In this document: piece by piece, positions 1 through 64,000 of the stretch
How the letters are laid out: every line of letters begins with the position of its first letter
How positions within the stretch are numbered: position 1 is the stretch's first letter
Origin: a candidate division TM6 bacterium GW2011_GWF2_28_16
GTDB lineage: Bacteria > Patescibacteriota > Microgenomatia > UBA1400 > PJMF01
Reading direction: 5' to 3'
Length of the DNA stretch: 64,000 bases
Assembly (NCBI GenBank): GCA_001029715.1
Contig: CP011212.1
Location: 398,936 to 462,935 of the forward strand
Made by a program: the position numbers and the translations under genes
Notes under the pieces: generated by a model
What the model saw: only the letters and a program-made list of their open reading frames with translations
The model's database searches: none
Told to the model about the DNA's origin: nothing

Positions 1-381
1 TTTAACCTTGTATTTAGCCTTATAAATATCATCATTTTTTTGACAAATACGCCAAAATTCCTGAGCCGCTACAATATGTTTTTGATCAGTGGTACGGATA
101 AAGTGGCTAAAAGACAGGTTGAGTAACTTTTCAAGATCTGTAAATTTACTAGCCCACTGATCACAATATTCTTGCACATCCATTTTTTGTTCCAAAGCTT
201 TTTGCCAGATCTTTTGACCATGTTCATCGGTACCAGTATTAAAAACTACCTCGTTGCCAAGAATTTCTTTTTGATAGCGAGCGATGACATCAGCCTCAAT
301 AATTTCCAAAGCAAAGCCAATGTGAGGCGCAGCGTTAACGTAAGGTAAAGTGGTAGTAATATAGAATTTCTTGTATTGCAT
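1..381 (-). CDS. metG: Methionyl-tRNA synthetase, N-terminal fragment (gene runs off the window start)
   Basis: My reverse-strand translation from ATG (381-379) gives MQYKKFYITTTLPYVNAAPHIGFALEIIEADVIARYQK...FNTGTDEHGQKI...FIRTTDQKH. This is a class I synthetase N-terminus with a HIGH-type motif (PHIGF) and the TGTDEHG block typical of MetRS. It is absent from the ORF track because it is truncated. Confidence 0.8.
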   Translation of the reverse strand, partial: MQYKKFYITTTLPYVNAAPHIGFALEIIEADVIARYQKEILGNEVVFNTGTDEHGQKIWQKALEQKMDVQEYCDQWASKFTDLEKLLNLSFSHFIRTTDQKHIVAAQEFWRICQKNDDIYKAKYKVK

Positions 382-422
382 CGGGTCTATTATAGAAAAG
401 TCGAGGCAGAAAAGCCAGAGTT

Positions 423-830
423 CTATTTTTTTATTAGTTTTTTAACTTTTTCAAAGAAAGTTAAGCAAACTAAAGCTGAAGTAATTAGAAGAATAGTCAA
501 AAAACTTAGTAGATCAAAACTGATATTAACTATTTTAAAATAGAGCATTAGGTTGATAAAAAAGGCAATAATTAATCCAAGGTTTTTATTAAGCAATAGA
601 AAAGTAAAAAGAAAAAAGTTGGCAATGAAAGTTAGTAAAAAGAAAGGCAAATAACTATTTTTAAATATAAAATTTTGAATTTGACTTGGATAAATTTTAC
701 TAATCAGTAAGTAGAGTAAAAAATAAGCAATTAGGGCGATAAATAGACTCAAAATATAGTGAAGATGTTTCTTAAAAAAAAAATCCTTTTTAGGTTTAAG
801 TCTGGATCGCGCTTGGTTCTTTTCCATCAT
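423..830 (-). CDS. Hypothetical polytopic membrane protein (135 aa)
   Basis: Track ORF with several hydrophobic helices and no recognisable family motif. It contains a T10 homopolymer (774-783 on the plus strand). Confidence 0.45.
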   Translation of the reverse strand: MMEKNQARSRLKPKKDFFFKKHLHYILSLFIALIAYFLLYLLISKIYPSQIQNFIFKNSYLPFFLLTFIANFFLFTFLLLNKNLGLIIAFFINLMLYFKIVNISFDLLSFLTILLITSALVCLTFFEKVKKLIKK

Positions 831-852
831 TTTAGTATACTAAAATTTATAT

Positions 853-1992
853 ATGAGTAACACTACCCTTCTAATATTATGTTTGTTTTTGATTTCAATT
901 TTAGCGACTTTTTATTTTTTGCTAAAAAAACTTTTGTCAGAAAAAAATTCAGAGCAATCTAGTGAACAACTGGAAGATATGGTTCACAAAGTTTTTGGCA
1001 TGGCTTCTAATGAAATTGCTATTCAAAGTAAAGGTATCCTGCAAGGTGAGAAAGATTTAATCAAGAATGATCTCTCTAATAAACAAGCTGCGATTGAAAA
1101 GATGATAAAAGATTTACGTCAAGAAATGGGTGACCAACAAAGAGAAATTCGTGCTATTGAAAAAGATCAGATTGATAAAATTAGTGGAGTTAAAACAGCT
1201 GTTGAAGAGCATCGCCAATTAACCAAGGAACTAAAAATTTCTACAGAGCAACTGGCCAAAGTTTTATCCAATAATCAGACTCGTGGAGCCTGGGGTGAAC
1301 GCATTATTGAAGATTTGTTGCAGGCCAATGGCTTGCAAGAAGGCATTCATTATCTACGTCAAGCTAAATTGGGCGCTTCAGAAATGAAGCCAGATATTAC
1401 CCTGCTTTTACCAGACCATCGCAACGTGGCAGTTGACGTTAAATTCCCGTATCAAGAAGTTCAAAAGATGTCGATGACTGAGGATCAGAGTGAAAAACAA
1501 AGTCATGTTTTGCAATTTAAAAGAGATCTTAAAATTAAAGTAGACAAAGTAGCTACCTATATTTCTCCAGAAAACGATACTTTAGATTACGCAATTATGT
1601 TTGTGCCAAATGAAGCTCTGTTTTCCTTTATCAATCAAAAGTTCCCAGACGTTATTGATGAGGCTTTAGCTAAAAAAGTAATTATTTGTTCGCCTTTTAG
1701 TTTCTTAATTGTGGCTCGCACAGTGATGGAAAGTTATCGTAACTTTATGGTGGGTAAAAAAATCAAACAAGTTATCAAACACATTGATGCTTTTGCAGGA
1801 GAATGGTTAAAATTTGACGATGAATTTTCTAAGTTTGGACGTAGTATCGAAACTTTGCAAAAAAACTACGAAACTCTTTCAACCACGAGGAAAAGACAGA
1901 TGGAAAAGAAGATTCAAAAGATTGAACAGTATCGCGGTAGTTCAGTAGAATTATTGGAAGATGGTGAAAAAGTTAAACTTCTAGAAGATTAA
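853..1992 (+). CDS. rmuC: DNA recombination protein RmuC
   Basis: N-terminal TM helix, a long coiled coil, then AWGERIIEDLLQANGLQEG..Y..Q....KPDITLLLP....VDVKFP, which matches the RmuC nuclease-like core. Confidence 0.8.
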   Translation: MSNTTLLILCLFLISILATFYFLLKKLLSEKNSEQSSEQLEDMVHKVFGMASNEIAIQSKGILQGEKDLIKNDLSNKQAAIEKMIKDLRQEMGDQQREIRAIEKDQIDKISGVKTAVEEHRQLTKELKISTEQLAKVLSNNQTRGAWGERIIEDLLQANGLQEGIHYLRQAKLGASEMKPDITLLLPDHRNVAVDVKFPYQEVQKMSMTEDQSEKQSHVLQFKRDLKIKVDKVATYISPENDTLDYAIMFVPNEALFSFINQKFPDVIDEALAKKVIICSPFSFLIVARTVMESYRNFMVGKKIKQVIKHIDAFAGEWLKFDDEFSKFGRSIETLQKNYETLSTTRKRQMEKKIQKIEQYRGSSVELLEDGEKVKLLED

Positions 1993-3128
1993 TCGTTTAA
2001 ATATTTTTCAAAAAAGCTAAGATCTTTTTGGACAGCTTGATTCCAATTGGGTTGTAAATTGTGATTAGCGCCTGGATATTTGTAGAAGTCAATATTTATT
2101 ACTTCCTTTTTTACTTCTTCCGCACTTTGACTGGCATCTGCGTTTTGAGCGCTAGTTGTAGCTCTCAATTCATTTTCTAAATCTACTTTAGCCAAAAATT
2201 CTTCTGTCCAAGAAATTAAGGCTGAGTCATCAGCAGTGCCATGTTGGATTTGAATCGGTCCATTTAATTTGTCTAAATGTTTGGTCAGCGAAAAATCAAA
2301 AACATCGTAATCATCCTCAAAAAGTGAAACATATTTACGAGTCTCTTTACCCTCATCTCCATATTCGTCACTGAAATAAAGAATTGAATATGGGAAAGGC
2401 ACCAGAACTGGTGCCCAAAGAGTAGTAGGCAGATTGCTACCAAGAACTTCTAGAGTAGAGATTGCAATTTGTCCACCATTACTATGTCCCCAAATGCCGA
2501 TTTGACTTGTATCAACGCTAACTTTTTTAATTGTTAGTTCAGTAATTTGACTAAGATCTATTTCTGGAAATGTTTGAATTGTTTTAATGAGATCAACTGC
2601 ATTGACGACTTTAATAAATCTAGCTTCCCAAGTATCAGTTGGCTCGGGATCACTTTCACCAAAGCCAAGAAAATCTGGAGCTAAAGTGAGGTAGTCGTTT
2701 TCTGCAAAGACAGCAGCAACATTTTTAGTACCTTCTCCAGAGTAATATGTTTCTAGAGGAACATAACCTCTAATCATTATTATGGTTGGTTTTTTTGTGT
2801 TCTCATTATCTATTTTCAAATTAAGTGCACCGGAAATTTTTTTACCCTGACTTTGATAAGTAAAAAGTAGGGCATATGTTTGCGTGTCCAAATCTTTAGA
2901 GATAATTTTTTCAATTCTGATTGGTGATGATACTTTAAATTCTTGTTTGCTTAAATTTTCAAAAGAATATTTAAGCAGTGGCAATGGTTTTTCTGTTTTT
3001 ATTTGTTTAACAATACTTTTTGCCAGAGGAGTTGATTCATTTTTTAAATAAAAATAAGCGATTAAAAAAGAAAGACAGCTACTTATTATCAATAGTAAAC
3101 ATATGAAGATTATTTTTTTTGTTTTCAC
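1989..3128 (-). CDS. Membrane-anchored alpha/beta hydrolase (S9 / dienelactone-hydrolase-like)
   Basis: N-terminal TM helix. Nucleophile elbow GHSNGG, a later GTADD acid and a GANHNL histidine give a Ser-Asp-His order typical of the alpha/beta hydrolase fold. Confidence 0.7.
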   Translation of the reverse strand: MKTKKIIFICLLLIISSCLSFLIAYFYLKNESTPLAKSIVKQIKTEKPLPLLKYSFENLSKQEFKVSSPIRIEKIISKDLDTQTYALLFTYQSQGKKISGALNLKIDNENTKKPTIIMIRGYVPLETYYSGEGTKNVAAVFAENDYLTLAPDFLGFGESDPEPTDTWEARFIKVVNAVDLIKTIQTFPEIDLSQITELTIKKVSVDTSQIGIWGHSNGGQIAISTLEVLGSNLPTTLWAPVLVPFPYSILYFSDEYGDEGKETRKYVSLFEDDYDVFDFSLTKHLDKLNGPIQIQHGTADDSALISWTEEFLAKVDLENELRATTSAQNADASQSAEEVKKEVINIDFYKYPGANHNLQPNWNQAVQKDLSFFEKYLND

Positions 3129-3256
3129 TCAGCAAATTATAGCAGTCTTGCTAACTTTTCTTCAAAATTGATGCTTGCTAAAATACCAGATCATATTTAA
3201 AATCTTTCAACATGTCGTTAATTACAAATTACTCCCATTTTTTCTTGGTCATTTTG

Positions 3257-3340
3257 CGCAAGAACGTTGCGGGGTAATCTTGTTGCATTAAAACAGATAA
3301 AAAACAAGAACAAGCCCCGCCTTAAGAAGCGGGTTTTTTT
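3257..3340 (+). promoter_or_regulatory. Attenuator-like leader with three mutually exclusive hairpins ending in an intrinsic terminator
   Basis: Hairpin CGCAA(3257-3261)/TTGCG(3267-3271). A 12-bp helix is formed by GCGGGG(3269-3274)+CTTGTT(3279-3284) with AACAAG(3309-3314)+CCCCGC(3315-3320). The terminator is CCCGC(3316-3320)/GCGGG(3329-3333) followed by T7 (3334-3340). Neighbouring helices share bases, so they cannot coexist. Confidence 0.4.
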
Positions 3341-3476
3341 GTATTTTTGATCTTTAACATTAACTAAGGGCTACTTTAGTCTTCAATTATTTGAAAGTTA
3401 AGGTAACCCTTTGTGGCTAGAGCAAATCAGCGCTCTAGTTTCGAAGGGAAAATTTTTCATGGTGGAGGAGAAAACA

Positions 3477-3590
3477 ATGGCAATAGGCAAGGGTAAGCAA
3501 AAAAAGTCTTCCGAACATTTGCCGAGATGCCCCCTTTGTGGGGGAAAACACAGGGCAAAATATTGTCCAAGAAAGCAAAAACCCTCTTAA
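3477..3590 (+). CDS. Small basic protein (37 aa) with a CCHC zinc-knuckle-like motif
   Basis: ATG 3477 is preceded by GGAGGAG (3464-3470) with a 6-nt spacer. Translation is MAIGKGKQKKSSEHLPRCPLCGGKHRAKYCPRKQKPS (C-x2-C-x3-H-x4-C), with TAA at 3588-3590. It is followed by a perfect 11-bp hairpin at 3596-3623. It falls below the ORF-track length cutoff. Confidence 0.45.
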   Translation: MAIGKGKQKKSSEHLPRCPLCGGKHRAKYCPRKQKPS

Positions 3591-3642
3591 CCAAAGCCTC
3601 CGGTCCAGTAATGGACCGGAGGCAACAACATTTATTTTGACC

Positions 3643-3692
3643 AGGATCCTTAATTTTTAAATATTTGAAATTTAAGAATCCTCGTTTTTTTT
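3643..3692 (+). terminator. Rho-independent terminator candidate
   Basis: Imperfect long stem AGGATCCTTAA../..TTAAGAATCCT (3643-3682) followed by CG and T8 (3685-3692). Confidence 0.55.
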
Positions 3693-3754
3693 CTAGAGCT
3701 AGCGCAAAGCGCGCCAATCTTTGGAAAGAGGAAATCTTTTTGGGAGGGTCGTCG

Positions 3755-3811
3755 ATGAAGAAAGATAAGAAGAAGAAAAAAGGACATCGTAATAAAAAAG
3801 GCAACAAGTAG
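3755..3811 (+). CDS. Tiny lysine-rich ORF (18 aa), MKKDKKKKKGHRNKKGNK
   Basis: ATG 3755 is preceded by GGGAGGG (3742-3748) with a 6-nt spacer, and TAG is at 3809-3811. Its very short length and low complexity mean coding status is uncertain. Confidence 0.3.
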   Translation: MKKDKKKKKGHRNKKGNK

Positions 3812-3838
3812 TCGCCTTTAGGTGTCCAACCCTCAATC

Positions 3839-3870
3839 TTTGGTGGCGCCATTTATTTGGCGCCACCAAA
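3839..3870. repeat. Perfect 13-bp inverted repeat (stem-loop or operator), TTTGGTGGCGCCA-TTTATT-TGGCGCCACCAAA
   Basis: Read directly: 3839-3851 is the exact reverse complement of 3858-3870. There is no U-tract on either strand. It lies about 47 nt upstream of the aspS -10 candidate. Confidence 0.85.
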
Positions 3871-3917
3871 ATCTTTCCCTTCCTATATTATCTAAAACCT
3901 CTTTTTCAAATTTCGGT

Positions 3918-3923
3918 TATAAT
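3918..3923 (+). promoter_or_regulatory. Candidate -10 box (TATAAT) for aspS, implying a leaderless or near-leaderless mRNA
   Basis: A consensus TATAAT sits 11 nt before the aspS ATG (3935). No Shine-Dalgarno is present between them, and the -35 is weak. Confidence 0.35.
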
Positions 3924-3934
3924 AACTCTTACCT

Positions 3935-5356
3935 ATGCAAAGAACTCTCGTTATTGATTCCTTAGAAAAAGTTGGTCAAACTGTTCGCCTCTGTGGTTGG
4001 GTGGATAGCAAGCGTGATCACGGTAAAGTTACTTTCATTGATTTAAGAGATCGTACTGGCAAGATCCAGGCCGTTGGTATTGGTGGCAAATTGAGTGAGT
4101 TAAGCAATGAGTCAGTTGTTGAAATCACTGGACCAATCAATACTCGTGGCGAAAAAATGGTCAACCCAAATTTGCCAACTGGCTCCATAGAGATTTTTGT
4201 TGAAGATTATAAGGTTCTCAATAAGGCAGCTGAGCTACCAATTCTTGTGGAAGGTGATGGTCGTGATGTTAATGAAGAGATGCGTCTTAAGTATCGCTAT
4301 TTAGATTTGCGTCGTGAGAGAATGCAAAAAATTGTGCGCTTGCGCTCTAAATTTTATCAAGCTCTTCGTGAGCAATTAGAGAAAAAAGATTTTACCGAAG
4401 TTGAAACTCCAATGTTGACCAAATCAACTAAGGAAGGAGCTCGTGATTTCATCGTGCCTTCTCGTTTTAATCCTGGTAAATTTTATGCTCTTCCGCAAAG
4501 TCCTCAACAATATAAACAATTATTGATGACGGCTGGTGTTGAGAATTATTATCAATTTGCTCGTTGTATTCGCGATGAAGATTTACGTGCTGATCGCGGT
4601 TTTGAATTTACTCAGCTTGATCTCGAAATGAGTTTTGTGACTCAACAAGAAGTAATGGATAATGTCGAAGAAATTGTCAAAAATGCTGTCAAAAAAGTTG
4701 GCGCCAAACTCAAAGATGAAGTTTTTCCAGTTATTCCTTACAAAGAAGCAATTGAAAAATATGGTGCCGATAAATTTGATTTGCGCAGTGAGGAAGAAAA
4801 AAAAGAAAATGTTTTAGCTTTTGCTTGGGTGGTTAGTTTCCCATTCTTTAAAAAAGTTGATAAAAAAGACATTGCTGAAGTGCGCGATGGTAAGAGTGGT
4901 TGGACTTTCACTCATAATCCTTTTTCGAGTCCAATTCCAGAATCTATGGAAGATCATAAGAATGCTGAAAATATCGAAAATATTATTACCGCTCAGTATG
5001 ACTTGGTCTGTAATGGTTACGAAGCAGGTGGCGGCAGTATTAGAGCTCATGATCCAGAAGTTCTTAAAAAGACCTTTGAAATCATGGGTTATAGTGATCA
5101 GGAGATTGAAGCCAGTGTGGGCCATATGTTGGAAGCTTTTAAATTGGGCACTCCTCCCCATGGTGGAATTGCTTTAGGACTAGATCGCTTAGTAATGCTT
5201 TTGGCAGGAGAGAATTCACTCAAAGAAACCATTGCTTTCCCAATGAGTTCTTCTGGCAAGACCTCTATCATGGACGCACCAAGCGAAGTTTCTGATGAAC
5301 AACTCAAAGAGTTAGGTATTCTAATCGCTCCTAATTTAGCTACAATGAAAAAGTGA
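3935..5356 (+). CDS. aspS: Aspartyl-tRNA synthetase, bacterial-type catalytic core lacking the GAD insertion domain
   Basis: OB-fold N-terminus, LRLKYRYLDLRR, QSPQQYKQLLM, motif 2 CIRDEDLRADRGFEFTQLDLEMSF and motif 3 GGIALGLDRLVMLL. It is only 473 aa: YGADKFDLR is followed after about 10 aa by WVVSFPFF, where E. coli AspRS has a roughly 130-aa insertion. Confidence 0.92.
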   Translation: MQRTLVIDSLEKVGQTVRLCGWVDSKRDHGKVTFIDLRDRTGKIQAVGIGGKLSELSNESVVEITGPINTRGEKMVNPNLPTGSIEIFVEDYKVLNKAAELPILVEGDGRDVNEEMRLKYRYLDLRRERMQKIVRLRSKFYQALREQLEKKDFTEVETPMLTKSTKEGARDFIVPSRFNPGKFYALPQSPQQYKQLLMTAGVENYYQFARCIRDEDLRADRGFEFTQLDLEMSFVTQQEVMDNVEEIVKNAVKKVGAKLKDEVFPVIPYKEAIEKYGADKFDLRSEEEKKENVLAFAWVVSFPFFKKVDKKDIAEVRDGKSGWTFTHNPFSSPIPESMEDHKNAENIENIITAQYDLVCNGYEAGGGSIRAHDPEVLKKTFEIMGYSDQEIEASVGHMLEAFKLGTPPHGGIALGLDRLVMLLAGENSLKETIAFPMSSSGKTSIMDAPSEVSDEQLKELGILIAPNLATMKK

Positions 5357-6252
5357 GAAAATCATCTCTGCTTTTATTGCTACTATTTTTTCTTTCTTTG
5401 CTTAGCTTAGTCTATTTTTATTTTTTTTATCCACAAAAAATAGTTAAAAAAGTTGAATTAGAACTTTTTAGTTTAGAAAATGTACCAGTACTTAGAAATA
5501 AAAGTTTTTTTAATGACGATCTTAATCTAAGTGCTATTTCCGCTTATGCACTAGATTTATCGTCAATGACAGTACTTTATGAAAAAAATAGCCAACAAGT
5601 TCTTTATCCAGCCTCAACGAGTAAAATGATGACCGCTTTGGTTGCTTTAGACACTTTTAATTTAGAAGATGAATTAATGGTTGCTAAAGAGGCCACTGTA
5701 TCTGGCAATAAATTAAGTCTTAAAGAAGGCCAGCTAATTAGGGTTAAAGATTTATTGGCAGCAATGTTGATTTTTTCTGCTAATGATAGCGCTTATGTTT
5801 TAGCGGATAGAGATCCTGAAGGTTTTAGTGGCTTTATAGCTAAAATGAACCAAAAAGCCTCTAGCTTGGGTTTATCAGAAACTCACTTTGTTAATCCAGC
5901 TGGACTTGATGAAGCAGGACAGGATGCTACGGCCAGGGATTTAACAGTCATTGCTCAAGAATTACTCAAAAACAAGCAGCTTAAAGAGCTGGTTGCGATG
6001 CCTTACAAAAAAATAGAAGGAGAAGGTTGGTCTTATGATTTGTATAATAGCAACCAGCTGCTTGGTCAAATTCAAGGCATTTTAGGAGTTAAAACTGGTA
6101 CGACTGAGCTAGCGGGTGAAGTTTTAGTAACGTTAATAGAGAGAGATGGTCATCAAATCTTGATTACTTTAATGAATAGTCAGGATCGTTATCAAGATAC
6201 AAGTAGGTTAATAGCGTGGATACTTAATAATTACGAGTGGAAAAAACTCTAA
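5353..6252 (+). CDS. D-alanyl-D-alanine carboxypeptidase (S11, PBP5/6-like)
   Basis: Signal/TM N-terminus. The motifs STSK (in ASTSKMMTAL), SAND (SxN) and KTGTT (KTG) occur in canonical order. The GTG start overlaps the aspS TGA. Confidence 0.85.
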   Translation: MRKSSLLLLLLFFLSLLSLVYFYFFYPQKIVKKVELELFSLENVPVLRNKSFFNDDLNLSAISAYALDLSSMTVLYEKNSQQVLYPASTSKMMTALVALDTFNLEDELMVAKEATVSGNKLSLKEGQLIRVKDLLAAMLIFSANDSAYVLADRDPEGFSGFIAKMNQKASSLGLSETHFVNPAGLDEAGQDATARDLTVIAQELLKNKQLKELVAMPYKKIEGEGWSYDLYNSNQLLGQIQGILGVKTGTTELAGEVLVTLIERDGHQILITLMNSQDRYQDTSRLIAWILNNYEWKKL

Positions 6253-6273
6253 GAAACCAGTTAGAATAAGCTT

Positions 6274-7368
6274 ATGTCTACTTCAAATTCTGGAAGTTCT
6301 GGTCCTAATCTGACTAATATTAATTATGCCGGTCGTTTACTTGTTAAATATGGCATCGCTTTTTTAATTTTTTTAATGGTCGGTCGAGTTTTATTAAATG
6401 CTTTTGTTAATTATTGGAAAGCAACTCATCCAGATCCACCGCCAGCCCCAACAGTTGGCTTTGGAACTTTGCCTAATCCAGCTTTTCCTGTTCAAACAGA
6501 AGAGGATAAGCCACAGTCTTATAGTCTAGAAATGGTTTATGGTGTTCAAGAAATTACCGATAGAAGCAAGGTCTTTCTAGTTACAAAGTCTGTTGCAAGT
6601 TTACTTTCCGACTCTCAGATCAAGTCGATGGCTGCTAACTATGGTTTTATTTTTACGCCAGAAATAATTGATGGAAAGATTTACCGTTTTACCAAAAACA
6701 CACCTCTAGATATGAGTTTAGAAATCAGTTCAGTAGATTTTACTTTTGAAATGAAAAGCAATTTCTTATCAAGGCCAGACTTGTTGAGTAATGAGTCTAA
6801 ATTGCCAGAAGAATTTGAAGCAGTTGCCCGAGTTAAGAAATTTATTGAATCAGCTGACTTAATGGGTAGCGATGTTGCCACTGCTTCTGGTCAAGTAACT
6901 TTTCTTAAATCAATTGGCGGTGAATTAAAAACAGCCTTTTCTCTTTCTGAAGCTGACTTTTTACAAGTTGATATAAATCGTAACCCAATTGACCAGCTTT
7001 ATAATGTTTATACCGATGAGGGTAAAAAAGGAATCATTTCAGCCAAGCTTAGTTCTGCCTTTACCTCCAACAATTCAATTGTAGAAATGGATTATCATTA
7101 TCGACAAGTTGACTATCTTAATTTTGAAACCTATCCATTGAGGACTGCTAAGTCAGCCTGGAATTTAGTTCAGGCAGGCGATGCTTATGTAATTAATGGC
7201 AAGGGTATTAAAGATGTTATTGTTAGAGAGCTTGAATTGGCTTATTACGATAGTTTTGATGAGCAGAAATATTTACAGCCAATCTATGTATTTAAGGGAG
7301 ATAATGATTTTATGGCTTTTGTTCCAGCAGTTAGTGCTAATTATTTAAATAGGTCTCAAACTGAATAA
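6274..7368 (+). CDS. Hypothetical membrane-anchored protein (364 aa)
   Basis: Long track ORF with one N-terminal TM helix (YGIAFLIFLMVGRVLLNAF) and a Pro-rich linker. No family recognised. Confidence 0.55.
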   Translation: MSTSNSGSSGPNLTNINYAGRLLVKYGIAFLIFLMVGRVLLNAFVNYWKATHPDPPPAPTVGFGTLPNPAFPVQTEEDKPQSYSLEMVYGVQEITDRSKVFLVTKSVASLLSDSQIKSMAANYGFIFTPEIIDGKIYRFTKNTPLDMSLEISSVDFTFEMKSNFLSRPDLLSNESKLPEEFEAVARVKKFIESADLMGSDVATASGQVTFLKSIGGELKTAFSLSEADFLQVDINRNPIDQLYNVYTDEGKKGIISAKLSSAFTSNNSIVEMDYHYRQVDYLNFETYPLRTAKSAWNLVQAGDAYVINGKGIKDVIVRELELAYYDSFDEQKYLQPIYVFKGDNDFMAFVPAVSANYLNRSQTE

Positions 7369-7397
7369 GAAATTAAAGTGATAGAATAACGATCAAT

Positions 7398-8834
7398 ATG
7401 ACTCAAGTTCGTACCAGAATGGCCCCTAGTCCTACCGGAGAAATGCATGTCGGTAGTATGGCTACTTTACTTAAAAACTACGCTTTTGCTAAAAAGTATG
7501 GTGGACAATTTATTTTACGCATTGAAGATACTGACAAGGTAAGAGAGGTTGAGGGCGGTGTAGCTGCTATTCAAGAAATTATTCACAGATATGGTTTAGA
7601 TTGGGATGAAGGTCCAGGTAAAGGTGGCGAATTTGGTCCTTATATTCAGTCAGAGAGATTGGGTATCTATAAAGAAAAAGTACAAGATTTGTTAGAGAAA
7701 GATAAAGCTTACTACTGTTTTTGTTCTAAAGAACGTTTAGCGAGTGTTAAAGAAGAGCAGATGGCTAATAAACAGGCGCCTCATTACGATCGCCATTGCA
7801 GAAGTCTTTCCAAAGAAGATGCTCAAAAAAGAGTGGCGGCTGGCGAAGAGTACGTGATTCGTTTGAAAGTTCCTGAAGATCAGGAAATTAGTTTTACTGA
7901 CTTATTGCGTGGCGAGATCACTTTCAATTCAAATTTAATTGACGACCAAGTTTTGTTGAAGTCAGATGGTTATCCAACCTATCACTTGGCAGTGGTAATT
8001 GATGATAATTTAATGAAAATTAGCCATATTATGCGCGGTGAAGAATGGATTAGTTCTACCCCAAAGCACGTTTTGCTTTATCAAGCTTTTGGTTGGAGCG
8101 TCCCTGTTTTTGCTCATATTCCATTGTTTTTAAACCCTGATGGTAAAGGCAAAATGAGCAAACGCAAGGGTACAGTTTCTGCAGCTTCTTTTTTGGAGAA
8201 AGGTTATCTCCCAGAAGCAATGTTGAACTTTTTTATGATTCTCGGTTGGGCTAAAAAAGATCAAGAAGAAATTATTAGTCTCGATGAATATATTCAAGAA
8301 TTTGAGCCAAGTGATTTAAGCAGTAATAGTGTTGCTTTTGATCTTAAAAAATTAGATTGGCTCAATGGAGTCTATATTCGTAAATTAAGTTTTGGACAAC
8401 TTAAAGAAAAGATCAAGCCTTTTATAGCTCGAGAATTCCCTGCAGAGAAAATTGATCAAGTTTTACCCTTAATTCAAGAGCGTTTGGTGACTTTGGCAGA
8501 TTTTAATCAGCTAACTAAGTTTTTCTATTCTAAAATTAATTATGAAGCAGATTTGTTGCTTAAAAAGGCTGATTCAAAAGAATTAGTTGTAGAAGAGCTA
8601 AAACAGACGATTGAACTTTTAGAATCTTTATCAATTTGGTCGCTTCACAATTTAGAAGAAGGAATCAGAGGATTGCAAGAAAAAAAAGATTGGCATAGAG
8701 GTCAATTTTTCATGATGTTACGTATTGCTGTAACTGGTGAGAAAGCTACTCCGCCTCTTTTTGAAACAATGATGGTAATAGGTAAAGAATTAGTTATCTT
8801 TCGCTTGAAAGAAGCAATTAATAAGTTAGCTTAA
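7398..8834 (+). CDS. gltX: Glutamyl-tRNA synthetase
   Basis: RMAPSPTGEMHVGS (HIGH region), KMSKRKG (KMSKS loop) and the GYPTYHLAVVIDD block. Confidence 0.93.
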   Translation: MTQVRTRMAPSPTGEMHVGSMATLLKNYAFAKKYGGQFILRIEDTDKVREVEGGVAAIQEIIHRYGLDWDEGPGKGGEFGPYIQSERLGIYKEKVQDLLEKDKAYYCFCSKERLASVKEEQMANKQAPHYDRHCRSLSKEDAQKRVAAGEEYVIRLKVPEDQEISFTDLLRGEITFNSNLIDDQVLLKSDGYPTYHLAVVIDDNLMKISHIMRGEEWISSTPKHVLLYQAFGWSVPVFAHIPLFLNPDGKGKMSKRKGTVSAASFLEKGYLPEAMLNFFMILGWAKKDQEEIISLDEYIQEFEPSDLSSNSVAFDLKKLDWLNGVYIRKLSFGQLKEKIKPFIAREFPAEKIDQVLPLIQERLVTLADFNQLTKFFYSKINYEADLLLKKADSKELVVEELKQTIELLESLSIWSLHNLEEGIRGLQEKKDWHRGQFFMMLRIAVTGEKATPPLFETMMVIGKELVIFRLKEAINKLA

Positions 8835-8838
8835 AGAT

Positions 8839-9651
8839 ATGACTGCCCAAACCAAATCACAGCAAATTCTAGCAAGCTTAGCTATGGCAGGACAGGTTGC
8901 TATGACCAGTCCTGTGCTTAGTGCCAATCAGGACAATCAAGTTTTAGACGAAAAATCTCGTCAAGTAGCTTTAGACATCTCAAAGCAGGAGCATCAAGAA
9001 ATTATTGCCAAACTGAGTTCTTATGTTAATTCTCCAGCTGGTCATTTAGAAAGAGAAACAGAACTTTATCTAGAACAGCAACTCTCAGAAATTTTAGGTT
9101 TTAAGGTAAGAACGGAACTCGATGGCAAAAGACTTAATCATAGCATTGGAATTATGGGTTCAGAACAACACTTATTGCGTTTTCCAGGTGATGAGCTTAA
9201 AGATCATGATGCTTATACTGAAGCGGGAATTGCTCCAAACAGAGGAGCTTTTGGTTGGTTTACAGACAATGGTCAGCTGACCGAAGAATCCATCCAAAGA
9301 GAAAAATATTATTTTGTAGCTCAATTAATGTACATGGAAGATTGGAGCGAAAATTATCAGGAATTAAAGCCGTGGTATAAATTTCGCAAAATGATCGTGA
9401 TTAATCCAGCCGAGCAGATTGCAGTAGTAGGAGTGGTGGCAGATGCTGGTCCAGCCATGTGGGTGAAGAAGCAATTCGGTGGTTCTCCAGAGGTAATTCG
9501 TGAAGGTAAAATTTGGAGCCCCAATAGCAAGGGTAAAGTTATGTTGCTTTTTGTTGATGATGAAGAAAATAAAATTCCCCTTGGTCCAATTTCTTTGGAT
9601 TTCGCTACTGCCTTGGCTCATAATAAGGAAATTTCTCAAAAAACCATATGA
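8839..9651 (+). CDS. Hypothetical protein (270 aa)
   Basis: Track ORF packed tightly between gltX and ybeY (its 3' end overlaps the ybeY start). No motif confidently recognised. Confidence 0.55.
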   Translation: MTAQTKSQQILASLAMAGQVAMTSPVLSANQDNQVLDEKSRQVALDISKQEHQEIIAKLSSYVNSPAGHLERETELYLEQQLSEILGFKVRTELDGKRLNHSIGIMGSEQHLLRFPGDELKDHDAYTEAGIAPNRGAFGWFTDNGQLTEESIQREKYYFVAQLMYMEDWSENYQELKPWYKFRKMIVINPAEQIAVVGVVADAGPAMWVKKQFGGSPEVIREGKIWSPNSKGKVMLLFVDDEENKIPLGPISLDFATALAHNKEISQKTI

Positions 9652-10043
9652 TTAAAGTAAATCTTTTTGTTGGTTCTCGCTATCCTGTTAATCGACATAA
9701 AATTAAAGAAACTGTAGAAAAAATTTTGATTGAGCACAACATAAGCAGTGCTCAAGTTGACGTTTCAATTGTAGGAGCCAGAAAAATTACTACTTTAAAT
9801 GAGAAATACTTAAAACATCAGGGTCCAACAGATGTTTTATCTTTTCCACAACACGATAAAGGACAATTGGAAGACGTTCCCATGCCAGAAGGAGAAGTAG
9901 TTCATTTGGGAGATATAGTAATTAGTTTTCCAGAAGCAGTCAGAATGGCCAAAAGATTTGGTAAGATGGTTGACCAGCAAATTTGTTTTTATTTAGAACA
10001 CGCCTTATTACACCTGCTCGGTTACCATCATGACGATCATTAG
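9648..10043 (+). CDS. ybeY: rRNA maturation endoribonuclease YbeY
   Basis: 131 aa with C-terminal metal site HALLHLLGYHH (H-x3-H-x5-H) and the expected size. Confidence 0.85.
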   Translation: MIKVNLFVGSRYPVNRHKIKETVEKILIEHNISSAQVDVSIVGARKITTLNEKYLKHQGPTDVLSFPQHDKGQLEDVPMPEGEVVHLGDIVISFPEAVRMAKRFGKMVDQQICFYLEHALLHLLGYHHDDH

Positions 10044-10083
10044 AAGTTGATTCAAATTTATTAATTTATGTTAGACTCTAACT

Positions 10084-11604
10084 ATGGCTTGGTATCGTTC
10101 TTATCGTCCTAAAAAAATTCAAGATCTAAACATTAGCTCTGTTAGAGAATCTCTAGAGAGAATGATGGCGGCTGGGAAAATTCCTCAATCTTTGTTATTT
10201 GCCGGCCCAAAGGGCACGGGTAAAACTTCTGCCTCACGTATTTTAGGTGCCATGCTCAATGATCCAGCCAATGCTGATTTAGTTGATTATCTTTTTTTCA
10301 AAAAAGTTGCTCCTAAAAAGTTGGCTTTTGTAGAGCCAAATGAAGAAAGTGAGTTTGCTAAAAGAGTTTATGATGGACACTCTTTTGTTGTTCAGGAATT
10401 AGATGCAGCTTCTAATCGTCGTATTGATGATATTCGTTTGCTTAGAGAAAGAATCAATTTGCCTCCTAGTGATGGCAAAATGATGGTTTATATCTTAGAC
10501 GAAGTTCACATGTTAACCAATGAAGCTTTTAATGCTTTGTTGAAAATTCTTGAGGAACCACCAGCTCACGTGGTTTTTATTCTAGCCACTACAGAATTAC
10601 ATAAAATCCCAGCAACAATTGTTTCTCGTTGCAGTCTAATTAATTTCAGAAAAGCTAGCGGTAAAGAGCTAAAAGAGGCTTTAGAGCGAGTTCTGAAAGC
10701 AGAAAAAATAAAATTTGCTGATGAGGATCTAGAGAAAATCTCTCTCAGAGCTGATGGTAGTTTTAGAGATGGAGTTAAAATTTTAGAGATGGCTTGTAAA
10801 GATGGTAAATTAGATTTAGAAAGTATCAAAGATCTTCTTGCTAGTGATAATGAGTCTCACATTAAAAATTTACTTGAAGCAGTTGTGCAAAAAGATGAGC
10901 AGGAGTTGTTAAAAATTTTTGGGGAATTACGCGATAATAATTGCAACCAACGAGATTTTTACAAAGATCTTTTTGAGTTTTTACATAAAGATTTATTAAT
11001 GAATTTAGGAGTTATTGATGGAGTAGCTCATTATTCTATTAAAATTGATCAATTTTTTCTTAAGGAAGTTTTATCTCTCGATCTAAATCAAGATACACCC
11101 ATTCCTTTCTTAGTTTTAGAATTAAAACTCTTAGACATTATTGAGCGTTCTAAGAAAAATACTCCAAATTTGCCACCTAAAAATCCACCAACTAATTCAG
11201 GCTCAGAAAAAAAAACTGAAAAAATTGAGTTGAAAACCAAAGAGAACAAAAAAGAACCAGCAGACTCCAAAAAAAAAATTCAAAAAACTGATCTAGTTGG
11301 GCAAGATCTTTGGCAAAAATTAATAGAAACCTTTTCTGCAGATAATTTTTCTTTACTCACCCTTCTTAAATCTTGTAAGCTAGACACTATAAGCGAAGAG
11401 CTAGCTAGAATCTTTGTTTATTATCCTTTTCATAAAGAACAACTGGAGCAAATTAAAAATAAAGAATTGTTAAATAAAGCTGCTAGAGAAGTCCTAGGAC
11501 TCGATATGCAGTTTGACTTTGTTTTGCAAAATGAAACAGTGGTAGCCAGCAATCAGATTCAGGATTCAGAATTAATGCTTGCAGCTAAGGATTCTTTGTT
11601 ATAA
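10084..11604 (+). CDS. dnaX: DNA polymerase III subunit gamma/tau
   Basis: YRPKK..DL, P-loop GPKGTGKTSASRIL, clamp-loader boxes LDEVHMLT and SRC (IVSRCSL). A Lys-rich linker carries A9 and A10 tracts. Confidence 0.92.
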   Translation: MAWYRSYRPKKIQDLNISSVRESLERMMAAGKIPQSLLFAGPKGTGKTSASRILGAMLNDPANADLVDYLFFKKVAPKKLAFVEPNEESEFAKRVYDGHSFVVQELDAASNRRIDDIRLLRERINLPPSDGKMMVYILDEVHMLTNEAFNALLKILEEPPAHVVFILATTELHKIPATIVSRCSLINFRKASGKELKEALERVLKAEKIKFADEDLEKISLRADGSFRDGVKILEMACKDGKLDLESIKDLLASDNESHIKNLLEAVVQKDEQELLKIFGELRDNNCNQRDFYKDLFEFLHKDLLMNLGVIDGVAHYSIKIDQFFLKEVLSLDLNQDTPIPFLVLELKLLDIIERSKKNTPNLPPKNPPTNSGSEKKTEKIELKTKENKKEPADSKKKIQKTDLVGQDLWQKLIETFSADNFSLLTLLKSCKLDTISEELARIFVYYPFHKEQLEQIKNKELLNKAAREVLGLDMQFDFVLQNETVVASNQIQDSELMLAAKDSLL

Positions 11605-11740
11605 TCAGGGTTAGTTTTGAGTGCTAACTTTATAAATTAAAAAAGAAAGGAATAATTTAATTTTTGATGCATTACATTACCCGAGTAAACGTCTTTACTC
11701 GAGAGATGCTGAGGAAAAAATTATATTATTACGTAATAGT

Positions 11741-12022
11741 ATGGCAGGAAATTTCATGAACCAATTGGGAGATTTAAATAAATTGCGTAAGCAAGCTAAG
11801 CAAATGCAGCAAGAATTGGCAGCTGAAGAGATCACTGTTGAGCGTGGTGACATCGTAGTTAAAATTACTGGGGGTCAGGAAGTCAAAGACATCTCTGTCC
11901 AAGGTATTCATAGCGATGAATTAGTCAAAACTTTAAATGAAGCAATTAAAAAATCTCAAGAGGTAGCAGCCAAGAAACTTCAAAGTATGACGGGTGGTTT
12001 AGGCTCTCTGATGGGCAAATAA
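11741..12022 (+). CDS. ybaB: Nucleoid-associated protein YbaB/EbfC
   Basis: About 90 aa with LNKLRKQAKQMQQELAAEEITVERGDIVVKITGGQEVKDISV, the YbaB signature. It sits directly after dnaX as in many bacteria. An alternative start is at 11756. Confidence 0.85.
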   Translation: MAGNFMNQLGDLNKLRKQAKQMQQELAAEEITVERGDIVVKITGGQEVKDISVQGIHSDELVKTLNEAIKKSQEVAAKKLQSMTGGLGSLMGK

Positions 12023-12031
12023 GTTTCAGTG

Positions 12032-12667
12032 ATGAATATATTTATTGCTAGTGCTAATGACGGCAAAATTAAAGAAATTAAAGCAATTCTTGCTAATAAT
12101 TCTCTCAATTTACTCAGTATTTTAGATACAGAGCAATTAAATAGGTTGGGCTTATCAATCGATCAAGATTTTGATGTTATTGAAGACGGTAAAACTTTCC
12201 AGGATAACGCTCTTCTTAAGGCTAAAGCCTATGCTGATCTAACCAAGATGCCTGTTATTGCTGATGATTCTGGTTTAGAGGTAGAGGTTTTGGATGGATT
12301 TCCTTCAGTTAACTCCAATCGTTGGTTTGATGGTACAGTCGGTGAAAGAAACCTAGCTTTATTAGATTTACTTAAAGATAAAAAGAATCGCCAAGCCAGA
12401 TTTTATAGCGTAATTTGTTATTTTGATCCGGCTAATAACGAAGCAAATTTTTTTGATGGAGAAATTAAAGGGCAAATAGCTCTTGAGCCAAAAGGTAGTA
12501 AGATTGAAGGTTTTGGTTACGATCCGATCTTTATTCCAGAAGGTTTTGACAAAAGTTTTGCAGAACTAGGCGCAGAGTTTAAAAACACCATTTCTCATCG
12601 CAGAAAAGCTTTGGCTAAGCTAAACCGATATGTTCTTCAAGATAAACATCTTGAACAGCCTGAATAA
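12032..12667 (+). CDS. rdgB: dITP/XTP pyrophosphatase (RdgB/HAM1 family)
   Basis: MNIFIASANDGKIKEI, DDSGLEVEVLDGFPSV, FGYDPIFIP and KNTISHRRKA match the family. ATG 12032 is preferred over the adjacent GTG 12029. Confidence 0.85.
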   Translation: MNIFIASANDGKIKEIKAILANNSLNLLSILDTEQLNRLGLSIDQDFDVIEDGKTFQDNALLKAKAYADLTKMPVIADDSGLEVEVLDGFPSVNSNRWFDGTVGERNLALLDLLKDKKNRQARFYSVICYFDPANNEANFFDGEIKGQIALEPKGSKIEGFGYDPIFIPEGFDKSFAELGAEFKNTISHRRKALAKLNRYVLQDKHLEQPE

Positions 12668-13685
12668 TCTTGATGCCTTCTTCCATTGGTCTTTTAAAAG
12701 CTTTGCGACCCATGATTAATCCAGCTCCACCAGCTCTTTTATTAATCACGGCCGTTTTGACAGCTGCTTTAAGGTCTTTTTCTAAATCTCCATCTTCGCT
12801 ACTTTCACCACCTGAATTAATCAAACTAATTTTACCGGCATAGCAGTTCATAACTTGTAAGCGTACCATGTCGATTGGATTTTCTGTGCTTAGAGCCTCA
12901 TACATTTCTTTGCTTTGTTTACCAAATTTAAATTTGCGAAAACCACCGTCAATATCTGGCATTTTTTGTTTAATGATATCTGCTTCAATAGTTACTCCAA
13001 GACGATTAGCATAAGAAGTGATATCAGCAGCATTTTCGTAATTGCCATCTTTATCTTCCCAAGCTGAATTTCGAGGGTAGCACCAAAGTATAGTAGCTAA
13101 ACCTAATTGATGAGCTTCATAGAAAGCTTTGGAAATTTCTACTATTTGGCGATTGGATTCCTTAGAACCAAAATATATGGTCGCTCCAATCGCCACAGCT
13201 CCCATGTCATAAGCCTGTTTAACTTGGGCAAATAAGACTTGATCCCATTTATTTGGATAAGTTAAGAGTTCATTGTGGTTAATTTTGACGATGAAAGGAA
13301 TTTTGTCAGCATATTTTTTACTGACTAGCCCTAAAGCTCCTAAAGTAGAAGCAACGCCATTACATTCGGCTTCCATGGCAAGTTTAACTACGTTCTCTGG
13401 ATCAAAATAAATAGGGTTTTTATAAAAAGAATAAGAAGCATTGTGCTCAATATCTTGATCAACCGGTAGAATAGATAAATATCCTGTATTAGTTAGACGA
13501 CCATGTCCATAAAGTCGCTCAAGATTGCGAATTACTTTTTCATTACGATCGGAATTAGCAAAAACGTTTTGTACATGATTACTTTTAGGGAATTCAATTA
13601 ATTCCTTTGGCAATAATTGGCACTGATGAGCCATAAGATAGCGTGCTTCACTACCAAGTAAATCAATTATATCTTGATAAATCAT
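12615..13685 (-). CDS. fbaB: Class I fructose-bisphosphate aldolase, DhnA/FbaB type
   Basis: Near end-to-end similarity to remembered E. coli FbaB, including TGYLSILPVDQ, IPFIVKINHNE, GAVAIGATIYFGS, ADIIKQKM, ENPIDMVR, LINSGG, AVINKRAGG and AVQDVYL. Confidence 0.9.
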   Translation of the reverse strand: MIYQDIIDLLGSEARYLMAHQCQLLPKELIEFPKSNHVQNVFANSDRNEKVIRNLERLYGHGRLTNTGYLSILPVDQDIEHNASYSFYKNPIYFDPENVVKLAMEAECNGVASTLGALGLVSKKYADKIPFIVKINHNELLTYPNKWDQVLFAQVKQAYDMGAVAIGATIYFGSKESNRQIVEISKAFYEAHQLGLATILWCYPRNSAWEDKDGNYENAADITSYANRLGVTIEADIIKQKMPDIDGGFRKFKFGKQSKEMYEALSTENPIDMVRLQVMNCYAGKISLINSGGESSEDGDLEKDLKAAVKTAVINKRAGGAGLIMGRKAFKRPMEEGIKIIQAVQDVYLEEHIGLA

Positions 13686-14203
13686 TTTTTCTTAGCTTTA
13701 CTTTTATTTTTGCTAATTATTTTAGCCACAGCATATTCAGATTTTACTTCATAAAGAACATAGAAGCTTATTAAGAGACTAAACAATAAGCCAAAGAGTC
13801 CGTTTCTAAAGAAGATGACACTAACTAAGTTCATAACCAACTCTAAGATGCTTAGGCAGAATAGAATGTACCAACCTTCAATCTTTCTATTCATAAGTGG
13901 TTTGTAGGCCATCAAAGAAATTGCGCCAGCTAAAATTTGAAGTAGACCTGTTATATAAAAATAAACAGAAGGAACAGTTCTCCACAAATTAAATATACGG
14001 TGAAAATCTTCTGCGCCAAAAATACTACGCAAACCGCCAGTAATCATAAATAAACCGGAAACAAGAACTAGATATGGAGCAATTTTTACTAAAATCTCCG
14101 TGGCTTTTTTAGGTAAATGGGGTACGCCACTGAAGACTTTTTCTAGCTCTCTGTCAAGCTTTTTAACTAATGGATGGGAGAAAAGAGATAAAATTTTCTG
14201 CAT
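13682..14203 (-). CDS. Hypothetical 4-5 TM membrane protein (173 aa)
   Basis: Track ORF that is hydrophobic throughout. Its 3' end overlaps the fbaB start by 4 nt (13682-13685). Confidence 0.5.
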   Translation of the reverse strand: MQKILSLFSHPLVKKLDRELEKVFSGVPHLPKKATEILVKIAPYLVLVSGLFMITGGLRSIFGAEDFHRIFNLWRTVPSVYFYITGLLQILAGAISLMAYKPLMNRKIEGWYILFCLSILELVMNLVSVIFFRNGLFGLLFSLLISFYVLYEVKSEYAVAKIISKNKSKAKKK

Positions 14204-14240
14204 GATTTCATATTAGCATAAATGTTAAGATGAATGCACG

Positions 14241-16760
14241 ATGAAAGAATCATTTCACAGCCTATCTATCAAAGAAAGCTTAGAAGCTCTAAATACTAAT
14301 CAAGAAGGATTAAGTGAAAATGAAGCTCTTTCCAGATTGGAAAAATATGGCAAGAATCGTCTTAAACAAACGAGCCAGTTTTTGGTTTTCAAAATCATTG
14401 CCAATCAATTTAAAAGTTTGCTGATTTTTATTTTAATTGCAGCAATGATTCTATCTATTCTCTTAAAAGAGAATATTGATGCTTTGGCGATTTTTGTAGT
14501 AATAATTCTAAATGCGATCCTTGGTTTTGTTGAAGAATACAAAGCTGAAAAATCTATTAATGAACTAAGGAAAATGGAGACTTTGAAGGCAGTGGTTTTG
14601 CGTGATGGTGTTGAGAAATATATTAATGCAGACTTTTTGGTTAAAGGTGATGTGATTCTCTTAGGTGAGGGTGAAAAAATTCCAGCAGATTGTAGAATTT
14701 TGGAAAATTTGTCTTTGGAAACAGATGAGTCAATGTTAACTGGAGAGTCAATGCCAGTGCTCAAAGTTTCTAATAAGTTATCTGAGAATCTTAGCATTCA
14801 AGATAGAAAAAACATTCTTTATTCTTCCTGTCTAATTACTAAAGGTAAAGCTAAAGCAGTGGTAATTGAAACAGGGATGAATACACAAATAGGTCAAATT
14901 GCCACACAAATTCAGGATGTGAAGGAAGAGCTAACTCCTCTACAAAAAACCCTTGATGAATTAGGTAAAAAAATTGCTATTTTAGCTATTCTTTTATCCA
15001 TTCCTGTTTTATTAATAGTTTGGTTTAAAGGTGGAGATCTTTTTGAAACTTTAATGATGGGTGTTTCTTTAGCAGTCTCCAGTATTCCTGAGGGTTTGCC
15101 AATTGTAGTTACAGTAGCTTTAGCGCTAGGTGTTAAAAGAATGGCCAAATCAAATGTTTTAACTAAAAAACTGCCTGCCGTTGAATCTTTGGGGGGAATT
15201 GACGTTATTTGTTCTGACAAAACTGGCACAATCACTAAAAATCAAATGGAAGTAATTGATCTTTTCATGTTAGATTTTTCAGCTAGCGATATTGCTCTCG
15301 AAGCAGTTTTATGTAGTGATGCTAAGGCTGACCACGGGGATCCGACGGAGCGGGCTTTGCTTAACTTTTTGAAGAAATATCAAGATCAAAATGAAAGTCT
15401 TGAAACTTATAAAAGAATCGCTGAAGTACCTTTTTCTAGTGAATATAAATATATGGCAGTAGCAGTAGAGAGTGATAGTAAAAGTAAAGAAATAATTAAA
15501 GGCGCACCAGAAATTGTTTTGGAGTTTTGCAATCTCAGCGATGAAGATAAAGAAAAAATTTTAAAAGCTAATGAAGACTTTACTAAAAATGGCTTGAGAG
15601 TTTTAGCTGTGGTTTCAAAATCAGTTACTAAGCAAAAGAATTTGTTTTCTTTAGAGAACTATAATTTTTCTGGTCTTTTAGCACTCCAAGATCCTCCAAG
15701 AGAACAAGTGGCAGCTTCGATTATGAAATGTCAGAAAGCAGGGGTGAGGGTCATTATGATTACAGGAGATCATAAAAATACAGCTATAACCGTGGCAAAG
15801 GAAGTTGGAATAAATGCAGAAATAGCCTACACAGGTTTAGAGCTAGACAAATTAAATCGTCGAGAGTTAATTGAGGTGCTTAAAAAATGTTCTGTTTTTG
15901 CTAGAGTCTCTCCACAAAACAAAGTACAAATTTTAGAAGCTCTACAAGGCCAGGGATTGCAGGTAGCAATGACTGGAGATGGGGTTAATGATGCTCCAGC
16001 TCTTAAAAAAGCCGATGTGGGCATTGCTGTTGGTTCAGGAACTGCTTTAAGTAAGGATGTGGCTGATGTAATTTTACTTAGTGATGATTTTACTAATATT
16101 GTAGATGGCATCGAAGAGGGACGTCATATTTTCTTTAATATCAAGAAATTTGTTAGGTTCTTACTTAGCGCAAACTTTGATGAAATTCTCTGCGTAGGAG
16201 CCTCAATCTTTATGGGTCTTCCATTGCCATTTATCCCAATTCAGATTCTTTGGCTCAATTTAGTAACTGATTCTTTTCCAGCTTTAGCTTTAAGTAATGA
16301 TGTGGGAGATCCATCTTTGATGGATAAAAAGCCTTATGTGGCTAGAAAAGAAGTTCTTCGTGGAGTAATTTCTTATGCATCCATAGCTGGATTTTTTGGC
16401 TTTTTAATTACCTTCTCTACATTCCTATACATGATTTATTTCAGAGAGAGTGGTGAGGTTTATGCTCGCACAATGAGTTTTTCAGCTATGGTTTTCTTTG
16501 AGCTATTTTTAGTTTTTTCTATTAGATCAGAATTGAGTGCTTTTAAGATGGGTATTTTTTCTAATAAATTTTTAATTGTTTCAGTTTTACTGTCTTTTGT
16601 TCTGCAGTTTTTAGCTATTTATAACCCCCTTTTCCAGGGTTTTCTAGGAACCATGAGCATCAGTACAACAGATCTTTTATGGCTCCTAGCTTGGTCCAGT
16701 TTTGGTTTTATTTTTATGGAAATATACAAGAAAATAAAAGTTATTTATTCCAAAAGATAA
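14241..16760 (+). CDS. P-type cation-transporting ATPase (type II, Ca2+-ATPase-like)
   Basis: TGES actuator motif, phosphorylation site DKTGTIT, MITGDH, hinge TGDGVNDAPALKKADVG, and 10 predicted TM segments. Confidence 0.9.
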   Translation: MKESFHSLSIKESLEALNTNQEGLSENEALSRLEKYGKNRLKQTSQFLVFKIIANQFKSLLIFILIAAMILSILLKENIDALAIFVVIILNAILGFVEEYKAEKSINELRKMETLKAVVLRDGVEKYINADFLVKGDVILLGEGEKIPADCRILENLSLETDESMLTGESMPVLKVSNKLSENLSIQDRKNILYSSCLITKGKAKAVVIETGMNTQIGQIATQIQDVKEELTPLQKTLDELGKKIAILAILLSIPVLLIVWFKGGDLFETLMMGVSLAVSSIPEGLPIVVTVALALGVKRMAKSNVLTKKLPAVESLGGIDVICSDKTGTITKNQMEVIDLFMLDFSASDIALEAVLCSDAKADHGDPTERALLNFLKKYQDQNESLETYKRIAEVPFSSEYKYMAVAVESDSKSKEIIKGAPEIVLEFCNLSDEDKEKILKANEDFTKNGLRVLAVVSKSVTKQKNLFSLENYNFSGLLALQDPPREQVAASIMKCQKAGVRVIMITGDHKNTAITVAKEVGINAEIAYTGLELDKLNRRELIEVLKKCSVFARVSPQNKVQILEALQGQGLQVAMTGDGVNDAPALKKADVGIAVGSGTALSKDVADVILLSDDFTNIVDGIEEGRHIFFNIKKFVRFLLSANFDEILCVGASIFMGLPLPFIPIQILWLNLVTDSFPALALSNDVGDPSLMDKKPYVARKEVLRGVISYASIAGFFGFLITFSTFLYMIYFRESGEVYARTMSFSAMVFFELFLVFSIRSELSAFKMGIFSNKFLIVSVLLSFVLQFLAIYNPLFQGFLGTMSISTTDLLWLLAWSSFGFIFMEIYKKIKVIYSKR

Positions 16761-16767
16761 TCGAGCT

Positions 16768-17640
16768 TTATACTGCAACGGATAATCCGCCTTGGAAGGC
16801 AAGTAATTCTTCTGGGATTTCAGCCTCAGACGAATATTGAGCTCCAGGAATTGCAAGAGATCTGCTTTTTTCGTTTTTACCATCAAGACCAGCTCCTATC
16901 AAAAAATAATTTGCAATTAATAGAAGATAAAAATCTGGACTACTTATTTTTTGATGTTTCTCGTCAACGTCATCTGTGACATTTTTTTCGAGCATATTAA
17001 TAGAGACAAAACTAGTCGCTCCATCCAATAGCGCTCGTTTTTTCATGGCTTCTTGAGTTCGTCCGGTGTCACCAAGATCTTCGAGAGAATAAATTTTTTT
17101 ATCTTTTATTTTAGCTGCGTTCCAAATTTCAAATTTGACCTCTTCACTAAAAGTTGTCTCACCGCTTGAGCTTGTAGCTCTAACTGGCATTGAATTAAGA
17201 CCAGTATCTTCAAGTGAATTTATTTTATCTCCAAATTGTTTTTTTAATAAAATAAGACATTTTTCTTCAAATTTTTCTTTAAACCATTTGGCACCCTCTA
17301 GATTGTAAATAATGAGAGATTGTTCTGCTTTTTGCCTAAACTCTTCAAGAGTTAGATCTTCTTCTCCATCAGATATTTCATTAATAAAGATTTGAATGTA
17401 CCAATTAATTGATTCGTTGAGAATAAATTCTGGAATTAAAGGAGCAAACCATCTGTCTTCGTCAAGAAGTTCTTTAACTTGTTGCTCAATCTTATTTTTT
17501 TCATCATCAGCTAGTTTATGAGGATATTTTCCATTATCTGAAGAATAAGGGGATTTAATTGTTCCCTTCTTTATTTCTAAGTTCAATCTGTTGTTGCTAC
17601 TTTTTTCTTCTTGAGAAGACATAAAGGAATAATATATCAC
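16768..17640 (-). CDS. Hypoxanthine/guanine phosphoribosyltransferase-like type I PRTase with a roughly 100-aa N-terminal extension
   Basis: The C-terminal two thirds align to remembered E. coli Hpt: TSSSGETT flexible loop, PRPP loop IYSLEDLGDTGRT (Hpt VLIVEDIIDTGNT), MLEK, FLIGAGLDG (Hpt FVVGYGIDY). The start is uncertain; an internal ATG lies at 17622. Confidence 0.65.
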   Translation of the reverse strand: MIYYSFMSSQEEKSSNNRLNLEIKKGTIKSPYSSDNGKYPHKLADDEKNKIEQQVKELLDEDRWFAPLIPEFILNESINWYIQIFINEISDGEEDLTLEEFRQKAEQSLIIYNLEGAKWFKEKFEEKCLILLKKQFGDKINSLEDTGLNSMPVRATSSSGETTFSEEVKFEIWNAAKIKDKKIYSLEDLGDTGRTQEAMKKRALLDGATSFVSINMLEKNVTDDVDEKHQKISSPDFYLLLIANYFLIGAGLDGKNEKSRSLAIPGAQYSSEAEIPEELLAFQGGLSVAV

Positions 17641-17779
17641 AAGAGGTCATTTTTGTCTTGCAATGGAGTTTTTTTGGTGATGGGGAGCAGTTTTGAAGGA
17701 TTTAATGATGCGTTTTTTAGAGTCAGCGTTAGGGATGAAAAAATAAATAAGCTCTTTTTAGAAAAGTTAGAGGAGATTT

Positions 17780-19996
17780 CTAAGAAATTTGATTAAAAAG
17801 TTGATCAGAAACTTCGCTTAATTTAATTTGTAGCGGAGGACCAGATGGATCAATAGGCTCATGTTTAAAACCAATTAAAGCAATGTTTTCTGAGCTGTTA
17901 TCTTTTTCATTCATGGGGTTCACTGTATTATCAATTCCCAGCATAGTTTCTCTAATTTGCGTTTTAATGGTTTTGACTCTGGATTCATCCCAGTTTCCAG
18001 GATTAATCTTGCCTTCAAGTCTTTTGAGAGAAGACAGGATAATACGTTTAAGGGTTTTATCTTCAAGAGTATCCAAATATTTAAGATCTTGCTGAGCTAA
18101 ATAAAAATGTTTGTTAAGTTTTAATAGAGAATAACCAAATTCTTCTTCAACTTCTGAGTTGATACTCGAACTTGGGTTGTCCCAGTCTTTTGGTTGATAT
18201 GAATATGGTAAGACATAAAGATGGGAGCTATTAGTAACTTCTTTTCGTTGATAGTCTTCCATCTGTTCTATTTCTGTTGTTCTATTTTCTGCAATTGGCT
18301 TAGCTGCAATAGTCGAGTTTTGATAAAGATCGCGATTTTTAATTGCTAATAGATATGAAAAAACTACTCTTTCTATCCAAGCTTTTTCAGTAGGAGCTAA
18401 TTTAGATAAGGTTGGAGTTTCCATCTGTTCATTGATTCCAAAAGTAAACACTCTTTTGCCTAGTTGCAAAGAAACTTGTAAATTGTGAGGGCTGACAGTG
18501 CGCTTGAAAGTAAGTTGTTTCAAGCCAACTTGAAACAATAATTTGTCCTGACCCTGAGACTGATCAAGGTTTACACTAATACCTCTTTTGGAAACAGGGA
18601 ACATTCCACCCCTAGCTTGGTCTTTGAGTTCTGTTAGCGGAGTGGTTTCATTTAAATTTAATTCAGGACGAAGAAAAGCTAAAACAGCTGCAACTTCGGT
18701 TACTTCTAATGGTTTGTTAGATAAATTAAGTAAATGAGGAAGATTGGTTCTAAATTCTGCAAGCGAAGATGGATCTAATTCGTCTAAATTATCTAGAGTA
18801 ATATTTCCTCTCCAAGTCAGAAGAATATTTTCTTGATTATTAACAGTTTTTGAGGGGAGTACAAAACCACCAAAATTGCCTTCTTTTTTTATTAGAAGCA
18901 ATTCTTCTTCCATAATGAATTCAATCAGCTTATTTGCCAAGGGATCATGAGTAAAATTGTCAGATTTTTCACAAAATGCTGTCAGATTTTGTTCTGACCC
19001 TGTCATTTTGGCAAAAGAATCTAAACCAGCCGATCTTACGTTTTTGTTAAAAATGCGGTCATCAGCTAAAGAAATAGGAGGACATTCAAAAACTTTTCTT
19101 AAAATTATTTCTTTGGCTTTTGATTTTTTGAGATTAACCCTCATTTGGGCTTGTCTCTCTTTTCTTCTAGAGCTGACATGAGTAATCGTTAATTTTCCGT
19201 TTTCATCATATTTTCCACGACTATCTACTGCTACATAAGCACTCAGGGCGTCAAATGTTTCCAGAACATACTGAGCCTGACAACGCATTTTATAGTCAGG
19301 GTGATGGAGCCGTGTAAAACTAAGAGCGTCGAACAAATTATAGGAGTTTTCTATTTTGTCGTAACCTAAGTCCTCAAATGTTTCTAAAATTATTAATTGT
19401 TTTTCGCGATCTTTACATTTTAAAATTTCTGAAGAAAGCCGATAAAGATTGCTAATAATTTTTTTGAAAGGGAGATCGTCAATTTTTGGAATGGCCTGCT
19501 CCGGAGTTCCCTTCCTTTTTCTTTTTTTATCAGTTTCGTTTTTTGGATCAAATTCTTCTTGATTAATTGATCCTCTAATTCCATTAATTCGAGATTGAGT
19601 AGCAGCATCTTTTAATAAAGGTGAGACAGCATCAGTGCCTTGATTAAAATACTCAATTTTATCTTTATGTTCTTGAAAAAATTTATCTAAAGTGTGGTCG
19701 AAAATTTGGAAATCAGACATGCCCATATTTGTTGCAAGAATCAAAGCTTCTTGGTATTTAGCACTCAACTTAGAGTTTAGACCATTTATTAGAAAAGCAA
19801 ATTCATCATGGCTGCACCAGTGTTGTTCTTTTTGATCAGAGAGAAGTTCTAAAACCTTATCTAAGATTTTTTCTTCAAATTCTTCTAAAAGAAGATAAGA
19901 ACTTTCTTTAATTCCCGCATAAATTGGCAACAGATCGGAAAATTTTTGTGCCCGCTCAATTTGTTGATAATTTTCTAGTGGCTCACTTTCGCTCAT
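17780..19996 (-). CDS. Large orphan protein (738 aa), no recognisable domain
   Basis: Uninterrupted 2.2-kb ORF with no TM segments, P-loop or catalytic motif that I can recognise. Confidence 0.6.
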   Translation of the reverse strand: MSESEPLENYQQIERAQKFSDLLPIYAGIKESSYLLLEEFEEKILDKVLELLSDQKEQHWCSHDEFAFLINGLNSKLSAKYQEALILATNMGMSDFQIFDHTLDKFFQEHKDKIEYFNQGTDAVSPLLKDAATQSRINGIRGSINQEEFDPKNETDKKRKRKGTPEQAIPKIDDLPFKKIISNLYRLSSEILKCKDREKQLIILETFEDLGYDKIENSYNLFDALSFTRLHHPDYKMRCQAQYVLETFDALSAYVAVDSRGKYDENGKLTITHVSSRRKERQAQMRVNLKKSKAKEIILRKVFECPPISLADDRIFNKNVRSAGLDSFAKMTGSEQNLTAFCEKSDNFTHDPLANKLIEFIMEEELLLIKKEGNFGGFVLPSKTVNNQENILLTWRGNITLDNLDELDPSSLAEFRTNLPHLLNLSNKPLEVTEVAAVLAFLRPELNLNETTPLTELKDQARGGMFPVSKRGISVNLDQSQGQDKLLFQVGLKQLTFKRTVSPHNLQVSLQLGKRVFTFGINEQMETPTLSKLAPTEKAWIERVVFSYLLAIKNRDLYQNSTIAAKPIAENRTTEIEQMEDYQRKEVTNSSHLYVLPYSYQPKDWDNPSSSINSEVEEEFGYSLLKLNKHFYLAQQDLKYLDTLEDKTLKRIILSSLKRLEGKINPGNWDESRVKTIKTQIRETMLGIDNTVNPMNEKDNSSENIALIGFKHEPIDPSGPPLQIKLSEVSDQLFNQIS

Positions 19997-20032
19997 AATT
20001 TAGATAAAAATTAATTTAAGGATGTTTATTTG

Positions 20033-20104
20033 TGACCCCACGCAGAATCGAACTGCGGTTACAAGGATGAGAACCTTGTGTCCTAACCACTAGACGATGG
20101 GGCC
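20033..20104 (-). tRNA. tRNA-Glu (anticodon CUC)
   Basis: The reverse complement GGCCCCATCGTCTAGTGGTTAGGACACAAGGTTCTCATCCTTGTAACCGCAGTTCGATTCTGCGTGGGGTCA folds as a cloverleaf. It has a 7-bp acceptor stem, anticodon loop TTCTCAT and T-loop TTCGATT. CCA is not encoded. Confidence 0.9.
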
Positions 20105-20183
20105 GATCCAGAGATTATACCAAATTTGCCTTGATTTTGTAAACGCTACACTTCTTGTAATTTGGTTCAGTGATAATAAGTTA

Positions 20184-20927
20184 ATGATAATTATTTTATT
20201 TTTCTTAACTTTATTTTTTTCTGTTAGACAAATTGAGGCACAGAGTTTTTCTTATCAATTTATTTTGGCAAATAATTCAATTGATTTAGATTTTTTAAAA
20301 AAGTTAGAATTAAATTTAGAAGAGCAAAAGCCAAAAAATTTTCTCTCTTTTGAATATAAGTTGGAAAAACAAAATGATTTGCCCTCAGATCTTCCTTTAT
20401 TTATTGTTGCTTTTGATAAAGAAGTGCTTTTTTCAGTCGATTCCAGCTTGGCAGATAGTTTATTTCACCAGGTAGAAATAAATTTAACCAATCGAAATGA
20501 TCGAATACCAGTTTTTTATCAAAGCAATTATTTAGATGGTTTTAAGCTCACATTGGAAAATTTAATTTTTATTGAAGAGCCAATTCTTAATAAGGATAAA
20601 ACTTCAATAATTAAAGACCTAAGCGTCATTAGAGAATTAGATCAATCTCTTAGCATTATTTTTTCTCTAGAAGAAACAGAAAAAAGACAACATTCTTTTC
20701 AGCTGATTTGTCTTGATGAAGGAGGCGAAGTTACAAACTCAAATAAATTATTTAAGAATGACGACTTTCTTTGGTCTGACTTTTTTTTTACAAATTCTTT
20801 TTCTAATAAAAAAAATGAATTTATTTTTCACTTGGATAAGCTCGAATGCTCTGGGCTTGTTTATGTACTTACTGACTTTTCTATTCAGTCAGATAAAACT
20901 TCAATTATCAGAGTGGAGGACTTATGA
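20184..20927 (+). CDS. Hypothetical secreted protein
   Basis: The track ORF starts at 20097 inside the tRNA. The internal ATG 20184 gives a signal-peptide-like N-terminus, MIIILFFLTLFFSVRQIEAQS. Confidence 0.5.
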   Translation: MIIILFFLTLFFSVRQIEAQSFSYQFILANNSIDLDFLKKLELNLEEQKPKNFLSFEYKLEKQNDLPSDLPLFIVAFDKEVLFSVDSSLADSLFHQVEINLTNRNDRIPVFYQSNYLDGFKLTLENLIFIEEPILNKDKTSIIKDLSVIRELDQSLSIIFSLEETEKRQHSFQLICLDEGGEVTNSNKLFKNDDFLWSDFFFTNSFSNKKNEFIFHLDKLECSGLVYVLTDFSIQSDKTSIIRVEDL

Positions 20928-21532
20928 AGGAAATTAAATTAAATTGTTTTTCTTCGAATGAATTATGTATAAATTCTTCTTCTCTTGAAAATTTTGTAAT
21001 CAATGATCCAACAGATCAGGAATTTTCTTTGCAAATTGCAAACCATGGCAATAAGGATTGTGAGCTTAATTTATCAACAAAGAATTTCAATGAAGATAGT
21101 TTTTTTGGTCAAGTTGAGCTTTTAATTTCTAGTCAAAATGAATTATTTTTTCGAGATAATTTGGACCAGTTTTTTAAGCAAAAAATAAACCTGAGCTCGA
21201 TTAGGGCTCAATCTTCAAAAACATATTATTTTTATTTAGATTTTCTAAATTTAATAACCAATGAAGAACAATTTTCAGTTAATTTTGACTTGTTGCTTGA
21301 TTTTGTTTGCCATGAGCCAAGTAAATTAGAGGAATTGCCTAATGAAGCTAATGAACTAGAAATAGAAACGCAAGAATTTACTAAGGGAGTGGTTTTATCT
21401 GCTAGTTCTAGTGCGGAGGTGAAACAGAATCTCCCACAAGTTTTTTTGTTTTTCTATTTATTGTCGATCTTGTTTGTCATAGCTTTTTTTGTCATAATTA
21501 AATTCATTAATGGCAAAAATAAGAAAAAGTAA
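20924..21532 (+). CDS. Hypothetical surface protein with a C-terminal TM anchor and basic tail
   Basis: ATGA overlap with the upstream gene. The C-terminus NLPQVFLFFYLLSILFVIAFFVIIKFINGKNKKK resembles a sorting-signal architecture but has no canonical LPXTG. Confidence 0.5.
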   Translation: MKEIKLNCFSSNELCINSSSLENFVINDPTDQEFSLQIANHGNKDCELNLSTKNFNEDSFFGQVELLISSQNELFFRDNLDQFFKQKINLSSIRAQSSKTYYFYLDFLNLITNEEQFSVNFDLLLDFVCHEPSKLEELPNEANELEIETQEFTKGVVLSASSSAEVKQNLPQVFLFFYLLSILFVIAFFVIIKFINGKNKKK

Positions 21533-22430
21533 AAGTAAAAGAAACTTTTGGTTTAAATTGAGTCATTTCTTTAGACCACAAGCTTCGAACAGATATCGTT
21601 CGAAACTCCTTCATCCTCAGTCGATGTTGGTGACATCCTTTATTTTATTGGCATTTTTTGCTCTTTTTAATGCGGTTAGGTTTTTTCCTAATTTAACAGA
21701 TAAAGTTTTAGGTTTTAGCTCAAACATTAGTACTAGTGATTTGCTTGATAAGACCAATCAAGAACGCCAAAGACTAGGCCTATCTAAGCTCGTTTTAAAT
21801 GAAGAGCTCAATCAAGCGGCTTTGGCTAAAGCTCAAGATATGTTCAATGATCAGTATTGGGCTCATGTTGCTCCAGATGGCAAGCAGGCCTGGGATTTTA
21901 TCAAAGAAACAGATTATTCTTATAAATATGCTGGAGAAAACTTAGCCAGAGATTTTAATACTAGCGATGAAGTAGTTGAGGCTTGGATAGCTTCTCCCTC
22001 TCATTATGAAAATTTGACTAATAAAGATTTTACCCAGATGGGTTTAGCGATTGTTAACGGTAATCTTAAGGGTTTCAATACGACTTTGGTTGTGCAATTA
22101 TTTGCTGTGCCCTCATCTGTGGCGATGAAAGATCAGGCCGGTAGTGATTTTTATTTACCAAAGGCTGCTGAAGCAACTTTTCACGAAAATGAGCTAGTGG
22201 CTGGCGAAAAAACTGCCAATAAGGAAATAGTTTTTTCCTCGCTTAATTTTACAAAAACTTTTTTCTTATTAGTAGTTCTTTTGATTATTTTAACCTTAAT
22301 CTATGATGCTTTGATAGCTTCTAGTAGAAAGTATCAGCGTCTAGTTGGACAAAACTTTGCCCATGTTGCTCTTTTTGTTACCGTTGCTTTCTTATTAGTT
22401 TTATTCAAGGGAGGTTCGGTTTTGCCATGA
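21510..22430 (+). CDS. CAP/SCP (PR-1-like, YkwD-type) domain protein with N- and C-terminal TM segments
   Basis: NQERQRLGLSKLVLNEELNQAALAKAQDM...WAHV...YAGENLA...EVVEAWIASPSHYENL...FTQMGLAI is the CAP-domain pattern. Confidence 0.75.
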   Translation: MAKIRKSKSKRNFWFKLSHFFRPQASNRYRSKLLHPQSMLVTSFILLAFFALFNAVRFFPNLTDKVLGFSSNISTSDLLDKTNQERQRLGLSKLVLNEELNQAALAKAQDMFNDQYWAHVAPDGKQAWDFIKETDYSYKYAGENLARDFNTSDEVVEAWIASPSHYENLTNKDFTQMGLAIVNGNLKGFNTTLVVQLFAVPSSVAMKDQAGSDFYLPKAAEATFHENELVAGEKTANKEIVFSSLNFTKTFFLLVVLLIILTLIYDALIASSRKYQRLVGQNFAHVALFVTVAFLLVLFKGGSVLP

Positions 22431-22684
22431 AAAGTTTTCTGAAAAAAAATCAAATTGCTTATCTTTTTCTCATGATTTTATTGGTAGCTTTTATTTATTT
22501 ATTTATGAGAGCTTGGCCAAATGGACAAATGCAACGTTATATTGCGATTGCTTTTGGAGTTATTTACTTTTTTTGGGGAGTAATTACTCATACCAAGAGT
22601 AAAAGAATTAATAGCGAAATTGTTTTTGAGTATTTATCAGTTTCTATGCTGGCTATACTTGTAATCGTTTTGATTACTTTATAA
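22427..22684 (+). CDS. Small membrane protein (85 aa)
   Basis: Track ORF with three hydrophobic helices and an ATGA overlap with the CAP gene. Confidence 0.45.
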   Translation: MKSFLKKNQIAYLFLMILLVAFIYLFMRAWPNGQMQRYIAIAFGVIYFFWGVITHTKSKRINSEIVFEYLSVSMLAILVIVLITL

Positions 22685-22749
22685 TAATGGCTTGCTTTTG
22701 AAAAAGGCTCGTGTTAGTTTTGACTAGTAAAAAAGAAAGGTTGTTTATT

Positions 22750-23496
22750 ATGGCAAGTAAAGAAATGAAGGGGATTATTTTGGCCGGTGGAGCAGGAACT
22801 CGTCTTTATCCGTTAACCAAAGTAACTAGCAAACAACTATTACCAGTTTATAACAAACCAATGATCCAATATCCGCTTGAGACTTTAATAAGAGCGGGAA
22901 TCAAAGATATTTTGATTATTGTTGCTCCAGATCACGCTGGTGATTTTCTCAAATGTTTGGGCAGTGGAAAAGAATATGGTTGCCATTTCACTTATGAAAT
23001 TCAAGATAAACCAGAGGGAATTGCTCAAGCTTTTTTAATTGGTCAAGATTTTATTGATCACGACAATGTTACTTTGATTTTAGGTGATAATCTCTATGAA
23101 GACGATTTCTCGGAAGCAATCAAAACTTTTAAGAGTGGCGGGCGTATTTTTGCCAAAAAAGTTGTTGACCCACAGCGTTTTGGTGTAGTTGAGTTCAATG
23201 AAAATAATAAAGCAATCTCAATTGAAGAAAAGCCAAAGCATCCAAAATCTGAATATTCAGTAACTGGTCTTTATATTTATGATTCAACTGTAATTGAAAA
23301 AATTAAGAGTCTTTCTTTTTCAGACAGAGGTGAGCTGGAAATTACAGATCTCAATAATCTCTATCTCAAAGAAGATAAGCTCGATGTAGCCTTTGTTAAA
23401 GGCAAGTGGTTTGATACTGGAACTTTTGAATCGATGCATGAGGCTATTACTTTTGCGAGAGATCGCCACCTAGCCAAAGAAGCTCGCTCACTGTAA
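22750..23496 (+). CDS. rmlA: Glucose-1-phosphate thymidylyltransferase (short form)
   Basis: KGIILAGGAGTRLYPLTKVTSKQLLPVYNKPMIQYPL, DKPEGIAQAF, RFGVVEF, EEKPKHPKS.Y.VTGLY.YD and RGELEITD align along remembered E. coli RmlA. ATG 22750 is preferred over the GTG at 22711. Confidence 0.88.
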   Translation: MASKEMKGIILAGGAGTRLYPLTKVTSKQLLPVYNKPMIQYPLETLIRAGIKDILIIVAPDHAGDFLKCLGSGKEYGCHFTYEIQDKPEGIAQAFLIGQDFIDHDNVTLILGDNLYEDDFSEAIKTFKSGGRIFAKKVVDPQRFGVVEFNENNKAISIEEKPKHPKSEYSVTGLYIYDSTVIEKIKSLSFSDRGELEITDLNNLYLKEDKLDVAFVKGKWFDTGTFESMHEAITFARDRHLAKEARSL

Positions 23497-23505
23497 AATA
23501 ATTTT

Positions 23506-24342
23506 ATGAAAAGATTGGTCTTTTTTTTCTTGTCTTTTTTTCTATTGCTTTCACCTGCTCGTGCTCAAGAAGTTGGGTCAACTGACAGCTCTAGTCTAAA
23601 GACTGATGGAATTTGGCAAAAAGAACGTCTTGATGAAGAAATTTCTACTTTAAAAGCAAGTTATCAATCTCAATTAGAAAATTATCTCTATCAAGATAAA
23701 CTATATAGAATTGCCTACGATCAACATCAGGAATTACAAACTTTATCTTCTATAGAAGACCTAACCCAAAAAGCCAAAAGCTTAGGAATTTATAGAGATG
23801 AAGTTTTAATTAGTTATTTAAATTTATTGAGGCTAAATTTAATTGCCACTGAGGGGATTGAACTTTCCCTTAAGAATGAATCTTTGGCTAAATTAGAAAC
23901 GACACTTGATTACATAGGTATCCATCAAGAAAATTTAAAGAACATTAATGATAGAGATCAGGTTGTGGCTTCCTTGATGACTTTTACGACTGATCAAAAA
24001 AATCTCAATAATTTAGCAAATGAAGTTCTAGTTTTATTATCAGTTGGCAACTTACAGGTGATTTATGATAAATCAGTGGTTCTTAAGGGAGAAATTGATC
24101 TTTATTTAGAACAAAAAGGCACTTCAACTTTACCATCCATAGATCGAGCTAGTTATGAAACGAATCGTAGTTTAGATTCTGCCAAGTTGAAGCTAGACAC
24201 TTTTTGGACTGATGTTATCGAGCATAGAACTAGCAATTGGTATTTAGCTAAATTTTATGATCAATTACCAAAAACTTTAAATCCTATTTATGTCAATCTT
24301 TCACAGTCAATTTCTTATTTAAGTGAATTACTAAGTATTTAA
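23506..24342 (+). CDS. Hypothetical secreted protein (278 aa)
   Basis: Signal peptide MKRLVFFFLSFFLLLSPARAQE followed by a helical, repeat-poor sequence. No family recognised. Confidence 0.5.
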   Translation: MKRLVFFFLSFFLLLSPARAQEVGSTDSSSLKTDGIWQKERLDEEISTLKASYQSQLENYLYQDKLYRIAYDQHQELQTLSSIEDLTQKAKSLGIYRDEVLISYLNLLRLNLIATEGIELSLKNESLAKLETTLDYIGIHQENLKNINDRDQVVASLMTFTTDQKNLNNLANEVLVLLSVGNLQVIYDKSVVLKGEIDLYLEQKGTSTLPSIDRASYETNRSLDSAKLKLDTFWTDVIEHRTSNWYLAKFYDQLPKTLNPIYVNLSQSISYLSELLSI

Positions 24343-24346
24343 AAAT

Positions 24347-24706
24347 ATGTTTTCAAGAAAAGAATTTAATCAAACCAGTCAAACTGAATTCGTCGAAGAT
24401 GGAGCTTTCATAGAAAGCTCTGCACATAAAAAATTCAACTTAAGAGACTTAAAGAATAATAAGAATTTGTTACCTTTTTATATCTTAATTGCTGTCCTAT
24501 TCTTCTTCTTTTTATTAATGATTATTAAAATAATTGGCAACAAGCAGACACCAGAGGCAGAAATGATAAAAAAAGTTGAAGAAAAAATTGAATTAGATCC
24601 GCTCAGTTTGCGAGCTAATGAGTTAAGAGCAAATCTCAAAGATCATGATCCAACTAAGCAAACCCTACCATTTCCCCAGGTTGATTTAGAATTTAATATC
24701 AATTAG
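24347..24706 (+). CDS. Hypothetical single-pass membrane protein (119 aa)
   Basis: Track ORF with a central TM helix, LLPFYILIAVLFFFFLLMIIKII. Confidence 0.45.
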   Translation: MFSRKEFNQTSQTEFVEDGAFIESSAHKKFNLRDLKNNKNLLPFYILIAVLFFFFLLMIIKIIGNKQTPEAEMIKKVEEKIELDPLSLRANELRANLKDHDPTKQTLPFPQVDLEFNIN

Positions 24707-24726
24707 AATGCCAAAAAAAGTAAACT

Positions 24727-25281
24727 ATGCCAATACATAAAGACTCATACTTAGAAAAATTTGAAAAAACACTAAACCACGCTCAAGATGGTTTTGCTAC
24801 TTTGCGCACTGGCAGAGCCAGCGCACAGCTTTTAGATAGTATTTTTGTTGAAGCCTATGGATCTAGAATGGCTTTGCATGAAGTAGCTTCCATCTCTGCT
24901 CCAGACACTCAGCTCTTAGTGGTTAAGCCTTGGGATAAAAATCTTTTTCCAGCCATAGAAAAAGCAATTCAGCAAGCTCAATTAAATTTAAATCCAATTA
25001 TTGATGGAGATATTATTAGAATTGCTGTGCCTTCCCTCACTCAGGAAAGAAGACAAGAAATGGTCAAAATTCTTAGTCAAAAAGAAGAAGAGGCTAAAGT
25101 GATGTTCCGTAGTGTGCGAGCTGAAATACGCAAAGATATAGAGAAACAAGAAGGGGAAGCGGGCGTTAGCGAAGATGATATTAAATCTGAAGTTATAGAA
25201 TTGGACGAGACTGTTAAAGAATACATTACTAATCTAGAAGAAATTTCTAAACAAAAAGAAAAAGAGCTTCTAAACATTTAG
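24727..25281 (+). CDS. frr: Ribosome recycling factor
   Basis: 184 aa with LRTGRASAQLLDSIFVEAYGS, KPWDKNL, LNLNP, IRIAVPSLTQERRQEMVK. Confidence 0.93.
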   Translation: MPIHKDSYLEKFEKTLNHAQDGFATLRTGRASAQLLDSIFVEAYGSRMALHEVASISAPDTQLLVVKPWDKNLFPAIEKAIQQAQLNLNPIIDGDIIRIAVPSLTQERRQEMVKILSQKEEEAKVMFRSVRAEIRKDIEKQEGEAGVSEDDIKSEVIELDETVKEYITNLEEISKQKEKELLNI

Positions 25282-25292
25282 CTTAGGTTTTT

Positions 25293-26405
25293 ATGGCAGC
25301 TTTGATTTTTATTCTTATTTTGTCTTTTTTAGTGATCATTCATGAGGCTGGACATTTTCTTTTTGCCAGAAAAAATCATATTAAAGTCAGAGAATTTGGT
25401 TTAGGCTATCCACCCAGAATTTTAAAATTATTTTATTGGAGGGGGACTCTTTTTTCACTTAATTTAATTCCTTTTGGTGGTTTTGTGCAGATGGATGGTG
25501 AAAATGGTCCAGAGGGAGATGAAAATAATTCTGCAGATTCTTTTTATGAGAAATCAATCAGAGCTCGCTTGCAAGTTATTTTAGCAGGAGTGACTGTTAA
25601 CTTTATTTTTGGAATTATAGCTTTTGCCATTGTTTTTTATCGCTTAGGTATTCCTACGGCTTTAGATGGCCAAGCAAGAATTCAGGATATAGCTGACAAT
25701 TCTCCAGCGATGGTGGCTGGTTTAGTGTCAAATACTAATATTTTGGCTTTTAAAACTGTCGATCAGTGGGTAGAAATGAATAGCATTTCTGAAGTTCAAG
25801 ATTTTAGTGCGGCTCATCTGGGCGAAACACTTGAAATTAGAACTTCTTTACTTTGTGACCAGGAATTTTGTACCGATGAATATAGAGAGAGCTCTATTTA
25901 TTTAAGAACAGTTGAGGAAACACCGACTAATGAAGGTGCGATGGGAATTGCTTTTAGCGATACGATTTTCAAAAGTTATCCTTGGTACTTAATGCCTTTC
26001 ATGACTATCTTCCATGCTTTTAAGCAATCAATCGCTTTAGCAGTATTAATATTGCAATCTCTTTGGCAGTTAGTTGTAGATTTATTTGCAGGAAGAGGTG
26101 TTCAGCAAGAAGTAGCTGGTCCAATTGGAATCATTGATCAAGCTAACACTTATGGGTTTTTTGAGGGCGGTTTTTTGAGCATTCTCAATTTTGCAGCATT
26201 ATTGTCTATTAATTTAGGAATTATGAATTTATTGCCAATTCCTGCGCTAGATGGAGGAAGAGCAATTTTGATAATTTTAGAAAAATTTTTCAAGAGAAAA
26301 CACATTGATAAAATTGCGCATTATCTAAATTATTTTGGTTATATTTCCCTACTTGCTCTAATGATCATTGTTTCCTTTAATGATATAAGAAACATTTTTA
26401 AATAA
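25293..26405 (+). CDS. rseP: RIP site-2 metalloprotease RseP (M50)
   Basis: HEAGHFLFAR (HExxH) in TM1, a central PDZ-like region, and NLLPIPALDGG near the C-terminus. Confidence 0.88.
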   Translation: MAALIFILILSFLVIIHEAGHFLFARKNHIKVREFGLGYPPRILKLFYWRGTLFSLNLIPFGGFVQMDGENGPEGDENNSADSFYEKSIRARLQVILAGVTVNFIFGIIAFAIVFYRLGIPTALDGQARIQDIADNSPAMVAGLVSNTNILAFKTVDQWVEMNSISEVQDFSAAHLGETLEIRTSLLCDQEFCTDEYRESSIYLRTVEETPTNEGAMGIAFSDTIFKSYPWYLMPFMTIFHAFKQSIALAVLILQSLWQLVVDLFAGRGVQQEVAGPIGIIDQANTYGFFEGGFLSILNFAALLSINLGIMNLLPIPALDGGRAILIILEKFFKRKHIDKIAHYLNYFGYISLLALMIIVSFNDIRNIFK

Positions 26406-26408
26406 ACT

Positions 26409-26657
26409 ATGGCAAAAAAAAGAAGTAAGAAAGATCGTCTTCGTGCTGAGGCACATCGTCTCACAAAAGTTAAATTAAAATCATCTTCTGTTCCTAAAAG
26501 AGAACAAACACCTGAAAAATCTTCCGCAGAGGAGAATTATTTAGAAAAAATTTTTGCCTATGATTCTAGCTTAATTGTTAAAGATTTAAAGAAAACTTTT
26601 ATAGTAGTGATCATTATTTTACTTGTTTTGTTAGCAATTGCTTTGTTATATACTTGA
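26409..26657 (+). CDS. Small tail-anchored basic protein (82 aa)
   Basis: Track ORF with a Lys/Arg-rich N-terminus and a C-terminal TM helix, FIVVIIILLVLLAIALLY. Confidence 0.45.
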   Translation: MAKKRSKKDRLRAEAHRLTKVKLKSSSVPKREQTPEKSSAEENYLEKIFAYDSSLIVKDLKKTFIVVIIILLVLLAIALLYT

Positions 26658-26687
26658 GACTTAGTTTAAATTTAAGAAAGGGTTTTA

Positions 26688-27884
26688 ATGCCGAAAAAGA
26701 ATTTAATAGTTGCCTTAGTTTTATATGTAGTCAGTGCAAGTTTATCTTTTGCTGCCTTCTCTTATCTCTCCAAAGATTCCTTGGCTAACTCAGTTGCTAA
26801 TAAGCAAGCTGAGGACCCAAGTCAGACCTTGCTAAGCAGTCTATTAGATATAGATCCAAATGAAGCTAAAGATCAGGTTTGTCCACTAAACGGTGCCTAT
26901 TACACTCAAACTGAAAAAACTGCTTGGGAGCAAAGGCGCCCTCTTTTTGTAATGATTGAAAATACTCCAGATTCTCGTCCTCAGGCTGGTTTAAGTCGTG
27001 CTGATGTGGTTTTTGAAGCTGTTGCGGAGGGCGGGGTAACTCGTTTTGGAGCTTTGTTTTATTGTGCTGCTCAGTATCAAGATCTAACTTTGGCTCCTAT
27101 TCGCAGTGCTAGAACATATTTTGTTGATTGGGCATCTGGTTTTAATTTACCGATGTATGTACACGTAGGTGGAGCTAATGTTTCTGGACCAACTGATGCG
27201 CTTGGACAAATTGGCGATTATGGTTGGGAGGGTGAAAACGACATTAATCAATTCTCAGTGGGTTATCCAACTTTTGTGCGCAACTACAATCGTATTCCTG
27301 GCAAAGAAATTGCTACCGAGCATACCATGGAAACAACCACTGAAGGTCTTTGGGAAGTAGCTGCTGATCGTGATTGGACCAACCTAACTCCAGCCAGAAC
27401 AGTGGCTAAAAAAGCAGTTCCCGCCGCTTCTTGGCAAAGTGCATACAAAAGTTGGACTTTCGAAAGCGATAAGGTTCCTGCTGGTTCAGTTAGCAAAGTT
27501 TCTTACGATTTTTGGACTGGCTATAATGATTATTCGGTCGAATGGAATTATGATAGCGCCACTGATTCTTATAAAAGAGTTAATGCTGGGGAAGCATTCA
27601 CTGACATAAATAACGACGAACAAGTTGCTAGCAAGACCATGATTGTTTTATTAACCACAGAAAAAGGACCAATTAATGAGAAGAAGCATATGCTTTATGG
27701 CACTACTGGTCGCGGTAGCGCTCTCATTTTTAAACATGGTCAGGCTCCAATTGAAGCCAATTGGGTTAAAGCAGATCGCGAGTCAGAGCTAGAATTCGTA
27801 GATGTCAGAGGTAAAGCAGTTGAATTAGCCAGAGGTCAGGTTTGGATTTCTGTCTTAGCGACTGGCTCTGAAGTTGTCTATTAA
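26688..27884 (+). CDS. DUF3048 (YerB-like) secreted protein
   Basis: An N-terminal anchor followed by RRPLFVMIENTPDSRPQAGLSRADVVFEAVAEGGVTRFGALF, which matches my memory of the DUF3048 N-terminal signature. Confidence 0.6.
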   Translation: MPKKNLIVALVLYVVSASLSFAAFSYLSKDSLANSVANKQAEDPSQTLLSSLLDIDPNEAKDQVCPLNGAYYTQTEKTAWEQRRPLFVMIENTPDSRPQAGLSRADVVFEAVAEGGVTRFGALFYCAAQYQDLTLAPIRSARTYFVDWASGFNLPMYVHVGGANVSGPTDALGQIGDYGWEGENDINQFSVGYPTFVRNYNRIPGKEIATEHTMETTTEGLWEVAADRDWTNLTPARTVAKKAVPAASWQSAYKSWTFESDKVPAGSVSKVSYDFWTGYNDYSVEWNYDSATDSYKRVNAGEAFTDINNDEQVASKTMIVLLTTEKGPINEKKHMLYGTTGRGSALIFKHGQAPIEANWVKADRESELEFVDVRGKAVELARGQVWISVLATGSEVVY

Positions 27885-27915
27885 AACTAGTTTGCTTTTT
27901 TGCTATTTTTTGTTA

Positions 27916-27948
27916 ATATTGAAATTGAGTACAAATTGATTTCAATAT
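27916..27948. promoter_or_regulatory. Perfect 10-bp inverted repeat ATATTGAAAT-N13-ATTTCAATAT abutting the RBS of the wHTH regulator gene (candidate auto-operator)
   Basis: Read directly: 27916-27925 is the reverse complement of 27939-27948. AAGGAG is at 27949-27954 and the ATG at 27960. Confidence 0.5.
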
Positions 27949-27959
27949 AAGGAGTAGCC

Positions 27960-28559
27960 ATGGCAGATCTAAGCGATTTATTAGTTTCAAAAGTTAGAGT
28001 AAAAATGCTTTCACTTTTCTTTGAAAAGCCGAGTGAAATGTATTACGTTAGAGAGATTACTCGTTTAGTTAAAGAAGAGATTAATGCCGTTCGTCGTGAA
28101 TTAGACAGAATGCTAGAGTGTGGTTTGCTGAAAAGCGAGCAACGAGCCAATCGTCTCTATTATTTTCTCAATAAAAAATATTTATATTTCCAAGAATTGC
28201 AGAGAATTGTAATCAAAACAACTGGTCTTGGCAAAAAAATTCGCAAATTTAGACGTAAATTAGGCAACTTGAGTTATGTGGCTTTTACTGGAGCCTTTTT
28301 AAATCAAGAGAAGCTAAATAAAGACGAATTGGATATTTTAATTGTTGGAGAAGTTGTTTTGCCAGAAATAGAAGATTTGATAAAAACTGAGGAAAAAAGT
28401 TTTGGTCGAGAGATCAATTACGCAGTTTTAGAAACTGAAGAATTTGAATTTCGCAAGGCTCGTCGAGATCCTTTCATCATGGAAGTAATGTATGGTGCCA
28501 GAGTAATGATTATTGGAGATGAACTTGAATTTTGTCATCGCGAATTGCCAACAATCTAG
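27960..28559 (+). CDS. Winged-helix transcriptional regulator with a C-terminal nucleotidyltransferase-like domain
   Basis: The N-terminus MYYVREITRLVKEEINAVRRELDRMLECGLLKSE is ArsR/wHTH-like. A later segment, FTGAF...DELDILIVG, resembles a minimal NTase G[SA]...DxD pattern. Confidence 0.6.
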   Translation: MADLSDLLVSKVRVKMLSLFFEKPSEMYYVREITRLVKEEINAVRRELDRMLECGLLKSEQRANRLYYFLNKKYLYFQELQRIVIKTTGLGKKIRKFRRKLGNLSYVAFTGAFLNQEKLNKDELDILIVGEVVLPEIEDLIKTEEKSFGREINYAVLETEEFEFRKARRDPFIMEVMYGARVMIIGDELEFCHRELPTI

Positions 28560-28610
28560 TTGTCTAATTTATTATTTTTTGCTAGAGTGAGCTGTCACGG
28601 TAAAGTCTTT

Positions 28611-29984
28611 ATGAAAAAGCAATCTTTGGCTAAATCTTTATTTTTAATTTTTTTCCTAACTGTTTTTGCTGCCTTTATTGCTTTACCAGATAAAATTGGT
28701 GATTTTACTAAGCCAAAAATTGACTTTTATATACTAGGTAAGCATGTTTATAAAGATTATCAATTGCGAAAGGGCTTGGATATTCAGGGTGGGATGCAGG
28801 TTACTCTTGAAGCAGAAATGGAGCAAATTTCTGAAGAAGACAGGGCTACTGCCTTGGAGGCGTCTAGGGAAATTATTGCCAAAAGAGTTGATCTTTATGG
28901 TATTAGCGAATCTTCAATTCAGACCTCCAAAGCAGAAGGTAAGAATCGTTTAATCATTGAATTGCCTGGAATTTCTGATCCAGCAGAGGCTTTGGAGTTA
29001 GTTGGTAGAACCGCTTTATTAGAATTTAAATTGCAGAGAGAATTAACAGATGAAGAAATGAATGAGGCAACAGTTTCTCCACAAATTTGGCTCAACTCTT
29101 TTGTTGATACTGGTCTAACTGGTAAGCAGCTCAAAAGATCTCAAGCTCAACTAGACCCGCAAACTTCAAAGCCAGTAATTTCTTTAGAAATGAATGATGA
29201 TGGTAGAGAACTATTTGCCGATATCACAAAAAATAATGTTGATCAGGTTCTAGCCATTTTTATTGATGGCGTGCCAATTATGACACCAGTGATTTCTACA
29301 GCAATTCTTGATGGCAAAGCAATTATTAGTGGTAATTTTACAATTGATGAGGCCAAAAATTTAGCTATTCAGCTTAATGCGGGTGCGCTGCCAGTTAACA
29401 TTAAAGTTTTAGAGCAAAAAACCATAGGAGCTAGTTTGGGCGATGAATCAATTCAAAAAAGTGTCAAAGCAGGCCTGATTGGTTTAGCTATGGTTCTTTT
29501 ATTTATGATTCTTTATTACGGTTGGTTGGGTTTTGTGGCTGATATTTCTCTGATAATTTATGCAATTCTAACCATCGCTCTTTATAAAATTTTTGGAGTA
29601 GTTCTGACATTGCCTGGGATCGCTGGTTTAATTTTAACTATTGGCATGGCTGTTGATTCTAATATTTTAATTTTTGAAAGAATGAAGGAGGAAATAAGAA
29701 TTGGTCATCCTTATGCTCGAGCAATGGAGCTTGGTTTTGGTCGTGCTTGGGACAGTATTAAAGATGCCAATTTAGCCTCTATTTTCACGGCTTTAGTCCT
29801 CATTAATCCACTTAATTTTTCTTTTCTTAATACAAGTGGTTTAGTCAAGGGTTTTGGTCTGACTTTTTTACTCGGTACTTTACTCAGCTTATTTACTGGA
29901 GTTTTAGTTAGTCGTTTGTTGCTTAGGGCTTTTCTGCCTCTTTTTAATCGAGAAAAACGAATAGGCAAGGAATCTAAATCATGA
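28611..29984 (+). CDS. secD: Protein translocase subunit SecD
   Basis: LGLDIQGG-type block (GLDIQGGMQVTLE), a periplasmic domain, and the C-terminal 6-TM block with VDSNILIFERMKEE. ATG 28611 is preferred over the TTG at 28560. Confidence 0.9.
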   Translation: MKKQSLAKSLFLIFFLTVFAAFIALPDKIGDFTKPKIDFYILGKHVYKDYQLRKGLDIQGGMQVTLEAEMEQISEEDRATALEASREIIAKRVDLYGISESSIQTSKAEGKNRLIIELPGISDPAEALELVGRTALLEFKLQRELTDEEMNEATVSPQIWLNSFVDTGLTGKQLKRSQAQLDPQTSKPVISLEMNDDGRELFADITKNNVDQVLAIFIDGVPIMTPVISTAILDGKAIISGNFTIDEAKNLAIQLNAGALPVNIKVLEQKTIGASLGDESIQKSVKAGLIGLAMVLLFMILYYGWLGFVADISLIIYAILTIALYKIFGVVLTLPGIAGLILTIGMAVDSNILIFERMKEEIRIGHPYARAMELGFGRAWDSIKDANLASIFTALVLINPLNFSFLNTSGLVKGFGLTFLLGTLLSLFTGVLVSRLLLRAFLPLFNREKRIGKESKS

Positions 29985-30856
29985 AATTAATGAGGTTTAA
30001 AAAAATATATTTTGCGATTTCTTTATTCTTTTTAATTCCAGGAATGATTTCCTTGTTTTTATTTGGTTTGAAGCCAGCTATTGATTTTACTGGGGGCTCT
30101 TTACTTGAATTGCAATTTTTAGATCAAGGAGAAAACTCCAATTATTCAGAGGCTAATTTCAAAGATAGTATTGCTAGCTTATATGAAGCAAACGTGGTCC
30201 AGAGTTCAGGAGACAATAAGATGATTGTTAAAGGTAAAGAAATTACTAATCAAGAAAAAGATGAAATCGTCAGCCAACTTAATCAGGTATATGGACAAGT
30301 AGAAGTTTTACGCTTTGAAACAGTTGGACCAGTTTTAGGTGCCGAGCTTTTGAAAAAAACTCTGGCAGCTGTTTTCTTAGTTTCTGGGATTATCACTTTT
30401 TATGTTTGGAAGCAATTTGATGAACTCAAATACGGCGTTTGTGCTGTTCTAGCTATGTTGCACGATTCGCTTATTTTAATTGGCGCATTCAGCCTATTAG
30501 GGCATTTTTTCAATGTTGAAGTTGATGTTCTATTTGTAACAGCTTTATTAACAACACTATCCTTTTCTGTTCACGATACAATTGTTGTTTATGACCGGAT
30601 TAGAGAGCTTAAAAGAAAACACACTCGTTTTTCATTTGAAGAAATTACTAGTGCCGCTGTTCTAGAAACTTTGAGTAGATCAATTAATAACTCAATGACG
30701 ATTATTATCATGTTATTAAGCTTGGCAATTTTAGGAGGAGATAGCATTCGTTGGTTTGTAATTGCCTTATTAATTGGTGCAATTACGGGGACCTATTCGA
30801 GTACTTTTACTGCTGTACCTTTACTTTTAGTTGTTGGAAAAAAGAAAATTAAATAA
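29981..30856 (+). CDS. secF: Protein translocase subunit SecF
   Basis: ATGA overlap with secD. IDFTGGS, LHDSLILIGAFSL and HDTIVVYDRIRE are SecF signatures. Confidence 0.9.
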   Translation: MKLMRFKKIYFAISLFFLIPGMISLFLFGLKPAIDFTGGSLLELQFLDQGENSNYSEANFKDSIASLYEANVVQSSGDNKMIVKGKEITNQEKDEIVSQLNQVYGQVEVLRFETVGPVLGAELLKKTLAAVFLVSGIITFYVWKQFDELKYGVCAVLAMLHDSLILIGAFSLLGHFFNVEVDVLFVTALLTTLSFSVHDTIVVYDRIRELKRKHTRFSFEEITSAAVLETLSRSINNSMTIIIMLLSLAILGGDSIRWFVIALLIGAITGTYSSTFTAVPLLLVVGKKKIK

Positions 30857-32429
30857 GTTTTTTAGCTTCTTTTAATAGTTCTTCTCTTGTATTTAGTTCT
30901 GGATTCTCTAAAATCTTTTCAAGCAATTTATCAAGTATTTCGCCAAGAATTGGTCCTGGTTTAAGAGATAATTCTTTCATCAAATCATTTCCATTAATGG
31001 CAAGATCATCTAAGCCCATGGGTTGATTGAGTTGCTCGATAATTCTGTTTTTCATTTCCTCTAGTCGCCAGCTGGTTTTTTTAGCGCCACTGCCAAGACG
31101 ATCGCCTTCTCGCAAATCGAGAATGTCATCAATGTTTTCAAAACCAACTCGACGAATGAAACGACGAATAGAGGAATCAGAATGATGTTCTTGATAATGA
31201 AACATGTGATATCTAACAAGAATAAAAACTCTTTGAGCATCTTTCTTTGACATTCTTAGTCTCAAAGCAATTTTGCTAGCTATGCGAGAACCTAAAATAT
31301 CATGATTATAAAAGGTAATTTCTTCATTTTCTTCTCTATAAGAAGGTGGTTTACCTATATCATGAAGAAGGGCAGCTAATCTAACAATTGGATCTTTGGA
31401 AGGGCAGTGTCTTAAGCTATCAATGCTATGTGTCCAGACATCGGTGGTGTGGTGCCCGCGTTGCTGCATGTTTATTCCTTGGTAAAGTTCTGGAATAATT
31501 TGCTCTAAAAGTCCAGATTCATCAAGCATTTCTATGCCTTTAGCTGGATTATCACTGGCCAAGATTTTTAAAAACTCATCTCTAATTCTTTCAAAACTAA
31601 TAAATTTTAATAAATCTTTATGAAATCTGATGGCGTAATAAGTTTCAGTATCTATGTCCATGTTGAGTTGCACTGCTAAGCGAATGGCGCGTAGCATACG
31701 CAAGGCGTCCTCAATAAATCTTTGATCCGCTTTGCCAACAGTGCGAATAATTCTTTTACTGATATCAGTTTTGCCATCATGCAAATCTATTAAGTCAAAA
31801 TCAGCTAACTCAAGTTCATAGGAAGTTTTAATTTCTTTCTGAGTAAAGATATTTTTTAGATACTTTTCGTTAACGCTAATAGCAAGAGCGTTGATGGTAA
31901 AATCTCTTCTTTCCAAATCTTCTTCAATGCTTTTACCGAAATCCACGCTTTCTGGTCGACGATGATCTAAATATTCTCCATCACTACGAAAAGTAGTCAT
32001 CTCGAAAGGAGGAACAGTTTTGATTTCTCTTTCTGGTTCTTGATCAGCGGAGGAGGCTTTATCTTTTAATGAGGCATGAATTTTCTTGGCTTTTTTGAGA
32101 TCAATAATTCTATTGGTTTTAACTTCTTCTTTTTGAATCATTGCGATCAAATTTTTGTCTGGGAGTTGATATTTCTTGCTCATTTCAACAATTAGATTTT
32201 CATGAGTTACGCTGACCGTGCCAAATTTATTTTCATAAAAATTTTCCGCAAAGATTTTTTGGATTTCTTCTGGAACGGCATTACTGGTAAAATCATAGTC
32301 CTTAATAGAATCAGGTTTAAAGTTCATAATTAGATCACGAACAGCTCCGCCTACCAAGAAACTTGAAAAACCTGCTTCATTAAAACGATGGAGTATATAC
32401 AAAACTTCAAATGGTAAATTTAAGCGCAT
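30849..32429 (-). CDS. cca: CCA-adding enzyme / tRNA nucleotidyltransferase with an HD domain
   Basis: FLVGGAVRDL, the DYDF head motif, RDFTINA, and the HD domain LLHDIGK. A charged insertion of about 100 aa lies in the head domain. Confidence 0.85.
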   Translation of the reverse strand: MRLNLPFEVLYILHRFNEAGFSSFLVGGAVRDLIMNFKPDSIKDYDFTSNAVPEEIQKIFAENFYENKFGTVSVTHENLIVEMSKKYQLPDKNLIAMIQKEEVKTNRIIDLKKAKKIHASLKDKASSADQEPEREIKTVPPFEMTTFRSDGEYLDHRRPESVDFGKSIEEDLERRDFTINALAISVNEKYLKNIFTQKEIKTSYELELADFDLIDLHDGKTDISKRIIRTVGKADQRFIEDALRMLRAIRLAVQLNMDIDTETYYAIRFHKDLLKFISFERIRDEFLKILASDNPAKGIEMLDESGLLEQIIPELYQGINMQQRGHHTTDVWTHSIDSLRHCPSKDPIVRLAALLHDIGKPPSYREENEEITFYNHDILGSRIASKIALRLRMSKKDAQRVFILVRYHMFHYQEHHSDSSIRRFIRRVGFENIDDILDLREGDRLGSGAKKTSWRLEEMKNRIIEQLNQPMGLDDLAINGNDLMKELSLKPGPILGEILDKLLEKILENPELNTREELLKEAKKLI

Positions 32430-32453
32430 GGCTTTATTATAATTCTAAACACA

Positions 32454-34100
32454 ATGAAATGGCATATTCAATCAGCGATCATTCCTAAAGACCTTGAAGA
32501 ACTAGGTAAAATTCTCCTTGCCAATAGAGAGATAGAAGATGAAAAAACATTTTTTAAGGGGATCTCTCCATTTAAGATTAGTCTTGAAGATCTAGGAATT
32601 GAACGTAGCGAGTTGGATAAAATTAAGCATCGCCTTAAAAAAGCCAAGGCCAAACAAGAGAAAATCATCATTTTTGGGGATTATGATGCCGATGGAATTA
32701 GCGCCAGTGCAGTGCTTTGGCAGGTTCTTCATGCAGAGAAATATAATGTTTTACCATTTATTCCCAATCGCCTTAAACATGGCTACGGTTTATCTGTTAG
32801 AGCCCTTGATGACTTGTTAAAAGATCAAGCTGACACTGCATTAATCATTACTGTCGACAATGGCATCGTGGCTCATCCTGCTCTTAAGTTACTTAAAGAG
32901 AAAAAAATTGACGTTATTATCAGTGATCATCATCAGCGAGATGAAGAAAAACTAGATGCTTTAGCAGTTTTTCATTCAACTAAGGTTTGTGGTTGTGCAG
33001 TAGCTTGGTTTTTAGCTAGAGAGTTGAGTACTAATTCTGATCGAAAGCTTTTAACTAATTTATTAGCTTTGGTGGCAATTGCTACTGTCACAGATCTGAT
33101 GCCTTTGCTTTCATATAACCGTTATTTATTGATGTACGGCTTGGCAGTTCTTAGAGCTAATAATAATCTTGGTTTGGAACAGCTTTTGCTTAAAGCTAAG
33201 ATCGATCCAGAAAATATTGATGCTTATACCCTGGGTTTTCAGATAGGTCCACGCATTAACGCCATGGGGCGTTTGGCTGAGGGTATGGATGCTCTGCGTT
33301 TGCTTTGTACTAAGGATAAGAAAAAAGCAGTTGCTCTCAGTAATCTTCTTTATAGTACCAATGAAGATCGACAAAATTTAACTTTAGATTTAACCAAACA
33401 AGCAGAAGAAATAGTCACCAAAGAAAAAGATGAAAAAATCATCATTTTGAGTTCTGCTGATTATCATGAAGGTATTATTGGTTTAATTGCTGGCAGAATG
33501 ACTGAGAAATTTTCTAAGCCAAGTATTGTCATTAGTGCTGGTTTAGACGTGGCCAAGGCGTCAGCCCGTTCTTTACCTGGTTTTAATATTACTGAATTTA
33601 TTCGCTTATTTAAAAAGGATTTATTAGAAGTTGGCGGTCATCCTTTAGCAGCTGGCTTTGCTTTAAAAACTTCGAAGATTGAAGAAGTCAAAAAAGCCAT
33701 GCAAGCTAAAGCAAAAGAGCTTTTGGCAGATACGAATTTAGAGAAAACTTTAGAATTGGAAGCAATTATGCCAGTGAACCTTTTGAATACCGAGACAGTA
33801 GGGTTAGTTAATAGCTTTGCTCCTTTTGGTTTGGCTAATACCAAGCCAGTTTTTCTTATAAAAAACGTTTTACTTAAAAACTATAAATTACTCGGTAAAG
33901 AACAGCAGCATTTAAAATTATCGATTTCAATCGGAGAAGATAACTCAGAGTACGATGTTTTAGCCTGGGGAAGAGCAAGCTTGCTTAATACCCTCAAATT
34001 GGAAGAACGATTTGATTTAGCTGTTTCTTTAGAAATTAATAGTTTCAGAGGGAGAGACAAATTGCAATTTGCTCTTAGAGATCTTCAAAAAGTTAGTTAA
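32454..34100 (+). CDS. recJ: Single-stranded-DNA-specific exonuclease RecJ
   Basis: DHH motifs IIIFGDYDADGISA, VDNG and ISDHHQ, and the DHHA1 motif GGHPLAAGF. Confidence 0.9.
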   Translation: MKWHIQSAIIPKDLEELGKILLANREIEDEKTFFKGISPFKISLEDLGIERSELDKIKHRLKKAKAKQEKIIIFGDYDADGISASAVLWQVLHAEKYNVLPFIPNRLKHGYGLSVRALDDLLKDQADTALIITVDNGIVAHPALKLLKEKKIDVIISDHHQRDEEKLDALAVFHSTKVCGCAVAWFLARELSTNSDRKLLTNLLALVAIATVTDLMPLLSYNRYLLMYGLAVLRANNNLGLEQLLLKAKIDPENIDAYTLGFQIGPRINAMGRLAEGMDALRLLCTKDKKKAVALSNLLYSTNEDRQNLTLDLTKQAEEIVTKEKDEKIIILSSADYHEGIIGLIAGRMTEKFSKPSIVISAGLDVAKASARSLPGFNITEFIRLFKKDLLEVGGHPLAAGFALKTSKIEEVKKAMQAKAKELLADTNLEKTLELEAIMPVNLLNTETVGLVNSFAPFGLANTKPVFLIKNVLLKNYKLLGKEQQHLKLSISIGEDNSEYDVLAWGRASLLNTLKLEERFDLAVSLEINSFRGRDKLQFALRDLQKVS

Positions 34101-34104
34101 AAAT

Positions 34105-34146
34105 AAAAAACCGCAAACTTTGCAGCCTGCGGTTTCTATTTTTTAA
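34105..34146. terminator. Bidirectional intrinsic terminator between convergent recJ and the dsbA-like gene
   Basis: Stem AAACCGCA(34108-34115)/TGCGGTTT(34128-34135), flanked by an A-run upstream and a T-run downstream. Confidence 0.7.
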
Positions 34147-34159
34147 ATTAATTTATAAA

Positions 34160-34981
34160 TTAAAGATGTTTTTCCAATAATGCTTCTACCTGTTCAATTG
34201 GCAGAGCACCAGGAATTAGCTCAAAACCACCCTTTTTACTAACGATGACTGTTCCTGGAGTACCAGTAATGCCAGCTTTTGAGCCACCAACTTGGTCATC
34301 TTTGACGCTTTGTGCCATTTCGTTACTATCAATACAAGCTTTAACTTTATTAGTATCGGCACCTGCAGCAGTAGCTAGAGAGAGAATCATTTCTTCACTA
34401 ACTATTTTATTAGTAGCATCAGTACCAAAGATTGAGCCATCAGCCATTTTTTCGTAAACGCTGTCAGAGAATTTCCAGAAAGCATCTTCGCTACCGTAAG
34501 TAGCTACACATTCACTTGCTTCAGCAAGAGGCTGAGCATTTGGATGGAAAGAAAGTGGGAAATGTCTGTAAACCCAAGCAATTTGGTCGCCATATTTATC
34601 CATTAAGCTGGTCATAGTTGGGTGAAATTTATTACAGTAAGGACACTCGTAATCTGAATATTCGACCAAAACGACTTTAGCATTCTTATTGCCACGAATA
34701 TGATCAGTTTTTGCATCAAAAGCTGGTAAACTTTCTAATTTTTTTTGGGCAGCGGCTTCAGCGACAGTCGTGTCAGCAACTGCGGTTCCACCAGCGCCAA
34801 TTCCGCTTTTGAGTATTTTATTTTCTCTCCATAGAGAACCAGTTAAAAATCCCAAAAGGAATGCCATAATTAATAAAATAATGATAGAAAAATTAGCGTT
34901 TACAAAATCGCTAAAAGCTTTTAAAGAAAATTTGCTTACCACAAGCTGTGGAGCTTCTTTTTGTTGAATTTTTTTTGCCAT
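34160..34981 (-). CDS. Membrane-anchored DsbA-family thiol:disulfide oxidoreductase
   Basis: N-terminal TM helix and a thioredoxin fold with the CPYC active site (YSDYECPYCNKFH). Confidence 0.8.
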   Translation of the reverse strand: MAKKIQQKEAPQLVVSKFSLKAFSDFVNANFSIIILLIMAFLLGFLTGSLWRENKILKSGIGAGGTAVADTTVAEAAAQKKLESLPAFDAKTDHIRGNKNAKVVLVEYSDYECPYCNKFHPTMTSLMDKYGDQIAWVYRHFPLSFHPNAQPLAEASECVATYGSEDAFWKFSDSVYEKMADGSIFGTDATNKIVSEEMILSLATAAGADTNKVKACIDSNEMAQSVKDDQVGGSKAGITGTPGTVIVSKKGGFELIPGALPIEQVEALLEKHL

Positions 34982-35057
34982 AAGGCCTTTCCTAAAAAAT
35001 ATAATAAAAGTAGATTACAATATGCCTTATTAGAAAGAATTTTACAAGCAGAATATT

Positions 35058-35834
35058 ATGACTAAATCAAGACAGCTTAGTATTTACGAAAAAAATCAAT
35101 TGCTTAGATATGGTTTAAAGGAAGATGATCTTTTAGCTAGAGCTGAAATGCCTGTCGAATATTTGACTGGCTTTGTAAACTTCAAAAATTTAGAAATAAA
35201 AGTTAATCAAAATGTTTTAATTCCTAGGGTAGAAACTGAAGAATTAATTGATTTAATAACTAATTTTATTGATTCTATTAGAGCGCCACTTTCTTGTTTA
35301 GAAGTAGGTACGGGAAGCGGAGCAATCAGTCTTGCTCTTTTTGATTTTTTATCAAGACAAAAAAATTTACTTTTGGAAAAATTTATTTTAACTGATCTTT
35401 CTACAGCTGCCTTAAAAATAGCTAAAGAAAATTTTTCTAGATTATTTGGAACAGGATCTCTTTCAAAAATTCAATTTTTAGAAAATGATTTGTTGAGTGG
35501 ATTTTCAGAGCAAAAGTTTAATTTAATTGTTGCTAATCTCCCATATGTTCCTTCTGGCAAAATGGCAAATTTAGACTTAAGCGTCAAAGATTATGAACCA
35601 ATTTTAGCTCTTAATGGAGGAGAGAGCGGTTTTGAATTGATTAACAAAATGCTAGAACAAGTTTTAGATAAAGAATTATTGAGTGAAAAAGGTCAAATTT
35701 TTTTAGAGGTCTATGAAAATCACAACATTCAATTTATTAAAGAGAAGTTCCCTAAAATCTTTCAAAATTTTTCAATTAGAGAATCCAAAGATCAATTTAA
35801 TAGACAGCGTTTTTTAATTCTTCAGAAGATTTAG
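35058..35834 (+). CDS. prmC: Release-factor glutamine N5-methyltransferase PrmC/HemK
   Basis: VLIPRVETEELI, SAM motif EVGTGSGAISLAL, and a catalytic NLPY (NPPY variant) in VANLPYVP. Confidence 0.8.
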   Translation: MTKSRQLSIYEKNQLLRYGLKEDDLLARAEMPVEYLTGFVNFKNLEIKVNQNVLIPRVETEELIDLITNFIDSIRAPLSCLEVGTGSGAISLALFDFLSRQKNLLLEKFILTDLSTAALKIAKENFSRLFGTGSLSKIQFLENDLLSGFSEQKFNLIVANLPYVPSGKMANLDLSVKDYEPILALNGGESGFELINKMLEQVLDKELLSEKGQIFLEVYENHNIQFIKEKFPKIFQNFSIRESKDQFNRQRFLILQKI

Positions 35835-36947
35835 GTATTGCTCTGCGACTTTTTCTATTTGATATTTTTTTATAAAGTTTTGTTGGGCATTCTTAGCTAG
35901 TTTTTTTTGTAAATTTTTATCTTTAAGTAATTCAATGATTTTATTTGATAAATCAATGTAATCTTTATTTTTAGCTAATAAAGAATTTTTTTCGTTGCTG
36001 AGGATTTCGTTTCCAGGGGCACGATCAAAGGCAACAATTGGTTTAGCAAAGGCCATGGCTTCAATAATGGTTAAACCAAAACCCTCTAGAGACCAAACTG
36101 AGGGGCAGACAATCAGCTCACTCTCTTCGATAGCTTTTTGTTTATTTTTAACATATTGAAGAAATTTAATTTGTTGATCATTTTTAGCCATCAATTTAAG
36201 TTCTTTTTCAAAATTTCCTTGACCGATAATTAGGAGCTCGGCATCTTTAAATTCTTTTTTGACTAAGGCAAAAGCTTTAATTGCTAAATCTTGTCCTTTA
36301 CCTTTTTCAAGTCTAGAGATAACAGTAATAGTTCGTTTTTTAATTGTTTTTTGTCTTTTTAATGAGGGAATAAAACTTCCACAAGGAATAATAATCATTT
36401 TTTCTTTGGCAAAGACTTTTTTGAGGGCAAATTAAGTGTTATTTGATGGAACAATAATTTTAGAAGCAATATTTTTAGTTAGGAAATAAAGGAATTTTGG
36501 AATTCCTCTGAGTTTTACAAAAAGTGGTTCCAGTGGACCATACTCTATGAAAAAAGTGGGCAAATTAAACAACTTAGATAAAGGTCCGGGAATAATTTTT
36601 TCTGAAAAACCAGAGTAAATAACAACTTGTTTTGAAGATCTTTTTTTAATCTCTGAGAAGACTTTGAAATAATAAATTATGGCAAAAGGGCTTAGTAAAA
36701 TACTTTTTAGTAAACCTCTCCGATTGCTGGCAAAATCTAAATAAAGAGGAGTTTTTTTAACTTGTAGATTTTTTTTGTTAGTTAAGTTTTTTAATAGAAA
36801 GTCATTGCTGGTGTAAAGATATACAAAATTGCCCTTTTTAGCCAATTCAAGCAATAAATCTTTGGCGAATTGTTCTGCTCCGCCGAAATCTTTACTTTGA
36901 AGGAAAAAGTTAATAGTTATTTTTTTCGGTTTGAACGATGATTCCAT
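35814..36947 (-). pseudogene. GT4-family glycosyltransferase interrupted by one in-frame TAA (36432-36434)
   Basis: The two track ORFs (36947..36432 and 36398..35814) are in the same frame. Read-through gives ...IIVPSNNT*FALKKVFAKEKMIIIPCGSF.... The N-terminal half has GGAEQF (GT4 N-domain). The C-terminal half has the EGFGLTIIEAMA (E-x7-E) GT1/GT4 motif. Confidence 0.7.
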
Positions 36948-37164
36948 TTAGATTTTCTGGCAACATATCTGATATTTTTTCAAAAAATGGTCTAAAAATA
37001 GGAATTAAAATATTGACTAAAACTAATAGGACAATGATGTTAAAAAACCAAGCTCCTGCGCTACGAGCCATTCCAGCCAAAAAATTTTTCCTCATAACCA
37101 TCCAATTACTGACATCATAAATAGTGTCGTGTTTTTCTAAGTTGAGTTTATGGTCTTTTGTCAT
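36910..37164 (-). CDS. Small membrane protein (84 aa)
   Basis: Track ORF with a single TM helix, AWFFNIIVLLVLVNILIPIF. It overlaps the annotated 5' end of the glycosyltransferase by 38 nt. Confidence 0.4.
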   Translation of the reverse strand: MTKDHKLNLEKHDTIYDVSNWMVMRKNFLAGMARSAGAWFFNIIVLLVLVNILIPIFRPFFEKISDMLPENLNGIIVQTEKNNY

Positions 37165-37270
37165 TTTTATATTCTAGCTTTTCTTTTTAACTAACTCAAG
37201 CAAAAGAATTTTGTTGATGTTATACTTGACGCATTCAAAATCAAAAAATTTAAAAATAGAAAGGTTTTTA

Positions 37271-39487
37271 ATGTCTTTTAGATCTGGTAAGTGGCAAGAA
37301 GAAATTAACACTAGGGATTTTATTTTAAATAATTTTACTCCCTACGATGGCGATAATTCTTTTCTAAAAGGTCCCACCGAAGCGACCAAAGAACTTTGGC
37401 AAAAATCTAGCGAACTTTTACAAAAAGAGATGAAAAATGGTGGTATTTTAGATATTGATACCAAAACCATCTCTTCAATAACCAGCCATAAACCTGGATA
37501 TTTAGATAAGAAAATTGAAAAGATTGTTGGTTTTCAAACAGACGCTCCACTAAAAAGAGCCATGAAGCCTTATGGAGGTATTAGAGTGGTTGAGGCTGCT
37601 TGTGAAGAAAATGGCTACAAAGTTGATCCGGCAGTTTCTGAAATTTTTAATAAATATCGTAAATCTCATAATGATGGTGTTTTTGATGTTTATACTAAAA
37701 CTATGCGTCAACTACGTTCAACTGGTATTTTGACTGGTTTACCAGACAATTATGCTCGTGGCAGAATTATTGGTGATTATCGTCGTGTGGCTTTATATGG
37801 TATCGATCGTTTAGTTGAGGCCAAAAAAGCAGATAAAGAGACTTTGGATGGCGTAATGACTGATGATTTAATCAGACTCCGTGAAGAAATCAGTGAACAA
37901 ATTAAAGCTTTAGGAGAAATGAAGGAAATGGCTCTTAGCTATGGCTTTGATATTTCTAAACCAGCCAAAAATGCTCAAGAAGCCATTCAATGGACTTGGT
38001 TTGGTTTCTTAGCCGCTCTAAAGGAACAAGATGGTGCAGCCATGAGTTTGGGCAATGTCAGTACTTTTTTTGATGTTTATATCGAAAGAGATCTAAAAAA
38101 TGGCAATTTAACTGAAGTTGAGGCTCAAGAATTAGTTGATCATTTCATCATGAAATGTCGTCTCATTCGTCATTTGCGCATGGATGCTTATAATGAGCTT
38201 TTTGCTGGAGATCCAACCTGGATTACGGAAGCAATTGGTGGCTTTTTCTCTAATGGTCAACACAAAATTACCAAGACTAGTTTTAGATTTTTACAAAGTT
38301 TATATAATATTGGTCCAGCTCCAGAGCCAAACTTAACTATTTTATGGTCAGATAAGCTTCCAAAGGGTTTCAAGAAGTTTGCTGCTCAGGTTTCGATTGA
38401 CACTTCTTCACTGCAATATGAAAATGACAGCCTGATGCGTGAGGCAGGCAATTGTGATGATTATTGTATTGCTTGTTGTGTTTCGATGATGGAAACCGGC
38501 AAAGAAATGCAATTTTTTGGAGCACGCTGCAATTTAGCTAAAGCTTTGCTAATGGCTCTTAATGAGGGTCGTGATGAAATCAGTGGTGAGCTAGTGGTGA
38601 CTGGAATTGAAAAAATGCCAGCTGGCCCAATTAAATATGAAGAATTTATTAAGAGATTTAAGCAAACTGTAGCTTATTTAGCTAAAGCTTACGTTAATAC
38701 CATGGACGTCATTCATTATATGCATGACAAATATTATTATGAAAAAGCTCAAATGGCCTTGATGGATACCGAGGTTAAAAGAAATATGGCTTTTGGTATG
38801 GCAGGATTAAGCGTAGTGGCAGATTCTATTTCAGCGATTAAATTTGCCAAAGTTACACCAATTCGCAATGAAGAAGGTTTGACGACTGGTTTTGAGACAG
38901 AAGGTGAATTCCCAATGTATGGCAATGATGATGATCGCGTTGATACAATCGCTCAGAGCTTGGTTAGCGATTTTAATAAAGAATTGGCTAAGCAACACAT
39001 TTATCGTGATGCAACTCCAACTTTGTCGATTTTAACCATCACTTCTAACGTTGTTTATGGCAAGAAAACTGGTTCTACCCCAGACGGACGTAAAAAAGGT
39101 GAACCTTTTGCTCCAGGAGCGAATCCAATGCATGGTCGTGATCATTCAGGTGCAATTGCCTCACTAAATTCAGTGGCCAAGATTGATTATCATGATGCTA
39201 GAGATGGTGTTTCTAACACTTTTTCAATCGTGCCAAAAACCTTAGGTGAAAATAAGGAAACTCAGGTCAACAATCTTTTGGCAATGCTTGATGGTTACTT
39301 TAACAAAAACGCTCATCACCTAAACGTTAATGTTTTGAATCGTGAAACTTTGGAAGATGCTATGAAGCATCCAGAGAAATATCCACAATTAACCATTCGT
39401 GTTTCTGGATATGCGGTTAACTTTGTCAGACTGAGTGAGGCTCATCAACGAGAAGTCATTGCTAGAACCTTTCATGAAAGCATGTAA
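37271..39487 (+). CDS. pflB: Pyruvate formate-lyase (formate C-acetyltransferase)
   Basis: Colinear with remembered E. coli PflB: [31 protein letters not shown], active-site CCVS, and glycyl-radical motif [14 protein letters not shown] 37271 with an upstream AGAAAGG is preferred. Confidence 0.93.
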
Positions 39488-40220
39488 TCTGAAAATCCAT
39501 TCGATTGAAACCTTTGGGACTCATGATGGTCCAGGTATTCGTTTGGTAATTTTTGCACAGGGCTGTCTTTTTCGCTGTCTTTATTGTCACAACCCAGACA
39601 CACAAGCTTTGGAAACTGATAAAACCAAAACGATTAAAATTAAAGAAATTCTTGAACTTTTAGAAAAGCAAAGAACCTATTTTGGCAAAACTGGTGGCTT
39701 AACGATTTCTGGTGGTGAGCCAACACTACAAGCCACTGGGTTAATTGAACTTTTCAAAGAATGCAAAAAAAGAGCTTTTAATACCTGTCTCGATACTTGT
39801 GGAGCAATTTATAGCCGAGAAGTGCAAGAGCTTTATGATTTAGCTGATTTAGTCATGCTTGATGTTAAACACATTGATGATGGCTGGCACCAAAAATTAA
39901 CTGGGATGAGCAATGCTAATACTCTTAAAAACGCTGCTTATCGAGAAAAAACAGGCAAAGAATTGTGGTTGCGCTATGTTTTGGTGCCCGGTTGGACCGA
40001 TCAAGAAGAACATCTGGAAACATGGGCTAAGTATTTTGCAAATTATAAAACTCTTAAAAGAGTAGAATTAATTCCTTATCATAAATTAGGAGTTTTTAAG
40101 TATGAGGCTTTGGGTCGTAAATATGAACTCGATGGAGTTGAGCCCCCGACAAAAACTGAGATTGCTAAAGCAGCAGAAATTTTTATAAAGTATTTAGGTA
40201 ATAAAGTTGTGGTGGTTTAA
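39474..40220 (+). CDS. pflA: Pyruvate formate-lyase activating enzyme (radical SAM)
   Basis: [14 protein letters not shown], the cluster motif [12 protein letters not shown] (CxxxCxxC) and [13 protein letters not shown] 39474 overlaps the pflB end by 14 nt. Confidence 0.9.
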
Positions 40221-40247
40221 GTCATCTCAATGAATAGAAAGTAAATT

Positions 40248-42335
40248 ATGAATTTTGAAGCCCTTTTTTATCCAAAGTCGATCGCTATTGTTGGTGCATC
40301 TAGTAGAGAGAAAACAGTTGGTAATGACGTGGTTAAAAACCTTGTTAGACAGGGCTATGAGGGTAAAATTTATCCAATTAATCCGAAAATTAATAGGCTC
40401 TATGATTTGAAGGTTTATGAGAGTATTGAAAAAATTGCAGATAAAATTGATTTATTAGTGGTGGCTATTCCAGCTAAATTTGTGGCCGAAGAAATTCGTA
40501 AGTCTGCCGAAAAAGGCACTAAGGCTGTGATTGTTATTTCAGCTGGCTTCAAAGAAGCTGGCAATCTAGAACTAGAAAAAGAACTGGCTGAAACTTGCAA
40601 TGAGCTTGAAATTACCTTAATCGGCCCAAATTGTTTGGGTGCAATTAATGCTGAGCATAGCATGAATGCTTCTTTCGCTGCCATCATGCCACCAGTCGGA
40701 GATGTAGCTTTCTTCTCTCAAAGTGGTGCTCTATGCACTGCAGTTTTGGATTATGCCAAAGATATGGGCATTGGTTTCTCTAAGTTTGTGAGTATTGGCA
40801 ATAAAGCTGCTTTAGATGAGCTAGATTTAATTAAATATTTGCATGAAGATCCAAAAACCAAAGTCATTTGTCTTTATGCCGAATCTCTTGAAAATGCTCC
40901 AGAATTTATCAAGGTTTTACGTGAACTGAATAGAGGGGAAAATCCTAAACCAATTATTGTGCTTAAATCTGGTAAGACTAGTGCTGGTGCTGGAGCAATT
41001 GCTTCACATACTGGTTCTTTAAGCAGTGGAGATAGTGCTTACGAAGCTCTTTTTGCTCAGGCAGGGATTATTCGTGCCAATAGCATCAGCGAACTTTTTG
41101 ATTTAGCTCAGGTTTTTTCGATGAATGAGCTCCAAAAAGTTAAAAAAGTAACTATCATCACTAATGCTGGCGGTCCAGGTGTTTTGACTACTGATGCAGT
41201 TGTAGAGAGTGGTTTGGAAATGGCTGAATTAGATCCTAAGACAGTTGCTAAATTGCATTCTTTTTTACCTGCTGCTGCTAGCACTCACAATCCAGTTGAT
41301 GTTTTGGGTGATGCAGTAGGAGAGGTCTATGAAAAGACAATTAGTGTTTTAGCTAAAGATCCAGGCACCGATGCCATTATTCTTCTTTTGACACCTCAAT
41401 CAATGACTGAGCCAGTTAAAACTGCTGAAGCAGTGGTAAAAATGCGTAAAACTAGCAAAAAACCAGTGGTAGTGAGTTTAATGGGCCGAGCTTTGGTAGC
41501 TGAAGGGGTAGAAGTTTTAAAAGAAAATAAAATTGCTTCAACTACTTTTCCAGAGCCAGCCGCAACAGCTTTGGCCAAATTTGCTAAATTTAGTGAATGG
41601 AGTAAAGAAAAGAATGAGTTAGCTTTAAGTTATGATGATGTTGATAAAGCTAAGGTGGCTACAATTTTCACGGAGGCCAAGAGTAAGGGGCAAACTTCTT
41701 TTCCAGAAGCAGAGGCAATGGAGATCATGAGGGCTTATAAATTTCCGCTAATGAAATCTGCTGTAGTTAAAAATGCCAAAGAAGCTTTAAGAATGATGCA
41801 AGAATTTAATTGCGAAGTGGCAATGAAAATTGTTTCTCCAGATATTTTGCACAAAAGCGATGTTGGCGGAGTTAGTTTGGGGGTTACTGCAGAGACTGTA
41901 GTTACTGAATATCAAGCAATGATAAAAAGAGTTGCGCAAAATAAACCTGAAGCAAAATTAGAGGGTGTTTTATTATTACAAATGGCAAAAAAAGGCACAG
42001 AGTTAATTTTGGGTATTAATAAAAATTCTTTAGGCACAATGCTAATGTTTGGTTTGGGTGGTATTTATGTAGAGATATTTAAAGATGTGAAATTTGCTTT
42101 TGCTCCGCTAACCAGAGCTGATGCTTTAAGTATGATAAATGGTTTACATTGTAGTAAATTATTAGAAGGAGCCAGAGGCGAAAAGGCAGTTGATAAAGAA
42201 AAAATTATTGAAGCTATTGGTCGCTTGTCTCAATTGGTAAATGATTTTCCAGAAATTGTTGAATTAGACATCAACCCTTTATTGGTTAATGCTGAAGGCA
42301 CTAAAGTTTTAGATGCAAGAGTGGTGATTGAATAA
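40248..42335 (+). CDS. Acetate--CoA ligase (ADP-forming), fused alpha/beta (acetyl-CoA synthetase, ADP-forming)
   Basis: 695 aa. It has a CoA-binding N-terminus (FYPKSIAIVGAS...IYPINPK), a succinyl-CoA-synthetase-like ligase domain with a candidate phosphohistidine at IASHTGSL, and a C-terminal ATP-grasp domain. Confidence 0.85.
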   Translation: MNFEALFYPKSIAIVGASSREKTVGNDVVKNLVRQGYEGKIYPINPKINRLYDLKVYESIEKIADKIDLLVVAIPAKFVAEEIRKSAEKGTKAVIVISAGFKEAGNLELEKELAETCNELEITLIGPNCLGAINAEHSMNASFAAIMPPVGDVAFFSQSGALCTAVLDYAKDMGIGFSKFVSIGNKAALDELDLIKYLHEDPKTKVICLYAESLENAPEFIKVLRELNRGENPKPIIVLKSGKTSAGAGAIASHTGSLSSGDSAYEALFAQAGIIRANSISELFDLAQVFSMNELQKVKKVTIITNAGGPGVLTTDAVVESGLEMAELDPKTVAKLHSFLPAAASTHNPVDVLGDAVGEVYEKTISVLAKDPGTDAIILLLTPQSMTEPVKTAEAVVKMRKTSKKPVVVSLMGRALVAEGVEVLKENKIASTTFPEPAATALAKFAKFSEWSKEKNELALSYDDVDKAKVATIFTEAKSKGQTSFPEAEAMEIMRAYKFPLMKSAVVKNAKEALRMMQEFNCEVAMKIVSPDILHKSDVGGVSLGVTAETVVTEYQAMIKRVAQNKPEAKLEGVLLLQMAKKGTELILGINKNSLGTMLMFGLGGIYVEIFKDVKFAFAPLTRADALSMINGLHCSKLLEGARGEKAVDKEKIIEAIGRLSQLVNDFPEIVELDINPLLVNAEGTKVLDARVVIE

Positions 42336-42368
42336 GCTAAAGCCATCTGGTGTTATAATATTCTTTAA

Positions 42369-43499
42369 ATGAAATCAGCTATTTATGCTTTTTCTGGCGA
42401 TCCAATTACCTTCGGTCATCTTGATGTTATTCAGCGTGCAGCAGCAGTTTTTGATCGCTTGGTGGTAGCGATTGGTCTTAATCCTGCTAAAAAATATCTT
42501 TTTTCTCAAGAAAAACGCACTGAAATGGCGCGTAGATCCCTTTTGACTCTTAAAAATGTAGAAGTGAAATCTTTTCAAGGAATGTTGGTGGATTTTGCTT
42601 ATGAAAATAATATTGATGTGATTGTCAAAGGAGTTAGAAGTGCTCAGGATTTTGAGTATGAGCAAAGCTTACACAGCTTAGGTGAAAGCCAGAAACTTGG
42701 AATAGATACTTTTATTCTTTTTGCTAAACCGTCATTGGCACATATTAGTTCAAGCGCGGTCAAAGAAATTCAGCAAGAACAAGGCTTAATTCAAGATTAT
42801 GTGCCAAGCTATGTTAAACAATGCGTCGAAGCCAAGTTGAGTGAGCAATTCATTGTTGGTCTAACTGGTGAGATTGGAGTTGGGAAATCTTATCTTGGGC
42901 AAAAAATGGTAGCTTTGGCTCAAAAAATGGGTTTAGAAGCACATAACATTGAGTTAGATCATTTGTCTTGGCAAATTCAGTCAGATCTTAAAGAAGAAAA
43001 ATATGAAGTAGTCAGAAAAAAAATTATTGATACTTTTGGTGCAGAAATTGCCAATAATGATGGCAGTATTAACCGTAAGATTTTGGGTGAAATTGTTTTT
43101 GCCAATCAAAAAAAATTAGATAAACTCAATGAAATTATGGAGACTCCAATTTTAGTGCGTTTACGTAGAGAGCTAAAAAATAAGAAAGGTTTAATTTTTC
43201 TTAACGCAGCTTTACTAGTTGAGGCACAAATGAGCCAGCTTTCTAATTACAACACGATTTTGCTCGGTGTGGATGAAAAAACTCAGCAAGAGCGACTTCT
43301 AGAAAGAGGATTAAACAAAGAGCAAATTAAAAGAAGATTAAAAAGTCAGTATGATTTTGCTAATAAGAAAAAGAATTTGCAAAAAGAAATTGAGATGAGC
43401 AAGCAAGGTAAACTTTGGACTTTGAATAAGAAAAATGTTACTGGTGAAGAAATGAAAAAACTATTAAATGAGCTTTTGCTTTATTTTGGCATCAATTAG
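42369..43499 (+). CDS. coaD: Bifunctional phosphopantetheine adenylyltransferase / dephospho-CoA kinase (CoaD-CoaE fusion)
   Basis: Residues 1-160 align to E. coli CoaD (YAFSGDPITFGHLDVIQRA, VKGVRSAQDFEYE, ISSSAVKE). Residues from about 165 carry the CoaE P-loop IVGLTGEIGVGKSY and continue DPCK-like. Confidence 0.85.
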   Translation: MKSAIYAFSGDPITFGHLDVIQRAAAVFDRLVVAIGLNPAKKYLFSQEKRTEMARRSLLTLKNVEVKSFQGMLVDFAYENNIDVIVKGVRSAQDFEYEQSLHSLGESQKLGIDTFILFAKPSLAHISSSAVKEIQQEQGLIQDYVPSYVKQCVEAKLSEQFIVGLTGEIGVGKSYLGQKMVALAQKMGLEAHNIELDHLSWQIQSDLKEEKYEVVRKKIIDTFGAEIANNDGSINRKILGEIVFANQKKLDKLNEIMETPILVRLRRELKNKKGLIFLNAALLVEAQMSQLSNYNTILLGVDEKTQQERLLERGLNKEQIKRRLKSQYDFANKKKNLQKEIEMSKQGKLWTLNKKNVTGEEMKKLLNELLLYFGIN

Positions 43500-44069
43500 A
43501 ACACCTAGCTTGAATCTCACTAAAGAATAAATCGTTACACAGATAAGAAAAATATAAACGGGGAATCCCCAATGAGCAAAAGTCCAAGATTTAATTGTCA
43601 AGAGAGTTATTCCGGCATTAATCATGCCAAAAAGAAAAATTTTGTAGCTTTCTGATTCTGGTTGACGGTAAGATTTAACAACAGTTGGAATAGAAGCAAA
43701 ACCATCAGCCAAAATAGCAAAGAAGATGGCTAAATTCCCTTCACCAGTTAACTGCCAAATAAGAATTGCAAAAAGAGAAATAGAGCCATAGACGTAGTCC
43801 ATTTTATTTAATTTCCAGTATGATTTTTTGTTAACAAAAGAAGCAATGATAATTAAAAGAGGATTAAAGCCAGTCATAAAAGTCATTAATGAAGTTAATC
43901 CAACTCCTTTGTCTATTTCAGCAGCAAAAGCAATCATTGGGGCTAAGGTCCACAAAAACCAACTAACTCGATTAGGCTTAGTTTTGCCTTTGATGGTATC
44001 AATGAGATAAGTAAGACCACCGTAAAAAGATATTAAAGCTCCCAAAATAATAAATTTTTCATCTAGCAT
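43464..44069 (-). CDS. Hypothetical 6-TM membrane protein (201 aa)
   Basis: Hydrophobic track ORF. Its 3' end overlaps the coaD-coaE 3' end by 36 nt. Confidence 0.5.
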   Translation of the reverse strand: MLDEKFIILGALISFYGGLTYLIDTIKGKTKPNRVSWFLWTLAPMIAFAAEIDKGVGLTSLMTFMTGFNPLLIIIASFVNKKSYWKLNKMDYVYGSISLFAILIWQLTGEGNLAIFFAILADGFASIPTVVKSYRQPESESYKIFLFGMINAGITLLTIKSWTFAHWGFPVYIFLICVTIYSLVRFKLGVLIDAKIKQKLI

Positions 44070-44084
44070 GCTTGCATTTTAGCA

Positions 44085-44849
44085 CTAGCTTAGTTCTATA
44101 GAAATGGGGCAGTGGTCTGAACCAAGAATATCTTGATGAATTTCTGCTTTTTTAAGTTTTTTACGTAAATTTGGACTAATAAAGAAATAATCGATTCTCC
44201 AGCCAACGTTGCGTTGTCTAGCTCCAGATCGTTGGCTCCACCAAGAATATTGATCTTTTAGATCAGGATGGAGAGCGCGGAAACTATCTATAAATCCAAT
44301 GCCTAGTAATTTATCTATCCAAGCTCTTTCTTCTTTGAGAAAGCCAGAAATCTGGCTATTTTCCTTTGGTCTAGCTAGATCGATTTCTCGATGAGCAGTG
44401 TTAACATCACCGCAAATGACAATGTTTTTTTCGGTTTTAAGTAATTCCTTTAGATAATCTAGTAAGAAATCATAATAAGCCATTTTGTAGGCGAGGCGCT
44501 CAGAAGAGGCTTTGCCATTGGGAAAATAAATATTGAAGAGAATAAAATTTTCAAATTTAGTAATTAAGGTTCGACCTTCGCGGTCAAATTTTTCATTGTT
44601 GAGACCAATTTTGACTTCGTAGGGTTCTTTTTTACTGTAAGTTATTACTCCACTGTAACCTTTTCTTTCTGCCCAAGCGAAATGACTATGAAAGTTTTCT
44701 AATTCAGTCAATTCAAAACCTAGCTGATCAGGAGAAGCCTTGCTTTCTTGCAAACAAACGATGTCAGCTTGATTGCTTTTCATCCAAGCAAAAAAGCCTT
44801 TTTTAGCAATTGCTCTAATGCCATTCACATTCCAAGAATAAATCTTCAT
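44085..44849 (-). CDS. xth: Exodeoxyribonuclease III
   Basis: MKIYSWNVNGIRA, CLQE, the PNG block (YFPNGK), GDVNTAH, SWWS and the C-terminal SDHCPI. The internal ATG 44849 matches the family N-terminus. Confidence 0.9.
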   Translation of the reverse strand: MKIYSWNVNGIRAIAKKGFFAWMKSNQADIVCLQESKASPDQLGFELTELENFHSHFAWAERKGYSGVITYSKKEPYEVKIGLNNEKFDREGRTLITKFENFILFNIYFPNGKASSERLAYKMAYYDFLLDYLKELLKTEKNIVICGDVNTAHREIDLARPKENSQISGFLKEERAWIDKLLGIGFIDSFRALHPDLKDQYSWWSQRSGARQRNVGWRIDYFFISPNLRKKLKKAEIHQDILGSDHCPISIELS

Positions 44850-44885
44850 AATATCGAAATTATAGCGTATATTTGAGCCTGTGTT

Positions 44886-45755
44886 ATGAATCAATTTGAT
44901 CACTTAGTTTTATTAACTCTTACTTACAGCAGTTGTTTCAACTTTGCTTTAAGTGAGAATGAGGTGGCAAGACGCTTAGTGAAAGGCGAAAAAAAATTGT
45001 TCTTTTCTAGAAATAAAATAAAGGTATCTTTAAAAAAATTGCTAGAGCAATCTTTAATTCAAAGTGATGGCCAATATTTTTATTTAGAAGCAAATAATTT
45101 GTTAAATAGAAAAAGTAAAGCTAAATTTGTAGAAAGTAAAAAAGCTGACGCTAAAGAATTTGTTAAACTAGCTCAAAGGGTTCCTTTTGTCAAAGCAATT
45201 GTTTTGACCGGTTCAACAGCTGTTGGCAATGCAGGCAAGAACGATGATTTAGATTTTATGATTATTTGTCAAAATAATACTTTATGGATTACAAGATTTT
45301 TATTAGTTATTTTAACCAAATTAAAAAACAAAAGACCTGGTATTCAGGAAAGCAGTTCTTGGTGCCTCAATCTTTGGTTAGATGAAAATGATTTGGCGAT
45401 GGGAAAACAGAGAAGAAGTCTTTATGAAGCTTATGAAATTTTACAAATGAAATTTATTTTTGATCGCGGTTCTTACGAGCAACTTTTCCTCAATGCCAAT
45501 CAATGGTTAAAAAAACATCTCTTTTTTTATGATAATTTTAAGTTTGGCAGATATAAAAGAGGAATGTCTTTTTCGCTATTCAATCGATTTATGTTTATAA
45601 TCCAAAAACTTTATCGCCAGATTATTTTTGGTAAAGAAAACTTTTCCCTCAGCCCTACCCAAGCATTTTTTAATGAAATTTCATTTAAGGAAAAGCTGTT
45701 TGGAAGGTTGGAGAAGAAATTAGATGAAATTGGCAAACAAACTATCAGTTTTTGA
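44886..45755 (+). CDS. Hypothetical protein with a wHTH-like N-terminus and a minimal nucleotidyltransferase motif
   Basis: LTGSTAVGNAGKNDDLDFMII fits the Pol-beta-type NTase G-S...D-x-D signature. The rest is unassigned. Confidence 0.5.
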   Translation: MNQFDHLVLLTLTYSSCFNFALSENEVARRLVKGEKKLFFSRNKIKVSLKKLLEQSLIQSDGQYFYLEANNLLNRKSKAKFVESKKADAKEFVKLAQRVPFVKAIVLTGSTAVGNAGKNDDLDFMIICQNNTLWITRFLLVILTKLKNKRPGIQESSSWCLNLWLDENDLAMGKQRRSLYEAYEILQMKFIFDRGSYEQLFLNANQWLKKHLFFYDNFKFGRYKRGMSFSLFNRFMFIIQKLYRQIIFGKENFSLSPTQAFFNEISFKEKLFGRLEKKLDEIGKQTISF

Positions 45756-46560
45756 GAATACTTGTTTAAAAGATAAAAAAAGAAATAGTTATCTCCTTAA
45801 TTTCATTAAATTGACAGTTGAAAGAAGAACAAATGAACTCAGGTTATTGCAATTAAAAAAATTAACTAAAATAGCTCCATTGATAGATTTGGGAAAATTA
45901 ACTGCTGGACTAGTGCATGATATTAGACAGCCATTGTCAGTATTGAGTCTAATTTTGCAAGACGCTAAAAGAAATAAAAACATAATTTCTAACTTGGACC
46001 AGGCCTTTTTAGCAATTGATAAGATTGATGATCTTTCAAAAATGAGTGCCTGCATACTTTTTAACGAATCAGAACTTGAAGTTTTCAATTTAAACTTAGA
46101 AATTAATAAGCTAATCAGTTTATTTGAATACAAATCTAGAACGAAAAAAGTAAAGATTATTTTCAAGCCCAGTAGAGATTATGAGCTTTATGCAGATAGA
46201 AAAAAATTAAATCAAGTTTTGGCTAATTTAATTTTAAATGCATTGGAATCTTATGAAAATTTAGAAAAAAGTGATAAAGACATATTTATTAAATTAATTA
46301 GAAAACCAAGAAATTTACTTATTAAAATTAAAGACTATGGCGTTGGAATAAAAAAAGAAAATTTATCTTTAATATTTGAGCCAAATTTTTCTTCTAAAAT
46401 TAAAGAAGAGGCACTTGGTTTTGGGCTTTATGTTGGTCAAGAAGCAATGGCAAAAGGATATGGCACAAAGATTAAAGTTGAGAGTAAAGATAAATTTGGC
46501 TCAACTTTCACCTTGTTTATTAAAAGTAAATTTGTCTTAGATGAAAATAAAGCTAAGTAA
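45724..46560 (+). CDS. Cytoplasmic sensor histidine kinase (no TM segments)
   Basis: H-box LTAGLVHDIRQPLSVL, N-box LANLILNALES, G1 IKDYGVGI, G2 GFGLYV. Confidence 0.8.
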   Translation: MKLANKLSVFENTCLKDKKRNSYLLNFIKLTVERRTNELRLLQLKKLTKIAPLIDLGKLTAGLVHDIRQPLSVLSLILQDAKRNKNIISNLDQAFLAIDKIDDLSKMSACILFNESELEVFNLNLEINKLISLFEYKSRTKKVKIIFKPSRDYELYADRKKLNQVLANLILNALESYENLEKSDKDIFIKLIRKPRNLLIKIKDYGVGIKKENLSLIFEPNFSSKIKEEALGFGLYVGQEAMAKGYGTKIKVESKDKFGSTFTLFIKSKFVLDENKAK

Positions 46561-46574
46561 AATATTTTTATAAA

Positions 46575-46764
46575 ATTACCGCTTGCGCTGATTCTCAATT
46601 CTTGCTACTTTAATTATTGCTGTGGAACATAGTGAAAATCTATGACTGTGCCGCAACGGTAATTCCTTTTTAAGGATTAGTCCGATCTTCAGCAAAAGAG
46701 AAATCTTGACGAGCATCGAGGCTGTATATTTTACTGTCGATGCTCCCTAAAGGGGAGCTTTTTT
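46575..46764 (+). ncRNA. Candidate structured RNA (riboswitch-like leader or sRNA) ending in an intrinsic terminator
   Basis: A long-range helix pairs ATTACCG-c-TTGCG (46575-46587) with CGCAACGGTAAT (46652-46663). Internal hairpin CATAG/CTATG, and hairpin TCCTT/AAGGA. A 9-bp helix GAGCATCGA(46711-46719)/TCGATGCTC(46737-46745) shares 4 nt with the terminator GCTCCC(46742-46747)/GGGAGC(46753-46758)+T6. Confidence 0.4.
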
Positions 46765-46780
46765 GTTCAAAGAACCACGG

Positions 46781-46799
46781 CTATTAATATTATTAATAG
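46781..46799. promoter_or_regulatory. Perfect 19-nt palindrome CTATTAATATTATTAATAG over a candidate -10, nested in AACCACG/CGTGGTT arms (46773-46813)
   Basis: Read directly. Candidate promoter TTGTTC(46763-46768)-16 nt-TAATAT(46785-46790). The RBS AAGAAAGG and ATG 46841 follow. Confidence 0.5.
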
Positions 46800-46840
46800 T
46801 TATCTTCGTGGTTAATTTCTGCGAAGTAAGAAAGGTTTTT

Positions 46841-47542
46841 ATGAACACAAAAGCTATCGAAATGGCAGGCAGTATTGGAATTGAGCTAAGCCAAATAAAT
46901 TCAGAATGGACTTCTCTTCAAAGCATTGATTCTTCTTCAATATTAGAGAATGCAGGTAAGGAAGCAGGCATAGAAGATCGTCAGTGGCAAAAATTGCTTT
47001 CTCAAGCTGGTTCTTGGGTGATTGATGGTTTGGATAAAAAGATATTTGAAATACAAAATAAAGTAATTGAGCAAACAACTGCCATTGAGTTAAGAAAAAT
47101 GTTTGGTGTTCCACTTTCATTGCTAGCAATGCCTGTTTTTGTAGAGTTGGCAGGAATGGAATTGGCAGCGAAAATTGATTTGAAAAAAGAAGCCATGATG
47201 ACCTCTCAAATTTGGGAACAAATTAATAACAGAGTTTTATATATGGTTCAACTTTTCTTAGCAGAGCAAATCAATTTGGTCGAAGATGAAGAAAAAGCTC
47301 ATCAGAGTGCTTTGAGTGAATCAAAGAAAGAAGCCGACGGAGTCTCTGGTTTATCAGAAACGGTGGGAGCTGTGGAGAATCAATTTGCTTCAAAGCTGGA
47401 AAAACTAAAAGATAAGAAAGAATCTTTAATAAGTGTTTTCAAAAAGATTGGTGGAGATTTAGTTAATACTGTTGAGAGAGCTTTTGAGACTACTGTTTTT
47501 AGTGCGAGTAGGCAAAGTACTGCTGTTACGGTGATTCAATAA
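46841..47542 (+). CDS. Hypothetical helical protein (233 aa from ATG 46841)
   Basis: The track ORF begins at a TTG inside the terminator/promoter region. ATG 46841 has the RBS AAGAAAGG. No family recognised. Confidence 0.5.
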   Translation: MNTKAIEMAGSIGIELSQINSEWTSLQSIDSSSILENAGKEAGIEDRQWQKLLSQAGSWVIDGLDKKIFEIQNKVIEQTTAIELRKMFGVPLSLLAMPVFVELAGMELAAKIDLKKEAMMTSQIWEQINNRVLYMVQLFLAEQINLVEDEEKAHQSALSESKKEADGVSGLSETVGAVENQFASKLEKLKDKKESLISVFKKIGGDLVNTVERAFETTVFSASRQSTAVTVIQ

Positions 47543-47547
47543 ACTTG

Positions 47548-47618
47548 ATCCCGGGCCAGGATTTGAACCTAGAATAATTGATTCAGAGTCAATTGTGATG
47601 CCATTTCACTACCCGGGA
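47548..47618 (-). tRNA. tRNA-Gln (anticodon CUG)
   Basis: The reverse complement TCCCGGGTAGTGAAATGGCATCACAATTGACTCTGAATCAATTATTCTAGGTTCAAATCCTGGCCCGGGAT folds as a cloverleaf. It has a U1-A72 pair (typical of bacterial tRNA-Gln), anticodon loop CTCTGAA and T-loop TTCAAAT. Confidence 0.88.
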
Positions 47619-47690
47619 GGGTAAATTTTAAGATTTTTTTATTCTCTGATTATATAACAAAAGCAGTTTTTTGTTCTACAGAGGATAAAT

Positions 47691-48356
47691 ATGAAAAAAA
47701 TATTAATTTTAGAAAATGACTGGACTCTTTTATCTTCTTTAAGCGATTTTTTAAAAAAGAAGGGACATTTATCTTATTGTTCTCAATCTATAAAAAGAGC
47801 TGAAGAATTACTCAAAAAAAAGACCTTTGATTTATTTTTATGCGAAAGGGTTTTGCCAGATGGAGATACTTTAGATTTATTAGAAAAAATGAAAGAAAGA
47901 AAGCTTTTTACGAGAGTTTTAGTTTTTAGTTCTAAAAAATCTTTAGTAGATCGGATTGCTACATTAAAATTAGCAGATGATTTTATAGCCAAACCATTTA
48001 ATTTTACGGAATTAACTTTAAAAATAAAGAATATCTTATGTTTAGAAAAAATAAGAGATCAAGATTTTTTTGAAAATTCATTTCTCTCGCTTAAAGAAGA
48101 TAGTTTTTTTACTGATAAAGTAAATCATTTTCGTCCTCAAGAATTAAAAATTTTAGAATGTTTCTCTAAGCATAGAAATTTTGTTATTTCGTATGAAACC
48201 ATATCCTCTTATGTTTGGGGCTATAAAGAAACAATTCCTCTTAAAAAAACAATTAGTGTTTATATTAGAAGAATAAGAATAAAGCTTCCAAATAATTTTA
48301 AGATAGAAACAATTAAAAATAGAGGATATAGATTTATTAATTTAAAGGAAAAATAA
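47691..48356 (+). CDS. OmpR-family response regulator with Glu in place of the phospho-acceptor Asp
   Basis: A receiver domain plus a C-terminal winged helix (IETIKNRGYRF). Aligned to the OmpR consensus, DLVLLD becomes DLFLCE. The conserved S/T (VFSS) and K (AKPF) are retained. Confidence 0.8.
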   Translation: MKKILILENDWTLLSSLSDFLKKKGHLSYCSQSIKRAEELLKKKTFDLFLCERVLPDGDTLDLLEKMKERKLFTRVLVFSSKKSLVDRIATLKLADDFIAKPFNFTELTLKIKNILCLEKIRDQDFFENSFLSLKEDSFFTDKVNHFRPQELKILECFSKHRNFVISYETISSYVWGYKETIPLKKTISVYIRRIRIKLPNNFKIETIKNRGYRFINLKEK

Positions 48357-48786
48357 TTCTAAAAGTGGCACCTTTATTTTTTTTAGAAATAATTTCTAAT
48401 TTAGCTTTAAATTCCTTTTCTAAAATTTCATTAATTTGGAACATATTTGAATTGGAGTTTTTTTCTCTAAATAAAAACCCTTTTTGTTTGACTAGTGCTT
48501 TTTCTAAAAAAGACAGGCCAATTCCTCCACCCGTTATACTTATTGAAAGTTTTTTTGAACTTTCGATATTGCTAGTAATTAGAATTACTTTATTTTCTGA
48601 ATTGCTATTTGGATAAGCTTGTTCTGCATTCTTTATTAGTTTGTTTAGTAATTCTTCAAAAATATATTTTTTGCCAGGAATTCTAATTTCATTAGGAAGA
48701 TCAATTTTCAAAATGTAAACAAACTTCTTTTGCTTGATACGTAAAATGTTGGTGGTTTTTATAATTATTTCTCCAACATTTTTCAT
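48337..48786 (-). CDS. Stand-alone HATPase_c-domain protein (truncated kinase or RsbW/SpoIIAB-like)
   Basis: 149 aa with N-box-like LLNKLIKNAEQA, G-box ITGGGIGL and a C-terminal GATFRIIFP. There is no DHp/H-box. Its 3' end overlaps the response regulator 3' end by 20 nt. Confidence 0.55.
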   Translation of the reverse strand: MKNVGEIIIKTTNILRIKQKKFVYILKIDLPNEIRIPGKKYIFEELLNKLIKNAEQAYPNSNSENKVILITSNIESSKKLSISITGGGIGLSFLEKALVKQKGFLFREKNSNSNMFQINEILEKEFKAKLEIISKKNKGATFRIIFPLN

Positions 48787-48818
48787 GATGGAGAAATTTT
48801 AAAACTTCAACTTAAAAT

Positions 48819-50321
48819 TTATTTAAAATTCTCTTCTTTTATCTCCCAAATCTCTAAACAAGGTGCTCCGTTTGGTCGGCAGAAGCTCTTGAGGAGGTCT
48901 GCTTCGGGGAGTTTCATTTCTAGGCGATGAGAATTAACTATTAATAATTTGTTGTCAAAATCTCTGGCTTTTTGCCAAAACTCAGCGGGAATTTCTCTAA
49001 CTGGTTGACCGATGCCTTCGACGTAAATATTTTCAACGTTTTGATTATGGAGATTGAGCAAGATACCATCTGGGAGAGTGCCAAAATAGCCCTCGGTGGC
49101 GACGGCTACCCTTTGTGTTTCGGCTAGCTCTTGGATATAGGAGACCGATTCTTTGATGCCATGTCCTGAAGCCCAGCTTTCGAGAAACTGTTCTCGATCG
49201 ACTCTGCTTAGTTGTAGCTGATCGACTTTGAAGTAAGATGTGGAGATAAATAAAATCGATGGTAAGATAATTAAAAGCAAAAATAGATACTTGAAGATTT
49301 TCTTGTTGAAATTTTGTAGAGAAATAGTTGCTGAAGCAATAAAAAATAAACTACTGGGTAGGATGTAGCGAGGGTAAATAATTCTTCCGAGCAAAGCCAA
49401 AGGGAAAATAAAAATTAAACCAGATAAAAACAGAACCACTTGTTTACGTCTGGTTTTAGCTGAAAGCGGCAAGGCTAAGAGCAAAATCACTGGTCCCAGA
49501 TAATAAATGAGTTGTTCGTAGAAGAACTGACTGTTTTGCCAAAAAATCGTAAAAATTTCAGTGGACAAAATCACAGAGCGAGGTTGCAAAAAATTCCCTC
49601 CAACAGCAAATAATTGACTGAAAAGCGGTATTATTCTAAAGCTATAAAAAGCCAATCCAGCCAAAAGCAAGCCTACACTAATTTTAATGCTTTTATTAAT
49701 GATTAATTTTAAATTCAATTTTTCTTCAAAAAAAATCGCTAAGTAAAAGACTGGCATGAAGAGAAGAGCTGGGGTTTTACTCATAATGCTTAGTAAGAAA
49801 AAGAAAGCAAAAGGCAAAATTGGCCAGATCTTTTTATTTCTAATTATTAAGAGAGCAAAATAATAAGAAATAATCAGATTGGCAAATAAGAGCCCATCAG
49901 TTAAAGCCATGCGATTATAGAAAAAAGTAAAAGGACTAATAATTGCTAAGAACATGGCCAGATGAGCAGCCTTCTTTTCCTTGATTTTTCTCATGATTAA
50001 GAAAATCATTGAAACACTTACTCCTCCGACTAAAACCGCTAATAACCTAGCCGCGAAAAGCTGGTCAGTAATTAATTTCAAAAAAGGCAACATCAGCCAC
50101 ATCAGTAGAGGGGTTTTACCATCATTCATTGGATAAAAAAGATAGCGATTAAAATCATCAATAATCAGTTGTGACCAGCGAATATAGATTGATTCATCAG
50201 CAAAAACTGGTAAAGAAGTTAAATGAAAAAGATGCAAGGCAAAGTATAAAACAAGCAAAGCTAAAAAGAAAAAAAGAGTTTTATTTTTCACTTCTTCTAT
50301 TAAATAGGAAAAAGGTAGCAC
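48819..50321 (-). CDS. GT-C membrane glycosyltransferase (ArnT/PMT, GT39/GT83-like)
   Basis: About 12 TM helices, a first-loop acidic motif (LPVFADESIYIRW) and a soluble C-terminal domain. Confidence 0.7.
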   Translation of the reverse strand: MLPFSYLIEEVKNKTLFFFLALLVLYFALHLFHLTSLPVFADESIYIRWSQLIIDDFNRYLFYPMNDGKTPLLMWLMLPFLKLITDQLFAARLLAVLVGGVSVSMIFLIMRKIKEKKAAHLAMFLAIISPFTFFYNRMALTDGLLFANLIISYYFALLIIRNKKIWPILPFAFFFLLSIMSKTPALLFMPVFYLAIFFEEKLNLKLIINKSIKISVGLLLAGLAFYSFRIIPLFSQLFAVGGNFLQPRSVILSTEIFTIFWQNSQFFYEQLIYYLGPVILLLALPLSAKTRRKQVVLFLSGLIFIFPLALLGRIIYPRYILPSSLFFIASATISLQNFNKKIFKYLFLLLIILPSILFISTSYFKVDQLQLSRVDREQFLESWASGHGIKESVSYIQELAETQRVAVATEGYFGTLPDGILLNLHNQNVENIYVEGIGQPVREIPAEFWQKARDFDNKLLIVNSHRLEMKLPEADLLKSFCRPNGAPCLEIWEIKEENFK

Positions 50322-51471
50322 TAAGCAAGAGGTAGAAGCTAGGGATTAGCCAAGTAATGGCTTTTTGCAGGCTTTCCAAACTACTTGAATCCAAGTGAAA
50401 ACTCATCCAAGGCAGATAGTACATCCAAGGTAAATAGCGTAGCAATGAAGAAAAGGAAAAAACGATTAATAAATTTCTGAGAAATTTATTTTTGATTAAA
50501 GGTAAAAAGATTAGAGACCAAAGTAAATACCAAGGTAAAAACTGTTTGGATCTTTCAGTTAGCAATGGAGCGAACATTGCTAAAGCCATTAAATCGTAGG
50601 TAGGGAATTTGCCTAGTCTTCCTAGCCTATTTTTGAGTGCTAAATAAATTATTAGAGGTAACAAAACAATTGTGGCAAATTTAATAGAAATTGATACAGT
50701 AAGCAAAACAGCAATTAAGATAATCTTGAAAATTTTTTTCTTTTGTAAATTAGTCGCTAGATAAACAGCTAATAAAGCTGGAGCCAGCATCCATAGATCA
50801 TTATGAGCACTGCTGAGAATTTCAATTAAAAGTAATGGATTTAAAAAGAATAAAGCTAATTTAAAATAGTTAGCTTTCTTGAAAAACTTTTCACTAATCA
50901 GCAGAGCTAGAATTAAGGAAAGAAAAGCAAATAGTTTAAAAACGATAAAGGTGGAAAGAAATTTCCCCAGTCCAGCTAGATATGGCAACAGTGACAAAGT
51001 AGTCCAACCATAACCATATGGAGCCGGGGTGTGAATGTTGTTCATGAAACGCAACATCGGATCATTAGGAAAATTAATGGCAGTTTGAACATGTGGATTA
51101 GCCCCATACTCGATGATCATTTTTGCATTAAAAATATAATTAAAAAGATCGTGAGAGAGGGCGTTGTAAGAAAAAATTAGGGGCAAACTGACAATGATTA
51201 GAAACTTCCAAAAATTTTGGCGAACATCAAGTTTTAAGCCATGCCAATTTTTAAGGATAAGCAAATAATTAATGAAGATCAAAGTGATTAGAACGCCATA
51301 GAAAATAGTTCTAAAATTTTGTAATGGTAAAACATGTTGCCAAAGATAAGTTTGAAGAGAAACAAAAAAATTAAGATTCAGCAAAGTCAGATTAGGATCG
51401 GTCAAAACAAAAGAAAAAATCGCAAAAACAACAAATAAAAAAAAATAACTTTTAAGTAAAAAACTTTTCAT
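50281..51471 (-). CDS. Polytopic membrane protein, probable GT-C glycosyltransferase (DUF2029/GT87-like)
   Basis: A loop SHDLFNYIFNAKMIIEYGANPH...PAPYGYGW resembles the S.D..Y...NPY...YGP pattern of mannosyltransferase-like GT-C families. This assignment is from memory only. Confidence 0.5.
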   Translation of the reverse strand: MKSFLLKSYFFLFVVFAIFSFVLTDPNLTLLNLNFFVSLQTYLWQHVLPLQNFRTIFYGVLITLIFINYLLILKNWHGLKLDVRQNFWKFLIIVSLPLIFSYNALSHDLFNYIFNAKMIIEYGANPHVQTAINFPNDPMLRFMNNIHTPAPYGYGWTTLSLLPYLAGLGKFLSTFIVFKLFAFLSLILALLISEKFFKKANYFKLALFFLNPLLLIEILSSAHNDLWMLAPALLAVYLATNLQKKKIFKIILIAVLLTVSISIKFATIVLLPLIIYLALKNRLGRLGKFPTYDLMALAMFAPLLTERSKQFLPWYLLWSLIFLPLIKNKFLRNLLIVFSFSSLLRYLPWMYYLPWMSFHLDSSSLESLQKAITWLIPSFYLLLSATFFLFNRRSEK

Positions 51472-52223
51472 TTTTTTGGATACTTGCCATTTAATTCAGC
51501 CATTCTGATTCGCAAAATATCAGCAAACATCAAAATGGAATCTCTCACCGGACTAACTCTATTACTTTGGAAGTGTTTCCATAAAATTGGTACCTCCTTC
51601 ATTGCAAACCCATATTTTTTAGCTAAATAGAGTAGCTCTACATCAAAGGCACCAGTAAAAGCATCTTGGCGTTCATTTTTACCAGAGTAAATGTATAGAT
51701 TATTAAACAGTTTTTCAGTAGTTCTCTCTGAAAAAAGCTTAAAGCCACACTGACTATCTTGAATGCCGGAAAGAGCCAATAGCTGAACGAGATAGTTAAA
51801 GCCTCTGCCCATCAGATGGCGATAAAAAGGCTCTTTTTCTCTTTTGGCGCCAATTATTTCTCTAGAGCCAAAAATGACTTCATATTCGCTATTATATTTA
51901 AGCAATTTACGAACTTCTCGAAGCGGAGTTGATTGATCAAAATCAGAGAATAAGCGCCAAGCACCATTGGCTTTGAGCATACCAGACTTAACAGTTGGAC
52001 CTTTACCTTTGTGTTGATTCAAAATTAGTTTAATACGCTCATCTTTTCGACTAAATTCTTCTAGAGCTCTGATGGTTCCATCAGTACTACCATCATCAGT
52101 CAGAATTAGCTCCCAAGATTTTTGATAGTCCCTCAGAAATTGGTAAACTTCTTCAAGAATACCACGTCTAATATTTTTCATTTCATTGTAGGAGGGGAGT
52201 ACAACCGACAAATATGGTTTCAT
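51468..52223 (-). CDS. GT2 polyprenyl-phosphate glycosyltransferase (dolichyl-phosphate glucosyl/mannosyltransferase-like)
   Basis: LSVVLPSYNEMKNI, LTDDGSTDGT, a DxD-like FSDFDQS, and QCGFKLF. Confidence 0.8.
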   Translation of the reverse strand: MKPYLSVVLPSYNEMKNIRRGILEEVYQFLRDYQKSWELILTDDGSTDGTIRALEEFSRKDERIKLILNQHKGKGPTVKSGMLKANGAWRLFSDFDQSTPLREVRKLLKYNSEYEVIFGSREIIGAKREKEPFYRHLMGRGFNYLVQLLALSGIQDSQCGFKLFSERTTEKLFNNLYIYSGKNERQDAFTGAFDVELLYLAKKYGFAMKEVPILWKHFQSNRVSPVRDSILMFADILRIRMAELNGKYPKK

Positions 52224-52228
52224 AAAAT

Positions 52229-53773
52229 TTATTTATTATAACTAGTTAAAACACTAATTTCTGGACCATTTTCCATTTGAAAAACTTCGTCAATAGTTCT
52301 ACTTGGAAAAACAACTACTTCATAGAGAGATGTATCGAAAATATCATTTCTAACTTCTTTTTCATCATTAATAATAAAAAGTTTAGTGGCTAATTGATGA
52401 TCTTCAAGTTTGACTATTTTGTTTTCTTTAGTACTTAGAAAATATCGATAACTCATGCCATAAGAATCTTTAGATGGGGAAAAGAGAACAATATTATATT
52501 TTTCATCTTTATTAACTCTTCTATAAATCTCATCGCTAGTTTTACTCATGTCTCCTGGTTTCCAGCCAGCGTCTTTAATTGAATATCTACTTATATTACT
52601 TGAAATAAAAAATGCTAAAAATGGCAAAATAATTGCCAACATTAACCATTTATTTTTAAATTTAGCAAAGAAAAGGCCGTAAAGAATATAAACAAAAGGA
52701 AATAGATAGGCGATGTAGTGTTCATAAACCTCATGCTGGTAAAGACTAATGCCAATTATGCCAGGTAACAAATAAGCTAATAATACGATCTCGCTATCTT
52801 TGATTTTATTTTTATTTTTAACTAAATAAAATACGCTTGAAAGCAAAAGAAGATATAAAAGTGGATAATTTATTTTGTTAGCTGCAAAGCTTGGTTCAAA
52901 AAGAATTTGTGAAGCGCGATTTTTCAGATCGATTGTTACAAATTTAGTAATTGCGCCAAAACCTTCTCGACCCTTTTTTCTTTGTAAGTCAAAGCTCTCT
53001 TCCTTAACTAAAATCTTTGTGAAAGATTTGGCATTTGTGAAGTCATGCTTGTAATCAAAAAGCATGAGGGGAGTTAGAGAAATTATGAAAATAAGAACTG
53101 CTAGCGCAACATGTTTAAAAAACCTTTTTTCTTCGACAAAGAAATGTTTTTTGTTATTTTTAATTTTAGCAATGAGTTGGATTAAGAATACAATTCCTGC
53201 TCCTGATAAAGAGAGCAGAGTTACATAGTGCAATTGAATTAACAGGCTAAAACAAAGTGAAACCAAAAGCCAATATTTTGTATTTTTTTTCCAAGCTAAA
53301 AAAGTGAAATAAAACATCAATAAACTAAAAAATGGGGCGATGTTTGGGTTCCAACTAAAACGGGCAAGATTAACCACGCCGGCCGACAAAGTGAAAAAAA
53401 TTGTCGATATATAAGCAGTTTTTTTGTTAAAAAGTTTTTTAGTAATTTTGAAGAGCAAAAAAACTGTTAGAACACTTAAGCCAGCCACGGCATAAACTGG
53501 CCCAATTGGATTTGGGTAAGACAAGAACAAAAATGGCAACATAAAATAATAATAAAAAGGTCCTAAATACATGTTGCCAATACTAGTTACTGGACCAATA
53601 AAAACAGGATCTTTTTCTTTAAAAATTTGTGAAACTACTAAAGCATCTCTTCCCTGATCTCCTTGAAACATAAAAGTGTTTTTGAGATTAAAGAAACGTA
53701 AGAATATGGCTAAAGCTAAGATAAAAAATAAAAATAAGTATTCTTTTTTTATTTTTCTAATAGAGTCAAACAT
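52229..53773 (-). CDS. GT-C membrane glycosyltransferase (ArnT-like), paralog of the partial gene at 63591
   Basis: The first loop FQGDQGRDALVV...FIGPVTSIGNMYLGPFYYY aligns with FQFDHGKDSLAV...LIGPWTSIPGLYFGPAWYY in the last ORF. ATG 53773 is preferred over 53836. Confidence 0.65.
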   Translation of the reverse strand: MFDSIRKIKKEYLFLFFILALAIFLRFFNLKNTFMFQGDQGRDALVVSQIFKEKDPVFIGPVTSIGNMYLGPFYYYFMLPFLFLSYPNPIGPVYAVAGLSVLTVFLLFKITKKLFNKKTAYISTIFFTLSAGVVNLARFSWNPNIAPFFSLLMFYFTFLAWKKNTKYWLLVSLCFSLLIQLHYVTLLSLSGAGIVFLIQLIAKIKNNKKHFFVEEKRFFKHVALAVLIFIISLTPLMLFDYKHDFTNAKSFTKILVKEESFDLQRKKGREGFGAITKFVTIDLKNRASQILFEPSFAANKINYPLLYLLLLSSVFYLVKNKNKIKDSEIVLLAYLLPGIIGISLYQHEVYEHYIAYLFPFVYILYGLFFAKFKNKWLMLAIILPFLAFFISSNISRYSIKDAGWKPGDMSKTSDEIYRRVNKDEKYNIVLFSPSKDSYGMSYRYFLSTKENKIVKLEDHQLATKLFIINDEKEVRNDIFDTSLYEVVVFPSRTIDEVFQMENGPEISVLTSYNK

Positions 53774-53777
53774 GGTT

Positions 53778-54950
53778 TTATTTCTTCTTTTTCCAAACAA
53801 AAGTGCTGTAAGCGAAAAAATTCCAGAACATACCAACTAGAATACCCACCACTGCAGATATAACGCCCGTATCAATTATGTAGTTAACAATTGGTAGAGT
53901 AAATACAGGTTTAAGACCAATGGTAGCAGAAGTAAAGTAAGCAATGGCACTCTGAATTAAGATTGAGCCACCAGAAGATAAATTAAAAGTGAGAAAACTC
54001 ATTGGAATCTGACTGGCTTTTAACTTACGATCCTTAAAAGTCCAAAGATTGCTCCAAATAAAATTCGAGACGATAGCTGTTTCAATGGATAAAAAATTAG
54101 CAATCACGAAGCTTTTTTCTGATGAAAATGGTATTCTCCATAAAGATAAGGCGATTAGTTGAACCAAGGCTCCAAACCCTCCAACAATGGCAAATTTCAC
54201 CACTCTCATCTCTAAAATTTCTTTTATTCTAACCTTCATAAGATATAACAAAGTATTTTTGATATACTCTGGCCCTATTTTACTATTACCTACTACTCGA
54301 TCTTTAAATTCAAAAGGCACTTCTGCAATTTTGAAATTTTTACGCAAGGTTTTATGTAAAAAACCTATCTGAAAAGTATAACCTGAAAAACGATCATCAT
54401 GCAATTCATCTTCTATAGATAGGTATACTTCCTTTTTGATTGCTCGAAAGCCTGTCGTCCAATCTCTGATTGAGAAGTCCAGCATCAAAAAATTAATAAA
54501 AGCGTTTCCGACTATGCTTAAAAATTTACGATGTATGCCCCAGTTTTTAGGAATAGAGCCACCCTTAATGTATCTAGATCCTAAAACAAGGTCGTAGCCC
54601 TGATCAATCTTTTTTAAAAAAGCAGGAATTTTTTTAGGATCATGAGAGAGATCGGCATCAAACTCAAAAACTAAGTCTGCTTTTAATTTAGCAAAAGCAT
54701 GATTCATGCCAATCAAATAAGCCCCACCTAAGCCAGATTTTTTTTTATTGATTAATAATTCAAGAAATCTAAACTTTTTTTGTAAACTTTTCACGAGGAT
54801 TGCTGTGCCATCTGGAGAACTATCGTCAACTACTAAGATTTGCATTTGCCAATTTTTAATGCTTTTAAAAATTTCAGCAAGAGACTGGATGGTCTCTGCA
54901 ATATTACCTTTTTCATTATAAGTGGGAATAATGACAACGGCTTTTTTCAT
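53778..54950 (-). CDS. Polyprenol-monophosphomannose synthase-like GT2 fused to a C-terminal GtrA-like 4-TM domain
   Basis: AVVIIPTYNEKGNI, VVDDSSPDGT and DADLSHDP (DPM1/Ppm1 signatures), followed by a hydrophobic GtrA-like tail (FAIVGGFGALVQL...). ATG 54950 is preferred over the TTG at 54974. Confidence 0.8.
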   Translation of the reverse strand: MKKAVVIIPTYNEKGNIAETIQSLAEIFKSIKNWQMQILVVDDSSPDGTAILVKSLQKKFRFLELLINKKKSGLGGAYLIGMNHAFAKLKADLVFEFDADLSHDPKKIPAFLKKIDQGYDLVLGSRYIKGGSIPKNWGIHRKFLSIVGNAFINFLMLDFSIRDWTTGFRAIKKEVYLSIEDELHDDRFSGYTFQIGFLHKTLRKNFKIAEVPFEFKDRVVGNSKIGPEYIKNTLLYLMKVRIKEILEMRVVKFAIVGGFGALVQLIALSLWRIPFSSEKSFVIANFLSIETAIVSNFIWSNLWTFKDRKLKASQIPMSFLTFNLSSGGSILIQSAIAYFTSATIGLKPVFTLPIVNYIIDTGVISAVVGILVGMFWNFFAYSTFVWKKKK

Positions 54951-54951
54951 C

Positions 54952-55929
54952 TTAGTTAGGATTTTTACTTTCAAATTCTATATCTTGCGTCACCATCAAA
55001 GTAACCAATTCTTCAAAACTAACTGAAGGCTCCCACTTAAGAATCTTTTTAGCTTTTTCTGGATTGCCAATTAATAAATCAACTTCGGCTGGACGATCAT
55101 ATTTTTTATTATGTTTAACGTATTTTTGATAATCTCCTAGACCTGCAACTCTGAAAGCAATTTCCAAGAATTCTCTGACACTATGAGTTTCACCAGTAGC
55201 AATCACAAAATCATCGGCTTTATCTTGCTGTAACATTAACCACATGGCTTTGACGTAATCTTTGGCATAGCCCCAATCTCTCTTTGCATCTAAATTGCCC
55301 AACTCAATAAAGTCTTGTTTACCTAGTTTAATGCGAGCCACAGCATTACTAATCTTACGTGTTACGAATTCTAGTCCGCGACGAGGCGATTCATGATTGA
55401 AAAGAATACCAGAAACAGCAAACATATCGTATGATTCTCGATAGTTAACCGTAATCCAATGTCCATAGACTTTGGCTACGCCATAAGGTGAGCGGGGGTA
55501 AAAGGGAGTATTCTCATTTTGAGGAACTTCTCTAACTTTGCCAAACATTTCACTTGAGCTAGCTTGATAGAATTTAGCTTTTGGACAAGCCAATCTCATA
55601 GCATCTAAAACTCTGGTTACGCCAATAGCGGTAAATTCTCCAGTTAAAACCGGCTGCTCCCAAGAAGCTTTAACAAAAGACTGAGCAGCTAAATTATAAA
55701 TTTCATCTGGCTGGATATCTTGCAAAGCAAAAGTTAAAGAATGTTGATCAATTAAATCTCCAGAAATAAGTTCAAGGTTTGGATTGTGAATAATAGATTT
55801 AATGCGATCGAAATTTTGAGTACTAGTGCGACGGGTTAGGCCATAAACTTTATAACCTTTTTCAAGCAAAAGCTCGGCTAAATAAGAACCGTCTTGTCCA
55901 GTAATGCCCGTGATAAAAGCTTTTTTCAT
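54952..55929 (-). CDS. gmd: GDP-mannose 4,6-dehydratase
   Basis: [38 protein letters not shown], and NHESPRRG. The start at 55929 forms an ATGA overlap with the upstream gene. Confidence 0.9.
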
Positions 55930-56870
55930 ATGTTTTCTCTCCAATAATTTAAAATTCTTTCTAAAGTTTCTTTTAATTGGTGATTTTGTTGCCAACCTAA
56001 ATTTACAATCTTTTCATTGTCGCAAACAAGGCTATGAAGGTCAACTGGGCGAATTTTATTTGGATCTATTTCAACCTTAATTTCTGCCTTAGCTAAGTTA
56101 ATCAATAAATCTAGAACTTCTCGGATGCTGTGCCCTTGACCAGAACCAATATTATAAACTTCATTGTTTTGACCCTTTTCCATAATTAAGATGTAGGCAT
56201 TAACGACATCTTTAACATCGGAAAAATCTCTAATACTATCAAGATTGCCAACTTTGACGGAATCTGCTTCACCTTTTTCGACTTTAACCACCGCGGCTGC
56301 AAGATCAGCAACGACAAAACCAAGGGTCTGTCTTTCGCCAATATGATTAAAAGGTCTTACTCTAACAATATTAAGTCCTTCGCTTTTGACAAAAGAATAA
56401 GCCATCATATCTTGAATCAATTTAGATAAAGCGTATGGATTATCTGGACCAAGAGTAGCTTTTTCATCAATGGCTTGATCATTGTCATTAGCAGCATAAA
56501 CAAGAGCAGTGCTAACATGAAGTAGTTTGGCTTGTGGAGCGTGAGCCTTAATGGCTTCAAGCAGATTTAGTTGAAGATTGGTGTTCATTTCCAAAATGAA
56601 CTTACGTTTTTCGAAACTATCTCCAACACTTGCTAGTGAGGCTAAATGATAGATTTCATCTGGTTTCACTGCTGCAATTAAATCTTGAGTGGCTTGATAG
56701 TCAGTTAAATTAATTTGGTAAATATTTTTTTCATCGACGAATTGTTTGACAAACTCACCCTCATCTCGATAAGAAGTTAAATGAATGTTTCTTTCACCTC
56801 TTTTATAAAGCTCTTCAACTAAATGCGAGGCTACAAAGCCAGTGCCGCCAGTGATTAAAATAGTTTTCAT
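55926..56870 (-). CDS. NAD-dependent sugar epimerase/reductase, probably GDP-4-dehydro-6-deoxy-D-mannose reductase (Rmd-like)
   Basis: [19 protein letters not shown] (YxxxK) and [10 protein letters not shown]. It appears translationally coupled to gmd. The specific activity is inferred from context. Confidence 0.65.
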
Positions 56871-56887
56871 ATTGAATCCATTTTCCT

Positions 56888-58168
56888 TTATCTTTTACCA
56901 ATGCCCAAATATTGATATTGCCAATTTTTAACTCTTTCTGGATTAAATTGATTACGACAGTCAATGAAAGTTTGTTTTTTGTTATTTTTAACTTTAGAAA
57001 AATCAAAACTAATAATCTCTGGCCATTCAACTACTGCCATAATGATGTCAGCATTTTCACAAGCTTCTTCAATCGAGGAAAATTGTTGATGATTGTCGGT
57101 TGCTAGAGGATTATATTTAGCCATTGGATCGTAGCTTCTGACTTTAGCTTTTTTATCGCTTAAAAATGGAATAATTTTTGTCGACGGAGCTTCTCTCATA
57201 TCGTCAGTGTTAGGTTTAAAAGATAAACCCAAGATGGCAATAGTTTTGTCTTTGAAGCCACCCGACTCTTCAGCAAATTTCTTTAGAAGTCTGAAGATGC
57301 GATCTTTATTGATTTCATCAACGCGATTGAGTAAATTACCACTTTCCCCAACAGTGCGTGAATAAGCGGCCAATTCCTTAACATCTTTAGGGAAGCAAGA
57401 ACCCCCATAGCCTAAACCTGGATACCAGTAGTGTTGGCCAATTCTTTTATCGTAACCAATAGCCTTAATGACTTCTTCAATATCAGCGCCATTTTTTTCA
57501 CAAAGATTAGCAACTTCATTAATAAAAGTAATACGAGTAGCCAAATAAGAGTTGGCAGTGTATTTGGCCATTTGTGCCGAAGCGACTTTACAATGAACAA
57601 CTGGAGCTTTAAGCGTTTTGTGCAATTCTTCTAATTTTGTAAAGACGAAGTCATCTTCAGCACCAATGACAATTCTGTCAGGATTAAGAGTGTCAAAAAC
57701 AGCTGAGCCTTCTCTTAAGAATTCTGGTAAAGAAGCACCATAGAATTTAGTTGATATTTTTTCCTTGATGACAGAGATCACTTTTTCTAAAGTTCCTGGA
57801 GGAACAGTTGATTTAATGACTACAATGGCATTTTCTTTAAGATAGGGAGCAAGCGATTCTGCACTAGCTAAGACGTATTTTAAGTCAGCTGTGCCGTCTG
57901 AAGCCGATGGAGTTCCAACAGCGATAATGATGATTTCTGCCTCATTGATGGCTTCTTGATAAGAAGTGGTAAAACGTAATTTTCCTTTAGCTTGCTGTTC
58001 TAGCAATAATTCCTGCAAATCTGGTTCATAGAAAGGCACTTGGCCTTTTTCTAAGAGTTTAATTTTATTTTCATCAATATCTAAACCAATGACTTGGTTT
58101 CCGAAAGAGGCGTAGACTGCAGCTGAGACAACCCCTACGAAACCAGTGCCAATAACTGTTACTTTCAT
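56888..58168 (-). CDS. ugd: UDP-glucose 6-dehydrogenase
   Basis: MKVTVIGTGFVGVVSAAV (Rossmann), catalytic GGSCFPKD, and GLSFKPNTDD. Confidence 0.9.
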   Translation of the reverse strand: MKVTVIGTGFVGVVSAAVYASFGNQVIGLDIDENKIKLLEKGQVPFYEPDLQELLLEQQAKGKLRFTTSYQEAINEAEIIIIAVGTPSASDGTADLKYVLASAESLAPYLKENAIVVIKSTVPPGTLEKVISVIKEKISTKFYGASLPEFLREGSAVFDTLNPDRIVIGAEDDFVFTKLEELHKTLKAPVVHCKVASAQMAKYTANSYLATRITFINEVANLCEKNGADIEEVIKAIGYDKRIGQHYWYPGLGYGGSCFPKDVKELAAYSRTVGESGNLLNRVDEINKDRIFRLLKKFAEESGGFKDKTIAILGLSFKPNTDDMREAPSTKIIPFLSDKKAKVRSYDPMAKYNPLATDNHQQFSSIEEACENADIIMAVVEWPEIISFDFSKVKNNKKQTFIDCRNQFNPERVKNWQYQYLGIGKR

Positions 58169-58234
58169 AAATTAACTTTCTATTTTGTTTATCTTGTATA
58201 ATAGCAGAGAACATATCTAATTTATCACGATTTT

Positions 58235-58873
58235 ATGAAAATTAATATTTTAACTATTTTTCCAGATTTCTTTAAGACTCCTCTTGAAACTTCGATCTTA
58301 AAGCGTGCTTTGGCTAAAGAAGCGATTGAGTTTAAGATTATAAATTTGCGTGATTTTGCGGAGGGTAAACATCAAACTACCGATCAGCGACCTTTTGGTG
58401 GTGGTCCAGGCATGGTCATGATGATTGAGCCTATTGATAAGGCTTTGCAGTCTTTAGGTCTTAGTAAGGGTCAAAAAAATAAAAGAATTCTTTTAACTTC
58501 TGCCAAAGGTAATTTATTTACTCAAGAAGTAGCCAGAGATTTTTCTTCTTTAGATGAATTAACCTTAATTTGTGGTCATTATGAAGGAGTTGATGAAAGA
58601 GTTGCTTTGTACTTAATAGATGCAGAAATCAGGATTGGTGACTATGTTTTAACCGGTGGTGAAACAGCTTCTTTAGTTATTGCTGACGCCGTAACAAGGC
58701 TAATTCCAGGTGTTTTAGGCAACGAGCTAAGTAATCAAGACGAATCACATAGCCAGCCTGGTAAAATGGCTCATCCACAGTTTACCAAACCAGTTGAATA
58801 CAAGGGTTGGAATGTGCCAGAAGTTTTACTTTCTGGAAATCATCAAAAAATTAAAGATTGGCGCACTCACTAA
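58235..58873 (+). CDS. trmD: tRNA (guanine37-N1)-methyltransferase
   Basis: ILTIFPDFF, RPFGGGPGMVM, CGHYEGVDERV and GDYVLTGGE. An extended -10 TGTATAAT is at 58193-58200. Confidence 0.9.
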   Translation: MKINILTIFPDFFKTPLETSILKRALAKEAIEFKIINLRDFAEGKHQTTDQRPFGGGPGMVMMIEPIDKALQSLGLSKGQKNKRILLTSAKGNLFTQEVARDFSSLDELTLICGHYEGVDERVALYLIDAEIRIGDYVLTGGETASLVIADAVTRLIPGVLGNELSNQDESHSQPGKMAHPQFTKPVEYKGWNVPEVLLSGNHQKIKDWRTH

Positions 58874-59735
58874 TTACTTCTTTGATAGTTTTTTGCTTAA
58901 AATCTAAAATATTTTTGATTTTATCAATATTTAAAGCAGTATTTTTTTGATAAGGACGGTTGCTTGTCTCTAAATATTTAGCCAAAGAACCTGCTTTAAG
59001 ATCAAAATTAAGAGCAAACTTTTCATTAATAAGCTTGGCAAACTCAAAGTCTGTCCAGGATTCACCAGATGTAGCGTGATAAATTCCGGTCATTTTTTTA
59101 TTAATTACAAAGTCGATAATTTTAACGAAATCATTAATATAAGTTGGTCCGAAGTAATGATCACTAAACTGTGGATAAAGTTTGTTATTTTTCATGCCGT
59201 CTATAATTCTGTGCAAGGTGTCAACTTTTTCAAAAGCATCACTTCTGAAAGGTTGGTCGATACGCAAAATTGTCCAATCAATATTACTATTGGTAATGGC
59301 TTCCTCAGCCAAAGCTTTAGTTTTGCCATACCATTCAATTGGGTTAGTTTTGTCAGTTTCGACATACATTTCTTTTTTTTCACCGTCAAAAACATAAGCA
59401 GTGGAAAGGTGAATCAGATGTTTGCCTGTTTCTGCACAAGCTTTAACTAAGTTTTCCGTACCTCTCACGTTAACCGCATAACAAACTCCATTTACATCTC
59501 CAGTTTGTTGCCAAGCTCCGGTGACATCAGTGTAAGCTGCCATATGAACTACGAATTTAGAATCTGAAGTAGATAAAACAGACATGACTTGTTTTTCGTT
59601 GGTAATGTCAATTGGTCTAGATTCGTTGCGTAGATCTAAATTATCAAATTCATATTTATCTGCAAAATCTTTGACAAATCTAGAGCCAACTAGTCCGTTT
59701 AAACCAGTACCGAGAAGAGGAATTTTATTATCCAT
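58851..59735 (-). CDS. rmlD: dTDP-4-dehydrorhamnose reductase-like SDR
   Basis: GTGLNGLVGSRF, HMAAYTDV, STAYVFDG and YGKTKALAE are colinear with remembered E. coli RmlD. Confidence 0.7.
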   Translation of the reverse strand: MDNKIPLLGTGLNGLVGSRFVKDFADKYEFDNLDLRNESRPIDITNEKQVMSVLSTSDSKFVVHMAAYTDVTGAWQQTGDVNGVCYAVNVRGTENLVKACAETGKHLIHLSTAYVFDGEKKEMYVETDKTNPIEWYGKTKALAEEAITNSNIDWTILRIDQPFRSDAFEKVDTLHRIIDGMKNNKLYPQFSDHYFGPTYINDFVKIIDFVINKKMTGIYHATSGESWTDFEFAKLINEKFALNFDLKAGSLAKYLETSNRPYQKNTALNIDKIKNILDFKQKTIKEVISECANL

Positions 59736-59748
59736 GATGAAACCTTTC

Positions 59749-60765
59749 TTATGTGTCGTATTGTTTATTAAAATAAGCTTGATTGTTTGTTTTGAGTGGT
59801 CTCCACCAATTTTGATTATTTTGATACCAAGCCACAGTTTTTTTTAAGCCTTCTTCCAAACTCACGCTAGGTTGCCAACCCAAAGCTTCTTGGGTTTTTG
59901 TAAAATCAACACTATAACGACGATCGTGACCAGGACGATCTTTGATATACTCGATGGCATTTTCGTCTTTACCCATAATCTTAATAATCATTTTGATCAG
60001 ATCAAGATTATTAACATCTTTATAAAGTCCACCGAAAAGATAAGTTTTGGCATTTTCGCCATTTTGTAAGATTAGATCGATGCCTTTACAGTGATCTTGA
60101 ACATAAAGCCAGTCCCGCACATAAAGTCCATCACCATAAATAGGGACTTTTTTATCATCAATTAAATTGGTGATGGCTAGGGGAATCATTTTTTCTGGGA
60201 AATGATATTCGCCATAATTATTAGAGCAGTTGCTTAAAGTAAATGGTAGACCATAGGTGTCGCCATAAGCGCGCACCAGATGATCAGAAGCGGCTTTTGA
60301 GGCAGAATAAGGACTATGAGGATTATAAGCTGTTTCTTCATTGAATTTTTCATTAGAGCCAAGTTCTAAAGCTCCAAAAACTTCATCAGTCGAAATATGA
60401 TGAAAACGTTTGACTTTGTGTTTGAGAGCGGCGTCTAGTAAAACCTGTGTGCCGAGAATATTAGTTTCAAGGAAAATAGCAGGTTCCATGATGGAACGAT
60501 CGACGTGAGATTCGGCAGCAAAATGAACAACCACGTCTACGTCTTCCATAATTTTATTGACGAGCTGACCATCTCTAATGTCACCTTGAATAAATTTATA
60601 TTGAGGATTGTTTTCAATATCCTTTAAAGTGCTGAGGTTGCCGGCATAGGTCAATAAATCTAGATTAATAATTTTATCTTCAGGATGATTCTGGAGATAA
60701 TAATGAACGAAGTTGGAACCGATAAAACCAGCACCACCAGTGATGAGTAAAGTTTGACTTTGCAT
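59749..60765 (-). CDS. rmlB: dTDP-glucose 4,6-dehydratase
   Basis: LITGGAGFIGSNFV, HFAAESHVDRS, YSASKAASDHLVRAY and RPGHDRRY. Confidence 0.9.
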   Translation of the reverse strand: MQSQTLLITGGAGFIGSNFVHYYLQNHPEDKIINLDLLTYAGNLSTLKDIENNPQYKFIQGDIRDGQLVNKIMEDVDVVVHFAAESHVDRSIMEPAIFLETNILGTQVLLDAALKHKVKRFHHISTDEVFGALELGSNEKFNEETAYNPHSPYSASKAASDHLVRAYGDTYGLPFTLSNCSNNYGEYHFPEKMIPLAITNLIDDKKVPIYGDGLYVRDWLYVQDHCKGIDLILQNGENAKTYLFGGLYKDVNNLDLIKMIIKIMGKDENAIEYIKDRPGHDRRYSVDFTKTQEALGWQPSVSLEEGLKKTVAWYQNNQNWWRPLKTNNQAYFNKQYDT

Positions 60766-60767
60766 AA

Positions 60768-60938
60768 TTAAAAATCCATTTCTTCTATTTTAGTTTCTAG
60801 TTTTTCTAGCTTGTTTTCTAAAAGTTTGTATTTTTTCTTTTCCACACTCAGAGAAGACTGATAAAAACCTGCCATAAAAGCTAAGACGATAATTGCAACC
60901 AGCATCAGACGAATAAGATTTTTAGTTGAAGATGGCAT
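60768..60938 (-). CDS. Possible small membrane-anchored coiled-coil protein (56 aa; or 45 aa from ATG 60905)
   Basis: My translation is MPSSTKNLIRLMLVAIIVLAFMAGFYQSSLSVEKKKYKLLENKLEKLETKIEEMDF. It fills the gap between the LCP gene and rmlB and is below the track cutoff. Confidence 0.3.
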   Translation of the reverse strand: MPSSTKNLIRLMLVAIIVLAFMAGFYQSSLSVEKKKYKLLENKLEKLETKIEEMDF

Positions 60939-62031
60939 TGATACTTTCTGTAAATTTAATTTGATCTTTTATTTGATAGATCCATTGTTGTTTACTCTGC
61001 CAGAGCGGAGGATTGAAGATGACTCCGTTTTCATCATCTGGATAAATGCTTAATTGATGCTTTTCAAAAGAAATCTCTGTAGAAGTATTTTTACTTATAT
61101 AATCAATAAAAACAGTTCCAATTTGGATAATTTCTTCAGTACTAATATTTTTAGCGAAACGATCTAGATAAAAACGATAGAGCTGCCCAAATACTTCTGG
61201 GTTTCTAGTTTTTAAGATTTTATCAAAAATAGCTTCTAAAACTAATTGCTGTCTTTGAGCTCTTGCTTCATCAGTGCCCTCATCTCCCTCGCTGTGGCGA
61301 CTACGCATGTATTTCAAAGCCAGACTGCTATCCATTTCTTGAAAGCCAGTCTTAAAACTAACCTCTTCATAAAGTAATTTAGGATCAGTAATTTCACTAA
61401 CATCTACATCTTGAATTGGGAAAAGAGGATCGGTAAAAGCAATTGGCACGTCAATTTCTACTCCACCAAGGATATCAATCATTTTTTCTAAATCTTCAAT
61501 GCCCATGACAATGGTGTGATCTGCCTTAAAATTGCTAATTTCAGCAATGACTTCTTCTGGGAATTTCTCTGGAGTTTCTGGATATCTATCTTTGCCATAA
61601 AAATATAAAGCGTTAATTTTAGTCTGATAATTTTCTACGTATAAATCTCTTGGCAAGGAAAGAGTTTTGATTTTGCCATTTTTAAAGTCTGCTTGTAAAA
61701 GCATGACTGTGTCAGTTAGTTCTGGATCTCCATCTCTGCCACTGAGCTTATCGGTTCCTAGGATTAAAAAATTATATTTTTGAGCTAATTCCGAGACATT
61801 ATTTAAATTATCTTGAAATTGATTTAGAGAAATCGAAGCGGTATCAAGAACTTCTTCTTTGCTAAGTTCAGCTGCCTTGGCGAAGTCTTTAATGATTTTG
61901 TTAGTTTTGATGCTAAAGTAGATAAAAAGTGAAATAAAACTTAAAAATAAGAGTCCAAAGAACCAAAGTATCAATTTAAAAATAAGACTTGGCTTCTTAT
62001 ACTCGAGAGTAACAGTTAAATCTTGTTTCAT
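60922..62031 (-). CDS. LytR-CpsA-Psr (LCP) family glycopolymer ligase
   Basis: N-terminal TM helix, FLILGTD...R.D..TDTVMLLQ, SLPRDLYV, and ALKYMRSRH......D..RAQRQQ. Confidence 0.85.
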   Translation of the reverse strand: MKQDLTVTLEYKKPSLIFKLILWFFGLLFLSFISLFIYFSIKTNKIIKDFAKAAELSKEEVLDTASISLNQFQDNLNNVSELAQKYNFLILGTDKLSGRDGDPELTDTVMLLQADFKNGKIKTLSLPRDLYVENYQTKINALYFYGKDRYPETPEKFPEEVIAEISNFKADHTIVMGIEDLEKMIDILGGVEIDVPIAFTDPLFPIQDVDVSEITDPKLLYEEVSFKTGFQEMDSSLALKYMRSRHSEGDEGTDEARAQRQQLVLEAIFDKILKTRNPEVFGQLYRFYLDRFAKNISTEEIIQIGTVFIDYISKNTSTEISFEKHQLSIYPDDENGVIFNPPLWQSKQQWIYQIKDQIKFTESINAIFN

Positions 62032-62088
62032 TAAACTTGAGTATATTGGAAAAGTCGCTTATTTTCAAAGAGAAAAAAGTCGAATAGA

Positions 62089-63594
62089 ATGAAAGTTAAT
62101 ATGGATGAACACGAAATTTTACCAACTGATGACCTGACAAGTGAGTTGAGTGGTGAGGAAATTGCAGAAATTAAGAAAAAATCCGTCAAGGGTGTTGTCT
62201 CTTTTTTCGCACGAACCATAATTTTGCAAGGAGTTGGTTTGGTTTCAGCCTTCATATTAAGTGCTTTTCTATCTCCAGAAGATTTTGGTATTTTTGGGAT
62301 TGTTACGCAAATTATTGCTTTGCTTGTTTTCTTTTCTGACATCGGATTAGCAGCAGCTCTAATTCAAAAAAAAGCTGAGCCTACGGAAGATGACTATAAA
62401 ACGGCTTTCACAGTGCAATTAATTTTGGCTTGGACAATTTTCTTTATTGTTCTGGCAATTATTAAATTAGGTTTTTTAAATGTAAAAATTGGCAACGAAG
62501 GAATTCTAGTACTTTTAGCCTTGGCAATTTCTTTTCCTTTGGCAACTTTCAAAACCATTCCTTCAATTATTCTTGAGAGAAAATTAGACTTTAATAAATT
62601 AGTTTTGCCACAAATTTTTGAGCAAGTGGTTTTTCATTCAATTTTAATAGTTATGGCCTGGAAAGGTTATGGCGTAGCTTCTTATTTTTATGCTATTTTA
62701 TTTCGTAGCGTCATTGGTTTAATAGTGATTCAAATTTTGCAACCTTGGTTTCCAAAAATTAAAATTGATAGGCAGTCACTCAAAGGTTTACTTAGTTTTG
62801 GTTTCAAATTTCAACTCAATGATTTTTTAGCCCGCATCAAAGATCAGCTTTATTTCTTGGTTCTAGGAGCATTCTTGCCACTTAAAGATTTTGGCTACAT
62901 GCAGTGGTCAAAAAATTGGTCTATGTATCCATATAATTTAACTGTGCAGAATGTCATGTCAATTACTTTTCCAACTTTTTCGAGATTACAAAATCATAAA
63001 GATTTACTTAAAAAAGCCATTGAGAAATCACTTTATTTTATTTCTTTATTTATTTTTCCAATCTTAATTGGCATGTCTATCTTTATTTATCCTTTAACTG
63101 AGCTGGTGGATAAATACACTAAATGGCAGCCAGCGATCTTTTCTTTTGTTTTATTCTCACTTAGTGTGGCTTGGTCGGCAATTTCAACTCCACTTATTAA
63201 TAGTCTAAATGCGATTGGCAAGATTAACCAAACTTTGAAATTAATGACCATGTGGACTGTTTTAACTTGGGTTTTAACTCCAGTCTTAGTTTGGAAATTT
63301 GGTTTTAATGGCGTAGCTATTGCTGCTTTTTTAATATCTTTTACTTCTATTTTTTCAGTATTCATGACCAAAAAATATGTAGCTATAGAAGTGATGAGAA
63401 ATATTTGGCCACAATTAGTAGCAAGTCTTTTTATGGCTGTTTTTGGATTTTTAGGAATCAAATATTGGGGCTTAAGTTATCGTAATTTCTTTTTTGGTGG
63501 TTTTGCTTCATTTTTACTTTATGCTGTGGTGTTTTTTGTCTTATCTAAGAATAGGTTTTTAGAGGAAATTAAAAGTTTAAGAAAAAATTTATGA
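62089..63594 (+). CDS. Polysaccharide/oligosaccharide flippase (Wzx, MOP superfamily)
   Basis: 501 aa with about 12-14 TM helices, and an N-terminal GVVSFFARTIILQGVGLVSAFILSAFLSPEDFG typical of polysaccharide biosynthesis proteins. Confidence 0.75.
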   Translation: MKVNMDEHEILPTDDLTSELSGEEIAEIKKKSVKGVVSFFARTIILQGVGLVSAFILSAFLSPEDFGIFGIVTQIIALLVFFSDIGLAAALIQKKAEPTEDDYKTAFTVQLILAWTIFFIVLAIIKLGFLNVKIGNEGILVLLALAISFPLATFKTIPSIILERKLDFNKLVLPQIFEQVVFHSILIVMAWKGYGVASYFYAILFRSVIGLIVIQILQPWFPKIKIDRQSLKGLLSFGFKFQLNDFLARIKDQLYFLVLGAFLPLKDFGYMQWSKNWSMYPYNLTVQNVMSITFPTFSRLQNHKDLLKKAIEKSLYFISLFIFPILIGMSIFIYPLTELVDKYTKWQPAIFSFVLFSLSVAWSAISTPLINSLNAIGKINQTLKLMTMWTVLTWVLTPVLVWKFGFNGVAIAAFLISFTSIFSVFMTKKYVAIEVMRNIWPQLVASLFMAVFGFLGIKYWGLSYRNFFFGGFASFLLYAVVFFVLSKNRFLEEIKSLRKNL

Positions 63595-64000
63595 AGAAGA
63601 ATTTTTTGCTTTATTTAATTTTTTTTCTTGTCTTGTTTAGTCATTTTTTTCTTTTAAAAGATGGGGTTATTCCTTTTCAATTTGATCATGGTAAAGATTC
63701 TCTAGCAGTCATGGACATGTGGTTAAATAAAAACCCCAAATTAATCGGTCCGTGGACGAGTATTCCTGGTTTGTATTTTGGTCCAGCTTGGTATTATTTA
63801 CTCTTGCCAGCTTTTCTAATTGGGGCTTGGAATCCAGTCTCTGCAGTTTGGTTGATGGTTTTATTACTTTTGGTACAAATTTATTTAGCCTATCGTTATT
63901 TAGGTAAAGAAGAAGCCTTTATTATGGCGACTGCACCAATGTGGTTAATGATTTCTACTAGTGCTTGGAACCCATTCCCAATGACTTTTGTTTCACTTAT
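63591..64000 (+). CDS. GT-C membrane glycosyltransferase (ArnT-like), N-terminal fragment running off the window
   Basis: ATGA overlap with the flippase stop. My translation is MKKNFLLYLIFFLVLFSHFFLLKDGVIPFQFDHGKDSLAV...LIGPWTSIPGLYFGPAWYY, paralogous to 52229..53773. Confidence 0.6.
   Translation, partial: MKKNFLLYLIFFLVLFSHFFLLKDGVIPFQFDHGKDSLAVMDMWLNKNPKLIGPWTSIPGLYFGPAWYYLLLPAFLIGAWNPVSAVWLMVLLLLVQIYLAYRYLGKEEAFIMATAPMWLMISTSAWNPFPMTFVSL

Follow-up and report, generated by a model that had tools for sequence, protein, structure and literature searches.

Conserved micro-genes and structured RNA elements, including a candidate leaderless attenuator, in the gap upstream of aspS in a Patescibacteria genome

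The window analysed here is a 64,000-nucleotide stretch of contig CP011212.1 from the uncultivated candidate division TM6 bacterium GW2011_GWF2_28_16, in which a hydrolase gene and aspS are separated by 806 nt (3129-3934), in agreement with the roughly 800 nt given in the first-pass annotation. This is the widest gap between ORFs of at least 150 amino acids in the window, where the median is 59 nt and the runner-up is 462 nt. The order of hydrolase gene, large gap, and aspS is kept in at least ten related Patescibacteria genomes, and the DNA of 3131-3457 is 76-87% identical to that of four relatives. The lineage is present in freshwater samples, for example SRR6482096 and JGI 3300025000. The suggestion of the first-pass annotation that unannotated small proteins and/or small RNAs are encoded here is supported by the conservation of the peptides, the covariation of the hairpins, and the lack of a match to any known RNA family. 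We scanned the whole window with Rfam and found no family at gathering thresholds in 3050-4000; at E ≤ 10, the same interval gave only sub-threshold leader and terminator look-alikes, the best being Phe_leader (24.3 versus 55 bits). ARAGORN found neither tRNA nor tmRNA, and the earlier statement that the region matches no tmRNA, RNase P, SRP RNA, or T-box stands in these searches. None of the small peptides scored above the Pfam and NCBIfam cut-offs. The RNA folds of 3210-3480 (z = -3.4; 0/200 shuffles as good) and 3585-3885 (z = -7.9; 0/100 shuffles as good) are stable relative to shuffles. When both strands of the 64 kb were searched for perfect stems (≥9 bp, ≥5 G-C pairs), only those at 3596-3623 and 3839-3870 emerged. 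All hairpins listed previously are present, with positions that deviate by no more than 1-2 nt, except that the stem at 3596-3623 has 12 bp instead of 11. The small genes and the RNA motif described below are very probably real and conserved, and the gap probably contains three micro-genes on the plus strand, arranged as a compact operon with two layers of cis-acting RNA control.

The divergent promoter of the hydrolase gene (TTGAAG-18-TGcTATAAT, 3136-3165, minus strand) was located by a promoter scan with 10/12 matches and a TG. Its -10 box, which alignment A1 shows to be conserved, ends 7 nt ahead of the GTG at 3128, from which we infer that the hydrolase mRNA is leaderless. At the other end of the gap, a -10 box (TATAAT, 3918-3923, plus strand) lies 11 nt ahead of the aspS ATG at 3935, within the invariant block TTTCrGTTATAATA of the same alignment. 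The absence of an obvious Shine-Dalgarno (SD) site from aspS and gltX, noted earlier, is correct, and both carry a -10-like box 6-12 nt ahead of the start codon instead. Such a box at this distance is also seen in many other genes of the window.

The promoter of the small genes (TTGCTA-17-TAAAAT, 3175-3203, plus strand) was found by the promoter scan and is kept in five close relatives. Transcription is predicted to start on the ATG at 3212 or 1-2 nt upstream of it. This ATG opens a leader ORF of 21 codons (3212-3277, plus strand; MSLITNYSHFFLVILRKNVAG), which would be leaderless and which the first-pass annotation overlooked. The ORF is intact in nine loci with a length of 21 or 25 codons. 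In all nine, the leader ATG is situated 7-9 nt past the end of a -10 box (TAAAAT or TATAAT), an SD site is absent, and the stop codon falls within, or just past, the segment corresponding to region 2 of the helices described below. A tally made by hand over codons 6-21 of the six sequences in alignment A5 that have 21 codons gave 11, 4, and 3 variable sites at codon positions 3, 1, and 2, respectively. The amino-acid conservation of the leader is partly explicable by RNA pairing. One Asn codon is invariant; unlike the leaders of classical amino-acid attenuators, MSLITNYSHFFLVILRKNVAG has no codon run for one amino acid, and classical amino-acid attenuation was rejected on this ground.

The leader transcript can form three mutually exclusive helices from four segments of the putative attenuator, namely region 1 (3228-3235), region 2 (3269-3284), region 3 (3309-3320), and region 4 (3329-3333, then U7). 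Helix 1:2 (3228-3278, plus strand), the predicted anti-antiterminator, pairs AUUACUCC (3228-3235) with GGGGUAAU (3271-3278) and encloses an inner hairpin; the stem-loop listed at 3257-3271 is CGCAA/UUGCG. Helix 1:2 is seen in minimum-free-energy folds, and 81% of its cells are paired versus about 50% when slid, with two compensatory pairs (UA/CG and CG/UA); this support comes from nine related sequences, and two of the five shuffle measures are not above shuffles. In helix 2:3 (3269-3320, plus strand), the predicted antiterminator, GCGGGG (3269-3274) and CUUGUU (3279-3284) pair with AACAAG (3309-3314) and CCCCGC (3315-3320), and the leader stop codon (3275-3277) is situated inside the 5' strand. 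This helix is nearly invariant, with 92.6% of cells paired versus about 55% when slid and one compensatory pair. Helix 3:4 (3316-3340, plus strand) is the intrinsic terminator returned by the terminator scan, consisting of CCCGC, an 8-nt loop, GCGGG, and U7; its stem is invariant in the nine loci, and weak Rfam look-alikes of the Phe, Trp, and Leu leaders end at it. Covariation hardly supports the antiterminator and the terminator because both are nearly invariant. The alternative helices, like the ORFs and the 5'-UTR motif, are read directly from the sequence and its comparison among relatives. The first-pass annotation had treated 3257-3340 as separate stem-loops, which instead appear as alternative helices of one attenuator.

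Constrained folding separated the two states of the leader. A ribosome masked at the stop codon left the terminator only in 9/9 loci, and a P-site at codon 12 gave the antiterminator, the stalled-ribosome fold, in 9/9; in the nascent RNA, helix 2:3 was the fold in 5/9. A predicted short ORF at the 5' end, a downstream intrinsic terminator, and a mutually exclusive pair of antiterminator and anti-antiterminator are all found at this locus, and we incline, by a small measure, to the view that ribosome-mediated attenuation controls the operon. Transcription would start at the promoter at 3175-3203, essentially on the leader ATG. Without a ribosome, helices 1:2 and 3:4 would form and transcription would stop at about 3340. 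A ribosome at the leader stop codon would cover region 2, because the stop codon lies inside it, and helix 3:4 would again cause termination. In contrast, a ribosome delayed at about codons 6-13 would cover region 1 and leave region 2 free, allowing helix 2:3 to form and the polymerase to read through. Slowed translation elongation would therefore turn the operon on, and the leader, if it is an attenuator, would respond to stalling in general or to one particular nascent peptide.

The arrangement resembles the trp, pheA, and leu attenuators in its 5'-end short ORF, its three mutually exclusive helices, and its hairpin followed by a U-run, and, as in trp-type attenuators, the position of the stop codon would select the helix. 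The short ORFs of mycobacterial attenuators are reported to be leaderless (bioRxiv 10.1101/834739), and the leader ORF here appears to share this feature. Besides the missing codon run, the candidate system differs from known attenuators in that the downstream genes encode micro-proteins instead of biosynthetic or resistance functions; there is no sequence or model similarity to known attenuators.

Downstream of the terminator, two cassettes are arranged in tandem with the same layout, in which a two-hairpin motif of ~85 nt and a strong SD site precede a tiny ORF and a strong hairpin follows it. Read-through transcripts would carry both. The first copy of the 5'-UTR motif (3368-3453, plus strand) scored 88.9 bits with covariance model R1 and consists of a long hairpin B1 and a two-tier hairpin B2; the stem at 3416-3437 is the upper part of a longer hairpin at 3407-3448. 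The second copy (3642-3732, plus strand; 56.9 bits) is a paralog of the first, and its first hairpin (3643-3692) is a palindrome with 25-nt arms, followed by U8. The paralogy of the two copies was overlooked in the first-pass annotation. Copy 2 is present in the window and in two relatives, L014 and L005. The hairpins just upstream of each ORF covary, with 16 of the 24 motif pairs compensatory, and 92.6% of cells are paired versus 30-59% when slid, values that 0/500 shuffles reach. The motif is assigned to the plus strand because G-U pairs are abundant. Across 730 kb, model R1 finds the motif only ahead of these small ORFs, including a previously unseen copy in L086 (80.6 bits), and the motif is absent from Rfam. 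A metagenome scan with the terminator sequence gave four loci, of which L085 is like L014, L086 is like L005, and two are chance terminators.

Several other identities of the motif were considered and rejected. A dispersed repeat or MITE is not supported, as the covariance model finds no further copy in 730 kb. The idea that TGGC..GC and TTGAAA in the motif belong to a sigma-54 or sigma-70 promoter was discarded, given that the stems covary, the G-U pairs indicate a plus-strand RNA, and the promoter scans are unsupportive. Hairpin B2 is not a kink-turn, the tandem G-A being absent.

The SD site of the first cassette (GGAGGAG, 3464-3470, plus strand) and that of the second (GGGAGGG, 3742-3748, plus strand) each lie 6 nt ahead of an ATG, at 3477 and 3755, respectively, and neither is occluded by the motif. 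The first-pass annotation ranked them as the two strongest SD sites in the window; both sites and their 6-nt spacers are exact, but the starts are nearly, not strictly, unique, because in the whole window GGAGG followed by ATG at 3-10 nt is found at the two tiny ORFs and also at one 202-aa ORF.

Structured 5'-UTR leaders of genes for ribosomal and RNA-binding proteins serve as autoregulatory operators. The motif is similar to such leaders in its conserved covarying hairpins, its conserved internal-loop nucleotides, its position directly upstream of the SD site, and the very basic products encoded behind it. However, it leaves the SD site unsequestered, the products are not recognisable ribosomal proteins, and no Rfam ribosomal-protein leader matches. 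The likeliest role of the motif is to recruit a trans-acting factor, which could be the basic peptides, or to determine how stable the mRNA is. The ORFs behind it differ, encoding CCHC, Cys4, or Cys-free Lys-rich peptides, which argues against simple autoregulation by one product. The first-cassette ORF of L005 and L086 may be decaying, since hairpins and a variable A-tract are contained within it.

It is also conceivable, though unlikely, that the leader unit and the cassettes are independent: 3210-3340 would act in trans, either as a separate small RNA or as a micro-peptide gene with a dual function, its transcripts stopping every time at the terminator that it contains, and both cassettes would use promoters of their own that are not recognised. 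The terminator at 3316-3340 is strong and invariant, RNAs derived from attenuators are reported to act in trans (PMC6614838), and a weak promoter-like site is predicted at 3637-3665. Furthermore, cassettes without the leader ORF exist in L008, L009, and L024. However, where the leader unit is present, it always points the same way as the cassette and is located 20-45 nt upstream of it, no promoter-like site is found between the terminator at 3316-3340 and the first tiny ORF in the window or in L007, and the conserved antiterminator shares sequence with the stop codon as well as with the terminator. The attenuated operon is also favoured by L024, in which the leader ORF is missing and a perfect TTGACA-16-TATAAT promoter is located upstream of the 5'-UTR motif.

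The ORF of the first cassette, ORF37 (3477-3590, plus strand; MAIGKGKQKKSSEHLPRCPLCGGKHRAKYCPRKQKPS), encodes a basic CCHC zinc-knuckle micro-protein of 37 amino acids and has eight syntenic orthologs; the conservation in these eight genomes is at the amino-acid level, which upholds the earlier call of this ORF. The residues C, C, G, H, C, and P of its C-x2-C-G-x2-H-x4-C-P motif are invariant in 8/8 orthologs and are encoded by all synonymous codons across them, and the motif is constant although the surrounding DNA is too diverged for blastn alignment. Cys18, Cys21, His25, and Cys30 are the predicted ligands, which would hold one metal ion per peptide. Outside ORF37, this pattern is absent from 1.48 M six-frame residues, and a search of the zinc-knuckle alignment against 5.8 billion proteins gave no match. 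A phmmer search of ORF37 against 1.84 billion representatives returned three long, heterogeneous proteins, which we judged non-homologous. The single-sequence AlphaFold model has a pLDDT of 74, and Foldseek of this model against the PDB gave nothing usable. A perfect 12-bp hairpin (3596-3623, plus strand), a possible terminator or 3' stabiliser, begins 5 nt past the ORF37 stop codon. Counterpart hairpins of different sequence lie behind every ORF37 ortholog, with terminator-like scores in L007, L011, and L024.

The knuckle of ORF37 has the same C-x2-C-G-x2-H-x4-C-P pattern as that of eIF3g (PDB 6zu9_r, 4u1e_G, and 2mjc_A; C-terminal part of PF12353), in which the aligned sequence is CRLCGNDHMTMNCP, with identical flanking residues. 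The match is short and borderline (E = 0.0098 in the PDB; 15.1 and 16.1 bits in Pfam against a cut-off of 24.4), and common descent of the two knuckles is unproven. ORF37 and its relatives are free-standing bacterial peptides of 21-50 aa, whereas the eIF3g knuckle is a domain of a large factor. The knuckle of ORF37 lies in a basic context, as is typical of RNA-binding knuckles. In the classical zf-CCHC of retroviral or cellular proteins, four residues separate the second Cys from the His. The spacing of ORF37 is C-x2-C-x3-H-x4-C in 8/8 orthologs, in contrast to C-x2-C-x4-H-x4-C in zf-CCHC (PF00098), and PF00098 is absent from the Pfam matches of ORF37 at E ≤ 10. A reduced bL32 or uS14 type Z was also rejected, as only the generic C-x2-C-G knuckle aligns (E = 0.02-1.9), the second Cys pair of these proteins is unmatched in the ORF37 alignment, and the NCBIfam S14-Z model gives 13.1 versus 77 bits. 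The haloarchaeal CPxCG zinc-finger micro-proteins, such as Brz, are likewise very small, basic, intergenic, and often missed by annotation (PMC2253796), and CPxCG occurs in 4/8 ORF37 orthologs. However, ORF37 is bacterial (CPR) and combines one CPxCG half-site with H-x4-C, whereas the haloarchaeal proteins have two CPxCG pairs. With the NCBIfam model HVO_0416, ORF37 reaches 10.2 bits against a cut-off of 80.

The second cassette encodes ORF18, a Lys-rich micro-protein of 18 amino acids (3755-3811, plus strand; MKKDKKKKKGHRNKKGNK) with an ortholog in L014. The two differ at eight nucleotides, seven of them third codon positions and one an ATG/GTG change of the start codon, a pattern that bears out the 18-aa ORF proposed earlier; related peptides occur in L005 and L008. 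A perfect 13-bp hairpin followed by AAAUCUUU (3839-3870, plus strand) is the putative operon terminator and is kept in L014 and L005 with another loop. That the peptides of ORF18 and the Lys/Arg-rich ORF37 bind nucleic acid or the ribosome is plausible rather than probable.

The 131-aa ORF on the minus strand (3457-3852) is a gene call in the public assemblies (L001-L003) without a Pfam match. The suspicion raised in the first pass that it is not a real gene was confirmed by stop codons that interrupt it in L014 and L005, and we judge the call spurious. One might take this ORF as the real gene and the rest as a divergent promoter region that contains chance tiny ORFs and hairpins which are either common terminators or remnants of repeats, given that gene callers picked it and that an A-rich region favours chance Lys-rich ORFs. 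Besides the broken ORF in the relatives, the invariance of the zinc-knuckle motif across DNA beyond blastn alignment, the covariation of the hairpins, and the finding that the motif is not a dispersed repeat make this extremely improbable.

The cassettes are directly upstream of aspS in all relatives, and the tiny ORFs might serve to tune aspS in cis, as upstream ORFs or leader peptides, in which case their products would be functionless. The missing SD site of aspS would suit such a role, and the invariant Asn codon of the leader could report Asp/Asn-tRNA charging if AspRS were non-discriminating. However, an invariant -10 box belongs to aspS itself, the ORFs are separated from aspS by one to three strong hairpins, and the number of cassettes is one or two while aspS is unchanged; in addition, the zinc-ligand residues are kept with free synonymous change, which is needless for a purely cis-acting upstream ORF. 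We regard the tuning of aspS as quite improbable. We also rejected control of aspS by a T-box or by a leader specific for Asp, as no model matches and Asp codons are absent.

What is known of the genomes of the candidate phyla radiation (CPR) comes almost solely from automated annotation, which passes over ORFs shorter than about 30-40 codons and all unmodelled RNAs. At the present locus, it missed a structured RNA motif together with three conserved micro-genes and called a spurious antisense gene instead. Handles for CPR regulation are offered by the candidate leaderless attenuator, by the covarying 5'-UTR motif, which is new, and by the zinc-knuckle peptide, which at 37 residues can be synthesised. 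More speculatively, and with considerable doubt, the peptides (zinc-knuckle, Cys4, and poly-Lys) could constitute, together with the motif, a previously unknown lineage-specific CPR translation-stress module, in which leader stalling would lead to SD-dependent synthesis of ribosome- or rRNA-binding peptides that feed back on their mRNAs via the shared motif. Such peptides would be comparable to bTHX, bS22, bL37, or small rescue and hibernation factors, and, if ribosome-associated, they would bear on the stress response of the reduced CPR translation apparatus. Two initiation regimes are seen side by side in the window: its genes mostly appear leaderless or SD-less, and the micro-genes ORF37 and ORF18 have near-perfect SD sites.

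The product of aspS (3935-5356, + strand) shares 79-90% identity with those of ~12 MAGs labelled Microgenomates/Pacebacteria, in keeping with a Patescibacteria (CPR) source genome of that type, and the same protein is present on 14 public contigs. An aspS scan with one genome per species yielded 80 loci for comparison (L-numbers below), and at least 10 of the closest keep the order of the alpha/beta-hydrolase (Peptidase_S9-like) gene (1989-3128, - strand), a 0.5-1.3 kb gap and the divergent aspS. By blastn, 3131-3457 is conserved in four relatives (76-87%) and 3593-3876 in two. The gap had been singled out in the first-pass annotation as unusually big, and its 806 nt are indeed the largest distance between ORFs of ≥150 aa, the median being 59 nt. 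All of the listed hairpins are present; the stem at 3596-3623 is perfect as described, but it contains 12 bp instead of 11. Perfect stems of ≥9 bp with ≥5 G-C pairs occur only twice in the 64 kb, both in the gap, and the folds of 3210-3480 (z = -3.4) and 3585-3885 (z = -7.9) are lower than those of any shuffle. The spacing of exactly 6 nt between SD and ATG is confirmed for both sites, and they are nearly, though not strictly, unique in the window: GGAGG with an ATG at 3-10 nt is found only at both small ORFs and at one 202-aa ORF. The earlier failure to match known RNA families is upheld, for Rfam at gathering thresholds and ARAGORN find nothing in the gap, and in permissive mode Rfam returns only matches below threshold that resemble amino-acid leaders and terminators.

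The two tiny ORFs, ORF37 and ORF18, each belong to a cassette composed of a 5'-UTR motif, an SD, the ORF and a hairpin. The DNA of ORF37 (37 aa, 3477-3590, + strand) is not alignable by blastn, yet tblastn recovers its peptide motif from the corresponding position of seven relatives. In the eight orthologs, which are 21-50 aa long, a Lys/Arg-rich N-terminus precedes six invariant residues, C-x2-C-G-x2-H-x4-C-P. The codons of these residues vary (all four for Pro, three for Gly, TGC and TGT for Cys, CAC and CAT for His) and the positions between them change freely, which indicates that ORF37 is under selection as a protein. Across the six-frame translations of all loci (1.48 million residues) the pattern was found nine times, every time at ORF37. 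In public assemblies, both small genes have an annotated 131-aa gene on their antisense strand (3457-3852, - strand; 4523-4918, 1667-2062 and 1677-2072 in the assemblies L001, L002 and L003, respectively); it lacks a Pfam match, and stop codons interrupt it in relatives, so the annotation is probably wrong. A reading in which the gap has no function at all is contradicted by the conserved ORF37 peptide motif, by these interruptions of the antisense frame and by the restriction of the zinc-knuckle pattern to this ORF.

ORF37 belongs to no Pfam or NCBIfam family, and a search of 5.8 billion clustered proteins gave no relative; the only matches among 1.84 billion representatives, three long proteins, were judged spurious. 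In a PDB profile search, the top match was the zinc knuckle of eIF3g (CRLCGNDHMTMNCP; E = 0.01), which has an identical ligand spacing, followed with weaker scores by the first knuckles of uS14 type Z and bL32. We therefore read ORF37 as a putative CCHC zinc knuckle with eIF3g-type spacing; we do not take the match as a sign of homology to eIF3g. The confidence of the single-sequence AlphaFold model was middling, and searching for its fold added nothing.

Close relatives differ in the zinc-ligand set that their cassette ORFs encode, since Cys4 ribbons (such as MARAWCRKCQRVTVFKNGQCQRCCRGK) lie behind the same 5'-UTR motif in L011 (3667-3750) and L013 (3380-3481 and 3712-3804); the ORFs of this type are the equivalent ORF of L013 and those of the second cassette in both loci. 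The L013 ORF and its L011 counterpart have C-x2-C-G...CPY in common, and Zn_Ribbon_1 matches the Cys4 peptides at E = 2e-4, below its cut-off. Between ORF18 (18 aa, 3755-3811, + strand) and its L014 ortholog there are eight nucleotide differences, seven at third codon positions and one in the start codon (ATG/GTG); together with the synonymous variation in ORF37, this third-position bias also speaks against an absence of function. Lys-rich peptides related to ORF18 are found in L005 (MKKDKKKKRGH...) and L008 (MASKKKKSRNEKNGK...). In L005 (3276-3344) and L086 (~3223-3303), the first-cassette ORF itself is Lys-rich and Cys-poor (MARKKKPSGEKKSHQKKK...) in place of the zinc knuckle, with two hairpins inside and an A8 versus A9 tract that alters the C-terminus; this ORF may be decaying, or else be an RNA element.

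Apart from that of L008, which has a different 5' UTR, all SD-led tiny ORFs in these gaps are preceded by the same ~85-nt element. It consists of a long hairpin (B1), a two-tier hairpin (B2) with a conserved internal region (GUGGCU ... UUUCGA), a purine-rich linker and the SD, with which the motif does not pair. For an alignment of fifteen copies from ten loci, RNAalifold predicted 24 pairs, of which 16 show compensatory changes; 92.6% of the cells are paired versus 30-59% after sliding, and on no measure did any of 500 shuffles come up to the motif. Such compensatory pairing is again at odds with a functionless gap, and frequent G-U pairs assign the structure to the + strand. A covariance model trained on the copies matches only these sites in 730 kb, with 88.9 bits at 3368-3453 and 56.9 bits at 3642-3732 (both + strand); it also picks up a previously unseen copy in L086, with 80.6 bits. 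This argues for a leader specific to the cassettes and against a dispersed repeat. Most hairpins after the small ORFs are followed by (A/U)AAUCUUU, not by a plain U-run; this trailer is seen in the 3' flanks of cassette hairpins in L004, L007, L010, L011, L013, L014 and L024, and in the window at 3871-3877 behind the hairpin 3839-3870, while the hairpin 3596-3623 is trailed by AACAACAUUUAUUUUG. In addition, AAUCUUUGG recurs at 3717-3725 and 3834-3842.

Upstream of the cassettes, an alignment of the five closest loci and a search of nine loci revealed a leader unit, in which a promoter (TTGCnn-17-TAAAAT or TATAAT) has its -10 box ending 7-9 nt before an ATG that lacks an SD and begins an uninterrupted ORF of 21 or 25 codons (3212-3277, + strand, in the window). 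By hand count in the six 21-codon sequences of the leader-unit alignment (A5), the variable sites of codons 6-21 fall 11/4/3 at codon positions 3/1/2. The putative leaderless initiation of this ORF fits the rest of the window, where SD sites are rare, most long genes lack one, and in 15 of the 26 long ORFs with a good -10 hexamer in the upstream 40 nt the hexamer ends 6-12 nt before the start codon, such as those at 3128(-), 3935, 5353, 6274, 7398, 23506, 32429(-)/32454, 42369, 44069(-), 48786(-), 52223(-) and 62031(-). The pattern points to a CPR genome in which leaderless or near-leaderless mRNAs are the rule; a full-text literature search on leaderless mRNAs together with Shine-Dalgarno sites in Patescibacteria found no paper. 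Leaderless leader-peptide attenuators are known in mycobacteria, as indicated in a preprint (bioRxiv 10.1101/834739).

The leader ORF is embedded in three alternative helices: 1:2, the putative anti-antiterminator (3228-3235 with 3271-3278); 2:3, the antiterminator (3269-3274 and 3279-3284 with 3309-3320), whose 5' strand contains the leader stop codon; and 3:4, the terminator (3316-3320 with 3329-3333, then U7). With ViennaRNA, the free RNA forms helix 1:2 and the terminator in most of the nine loci; with a ribosome footprint masked at the stop codon, the terminator is the only helix left, and with a ribosome masked whose P-site is at codon 12, the antiterminator forms. The modelled folds of all nine sequences thus act as a trp-type attenuator would. 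Support from pair counts is uneven: helix 1:2 is 81% paired versus ~50% when slid, with two compensatory pairs, and helix 2:3 is 92.6% paired versus ~55% and almost invariant, so covariation says little about it. There is no run of any single codon in the leader ORF, which, if it senses anything, senses general or peptide-specific stalling. A promoter comparison is the main argument that ORF37 would be reached by read-through of the terminator: no promoter-like site lies between the two in the window or L007, whereas L024, without the leader unit, carries a perfect TTGACA-16-TATAAT promoter upstream of its cassette.

In the working that we propose, the promoter at 3175-3203 would fire onto the leaderless leader ORF, and the attenuator would end most transcripts at ~3340 unless a ribosome is held up in the early part of the leader. 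Transcripts that read through would carry one or two cassettes of motif, strong SD, micro-ORF and hairpin, the hairpins 3596-3623 and 3839-3870 would end or stabilise the messages, and aspS would start from its own invariant -10 box (3918-3923). The products, as judged from sequence, are small, very basic peptides, one a zinc knuckle, from which we infer only that they may bind nucleic acid or the ribosome. Independent units with a trans-acting small RNA, and purely cis-acting uORFs for aspS, were also considered. All components are of known kinds, one a leader-peptide attenuator, one a structured leader and one a zinc-finger micro-protein; no described family matches any of them, and the public annotation has the locus wrong.

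In several relatives, a conserved ~68-aa ORF (..PTPTRTAVEKFT.E.G...G..GWL.CLLK.Q..HDSSR..), absent from the window and without a Pfam family, lies between the hydrolase gene and the cassette (L008 ~2582-2790, L009 ~3310-3512, L011 ~2803-3012 and L024 ~3388-3588). The AspRS encoded at 3935-5356 is just 473 aa with a single unbroken class-II core match (residues 113-438), and therefore seems to be devoid of the insertion domain of typical bacterial AspRS. An AdoCbl (B12) riboswitch at 46597-46756 (+ strand; 55.6 bits, above the gathering threshold) is located directly upstream of the ORF 46763-47542.

What the first reader, a model, noticed from the sequence alone, without database searches (positions are those of the whole stretch)
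3477..3623. 37-aa highly basic ORF with a C-x2-C-x3-H-x4-C zinc-knuckle-like motif
The peptide MAIGKGKQKKSSEHLPRCPLCGGKHRAKYCPRKQKPS has an ideal SD and spacing. It has 11 K/R in 37 residues and a Cys2-His-Cys spacing close to the C-x2-C-x4-H-x4-C knuckle of nucleic-acid-binding proteins. A perfect 11-bp GC-rich hairpin follows immediately. Small Zn-binding basic proteins are often ribosome- or RNA-associated (bL32, bL33 and bL36 use CxxC pairs), but this sequence does not match those I remember. One caveat: the CPLCGG codons themselves form a CCCCC/GGGGG hairpin. The signal could therefore be RNA structure rather than coding.
Basis: partly seen in the sequence, partly recalled or inferred. 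Interest (0 to 1): 0.5.

Follow-up and report, generated by a model that had tools for sequence, protein, structure and literature searches.

The report
Unannotated zinc-knuckle micro-protein gene in Pacebacteria
The 37-codon reading frame is a real but never-annotated gene for a tiny probable zinc-binding peptide. It sits in a small array of similar mini-genes that share a structured RNA leader, is confined to a narrow group of Candidate Phyla Radiation (CPR) bacteria, is dispensable there, and its function is untested.

Summary
ATG 3477 to TAA 3590 encodes a 37-aa peptide with C18-x2-C21-G-x2-H25-x4-C30-P31, a GGAGGAG Shine-Dalgarno site 6 nt upstream, and a perfect 12-bp hairpin (3596-3623).

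The window comes from Candidatus Pacebacteria GW2011_GWF2_38_9. Four non-redundant related genomes carry a small ORF with the same C-x2-C-G-x2-H-x4-C-P core in the same slot upstream of aspS.
- Codons differ while amino acids are kept. For L009 vs L011 the core gives dN 0.05 and dS 0.80.
- The CCCCC/GGGGG hairpin is not conserved.
- So the constraint is on the protein, not on that RNA hairpin.

No annotated homologue exists in billions of predicted proteins, and no Pfam, NCBIfam, PHROGs or Rfam family matches. The only resemblance, below threshold, is the CCHC knuckle of eIF3g, which has identical spacing.

The gene is one unit of a cassette array. Each unit has two covariation-supported 5' hairpins, a strong SD, a tiny basic or zinc-binding ORF, and a GC hairpin. 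The ORF is swapped, decayed or absent in close relatives.

Best reading: a stand-alone zinc-knuckle micro-protein that probably binds nucleic acid. Coding is shown. Zinc binding and the target are inferred.

The parts
3366..3411 (+). Leader hairpin H1 of the zinc-knuckle cassette. Arms are AAGGGCTACTTTAG and TTAAGGTAACCCTT; the loop contains TTGAAA.
   Evidence: Alignment of 10 copies: 18 pairs, 95.4% of cells paired, 9 pairs with compensatory changes. The covariation score was reached by 0 of 500 shuffles, and slid-partner controls were much lower. G-U pairs point to RNA on the + strand.
3407..3448 (+). Leader hairpin H2. Lower stem is CCCTTTG/CGAAGGG and upper stem is GGCTAGAGC/GCTCTAGTT. 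It shares 5 nt (CCCTT) with the 3' arm of H1.
   Evidence: Nine copies: 16 pairs, 92.4% of cells paired, 9 pairs with compensatory changes, 0 of 500 shuffles. No Rfam family matches.
3464..3470 (+). Shine-Dalgarno site GGAGGAG, 6 nt before the ATG.
   Evidence: Read directly from the sequence. GGAGG is rare in the window. All four non-redundant orthologues have GGAGG 5-9 nt before their start.
3477..3590 (+). 37-aa zinc-knuckle micro-protein gene, stop codon included.
   Evidence: An ORF with the same core occupies the same slot in L005, L007, L009/L010 and L011. Synonymous substitutions and a low core dN/dS support coding.
3528..3569 (+). Codons for the knuckle core C18-P-L-C21-G-G-K-H25-R-A-K-Y-C30-P31.
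   Evidence: C, C, G, H, C and P are the only invariant columns besides Met1. The AlphaFold2 single-sequence model has mean pLDDT 88 for residues 21-30. The eIF3g knuckle CRLCGNDHMTMNCP has identical spacing, in a match below threshold.
3596..3623 (+). GC-rich 12-bp hairpin H3, 5 nt after the stop codon. Putative 3' stabiliser or terminator of the mini-gene.
   Evidence: L005 keeps it with a compensatory change (GGTCC/GGACC becomes GGCCC/GGGCC). L007 and L011 have unrelated GC hairpins at the same place. No U-run follows it on the + strand.
3643..3732 (+). Leader of the second cassette. H1' is 3643-3682 and is followed by T8. H2' is about 3690-3727, with an outer CCTC/GAGG pairing at 3680-3732.
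   Evidence: nhmmer with the leader profile finds exactly two copies in the 64-kb window, E 4.6e-23 and 1.3e-19.
3755..3811 (+). Second cassette ORF, 18 aa, MKKDKKKKKGHRNKKGNK, behind SD GGGAGGG (3742-3748).
   Evidence: Identical peptide in L005. L006 has GTG-MKKEKKKKRGHKKKH and L157 has MAKRRKKSRNERHGKKKGGKAS in the equivalent cassette.
3839..3870 (+). GC hairpin H3' closing the second cassette (TTGGTGGCGCC...GGCGCCACCAA), followed by AATCTTT.
   Evidence: Both stem arms are invariant in the window, L005 and L006.
3170..3344 (+). Module A, directly upstream. It has a promoter-like TTGCTA-N17-TAAAAT, a 21-codon ORF with almost no leader (3212-3277), and a terminator (3316-3340). It may be the transcription start and attenuator for the array, or an independent small RNA or micro-protein gene.
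   Evidence: Present in all syntenic loci; inverted in L013 and L134, which lack cassettes. Promoter and terminator scan. Rfam matches to Phe/Trp/Leu leaders are below threshold. Consensus fold.

Best explanation
Bases 3477-3590 are an independent, translated micro-gene. Its 37-aa product folds around one Zn2+ held by Cys18, Cys21, His25 and Cys30, forming a single CCHC knuckle with spacing C-x2-C-G-x2-H-x4-C-P. The knuckle, helped in this genome by Lys/Arg-rich tails, most likely binds nucleic acid (RNA, or a ribonucleoprotein such as the ribosome).

The gene is one unit of a short array between a peptidase gene and aspS. Each unit has two long 5' RNA hairpins (H1, H2), an unusually strong Shine-Dalgarno site, a tiny basic and often zinc-binding ORF, and a GC-rich 3' hairpin. 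The hairpins probably stabilise or co-regulate these very short mRNAs.

What is shown:
- The ORF is conserved as protein.
- The four putative ligand residues plus Gly and Pro are what is constrained.
- H1 and H2 are RNA structures on the coding strand.
- The cassette leader is kept while its ORF varies.

What is inferred: zinc binding, nucleic-acid binding, and the role of the hairpins.
For: Source and synteny: AspRS is 100% identical to Candidatus Pacebacteria GW2011_GWF2_38_9. Relatives with 77-99% AspRS identity keep RmuC - peptidase S9 - gap - aspS.

Orthologous small ORFs with C-x2-C-G-x2-H-x4-C-P lie in the same slot, behind the same leader, in L005, L007, L009/L010 and L011. Invariant columns are M1, C18, C21, G22, H25, C30 and P31.

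Protein-level selection:
- L009 vs L011 have 19 of 19 core residues identical with 6 synonymous codon differences, including Ser TCA vs AGC.
- The window vs L005 have 9 identical core residues, 7 of them with different codons.
- The Nei-Gojobori estimate for the L009/L011 core is dN 0.05 and dS 0.80. The N-terminal half has dN about equal to dS.

The internal CCCCC/GGGGG hairpin is not conserved.

Translation signals: GGAGG lies 5-9 nt before the start in all orthologues, and GGAGG is rare in the genome.

The AlphaFold2 model made without an alignment has mean pLDDT 88 over residues 21-30.

The eIF3g zinc knuckle has the same spacing and flanking Gly and Pro. It is the top match, though below threshold, in Pfam and the PDB for four of five members.

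Leader hairpins: H2 has 9 of 16 and H1 has 9 of 18 pairs with compensatory changes, 92-95% of cells paired, 0 of 500 shuffles reaching the score, and G-U pairs specific to the + strand.

Other cassettes behind the same leader encode C4 zinc ribbons (L011, L135) or poly-basic peptides (window, L005, L006, L157).
Against: - No experiment or expression data exist, so translation, zinc binding and any target are all inferred.
- The family is narrow and dispensable. In L006 the ORF is decayed (both CxxC cysteines replaced, with an earlier stop). In L135 it is replaced by zinc-ribbon ORFs. It is absent in L157, L137, L013 and L134.
- The basic character is not conserved, and the N-terminal half evolves nearly neutrally.
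- The counts behind dN/dS are small: about 12 synonymous and 45 non-synonymous sites.
- No significant sequence or fold match to any characterised nucleic-acid-binding knuckle.
- The 3' hairpin lacks a U-run, so calling it a terminator is uncertain.
Confidence: 0.5

Rival explanations
1. The signal is an RNA structure, not a protein. The CPLCGG codons and the 3' hairpin belong to a non-coding element and the reading frame is incidental.
For: CCCCC/GGGGG can pair in the window. L005 has a 5-bp pairing GTCCA/TGGAC nearby. The surrounding region is rich in real RNA hairpins.
Against: - The pairing in L005 is in a different register, and L007, L009 and L011 have none.
- The frame is open in all four non-redundant orthologues.
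- Substitutions are concentrated at synonymous sites in the core.
- No Rfam match.
Confidence: 0.03
2. The ORF is a cis-acting upstream ORF or leader peptide. Its act of translation regulates the downstream mini-gene or aspS, and the peptide product has no role.
For: It lies upstream of aspS in every relative. It is flanked by hairpins that could switch. H1 and H2 share 5 nt in the window. Module A upstream resembles amino-acid attenuators.
Against: - A cis-acting uORF would not need four metal-ligand residues conserved at fixed spacing through synonymous change.
- aspS has its own conserved TATAAT 11 nt before its ATG and no SD.
- L134, L013 and L137 lack the cassettes yet keep aspS.
Confidence: 0.07
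3. The cassette peptides, including this one, are lineage-specific ribosome-associated micro-proteins. They would be analogous to bL36, bL37, bS22, Thx or eL41, filling rRNA pockets in the reduced ribosomes of CPR bacteria.
For: - Size, charge and zinc-binding pairs resemble small ribosomal proteins, and the SD sites are strong.
- There is precedent for a 24-aa ribosomal protein, bL37, confined to one phylum and found only by cryo-EM (PMC5876184).
- The eIF3g knuckle is part of a ribosome-bound factor (PMC8354637).
- Weak PDB profile matches include uS14 type Z and bL32.
Against: - The repertoire differs between genomes whose AspRS is 85-89% identical, and some relatives have none. That is unlike structural ribosome components.
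- No profile match reaches significance.
Confidence: 0.15
4. The array is a hot spot of exchangeable accessory mini-genes of mobile or phage origin. Candidate roles are toxin-like, anti-defence or host-interaction peptides, and the zinc knuckle peptide acts on a partner protein rather than on nucleic acid.
For: - Presence is patchy and ORFs are swapped behind a constant leader.
- In L011 an IS1595 transposase and a Replic_Relax gene are inserted upstream of the array, between the peptidase gene and module A.
- Phage contigs carry 41-42-aa ORFs with a hydrophobic N-terminus plus CTRCGG[DS]HxLS[KR]CPWP, resembling L007's CIHCGGDHKSSKCPDRP.
Against: - The phage ORFs were retrieved by the motif itself, so the similarity is partly circular, and no PHROGs family links them.
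- The leader occurs only at this one locus in each genome examined.
- No recombinase or repeat boundaries define a mobile unit.
Confidence: 0.15
5. The peptide is a zinc buffer or metallochaperone rather than a nucleic-acid binder.
For: Several cassette ORFs are dominated by metal-ligand residues: CCHC here and C4 ribbons in L011 and L135.
Against: Other cassettes behind the same leader have no Cys at all, for example the 18-aa poly-Lys ORF and L157's 22-aa peptide. One structural site per peptide is a poor store.
Confidence: 0.05

Closest known systems
CCHC zinc knuckle of eukaryotic initiation factor eIF3g/Tif35 (within Pfam PF12353)
   Same: Identical spacing and flanking residues, C-x2-C-G-x2-H-x4-C-P (yeast CRLCGNDHMTMNCP). 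It is the best, though sub-threshold, match for four of five family members in Pfam and for the family profile in the PDB. It belongs to the translation apparatus (PMC8354637).
   Different: - Scores are 11.5-16 bits against a cut-off of 24.4.
- The match is a 15-residue motif inside a protein of roughly 270 residues that also has an eIF3i-binding region and an RRM; here the knuckle stands alone.
- eIF3g is eukaryotic, not bacterial.
- The function of the eIF3g knuckle is itself undefined.
Retroviral-type zinc knuckle zf-CCHC (Pfam PF00098; HIV nucleocapsid, Lin28, CNBP)
   Same: Cys-Cys-His-Cys ligand order, Gly after the second Cys, Pro after the last Cys, and basic flanks in the window's copy. 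These knuckles bind single-stranded nucleic acid (established knowledge).
   Different: The canonical spacing is C-x2-C-x4-H-x4-C; here the second spacer is x3 in all five members. PF00098 gave no hit even at E up to 10.
One-domain zinc-finger micro-proteins of Haloferax volcanii (CPxCG type)
   Same: Stand-alone prokaryotic proteins under 60 aa built around one zinc site (PMC6562870, listed). The window's copy even reads CPLCG.
   Different: By my recollection (the paper was listed, not read) those proteins use two or more C(P)xCG pairs, giving a C4 site. Here the site is CCHC with a single CxxC, and the Pro is not conserved in relatives. There is no sequence similarity: the HVO_2753-like chain scored E 5.2.
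Very small lineage-specific basic ribosomal proteins (bL36, bL37, bS22)
   Same: Length of 18-47 aa and extreme basicity in some cassette products. They were missed by annotation. bL37 (24 aa) is confined to Actinobacteria and was found only by cryo-EM (PMC5876184).
   Different: No profile similarity. The gene content of the array varies among close relatives, which is unusual for ribosomal proteins.
E. coli YnfU, a prophage-encoded small protein with a pair of CPxC zinc knuckles
   Same: A bacterial micro-protein discovered outside standard annotation whose only recognisable feature is a zinc knuckle (bioRxiv 10.1101/511675).
   Different: It uses two CPxC pairs (C4), its sequence is unrelated, and its context is a prophage.

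Membership tests
zf-CCHC retroviral-type zinc knuckle (PF00098) | Spacing C-x2-C-x4-H-x4-C | tested here: not met
   All five members have C-x2-C-x3-H-x4-C.
zf-CCHC retroviral-type zinc knuckle (PF00098) | Profile match at or above Pfam's gathering score | tested here: not met
   PF00098 is not listed for any member even at E up to 10.
zf-CCHC retroviral-type zinc knuckle (PF00098) | Binds one Zn2+ through Cys, Cys, His and Cys | not testable with these tools
   Only indirect evidence: the four residues are invariant and the knuckle region is confidently modelled.
eIF3g zinc-binding motif (PF12353) | C-x2-C-G-x2-H-x4-C-P motif | tested here: met
   Aligned residue for residue with yeast eIF3g 109-123, CRLCGNDHMTMNCP.
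eIF3g zinc-binding motif (PF12353) | Whole-family profile score at or above 24.4 bits, with the eIF3i-binding region and RRM present | tested here: not met
   Scores are 11.5-16.1 bits and only profile positions 98-128 of 130 are matched. The peptides are 31-47 aa.
Zinc-binding bacterial ribosomal proteins (bL32, bL33, bL36, uS14 type Z) | Significant profile match to the family | tested here: not met
   There is no Pfam or NCBIfam hit to them. PDB profile hits to uS14 type Z and bL32 have E 0.03-8, which is not significant.
Zinc-binding bacterial ribosomal proteins (bL32, bL33, bL36, uS14 type Z) | Universal or near-universal presence within a lineage | tested here: not met
   Decayed in L006 and absent in L157, L135, L137, L013 and L134.
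Haloarchaeal CPxCG zinc-finger micro-proteins | At least two C(P)xCG-like pairs forming a C4 site (definition from my recollection of PMC6562870, which was listed but not read) | tested here: not met
   There is one CxxC plus H-x4-C. Pro after the first Cys is present only in the window and L005.
Intrinsic (rho-independent) terminator, for hairpin 3596-3623 | GC-rich stem-loop | tested here: met
   12-bp stem with 9 G-C pairs and a 4-nt loop.
Intrinsic (rho-independent) terminator, for hairpin 3596-3623 | U-run immediately 3' of the stem on the transcribed strand | tested here: not met
   On the + strand the stem is followed by AACAACATTTATTTTG. The scan reports it only for the - strand.
Any Rfam family, for leader hairpins H1 and H2 | Covariance-model match at the gathering score | tested here: not met
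   No hit over 3340-3476 or over the equivalent regions of five loci, even at E up to 1-10. The only nearby matches are weak S15-leader hits on the opposite strand, E 0.6-0.9.
Translation-coupled attenuator (Trp/Phe/Leu leader type), for module A 3170-3344 | Leader ORF + alternative 1:2, 2:3 and 3:4 pairings + terminator | tested here: inconclusive
   - The leader ORF and terminator are conserved.
- A helix between ORF codons 7-9 and GGGGUA has some covariation.
- The proposed antiterminator GCGGGG/CCCCGC shows an uncompensated mismatch in L011, L135 and L137.
- Rfam scores of 24-36 bits are below the cut-offs of 41-55.

The most novel reading that the evidence does not exclude
The 800-nt gap upstream of aspS is a previously undescribed kind of locus. 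It would be an array of exchangeable micro-gene cassettes, each with a conserved two-hairpin RNA leader (H1-H2, no Rfam family) driving a different tiny basic or zinc-binding peptide: CCHC knuckle, C4 ribbon or poly-Lys. The leader would be a new cis-regulatory RNA, for example an autoregulatory binding site for the peptides themselves or a metal- or translation-state sensor. The whole array would be gated by the upstream leaderless-peptide attenuator (module A).
Probability: 0.2. Interest if true: 0.7.

Novelty: new variant of a known kind. Interest (0 to 1): 0.45.

Why it matters
CPR (Patescibacteria) genomes are tiny, and a large share of their genes have no known function. Genes below about 50 codons are systematically missed. 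None of the five family members was called as a gene in the assemblies examined, and none has a relative among billions of predicted proteins.

A stand-alone bacterial CCHC knuckle, with the spacing otherwise seen in eIF3g, adds a new minimal zinc-finger family. It could be tested cheaply with a synthetic peptide.

The shared, covariation-supported leader in front of several different micro-ORFs is a compact model for how very short mRNAs are stabilised or co-regulated. It could also point to unrecognised ribosome- or RNA-associated peptides in organisms with reduced ribosomes.

The impact is limited by the narrow, genus-level distribution and by the evident dispensability.

Tried and rejected
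1. Searching 5.8 billion predicted proteins found nothing, either with the 43-aa form or with a 5-sequence profile.
2. phmmer against 1.84 billion representatives gave three hits. All are long repetitive proteins without any CCHC motif.
3. An exact-sequence look-up found the ORF was never called as a gene.
4. The genome-contig scan with the 59-aa extended frame gave only chance PRCPLCGG matches in high-GC genomes, one with an in-frame stop.
6. The viral scan found motif-bearing small ORFs, but homology cannot be separated from selection by the pattern.
7. Pfam, NCBIfam, PHROGs, PDB sequence searches and tblastn against phage records gave nothing significant.
9. The 131-codon ORF on the minus strand (3457-3852) is rejected because it is interrupted in L005 and L006.
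10. Rfam found nothing for the T-box or any other known leader upstream of aspS.
11. A sigma-70 promoter for the cassette using the conserved TTGAAA in the H1 loop is rejected, because no -10-like hexamer follows at 16-18 nt and a start there would fall inside H2.
12. A possible similarity of the poly-basic cassette peptides to bL37 or BrfA is not supported: E 1.9 or no hit.
Full report
**1. The observation**

- ORF: ATG 3477 to TAA 3588-3590, encoding MAIGKGKQKKSSEHLPRCPLCGGKHRAKYCPRKQKPS (8 Lys, 3 Arg).
- Motif: C18-x2-C21-x3-H25-x4-C30.
- SD: GGAGGAG at 3464-3470, 6 nt upstream of the ATG.
- Hairpin: a perfect 12-bp GC-rich stem at 3596-3623, starting 5 nt after the stop.
- The CCCCC/GGGGG self-complementarity in the CPLCGG codons is also present.

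Two longer in-frame starts exist, ATG 3459 and TTG 3411. The L005 orthologue starts at a GTG 6 nt after AGGAGG with no upstream alternative, which favours 3477.

The composite pattern of SD, start and knuckle occurs once in the window and never in 100 shuffles. GGAGG is rare in this 34% GC window (39 sites on both strands). Only this ORF and an 18-codon neighbour are small basic ORFs behind one.

**2. Source and relatives**

The adjacent AspRS is 100% identical to that of Candidatus Pacebacteria bacterium GW2011_GWF2_38_9, a CPR bacterium. I fetched contigs encoding AspRS homologues of 77-99% identity. Gene order is kept: RmuC, peptidase S9 (opposite strand), a 0.3-0.9 kb gap, then aspS.

**3. 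It is a protein-coding gene**

A small ORF with the same core lies in the same slot, behind the same leader, in four non-redundant relatives:

| Locus | Peptide |
|---|---|
| L005 | MCKNKKSSSQKNAKSPRCPACGQHHSPSDCPVLKAKKGGVKKNADSS |
| L007 | MKNLILSLVIWVCESVCIHCGGDHKSSKCPDRPR |
| L009 = L010 | MRKFLHFIYEMTVCRWCGENHPSDKCPDRPK |
| L011 | MKKLKNFFTTVWHKTVCRWCGENHPSDKCPDRPQ |

The only invariant columns are Met1, Cys, Cys, Gly, His, Cys and Pro.

The nucleotide changes are those expected for a protein.
- L009 and L011 are identical at 19 of 19 core residues but differ in 6 codons, including Ser TCA vs AGC.
- The window and L005 share 9 core residues, 7 of them through different codons.
- The Nei-Gojobori estimate for the L009/L011 core is dN 0.05 against dS 0.80.
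- The N-terminal half has dN about equal to dS.
- The counts are small, but the direction is the same in every pair.

L005 has only a register-shifted 5-bp pairing, and L007, L009 and L011 have none. A 131-codon ORF on the opposite strand is broken in L005 and L006 and is spurious.

**4. No known family**

- Word-indexed searches of 5.8 billion predicted proteins found nothing, with a single sequence or a profile.
- Exhaustive phmmer over 1.84 billion representatives found only three repetitive proteins without the motif.
- The ORF was never called as a gene.
- Pfam, NCBIfam and PHROGs give nothing above threshold.
- The recurrent sub-threshold match is the zinc knuckle of eIF3g (PF12353, E 0.014-0.37; PDB 6zu9_r, E 0.02). 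It aligns as CRLCGNDHMTMNCP and has exactly the same spacing and the same Gly and Pro.
- The classical zf-CCHC family (x4 spacer) is not hit, and its spacing is not met.
- A DNA-pattern scan of metagenomes and viral contigs returned other motif-bearing small ORFs. One is a 41-42-aa phage family, MWIVTMMRLMWDIWTVPQCTRCGG[SD]HxLS[KR]CPWP. These were selected by the motif itself, so homology is unproven.

**5. Context: a cassette array**

Aligning the gap among the window, L005 and L006 shows three modules.

*Module A (3170-3344).*
- It has a conserved -35/-10 pair, an ATG about 8 nt after the -10, a 21-25-codon ORF and a terminator.
- It is present in every syntenic locus and inverted in L013 and L134.

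*The cassettes.* Two paralogous cassettes follow module A. A profile of their 5' regions finds exactly two copies in the 64-kb window (3342-3478 and 3621-3757). It finds one or two copies in L005, L006, L007, L009/L010, L011 and L135/L136, and none in L013, L134 or L137/L138. L157 has one by eye.

*The leader.* Each leader folds into two long hairpins.

| Hairpin | Window coordinates | Pairs | Cells paired | Pairs with compensatory change | Shuffles reaching the covariation score |
|---|---|---|---|---|---|
| H1 | 3366-3411 | 18 | 95.4% | 9 | 0 of 500 |
| H2 | 3407-3448 | 16 | 92.4% | 9 | 0 of 500 |

- Slid-partner controls were far lower for both hairpins.
- Several conserved G-U pairs make sense only as RNA of the + strand.
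- One caution: I cut the H1 segments at the stems I had seen, so that alignment leans towards the structure.
- Rfam has no matching family.

*The ORFs behind the leader vary.*
- CCHC knuckle: window, L005, L007, L009, L011.
- C4 zinc ribbons: L011 MARAWCRKCKRVTVFKNGQCQRCCRGK; L135 MAKKTRKHCKRCKRVTVHIHGQCQRCVRPK and MKCQNCGRKVPDDCNICPYCKHKPSFVLVIRRS.
- Poly-basic peptides: window and L005 MKKDKKKKKGHRNKKGNK; L006 MKKEKKKKRGHKKKH; L157 MAKRRKKSRNERHGKKKGGKAS.
- In L006 the knuckle ORF has decayed. Both CxxC cysteine codons are changed (TGC to TCC, TGT to TAT) and an earlier stop leaves a 24-aa basic ORF.

*What follows each ORF.* Each ORF is followed by a GC hairpin. The one after the knuckle ORF keeps pairing through a compensatory change in L005 but lacks a U-run.

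*aspS.* aspS has its own conserved TATAAT 11 nt before its ATG and no SD, so it does not depend on the array.

**6. How it most likely works**

Shown:
- The frame encodes a protein whose constrained part is a 14-residue CCHC unit.
- The mRNA carries two conserved 5' hairpins and a 3' hairpin.
- The unit is accessory.

Inferred:
- Cys18, Cys21, His25 and Cys30 bind one Zn2+ to form a knuckle.
- By analogy with CCHC knuckles in general, and helped here by Lys/Arg-rich tails, the peptide binds RNA or a ribonucleoprotein.
- The hairpins stabilise or co-regulate these very short, strongly translated mRNAs. 5'-terminal stem-loops protecting against 5'-end-dependent decay is established knowledge, but the transcription start is unknown here.
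- Cassettes occur only where module A lies upstream in the same orientation (window, L005, L006, L007, L011, L135; in L157 only a truncated remnant of it remains) and not where it is inverted (L013, L134). L137 has a same-orientation module A and no cassette. Read-through from module A is therefore possible, but its antiterminator pairing is not supported by covariation.

My confidence is about 0.9 that the frame is coding, about 0.7 that it binds zinc, and about 0.4 that it binds nucleic acid. That gives about 0.5 for the statement as a whole.

**7. Rivals**

- A pure RNA element is contradicted.
- A cis-acting uORF is unlikely, given ligand conservation and the independence of aspS.
- Ribosome-associated micro-proteins are plausible by precedent (bL37, PMC5876184), but hard to square with variable content.
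- Mobile or phage-derived accessory peptides fit the patchiness, the IS insertion upstream of the array in L011 and the phage look-alikes.
- A zinc buffer is unlikely, because several cassettes lack Cys.

**8. Novelty and verdict**

This is a real, unannotated micro-protein family: a stand-alone bacterial CCHC knuckle with eIF3g-type spacing. It sits in a cassette array with a new structured leader.

It is a new variant of a known kind (small zinc-finger proteins), narrow in distribution and dispensable, with no functional data. Interest is moderate at 0.45. The more novel reading concerns the array and its leader rather than this ORF alone.

Noticed in passing
window 3170-3344 (+): Module A is the most conserved element of the gap.
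- It has promoter-like TTGCTA (3175-3180) and TAAAAT (3198-3203), and an ATG at 3212 about 8 nt after the -10, so almost no leader.
- The ORF is 21 codons, MSLITNYSHFFLVILRKNVAG, and contains an almost invariant TTTTGCGCAAG.
- A terminator lies at 3316-3340.
- It is present in every syntenic locus except L157, where it is truncated, and inverted in L013 and L134.
- Rfam matches to Phe/Trp/Leu leaders are below threshold.
- It could be a small RNA, a micro-protein gene or an attenuator.
   Followed up: partly
window 3755-3811 (+), hairpin 3839-3870: An 18-codon poly-lysine ORF, MKKDKKKKKGHRNKKGNK, lies behind SD GGGAGGG. The peptide is identical in L005, and L006 and L157 carry related variants. 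A hairpin with invariant stem arms follows it. It has a weak, non-significant resemblance (E 1.9) to the basic N-terminus of the B. subtilis ribosome-rescue factor BrfA/YqkK.
   Followed up: partly
window 3918-3937 (+): aspS has a conserved TATAAT 11 nt before its ATG and no Shine-Dalgarno site. It is probably transcribed as a leaderless or near-leaderless mRNA. Few long ORFs in the window have a GGAGG site.
   Followed up: no
window 46597-46756 (+): An AdoCbl (cobalamin) riboswitch scores above Rfam's gathering score (55.6 bits). tRNA genes lie at 20033-20104 (-) and 47548-47618 (-).
   Followed up: no
L011 1992-3923; L011 4627-4710; L135 4380-4481 and 4712-4804: In L011 the region between the peptidase gene and module A carries an IS1595-family transposase gene, a Replic_Relax gene and a further 465-aa ORF. 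Cassettes in L011 and L135 encode 27-33-aa C4 zinc-ribbon peptides behind the same leader.
   Followed up: partly
L015, L021, L029, L049, L067, L088, L096, L105, L107, L108, L111, L115, L121, L131, L132 (metagenome contigs): An abundant family of 41-66-aa ORFs from low-GC metagenome contigs, ...MFGS...YYCMSCGTKHKEASCPKCGSKMKRVG, with a C4 ribbon that happens to contain the searched motif. It is unrelated to the finding and apparently unannotated.
   Followed up: no
L140 8331-8459, L141, L145, L152 (IMG/VR contigs): A family of 41-42-aa phage-contig ORFs with a hydrophobic N-terminus plus CTRCGG[SD]HxLS[KR]CPWP. In L140 it lies among small early genes near an integrase. It may be a relative or a convergent analogue of the L007-type peptide.
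   Followed up: partly
window 3457-3852 (-): A 131-codon ATG ORF on the opposite strand spans both mini-genes. It is interrupted in L005 and L006 and is spurious, but could mislead gene callers.
   Followed up: yes

Follow-up and report, generated by a model that had tools for sequence, protein, structure and literature searches.

A conserved A10 tract in the dnaX linker of a Patescibacteria clade as a candidate Thermus-type slippage site

Two forms of DnaX are known to be generated by ribosomal frameshifting, by transcriptional slippage, or by proteolysis. The dnaX gene of an uncultured member of the Patescibacteria (34% GC) encodes its full-length product in one reading frame, which runs through two long adenine tracts in the linker between the clamp-loader domains and the C-terminal domain, and raises the question of whether a short, gamma-like DnaX is also made from this gene, and by which route. 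We analysed the gene in a 64-kb stretch of DNA (hereafter, the window) together with its orthologs. The locus is organized as follows.

10084..11604, plus strand: dnaX coding sequence, taken from the list of open reading frames; the zero frame encodes the full-length, tau-like DnaX of 506 aa
10084..11157, plus strand: clamp-loader domains I–III (aa 1–358, ending in IIERSKK), conserved in the protein alignment
11158..11307, plus strand: Lys/Pro/Ser-rich hypervariable linker (aa 359–408)
11308..11601, plus strand: tau-specific C-terminal domain (aa 409–506, from LWQKLI to KDSLL), conserved in the protein alignment
11741..12022, plus strand: ybaB/ebfC (PF02575; E, 4.8e-10), given for context only

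The identity of the gene is clear from its product, which matched TIGR02397 (dnaX_nterm) at the equivalog level (279 bits; cutoff, 250) and PRK05563 (E, 2e-86), contains the Pfam domains DNA_pol3_delta2, AAA, and DNAX_ATPase_lid, and in a profile search matched the E. coli gamma/tau structures (E, 8e-54), the NCBIfam and PDB matches spanning aa 2–318. The A10 tract is located at aa 396–399, between the end of domains I–III (~aa 358) and the start of the C-terminal domain (~aa 409), and reads AAA AAA AAA ATT in the zero frame, inside the single 506-aa open reading frame. The tract and the stop codons that follow it in the two shifted frames are the following.

11269..11278, plus strand: A10 tract, the proposed slippage site (AAA AAA AAA A, corresponding to K396–K398 and the first base of I399; codon phase 0)
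11289..11291, plus strand: TGA stop of the −1 frame, read as AAT TCA AAA AAC TGA and giving a predicted 402-aa product ending in KKKNSKN
11294..11296, plus strand: TAG stop of the +1 frame, read as TTC AAA AAA CTG ATC TAG and giving a predicted 403-aa product ending in KKKFKKLI

The coordinates, frames, and off-frame stops of this tract and of a second, A9 tract had been claimed in a sequence-only reading of the window, and all of them were confirmed on the sequence. The −1 frame would be entered by a net gain of one nucleotide in the mRNA or by a −1 ribosomal shift, and the +1 frame by a net loss of one or a gain of two nucleotides in the mRNA; termination would follow after 4 and 5 codons, respectively.

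The nearby stops were part of the sequence-only reading, which also cautioned that they are common by chance, and this caution proved right. Although the −1-frame stop is found 1–6 codons and the +1-frame stop 0–7 codons past the run in all 15 orthologs compared, the median distance to a stop over the whole dnaX frame is itself only 4 codons (−1) and 7 codons (+1), and 19% of dnaX positions equal the A10 site in off-frame stop proximity. Across the AT-rich members, 16–31% of positions do as well, and the proximity is individually significant only in three orthologs of 43–45% GC (p, 0.02–0.05). In the AT-rich members, such stops would arise by chance anyway, and as evidence for recoding they carry near-zero weight there.

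The conservation of the run itself is a different matter. An exact A10 in phase 0 is shared by all 15 distinct orthologs having the KKK motif (the window and 14 others; pairwise identity, minimum 52%, median 67%, and up to 93%; GC, 34–45%), including the members of 43–45% GC, in which it is equally pure. In the protein alignment of the linker, an SKKKIQK island is the sole conserved part; in the nucleotide alignment, the mean column identity is 60%, and the A10 block is the only invariant stretch within ~190 nt of otherwise scrambled linker. Since automatic alignment of the linker put the KKK columns out of register, the motif was anchored on the run itself, and control columns were drawn from the well-aligned domains. 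All 45 lysine codons of the run are AAA and none is AAG, whereas, in the same sequences, AAG accounts for 31 of 165 codons (19%) over 11 invariant-Lys columns (P = 8.6e-5) and G-ending codons for 29% at invariant Lys, Glu, and Gln columns (P = 2.6e-7); of 76 invariant two-fold-degenerate columns, just 3 use a single codon throughout (P ~6e-5), the 15 sequences being related and the controls sharing their phylogeny, by which non-independence is mitigated but not removed. Moreover, the tenth A is retained though the codon that supplies it varies among ATT, ATG, ATC, and AGC (Ile, Met, and Ser). These comparisons indicate that the A10 tract is under nucleotide-level purifying selection across the clade. 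The ortholog check proposed with the sequence-only reading, in which lysines of mixed AAA/AAG codons and a lack of nearby off-frame stops would have spoken against a switch, came out in favour of the A10 tract, with stops within 0–7 codons in both shifted frames of every ortholog. P0018 was left out of the DNA comparison, and the short-ORF sequence of L010 (52% identity), whose linker is N-masked, was left as uninformative despite a possible two-ORF look.

We consider it probable that the A10 tract is a site of recoding maintained by selection, of the kind known from Thermus thermophilus, from which a short product would be made alongside tau. RNA polymerase would encounter a T10 template, on which the short rA:dT hybrid could realign, to give a mixture of dnaX mRNAs carrying A10, A9, A11, A12, and so on. 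Messages of the templated length, or differing from it by ±3n, would be translated into the full-length 506-aa tau, and those with a net gain or loss of one nucleotide would lead to the above terminations after 4–5 codons. The resulting products of ~402–403 aa would share domains I–III with tau and retain most of the linker, but would be devoid of the C-terminal tau domain. From the sequence, we infer slippage at the step of transcription, and a short product that accumulates, acts as gamma, and stands in some ratio to tau.

A shift during translation would use the same stops and give the same products, either as a −1 frameshift on A_AAA_AAA or as ribosome sliding on the poly(A) lysine tract. 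The sequence-only reading had left the choice between the E. coli and Thermus mechanisms open. A heptamer A_AAA_AAA is indeed present in phase (X_XXY_YYZ) within the run, E. coli dnaX uses the related A_AAA_AAG (PMC3711429, PMC5009743), and sliding of E. coli ribosomes on iterated AAA codons is documented (PMC4363877); being run-length dependent and working without flanking stimulators, such sliding fits the same conservation data. A homopolymer sequence alone cannot tell transcriptional from translational slippage. We surveyed the surroundings of the run for stimulators of ribosomal frameshifting, folding windows both upstream and downstream of the A10 tract. No SD-like motif (GGAG, GAGG, or AGGA) was found within 25 nt upstream of the run in any of the 15 orthologs, and a permissive scan gave no match to an Rfam frameshift element. 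The downstream 62 nt of the window fold with −6.1 kcal/mol (z, +0.75; not significant), the downstream hairpin is non-significant in 8 of 9 other orthologs folded, and L003 is the only outlier with a hairpin (mononucleotide-shuffle z-scores, all 15). A stimulated frameshift of the E. coli type was rejected for want of an SD-like element, a conserved hairpin, and an Rfam dnaX element, and because these stimulators are absent, the mechanism points to the Thermus type. Three further observations weigh against a translational shift: A_AAA_AAG is absent in all 15 orthologs, and A_AAA_AAA is far less shift-prone in E. coli (PMC5009743); the heptamer needs only 7 As, whereas all 10 are kept, with the tenth from differing codons; and close stops in both frames are unneeded by classical −1 frameshifting. 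On balance, a translational shift is rather unlikely.

Also unlikely, in our view, is the absence of any recoding, with SKKKIQK serving tau as a protein motif (such as a basic patch that contacts DNA or a partner protein) and the A10 tract a by-product of AAA preference. This explanation is consistent with the conservation of the motif and the flanking S and I/Q/K in 37 of 49 aligned homologs, with the share of AAA among the lysine codons of the window (80%, against 20% AAG), and with the chance occurrence of off-frame stops. Among the closer relatives, conservation extends to the residues on either side of KKK (D/x-S before, I-Q-K after), and a protein-level role of SKKKIQK would explain part of the conservation. 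It does not account, however, for the lysine codons described above, which lack AAG where the control columns do not, nor for the pure A10 of the members of 43–45% GC. The genomic setting of the run also argues against it. In the window, 11 of 13 KKK tripeptides encoded by the genes are interrupted by AAG, and only six A or T runs of at least 9 nt occur in the whole 64 kb. On the sense strand of its 61 genes, 3 runs of at least nine As were observed versus 9.2 expected from synonymous-codon shuffles, none of 300 shuffles being as low (a depletion of ~3-fold); dnaX holds 2 of the 3. Following the argument of Baranov et al. 2005, avoidance marks runs of such length as slippage-prone (PMC1088944), and runs of at least nine As are probably slippage-prone in this organism because they are avoided elsewhere in its genome.

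The sequence-only reading had further cautioned that A-runs are common by chance in an AT-rich genome, which does not hold for the window in view of this depletion and of the broken KKK tripeptides. Beyond the window, we surveyed 142 full-length dnaX loci, and found a run of at least nine As after aa 330 in 9, of which 8 belong to the relatives of the window; within the N-terminal 330 aa, no such run was present at any of the 142 loci. Distant AT-rich Patescibacteria with Lys-rich linkers had no such runs in this survey, again at odds with a by-product of AAA preference. Chance from AT-richness was ruled out by the synonymous shuffles, the KKK codon usage of the window, and the 142-locus survey, and the A-run is clade-specific and not an AT-richness by-product. 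The run is not tied to one site, however: L171, in which the canonical site lacks KKK, carries three A9 runs in other parts of the linker, which speaks against a mere protein motif, and the more distant relatives L006–L009 have A9 runs. Hence, the run can change position within the linker. In L002, L082, and L083, which are in the clade, no run of at least 8 was found; this counts against the slippage reading, the putative device being dispensable or replaced in these members.

It is very improbable that the A10 tract is a hypermutable DNA contingency locus, at which replication slippage toggles full-length and truncated dnaX alleles in the population: replication is known to slip on homopolymers this long (PMC1088944), but dnaX is essential and single-copy, the run is an in-frame A10 in each of the 15 independent assemblies and never A9 or A11, and all close database homologs are full-length (~500 aa).

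The second run of the window, located 54 nt upstream of the A10 tract, behaves differently. Its features are given below.

11207..11215, plus strand: A9 tract, non-conserved (GAA AAA AAA ACT, E375–K377)
11217..11219, plus strand: TGA stop of the −1 frame of the A9 tract, read as AAC TGA; predicted 378-aa product
11231..11233, plus strand: TGA stop of the +1 frame of the A9 tract, read as CTG AAA AAA TTG AGT TGA; predicted 382-aa product

At this site, GAA AAG AAG CTT is found in L161, the closest relative (93% identity), and none of the other orthologs compared has a run there. The A9 tract was rejected as part of the conserved device, being broken by AAG AAG in L161 and absent elsewhere; as judged from the aligned orthologs, it is a recent, genome-specific run outside that device. 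The two linker tracts had been proposed jointly as a candidate tau/gamma switch, a proposal that survives for the A10 tract, with its exact length and AAA lysines in 15 orthologs, and lapses for the A9 tract. Nevertheless, the A9 tract may be an extra slippage site that adds some truncated product of 378 or 382 aa.

The linker runs might even act as a dial by which evolution adjusts the tau:gamma ratio in these ultra-small bacteria of the candidate phyla radiation (CPR), an idea that we put forward only tentatively. Selection would then act on the presence of at least one slippery run anywhere in the linker and not on a fixed site, and the number, length, and position of the runs would tune the amount of gamma. 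The patterns among the members, namely A10 alone (most members), A9 and A10 (the window), three A9 runs (L171), A10 with a hairpin (L003), and none (L002), fit such a dial. Polymerase kinetics govern slippage, and changes in nucleotide supply or growth state might therefore also shift the ratio. If the dial exists, gamma would be functionally important even in minimal replisomes.

Among the known dnaX systems, that of T. thermophilus is the closest in design. Its dnaX has an A9 run in a single tau open reading frame with nearby stops in both frames, and transcriptional slippage there gives tau and gamma at 1:1 (PMC5009743, PMC1088944), as attributed to Larsen et al. 2000 and Yurieva et al. 1997 (summarised in PMC5009743 and PMC1088944). 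Both genes have one open reading frame for tau, a sense-strand run of at least nine As between domain III and the tau C-terminus, and near stops in both non-zero frames, so that any non-3n slip would give a truncated gamma, with no requirement for ribosomal stimulators. They differ in the length of the run (A10 here, A9 in Thermus), in the host (an uncultured Patescibacteria member of 34% GC versus a GC-rich thermophile), in the shorter protein here, with only ~100 aa past the site, in the additional non-conserved A9 tract of the window, and in that slippage and two products are predicted from sequence here. In E. coli and other enterobacteria, by contrast, dnaX is subject to a −1 programmed ribosomal frameshift with an upstream SD-like element and a downstream stem-loop, and translation ends one codon past the shift on A_AAA_AAG (PMC5009743). 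The gene, the relative site, the in-phase A-rich heptamer, and a predicted gamma without the C-terminal tau domains are alike; the heptamer A_AAA_AAA, the lack of an SD-like element, a conserved stem-loop, and an Rfam match, the −1 stop located 4 codons downstream, and the conservation of stops in both frames set the present gene apart.

Antonov et al. 2013 described two-ORF dnaX genes with poly-A runs of A7–A10, for example in Chlorobi (PMC3711429). These resemble the present gene in having an A10 at the tau/gamma boundary and in the transcriptional realignment proposed, but there the zero frame encodes gamma and slippage gives tau, whereas here the zero frame runs uninterrupted through the conserved C-terminal domain as tau, and slippage would give gamma. 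In Caulobacter crescentus, DnaX is processed by ClpXP (bioRxiv 10.1101/2022.11.10.516041), and two forms likewise come from one gene with removal of the C-terminal part; this is post-translational proteolysis, however, under which synonymous codons would be free to vary, unlike here. Slippage of the present kind is known for dnaX, but in Patescibacteria it appears to be unreported, and we found no paper in the literature linking CPR/Patescibacteria with dnaX recoding. If Thermus-type slippage does take place at the A10 tract, this solution would extend to a very distant phylum, and, given the tiny genomes and stripped-down replication machinery of these bacteria, would support the short DnaX as being needed, not incidental. 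For annotation, dnaX in such genomes should be flagged as potentially two-product, and with paired metagenomes and metatranscriptomes the A10 tract offers a ready natural marker with which slippage by the RNA polymerase of uncultured organisms could be measured.

The ybaB/ebfC gene, the usual neighbour downstream of dnaX, follows it here, and this gene order is syntenic at all orthologous loci fetched. The C-terminal domain gave a weak match to PF20964 (DnaX_C; E, 0.055; below the cutoff), several DnaX homologs carry a precomputed PF20964 hit, and positions 422–498 of the DnaX profile match the DnaA domain-I chain 4tps_B (E, 8.6e-4).

The ORF carrying the two adenine runs was assigned to dnaX by NCBIfam TIGR02397 (279 bits; cutoff, 250), and contains the Pfam domains DNA_pol3_delta2, AAA, and ATPase-lid. 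A profile built from the window protein and its homologs matched crystal structures of E. coli gamma/tau (E 8e-54), and also touches the DnaA domain-I chain 4tps_B (E 8.6e-4). The gene lies in a window of 34% GC, between ybeY on the 5′ side and ybaB and a Ham1-family gene on the 3′ side (Pfam), an order that is syntenic in every related locus fetched. Judged by the names that its homologs bear, the source organism belongs to Patescibacteria, close to Pacebacteria/Microgenomates. In the alignment of homologous proteins, conserved domains I–III end at about residue 358 and are followed by a hypervariable linker (residues 359–408) and a conserved C-terminal domain (residues 409–506); the latter matches PF20964 (DnaX_C) weakly in the window protein (E 0.055), and several homologs carry PF20964. 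Given this layout, a shift at A10 would remove exactly the part specific to tau, the full-length protein. Every statement of the sequence-only reading about the runs was correct on rechecking, and the features concerned are as follows.

10084–11604, + strand: dnaX, 506-aa ORF (TIGR02397 equivalog)
11207–11215, + strand: A9, read as GAA AAA AAA ACT
11269–11278, + strand: A10 in codon phase 0, read as AAA AAA AAA ATT (Lys396–Lys398 and Ile399)

With one extra A in A10, the predicted product ends in KKKNSKN at a stop at 11289–11291 (402 aa), and with one A fewer it ends in KKKFKKLI at 11294–11296 (403 aa). The shifted stops after A9 are located at 11217–11219 (378 aa) and 11231–11233 (382 aa).

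The off-frame stops alone are uninformative, as the earlier caveat about chance had anticipated: the median distance to a stop in the window dnaX is 4 codons in the –1 frame and 7 in the +1 frame, and 19% of its positions have both stops as near as those of the A10 site. Long runs themselves are rare in the window and selected against. Only six A or T runs of at least 9 occur in the whole 64 kb, and synonymous-codon shuffling of the 61 genes gave 9.2 expected sense-strand A runs of this length as against 3 observed (0 of 300 shuffles were that low), two of which are in dnaX; T runs of at least 9 are likewise depleted (3 observed; 7.8 expected). Among the genes of the window, KKK tripeptides include at least one AAG in 11 of 13 cases, with AAG making up only 20% of the Lys codons. 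Depletion of a given run length has been taken to mean that this length is slippage-prone in the organism (Baranov et al. 2005; PMC1088944). T runs of at least 7 are also depleted genome-wide, and the sense-strand T10/T9 runs encoding FFF (774–783, 20781–20789, and 51437–51445) are found in ORFs without a Pfam match (423–830, – strand; 20097–20927, + strand; 50281–51471, – strand), the last at codon 9, where it may precede the true start. KKK is encoded purely by AAA at just one further site in the window, an A9 at 54738–54746 (AAT AAA AAA AAA TCT, residues 77–79), on the sense strand of a gene (53778–54974, – strand) for a GT2 glycosyltransferase bearing a transmembrane GtrA domain, a class frequently associated with phase-variable homopolymer tracts.

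In the protein alignment of 49 homologs (50–93% identity), SKKKIQK, the motif encoded across A10, forms a conserved island within an otherwise unalignable linker, and no such conservation is seen at the A9 site (EKK). DNA of the relatives was obtained from the genome collection and by exact-protein look-ups. Exactly A10 at phase 0 was present in all 15 distinct sequences having KKK at this position (the window and the dnaX loci L001, L003–L005, L161–L167, L169, L172, and L173 of other genomes; pairwise amino-acid identity, minimum 52%, median 67%; GC, 34–45%). As judged from these sequences, three codon measures show that the conservation of A10 exceeds the amino-acid level. First, the Lys codons at the site are AAA in 45 of 45 cases, with AAG in 31 of 165 at the 11 invariant-Lys columns elsewhere (P of 0/45, 8.6e-5); second, G-ending codons make up 29% at invariant Lys/Glu/Gln columns (P = 2.6e-7); third, a single codon is kept across all 15 in only 3 of 76 invariant two-fold-degenerate columns, so that synonymous sites are well randomized, and the probability of three codon-invariant columns in a row is ~6e-5. 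The tenth A is retained although the codon supplying it varies (ATT, ATG, ATC, or AGC), and the codons flanking A10 on both sides vary freely; across ~190 nt aligned at the nucleotide level for nine close relatives, no block is invariant other than A10 plus TT.A.AAAA. The conserved RSKK(N) ending domain III (11149–11157, residues 356–358) is AAG AAA AAT in the window, A8 in several orthologs (L161, L167, and L169), and A9 in the ortholog L171; this mixed AAA/AAG usage, missing from the A10 site, makes it a useful internal contrast. The proposal of a tau/gamma switch at both runs is thus supported in part, for A10 by its synonymous-site conservation but not for A9, which is incidental: L161, 93% identical, has GAA AAG AAG CTT there, so A9 is a recent feature private to the window genome.

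Beyond these 15 sequences, the linkers of the more distant L006, L008, and L009 (41–47% identity) contain an A9 at phase 0, and there are two A9 runs in L007 of the same group; no run of at least 8 was found in L002, L082, and L083. L171 (59% identity) has no KKK where the motif usually lies, but carries three A9 runs within 25 linker codons, which looks like a slippery tract relocated or multiplied; selection may therefore target a long linker run, not one peptide. Off-frame stops lie near each of these runs (L171:2566–2640, residues 356–380). The feature hardly occurs beyond the clade: a survey of 142 full-length dnaX loci, a good many of them from further Patescibacteria with comparable GC, showed A runs of at least 9 after residue 330 in only nine, eight being the relatives described above, and in none within the first 330 residues. 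Such runs are therefore not the default outcome of having a Lys-rich linker in an AT-rich genome. Several MAG records (L001, L002, L005, L006, L008, and others) bear the title "uncultured Pseudomonadales" or "Gammaproteobacteria bacterium" and carry a clearly Patescibacteria-type dnaX and synteny; these third-party labels look unreliable.

On the sequence evidence, selection very likely maintains A10 as a tau/gamma switch with a recoding function of some kind, an estimate that combines transcriptional slippage with a translational alternative. Recoding is known to produce gamma by two routes (PMC3711429, PMC5009743, PMC1088944): –1 ribosomal frameshifting on A_AAA_AAG in E. coli, for which an SD-like element upstream and a stem-loop downstream act as stimulators, and transcriptional slippage on A9 in Thermus thermophilus, where each of the two other frames has a nearby stop. 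An E. coli-type site was rejected, none of the three defining features tested being found. The window heptamer is A_AAA_AAA, much less shift-prone in E. coli than A_AAA_AAG (reviewed in PMC5009743); GGAG, GAGG, or AGGA is absent within 25 nt upstream in all 15 sequences; and in the window the 62 nt following the run are no more stably folded than shuffled sequences (z +0.75), a result shared by 8 of 9 other orthologs tested. A permissive Rfam scan found no frameshifting element. The two-ORF poly-A type (Antonov et al. 2013) was also rejected, because the zero frame of the window gene encodes tau. A10 has every feature of the Thermus type that sequence can reveal: a run of at least 9 As inside a single tau ORF, lying after domain III but ahead of the tau-specific domain, with a stop in each shifted frame. 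These features, the absence of the E. coli-type ones, and the retention of all ten As in the 15 sequences, where ribosomal frameshifting would need only seven, favor transcriptional slippage, which is the most probable mechanism and somewhat better than an even bet; RNA polymerase would slip on A10 during dnaX transcription, giving mRNAs of heterogeneous run length, and the shifted frame would give a gamma-like product as a second protein beside tau. A less probable, translational alternative that likewise depends on run length is sliding of ribosomes along poly(A) lysine tracts (PMC4363877). Selection on the protein only, through a basic SKKKIQK motif and AAA codon bias, would explain the conserved flanking residues, but is improbable because it leaves unexplained the synonymous-site uniformity, the avoidance of such runs elsewhere in the genome, the pure A10 in genomes of 43–45% GC, and the relocated L171 runs. 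A DNA-level contingency locus is unlikely, since dnaX is essential, A10 is in frame in 15 of 15 independent assemblies, and database homologs are uniformly full-length.

A10 would be a further case of the already known Thermus-type slippage, and for a recoding specialist a clean yet unsurprising extension; a literature search found no paper linking Patescibacteria/CPR with dnaX recoding. What gives it value is how far it reaches across the phylogeny, how strong the signal at synonymous sites is, and that paired metagenome/metatranscriptome data offer a ready test. The 136-nt dnaX–ybaB spacer (~30 to 240 nt among orthologs) contains an 8-bp perfect hairpin, CGAGTAAA-cgtc-TTTACTCG (11682–11701), which is not followed by a T-run and matched nothing in Rfam. 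Alone among the orthologs, L003 (58% identity; GC, 44%) has a strong hairpin after the run, of 13 bp at 2639–2676 directly 3′ of its A10 (2629–2638; –21 kcal/mol; z –3.4, and –5.6 in a 45-nt window), with the +1-frame stop TGA directly abutting A10; this hairpin may be a lineage-specific stimulator.
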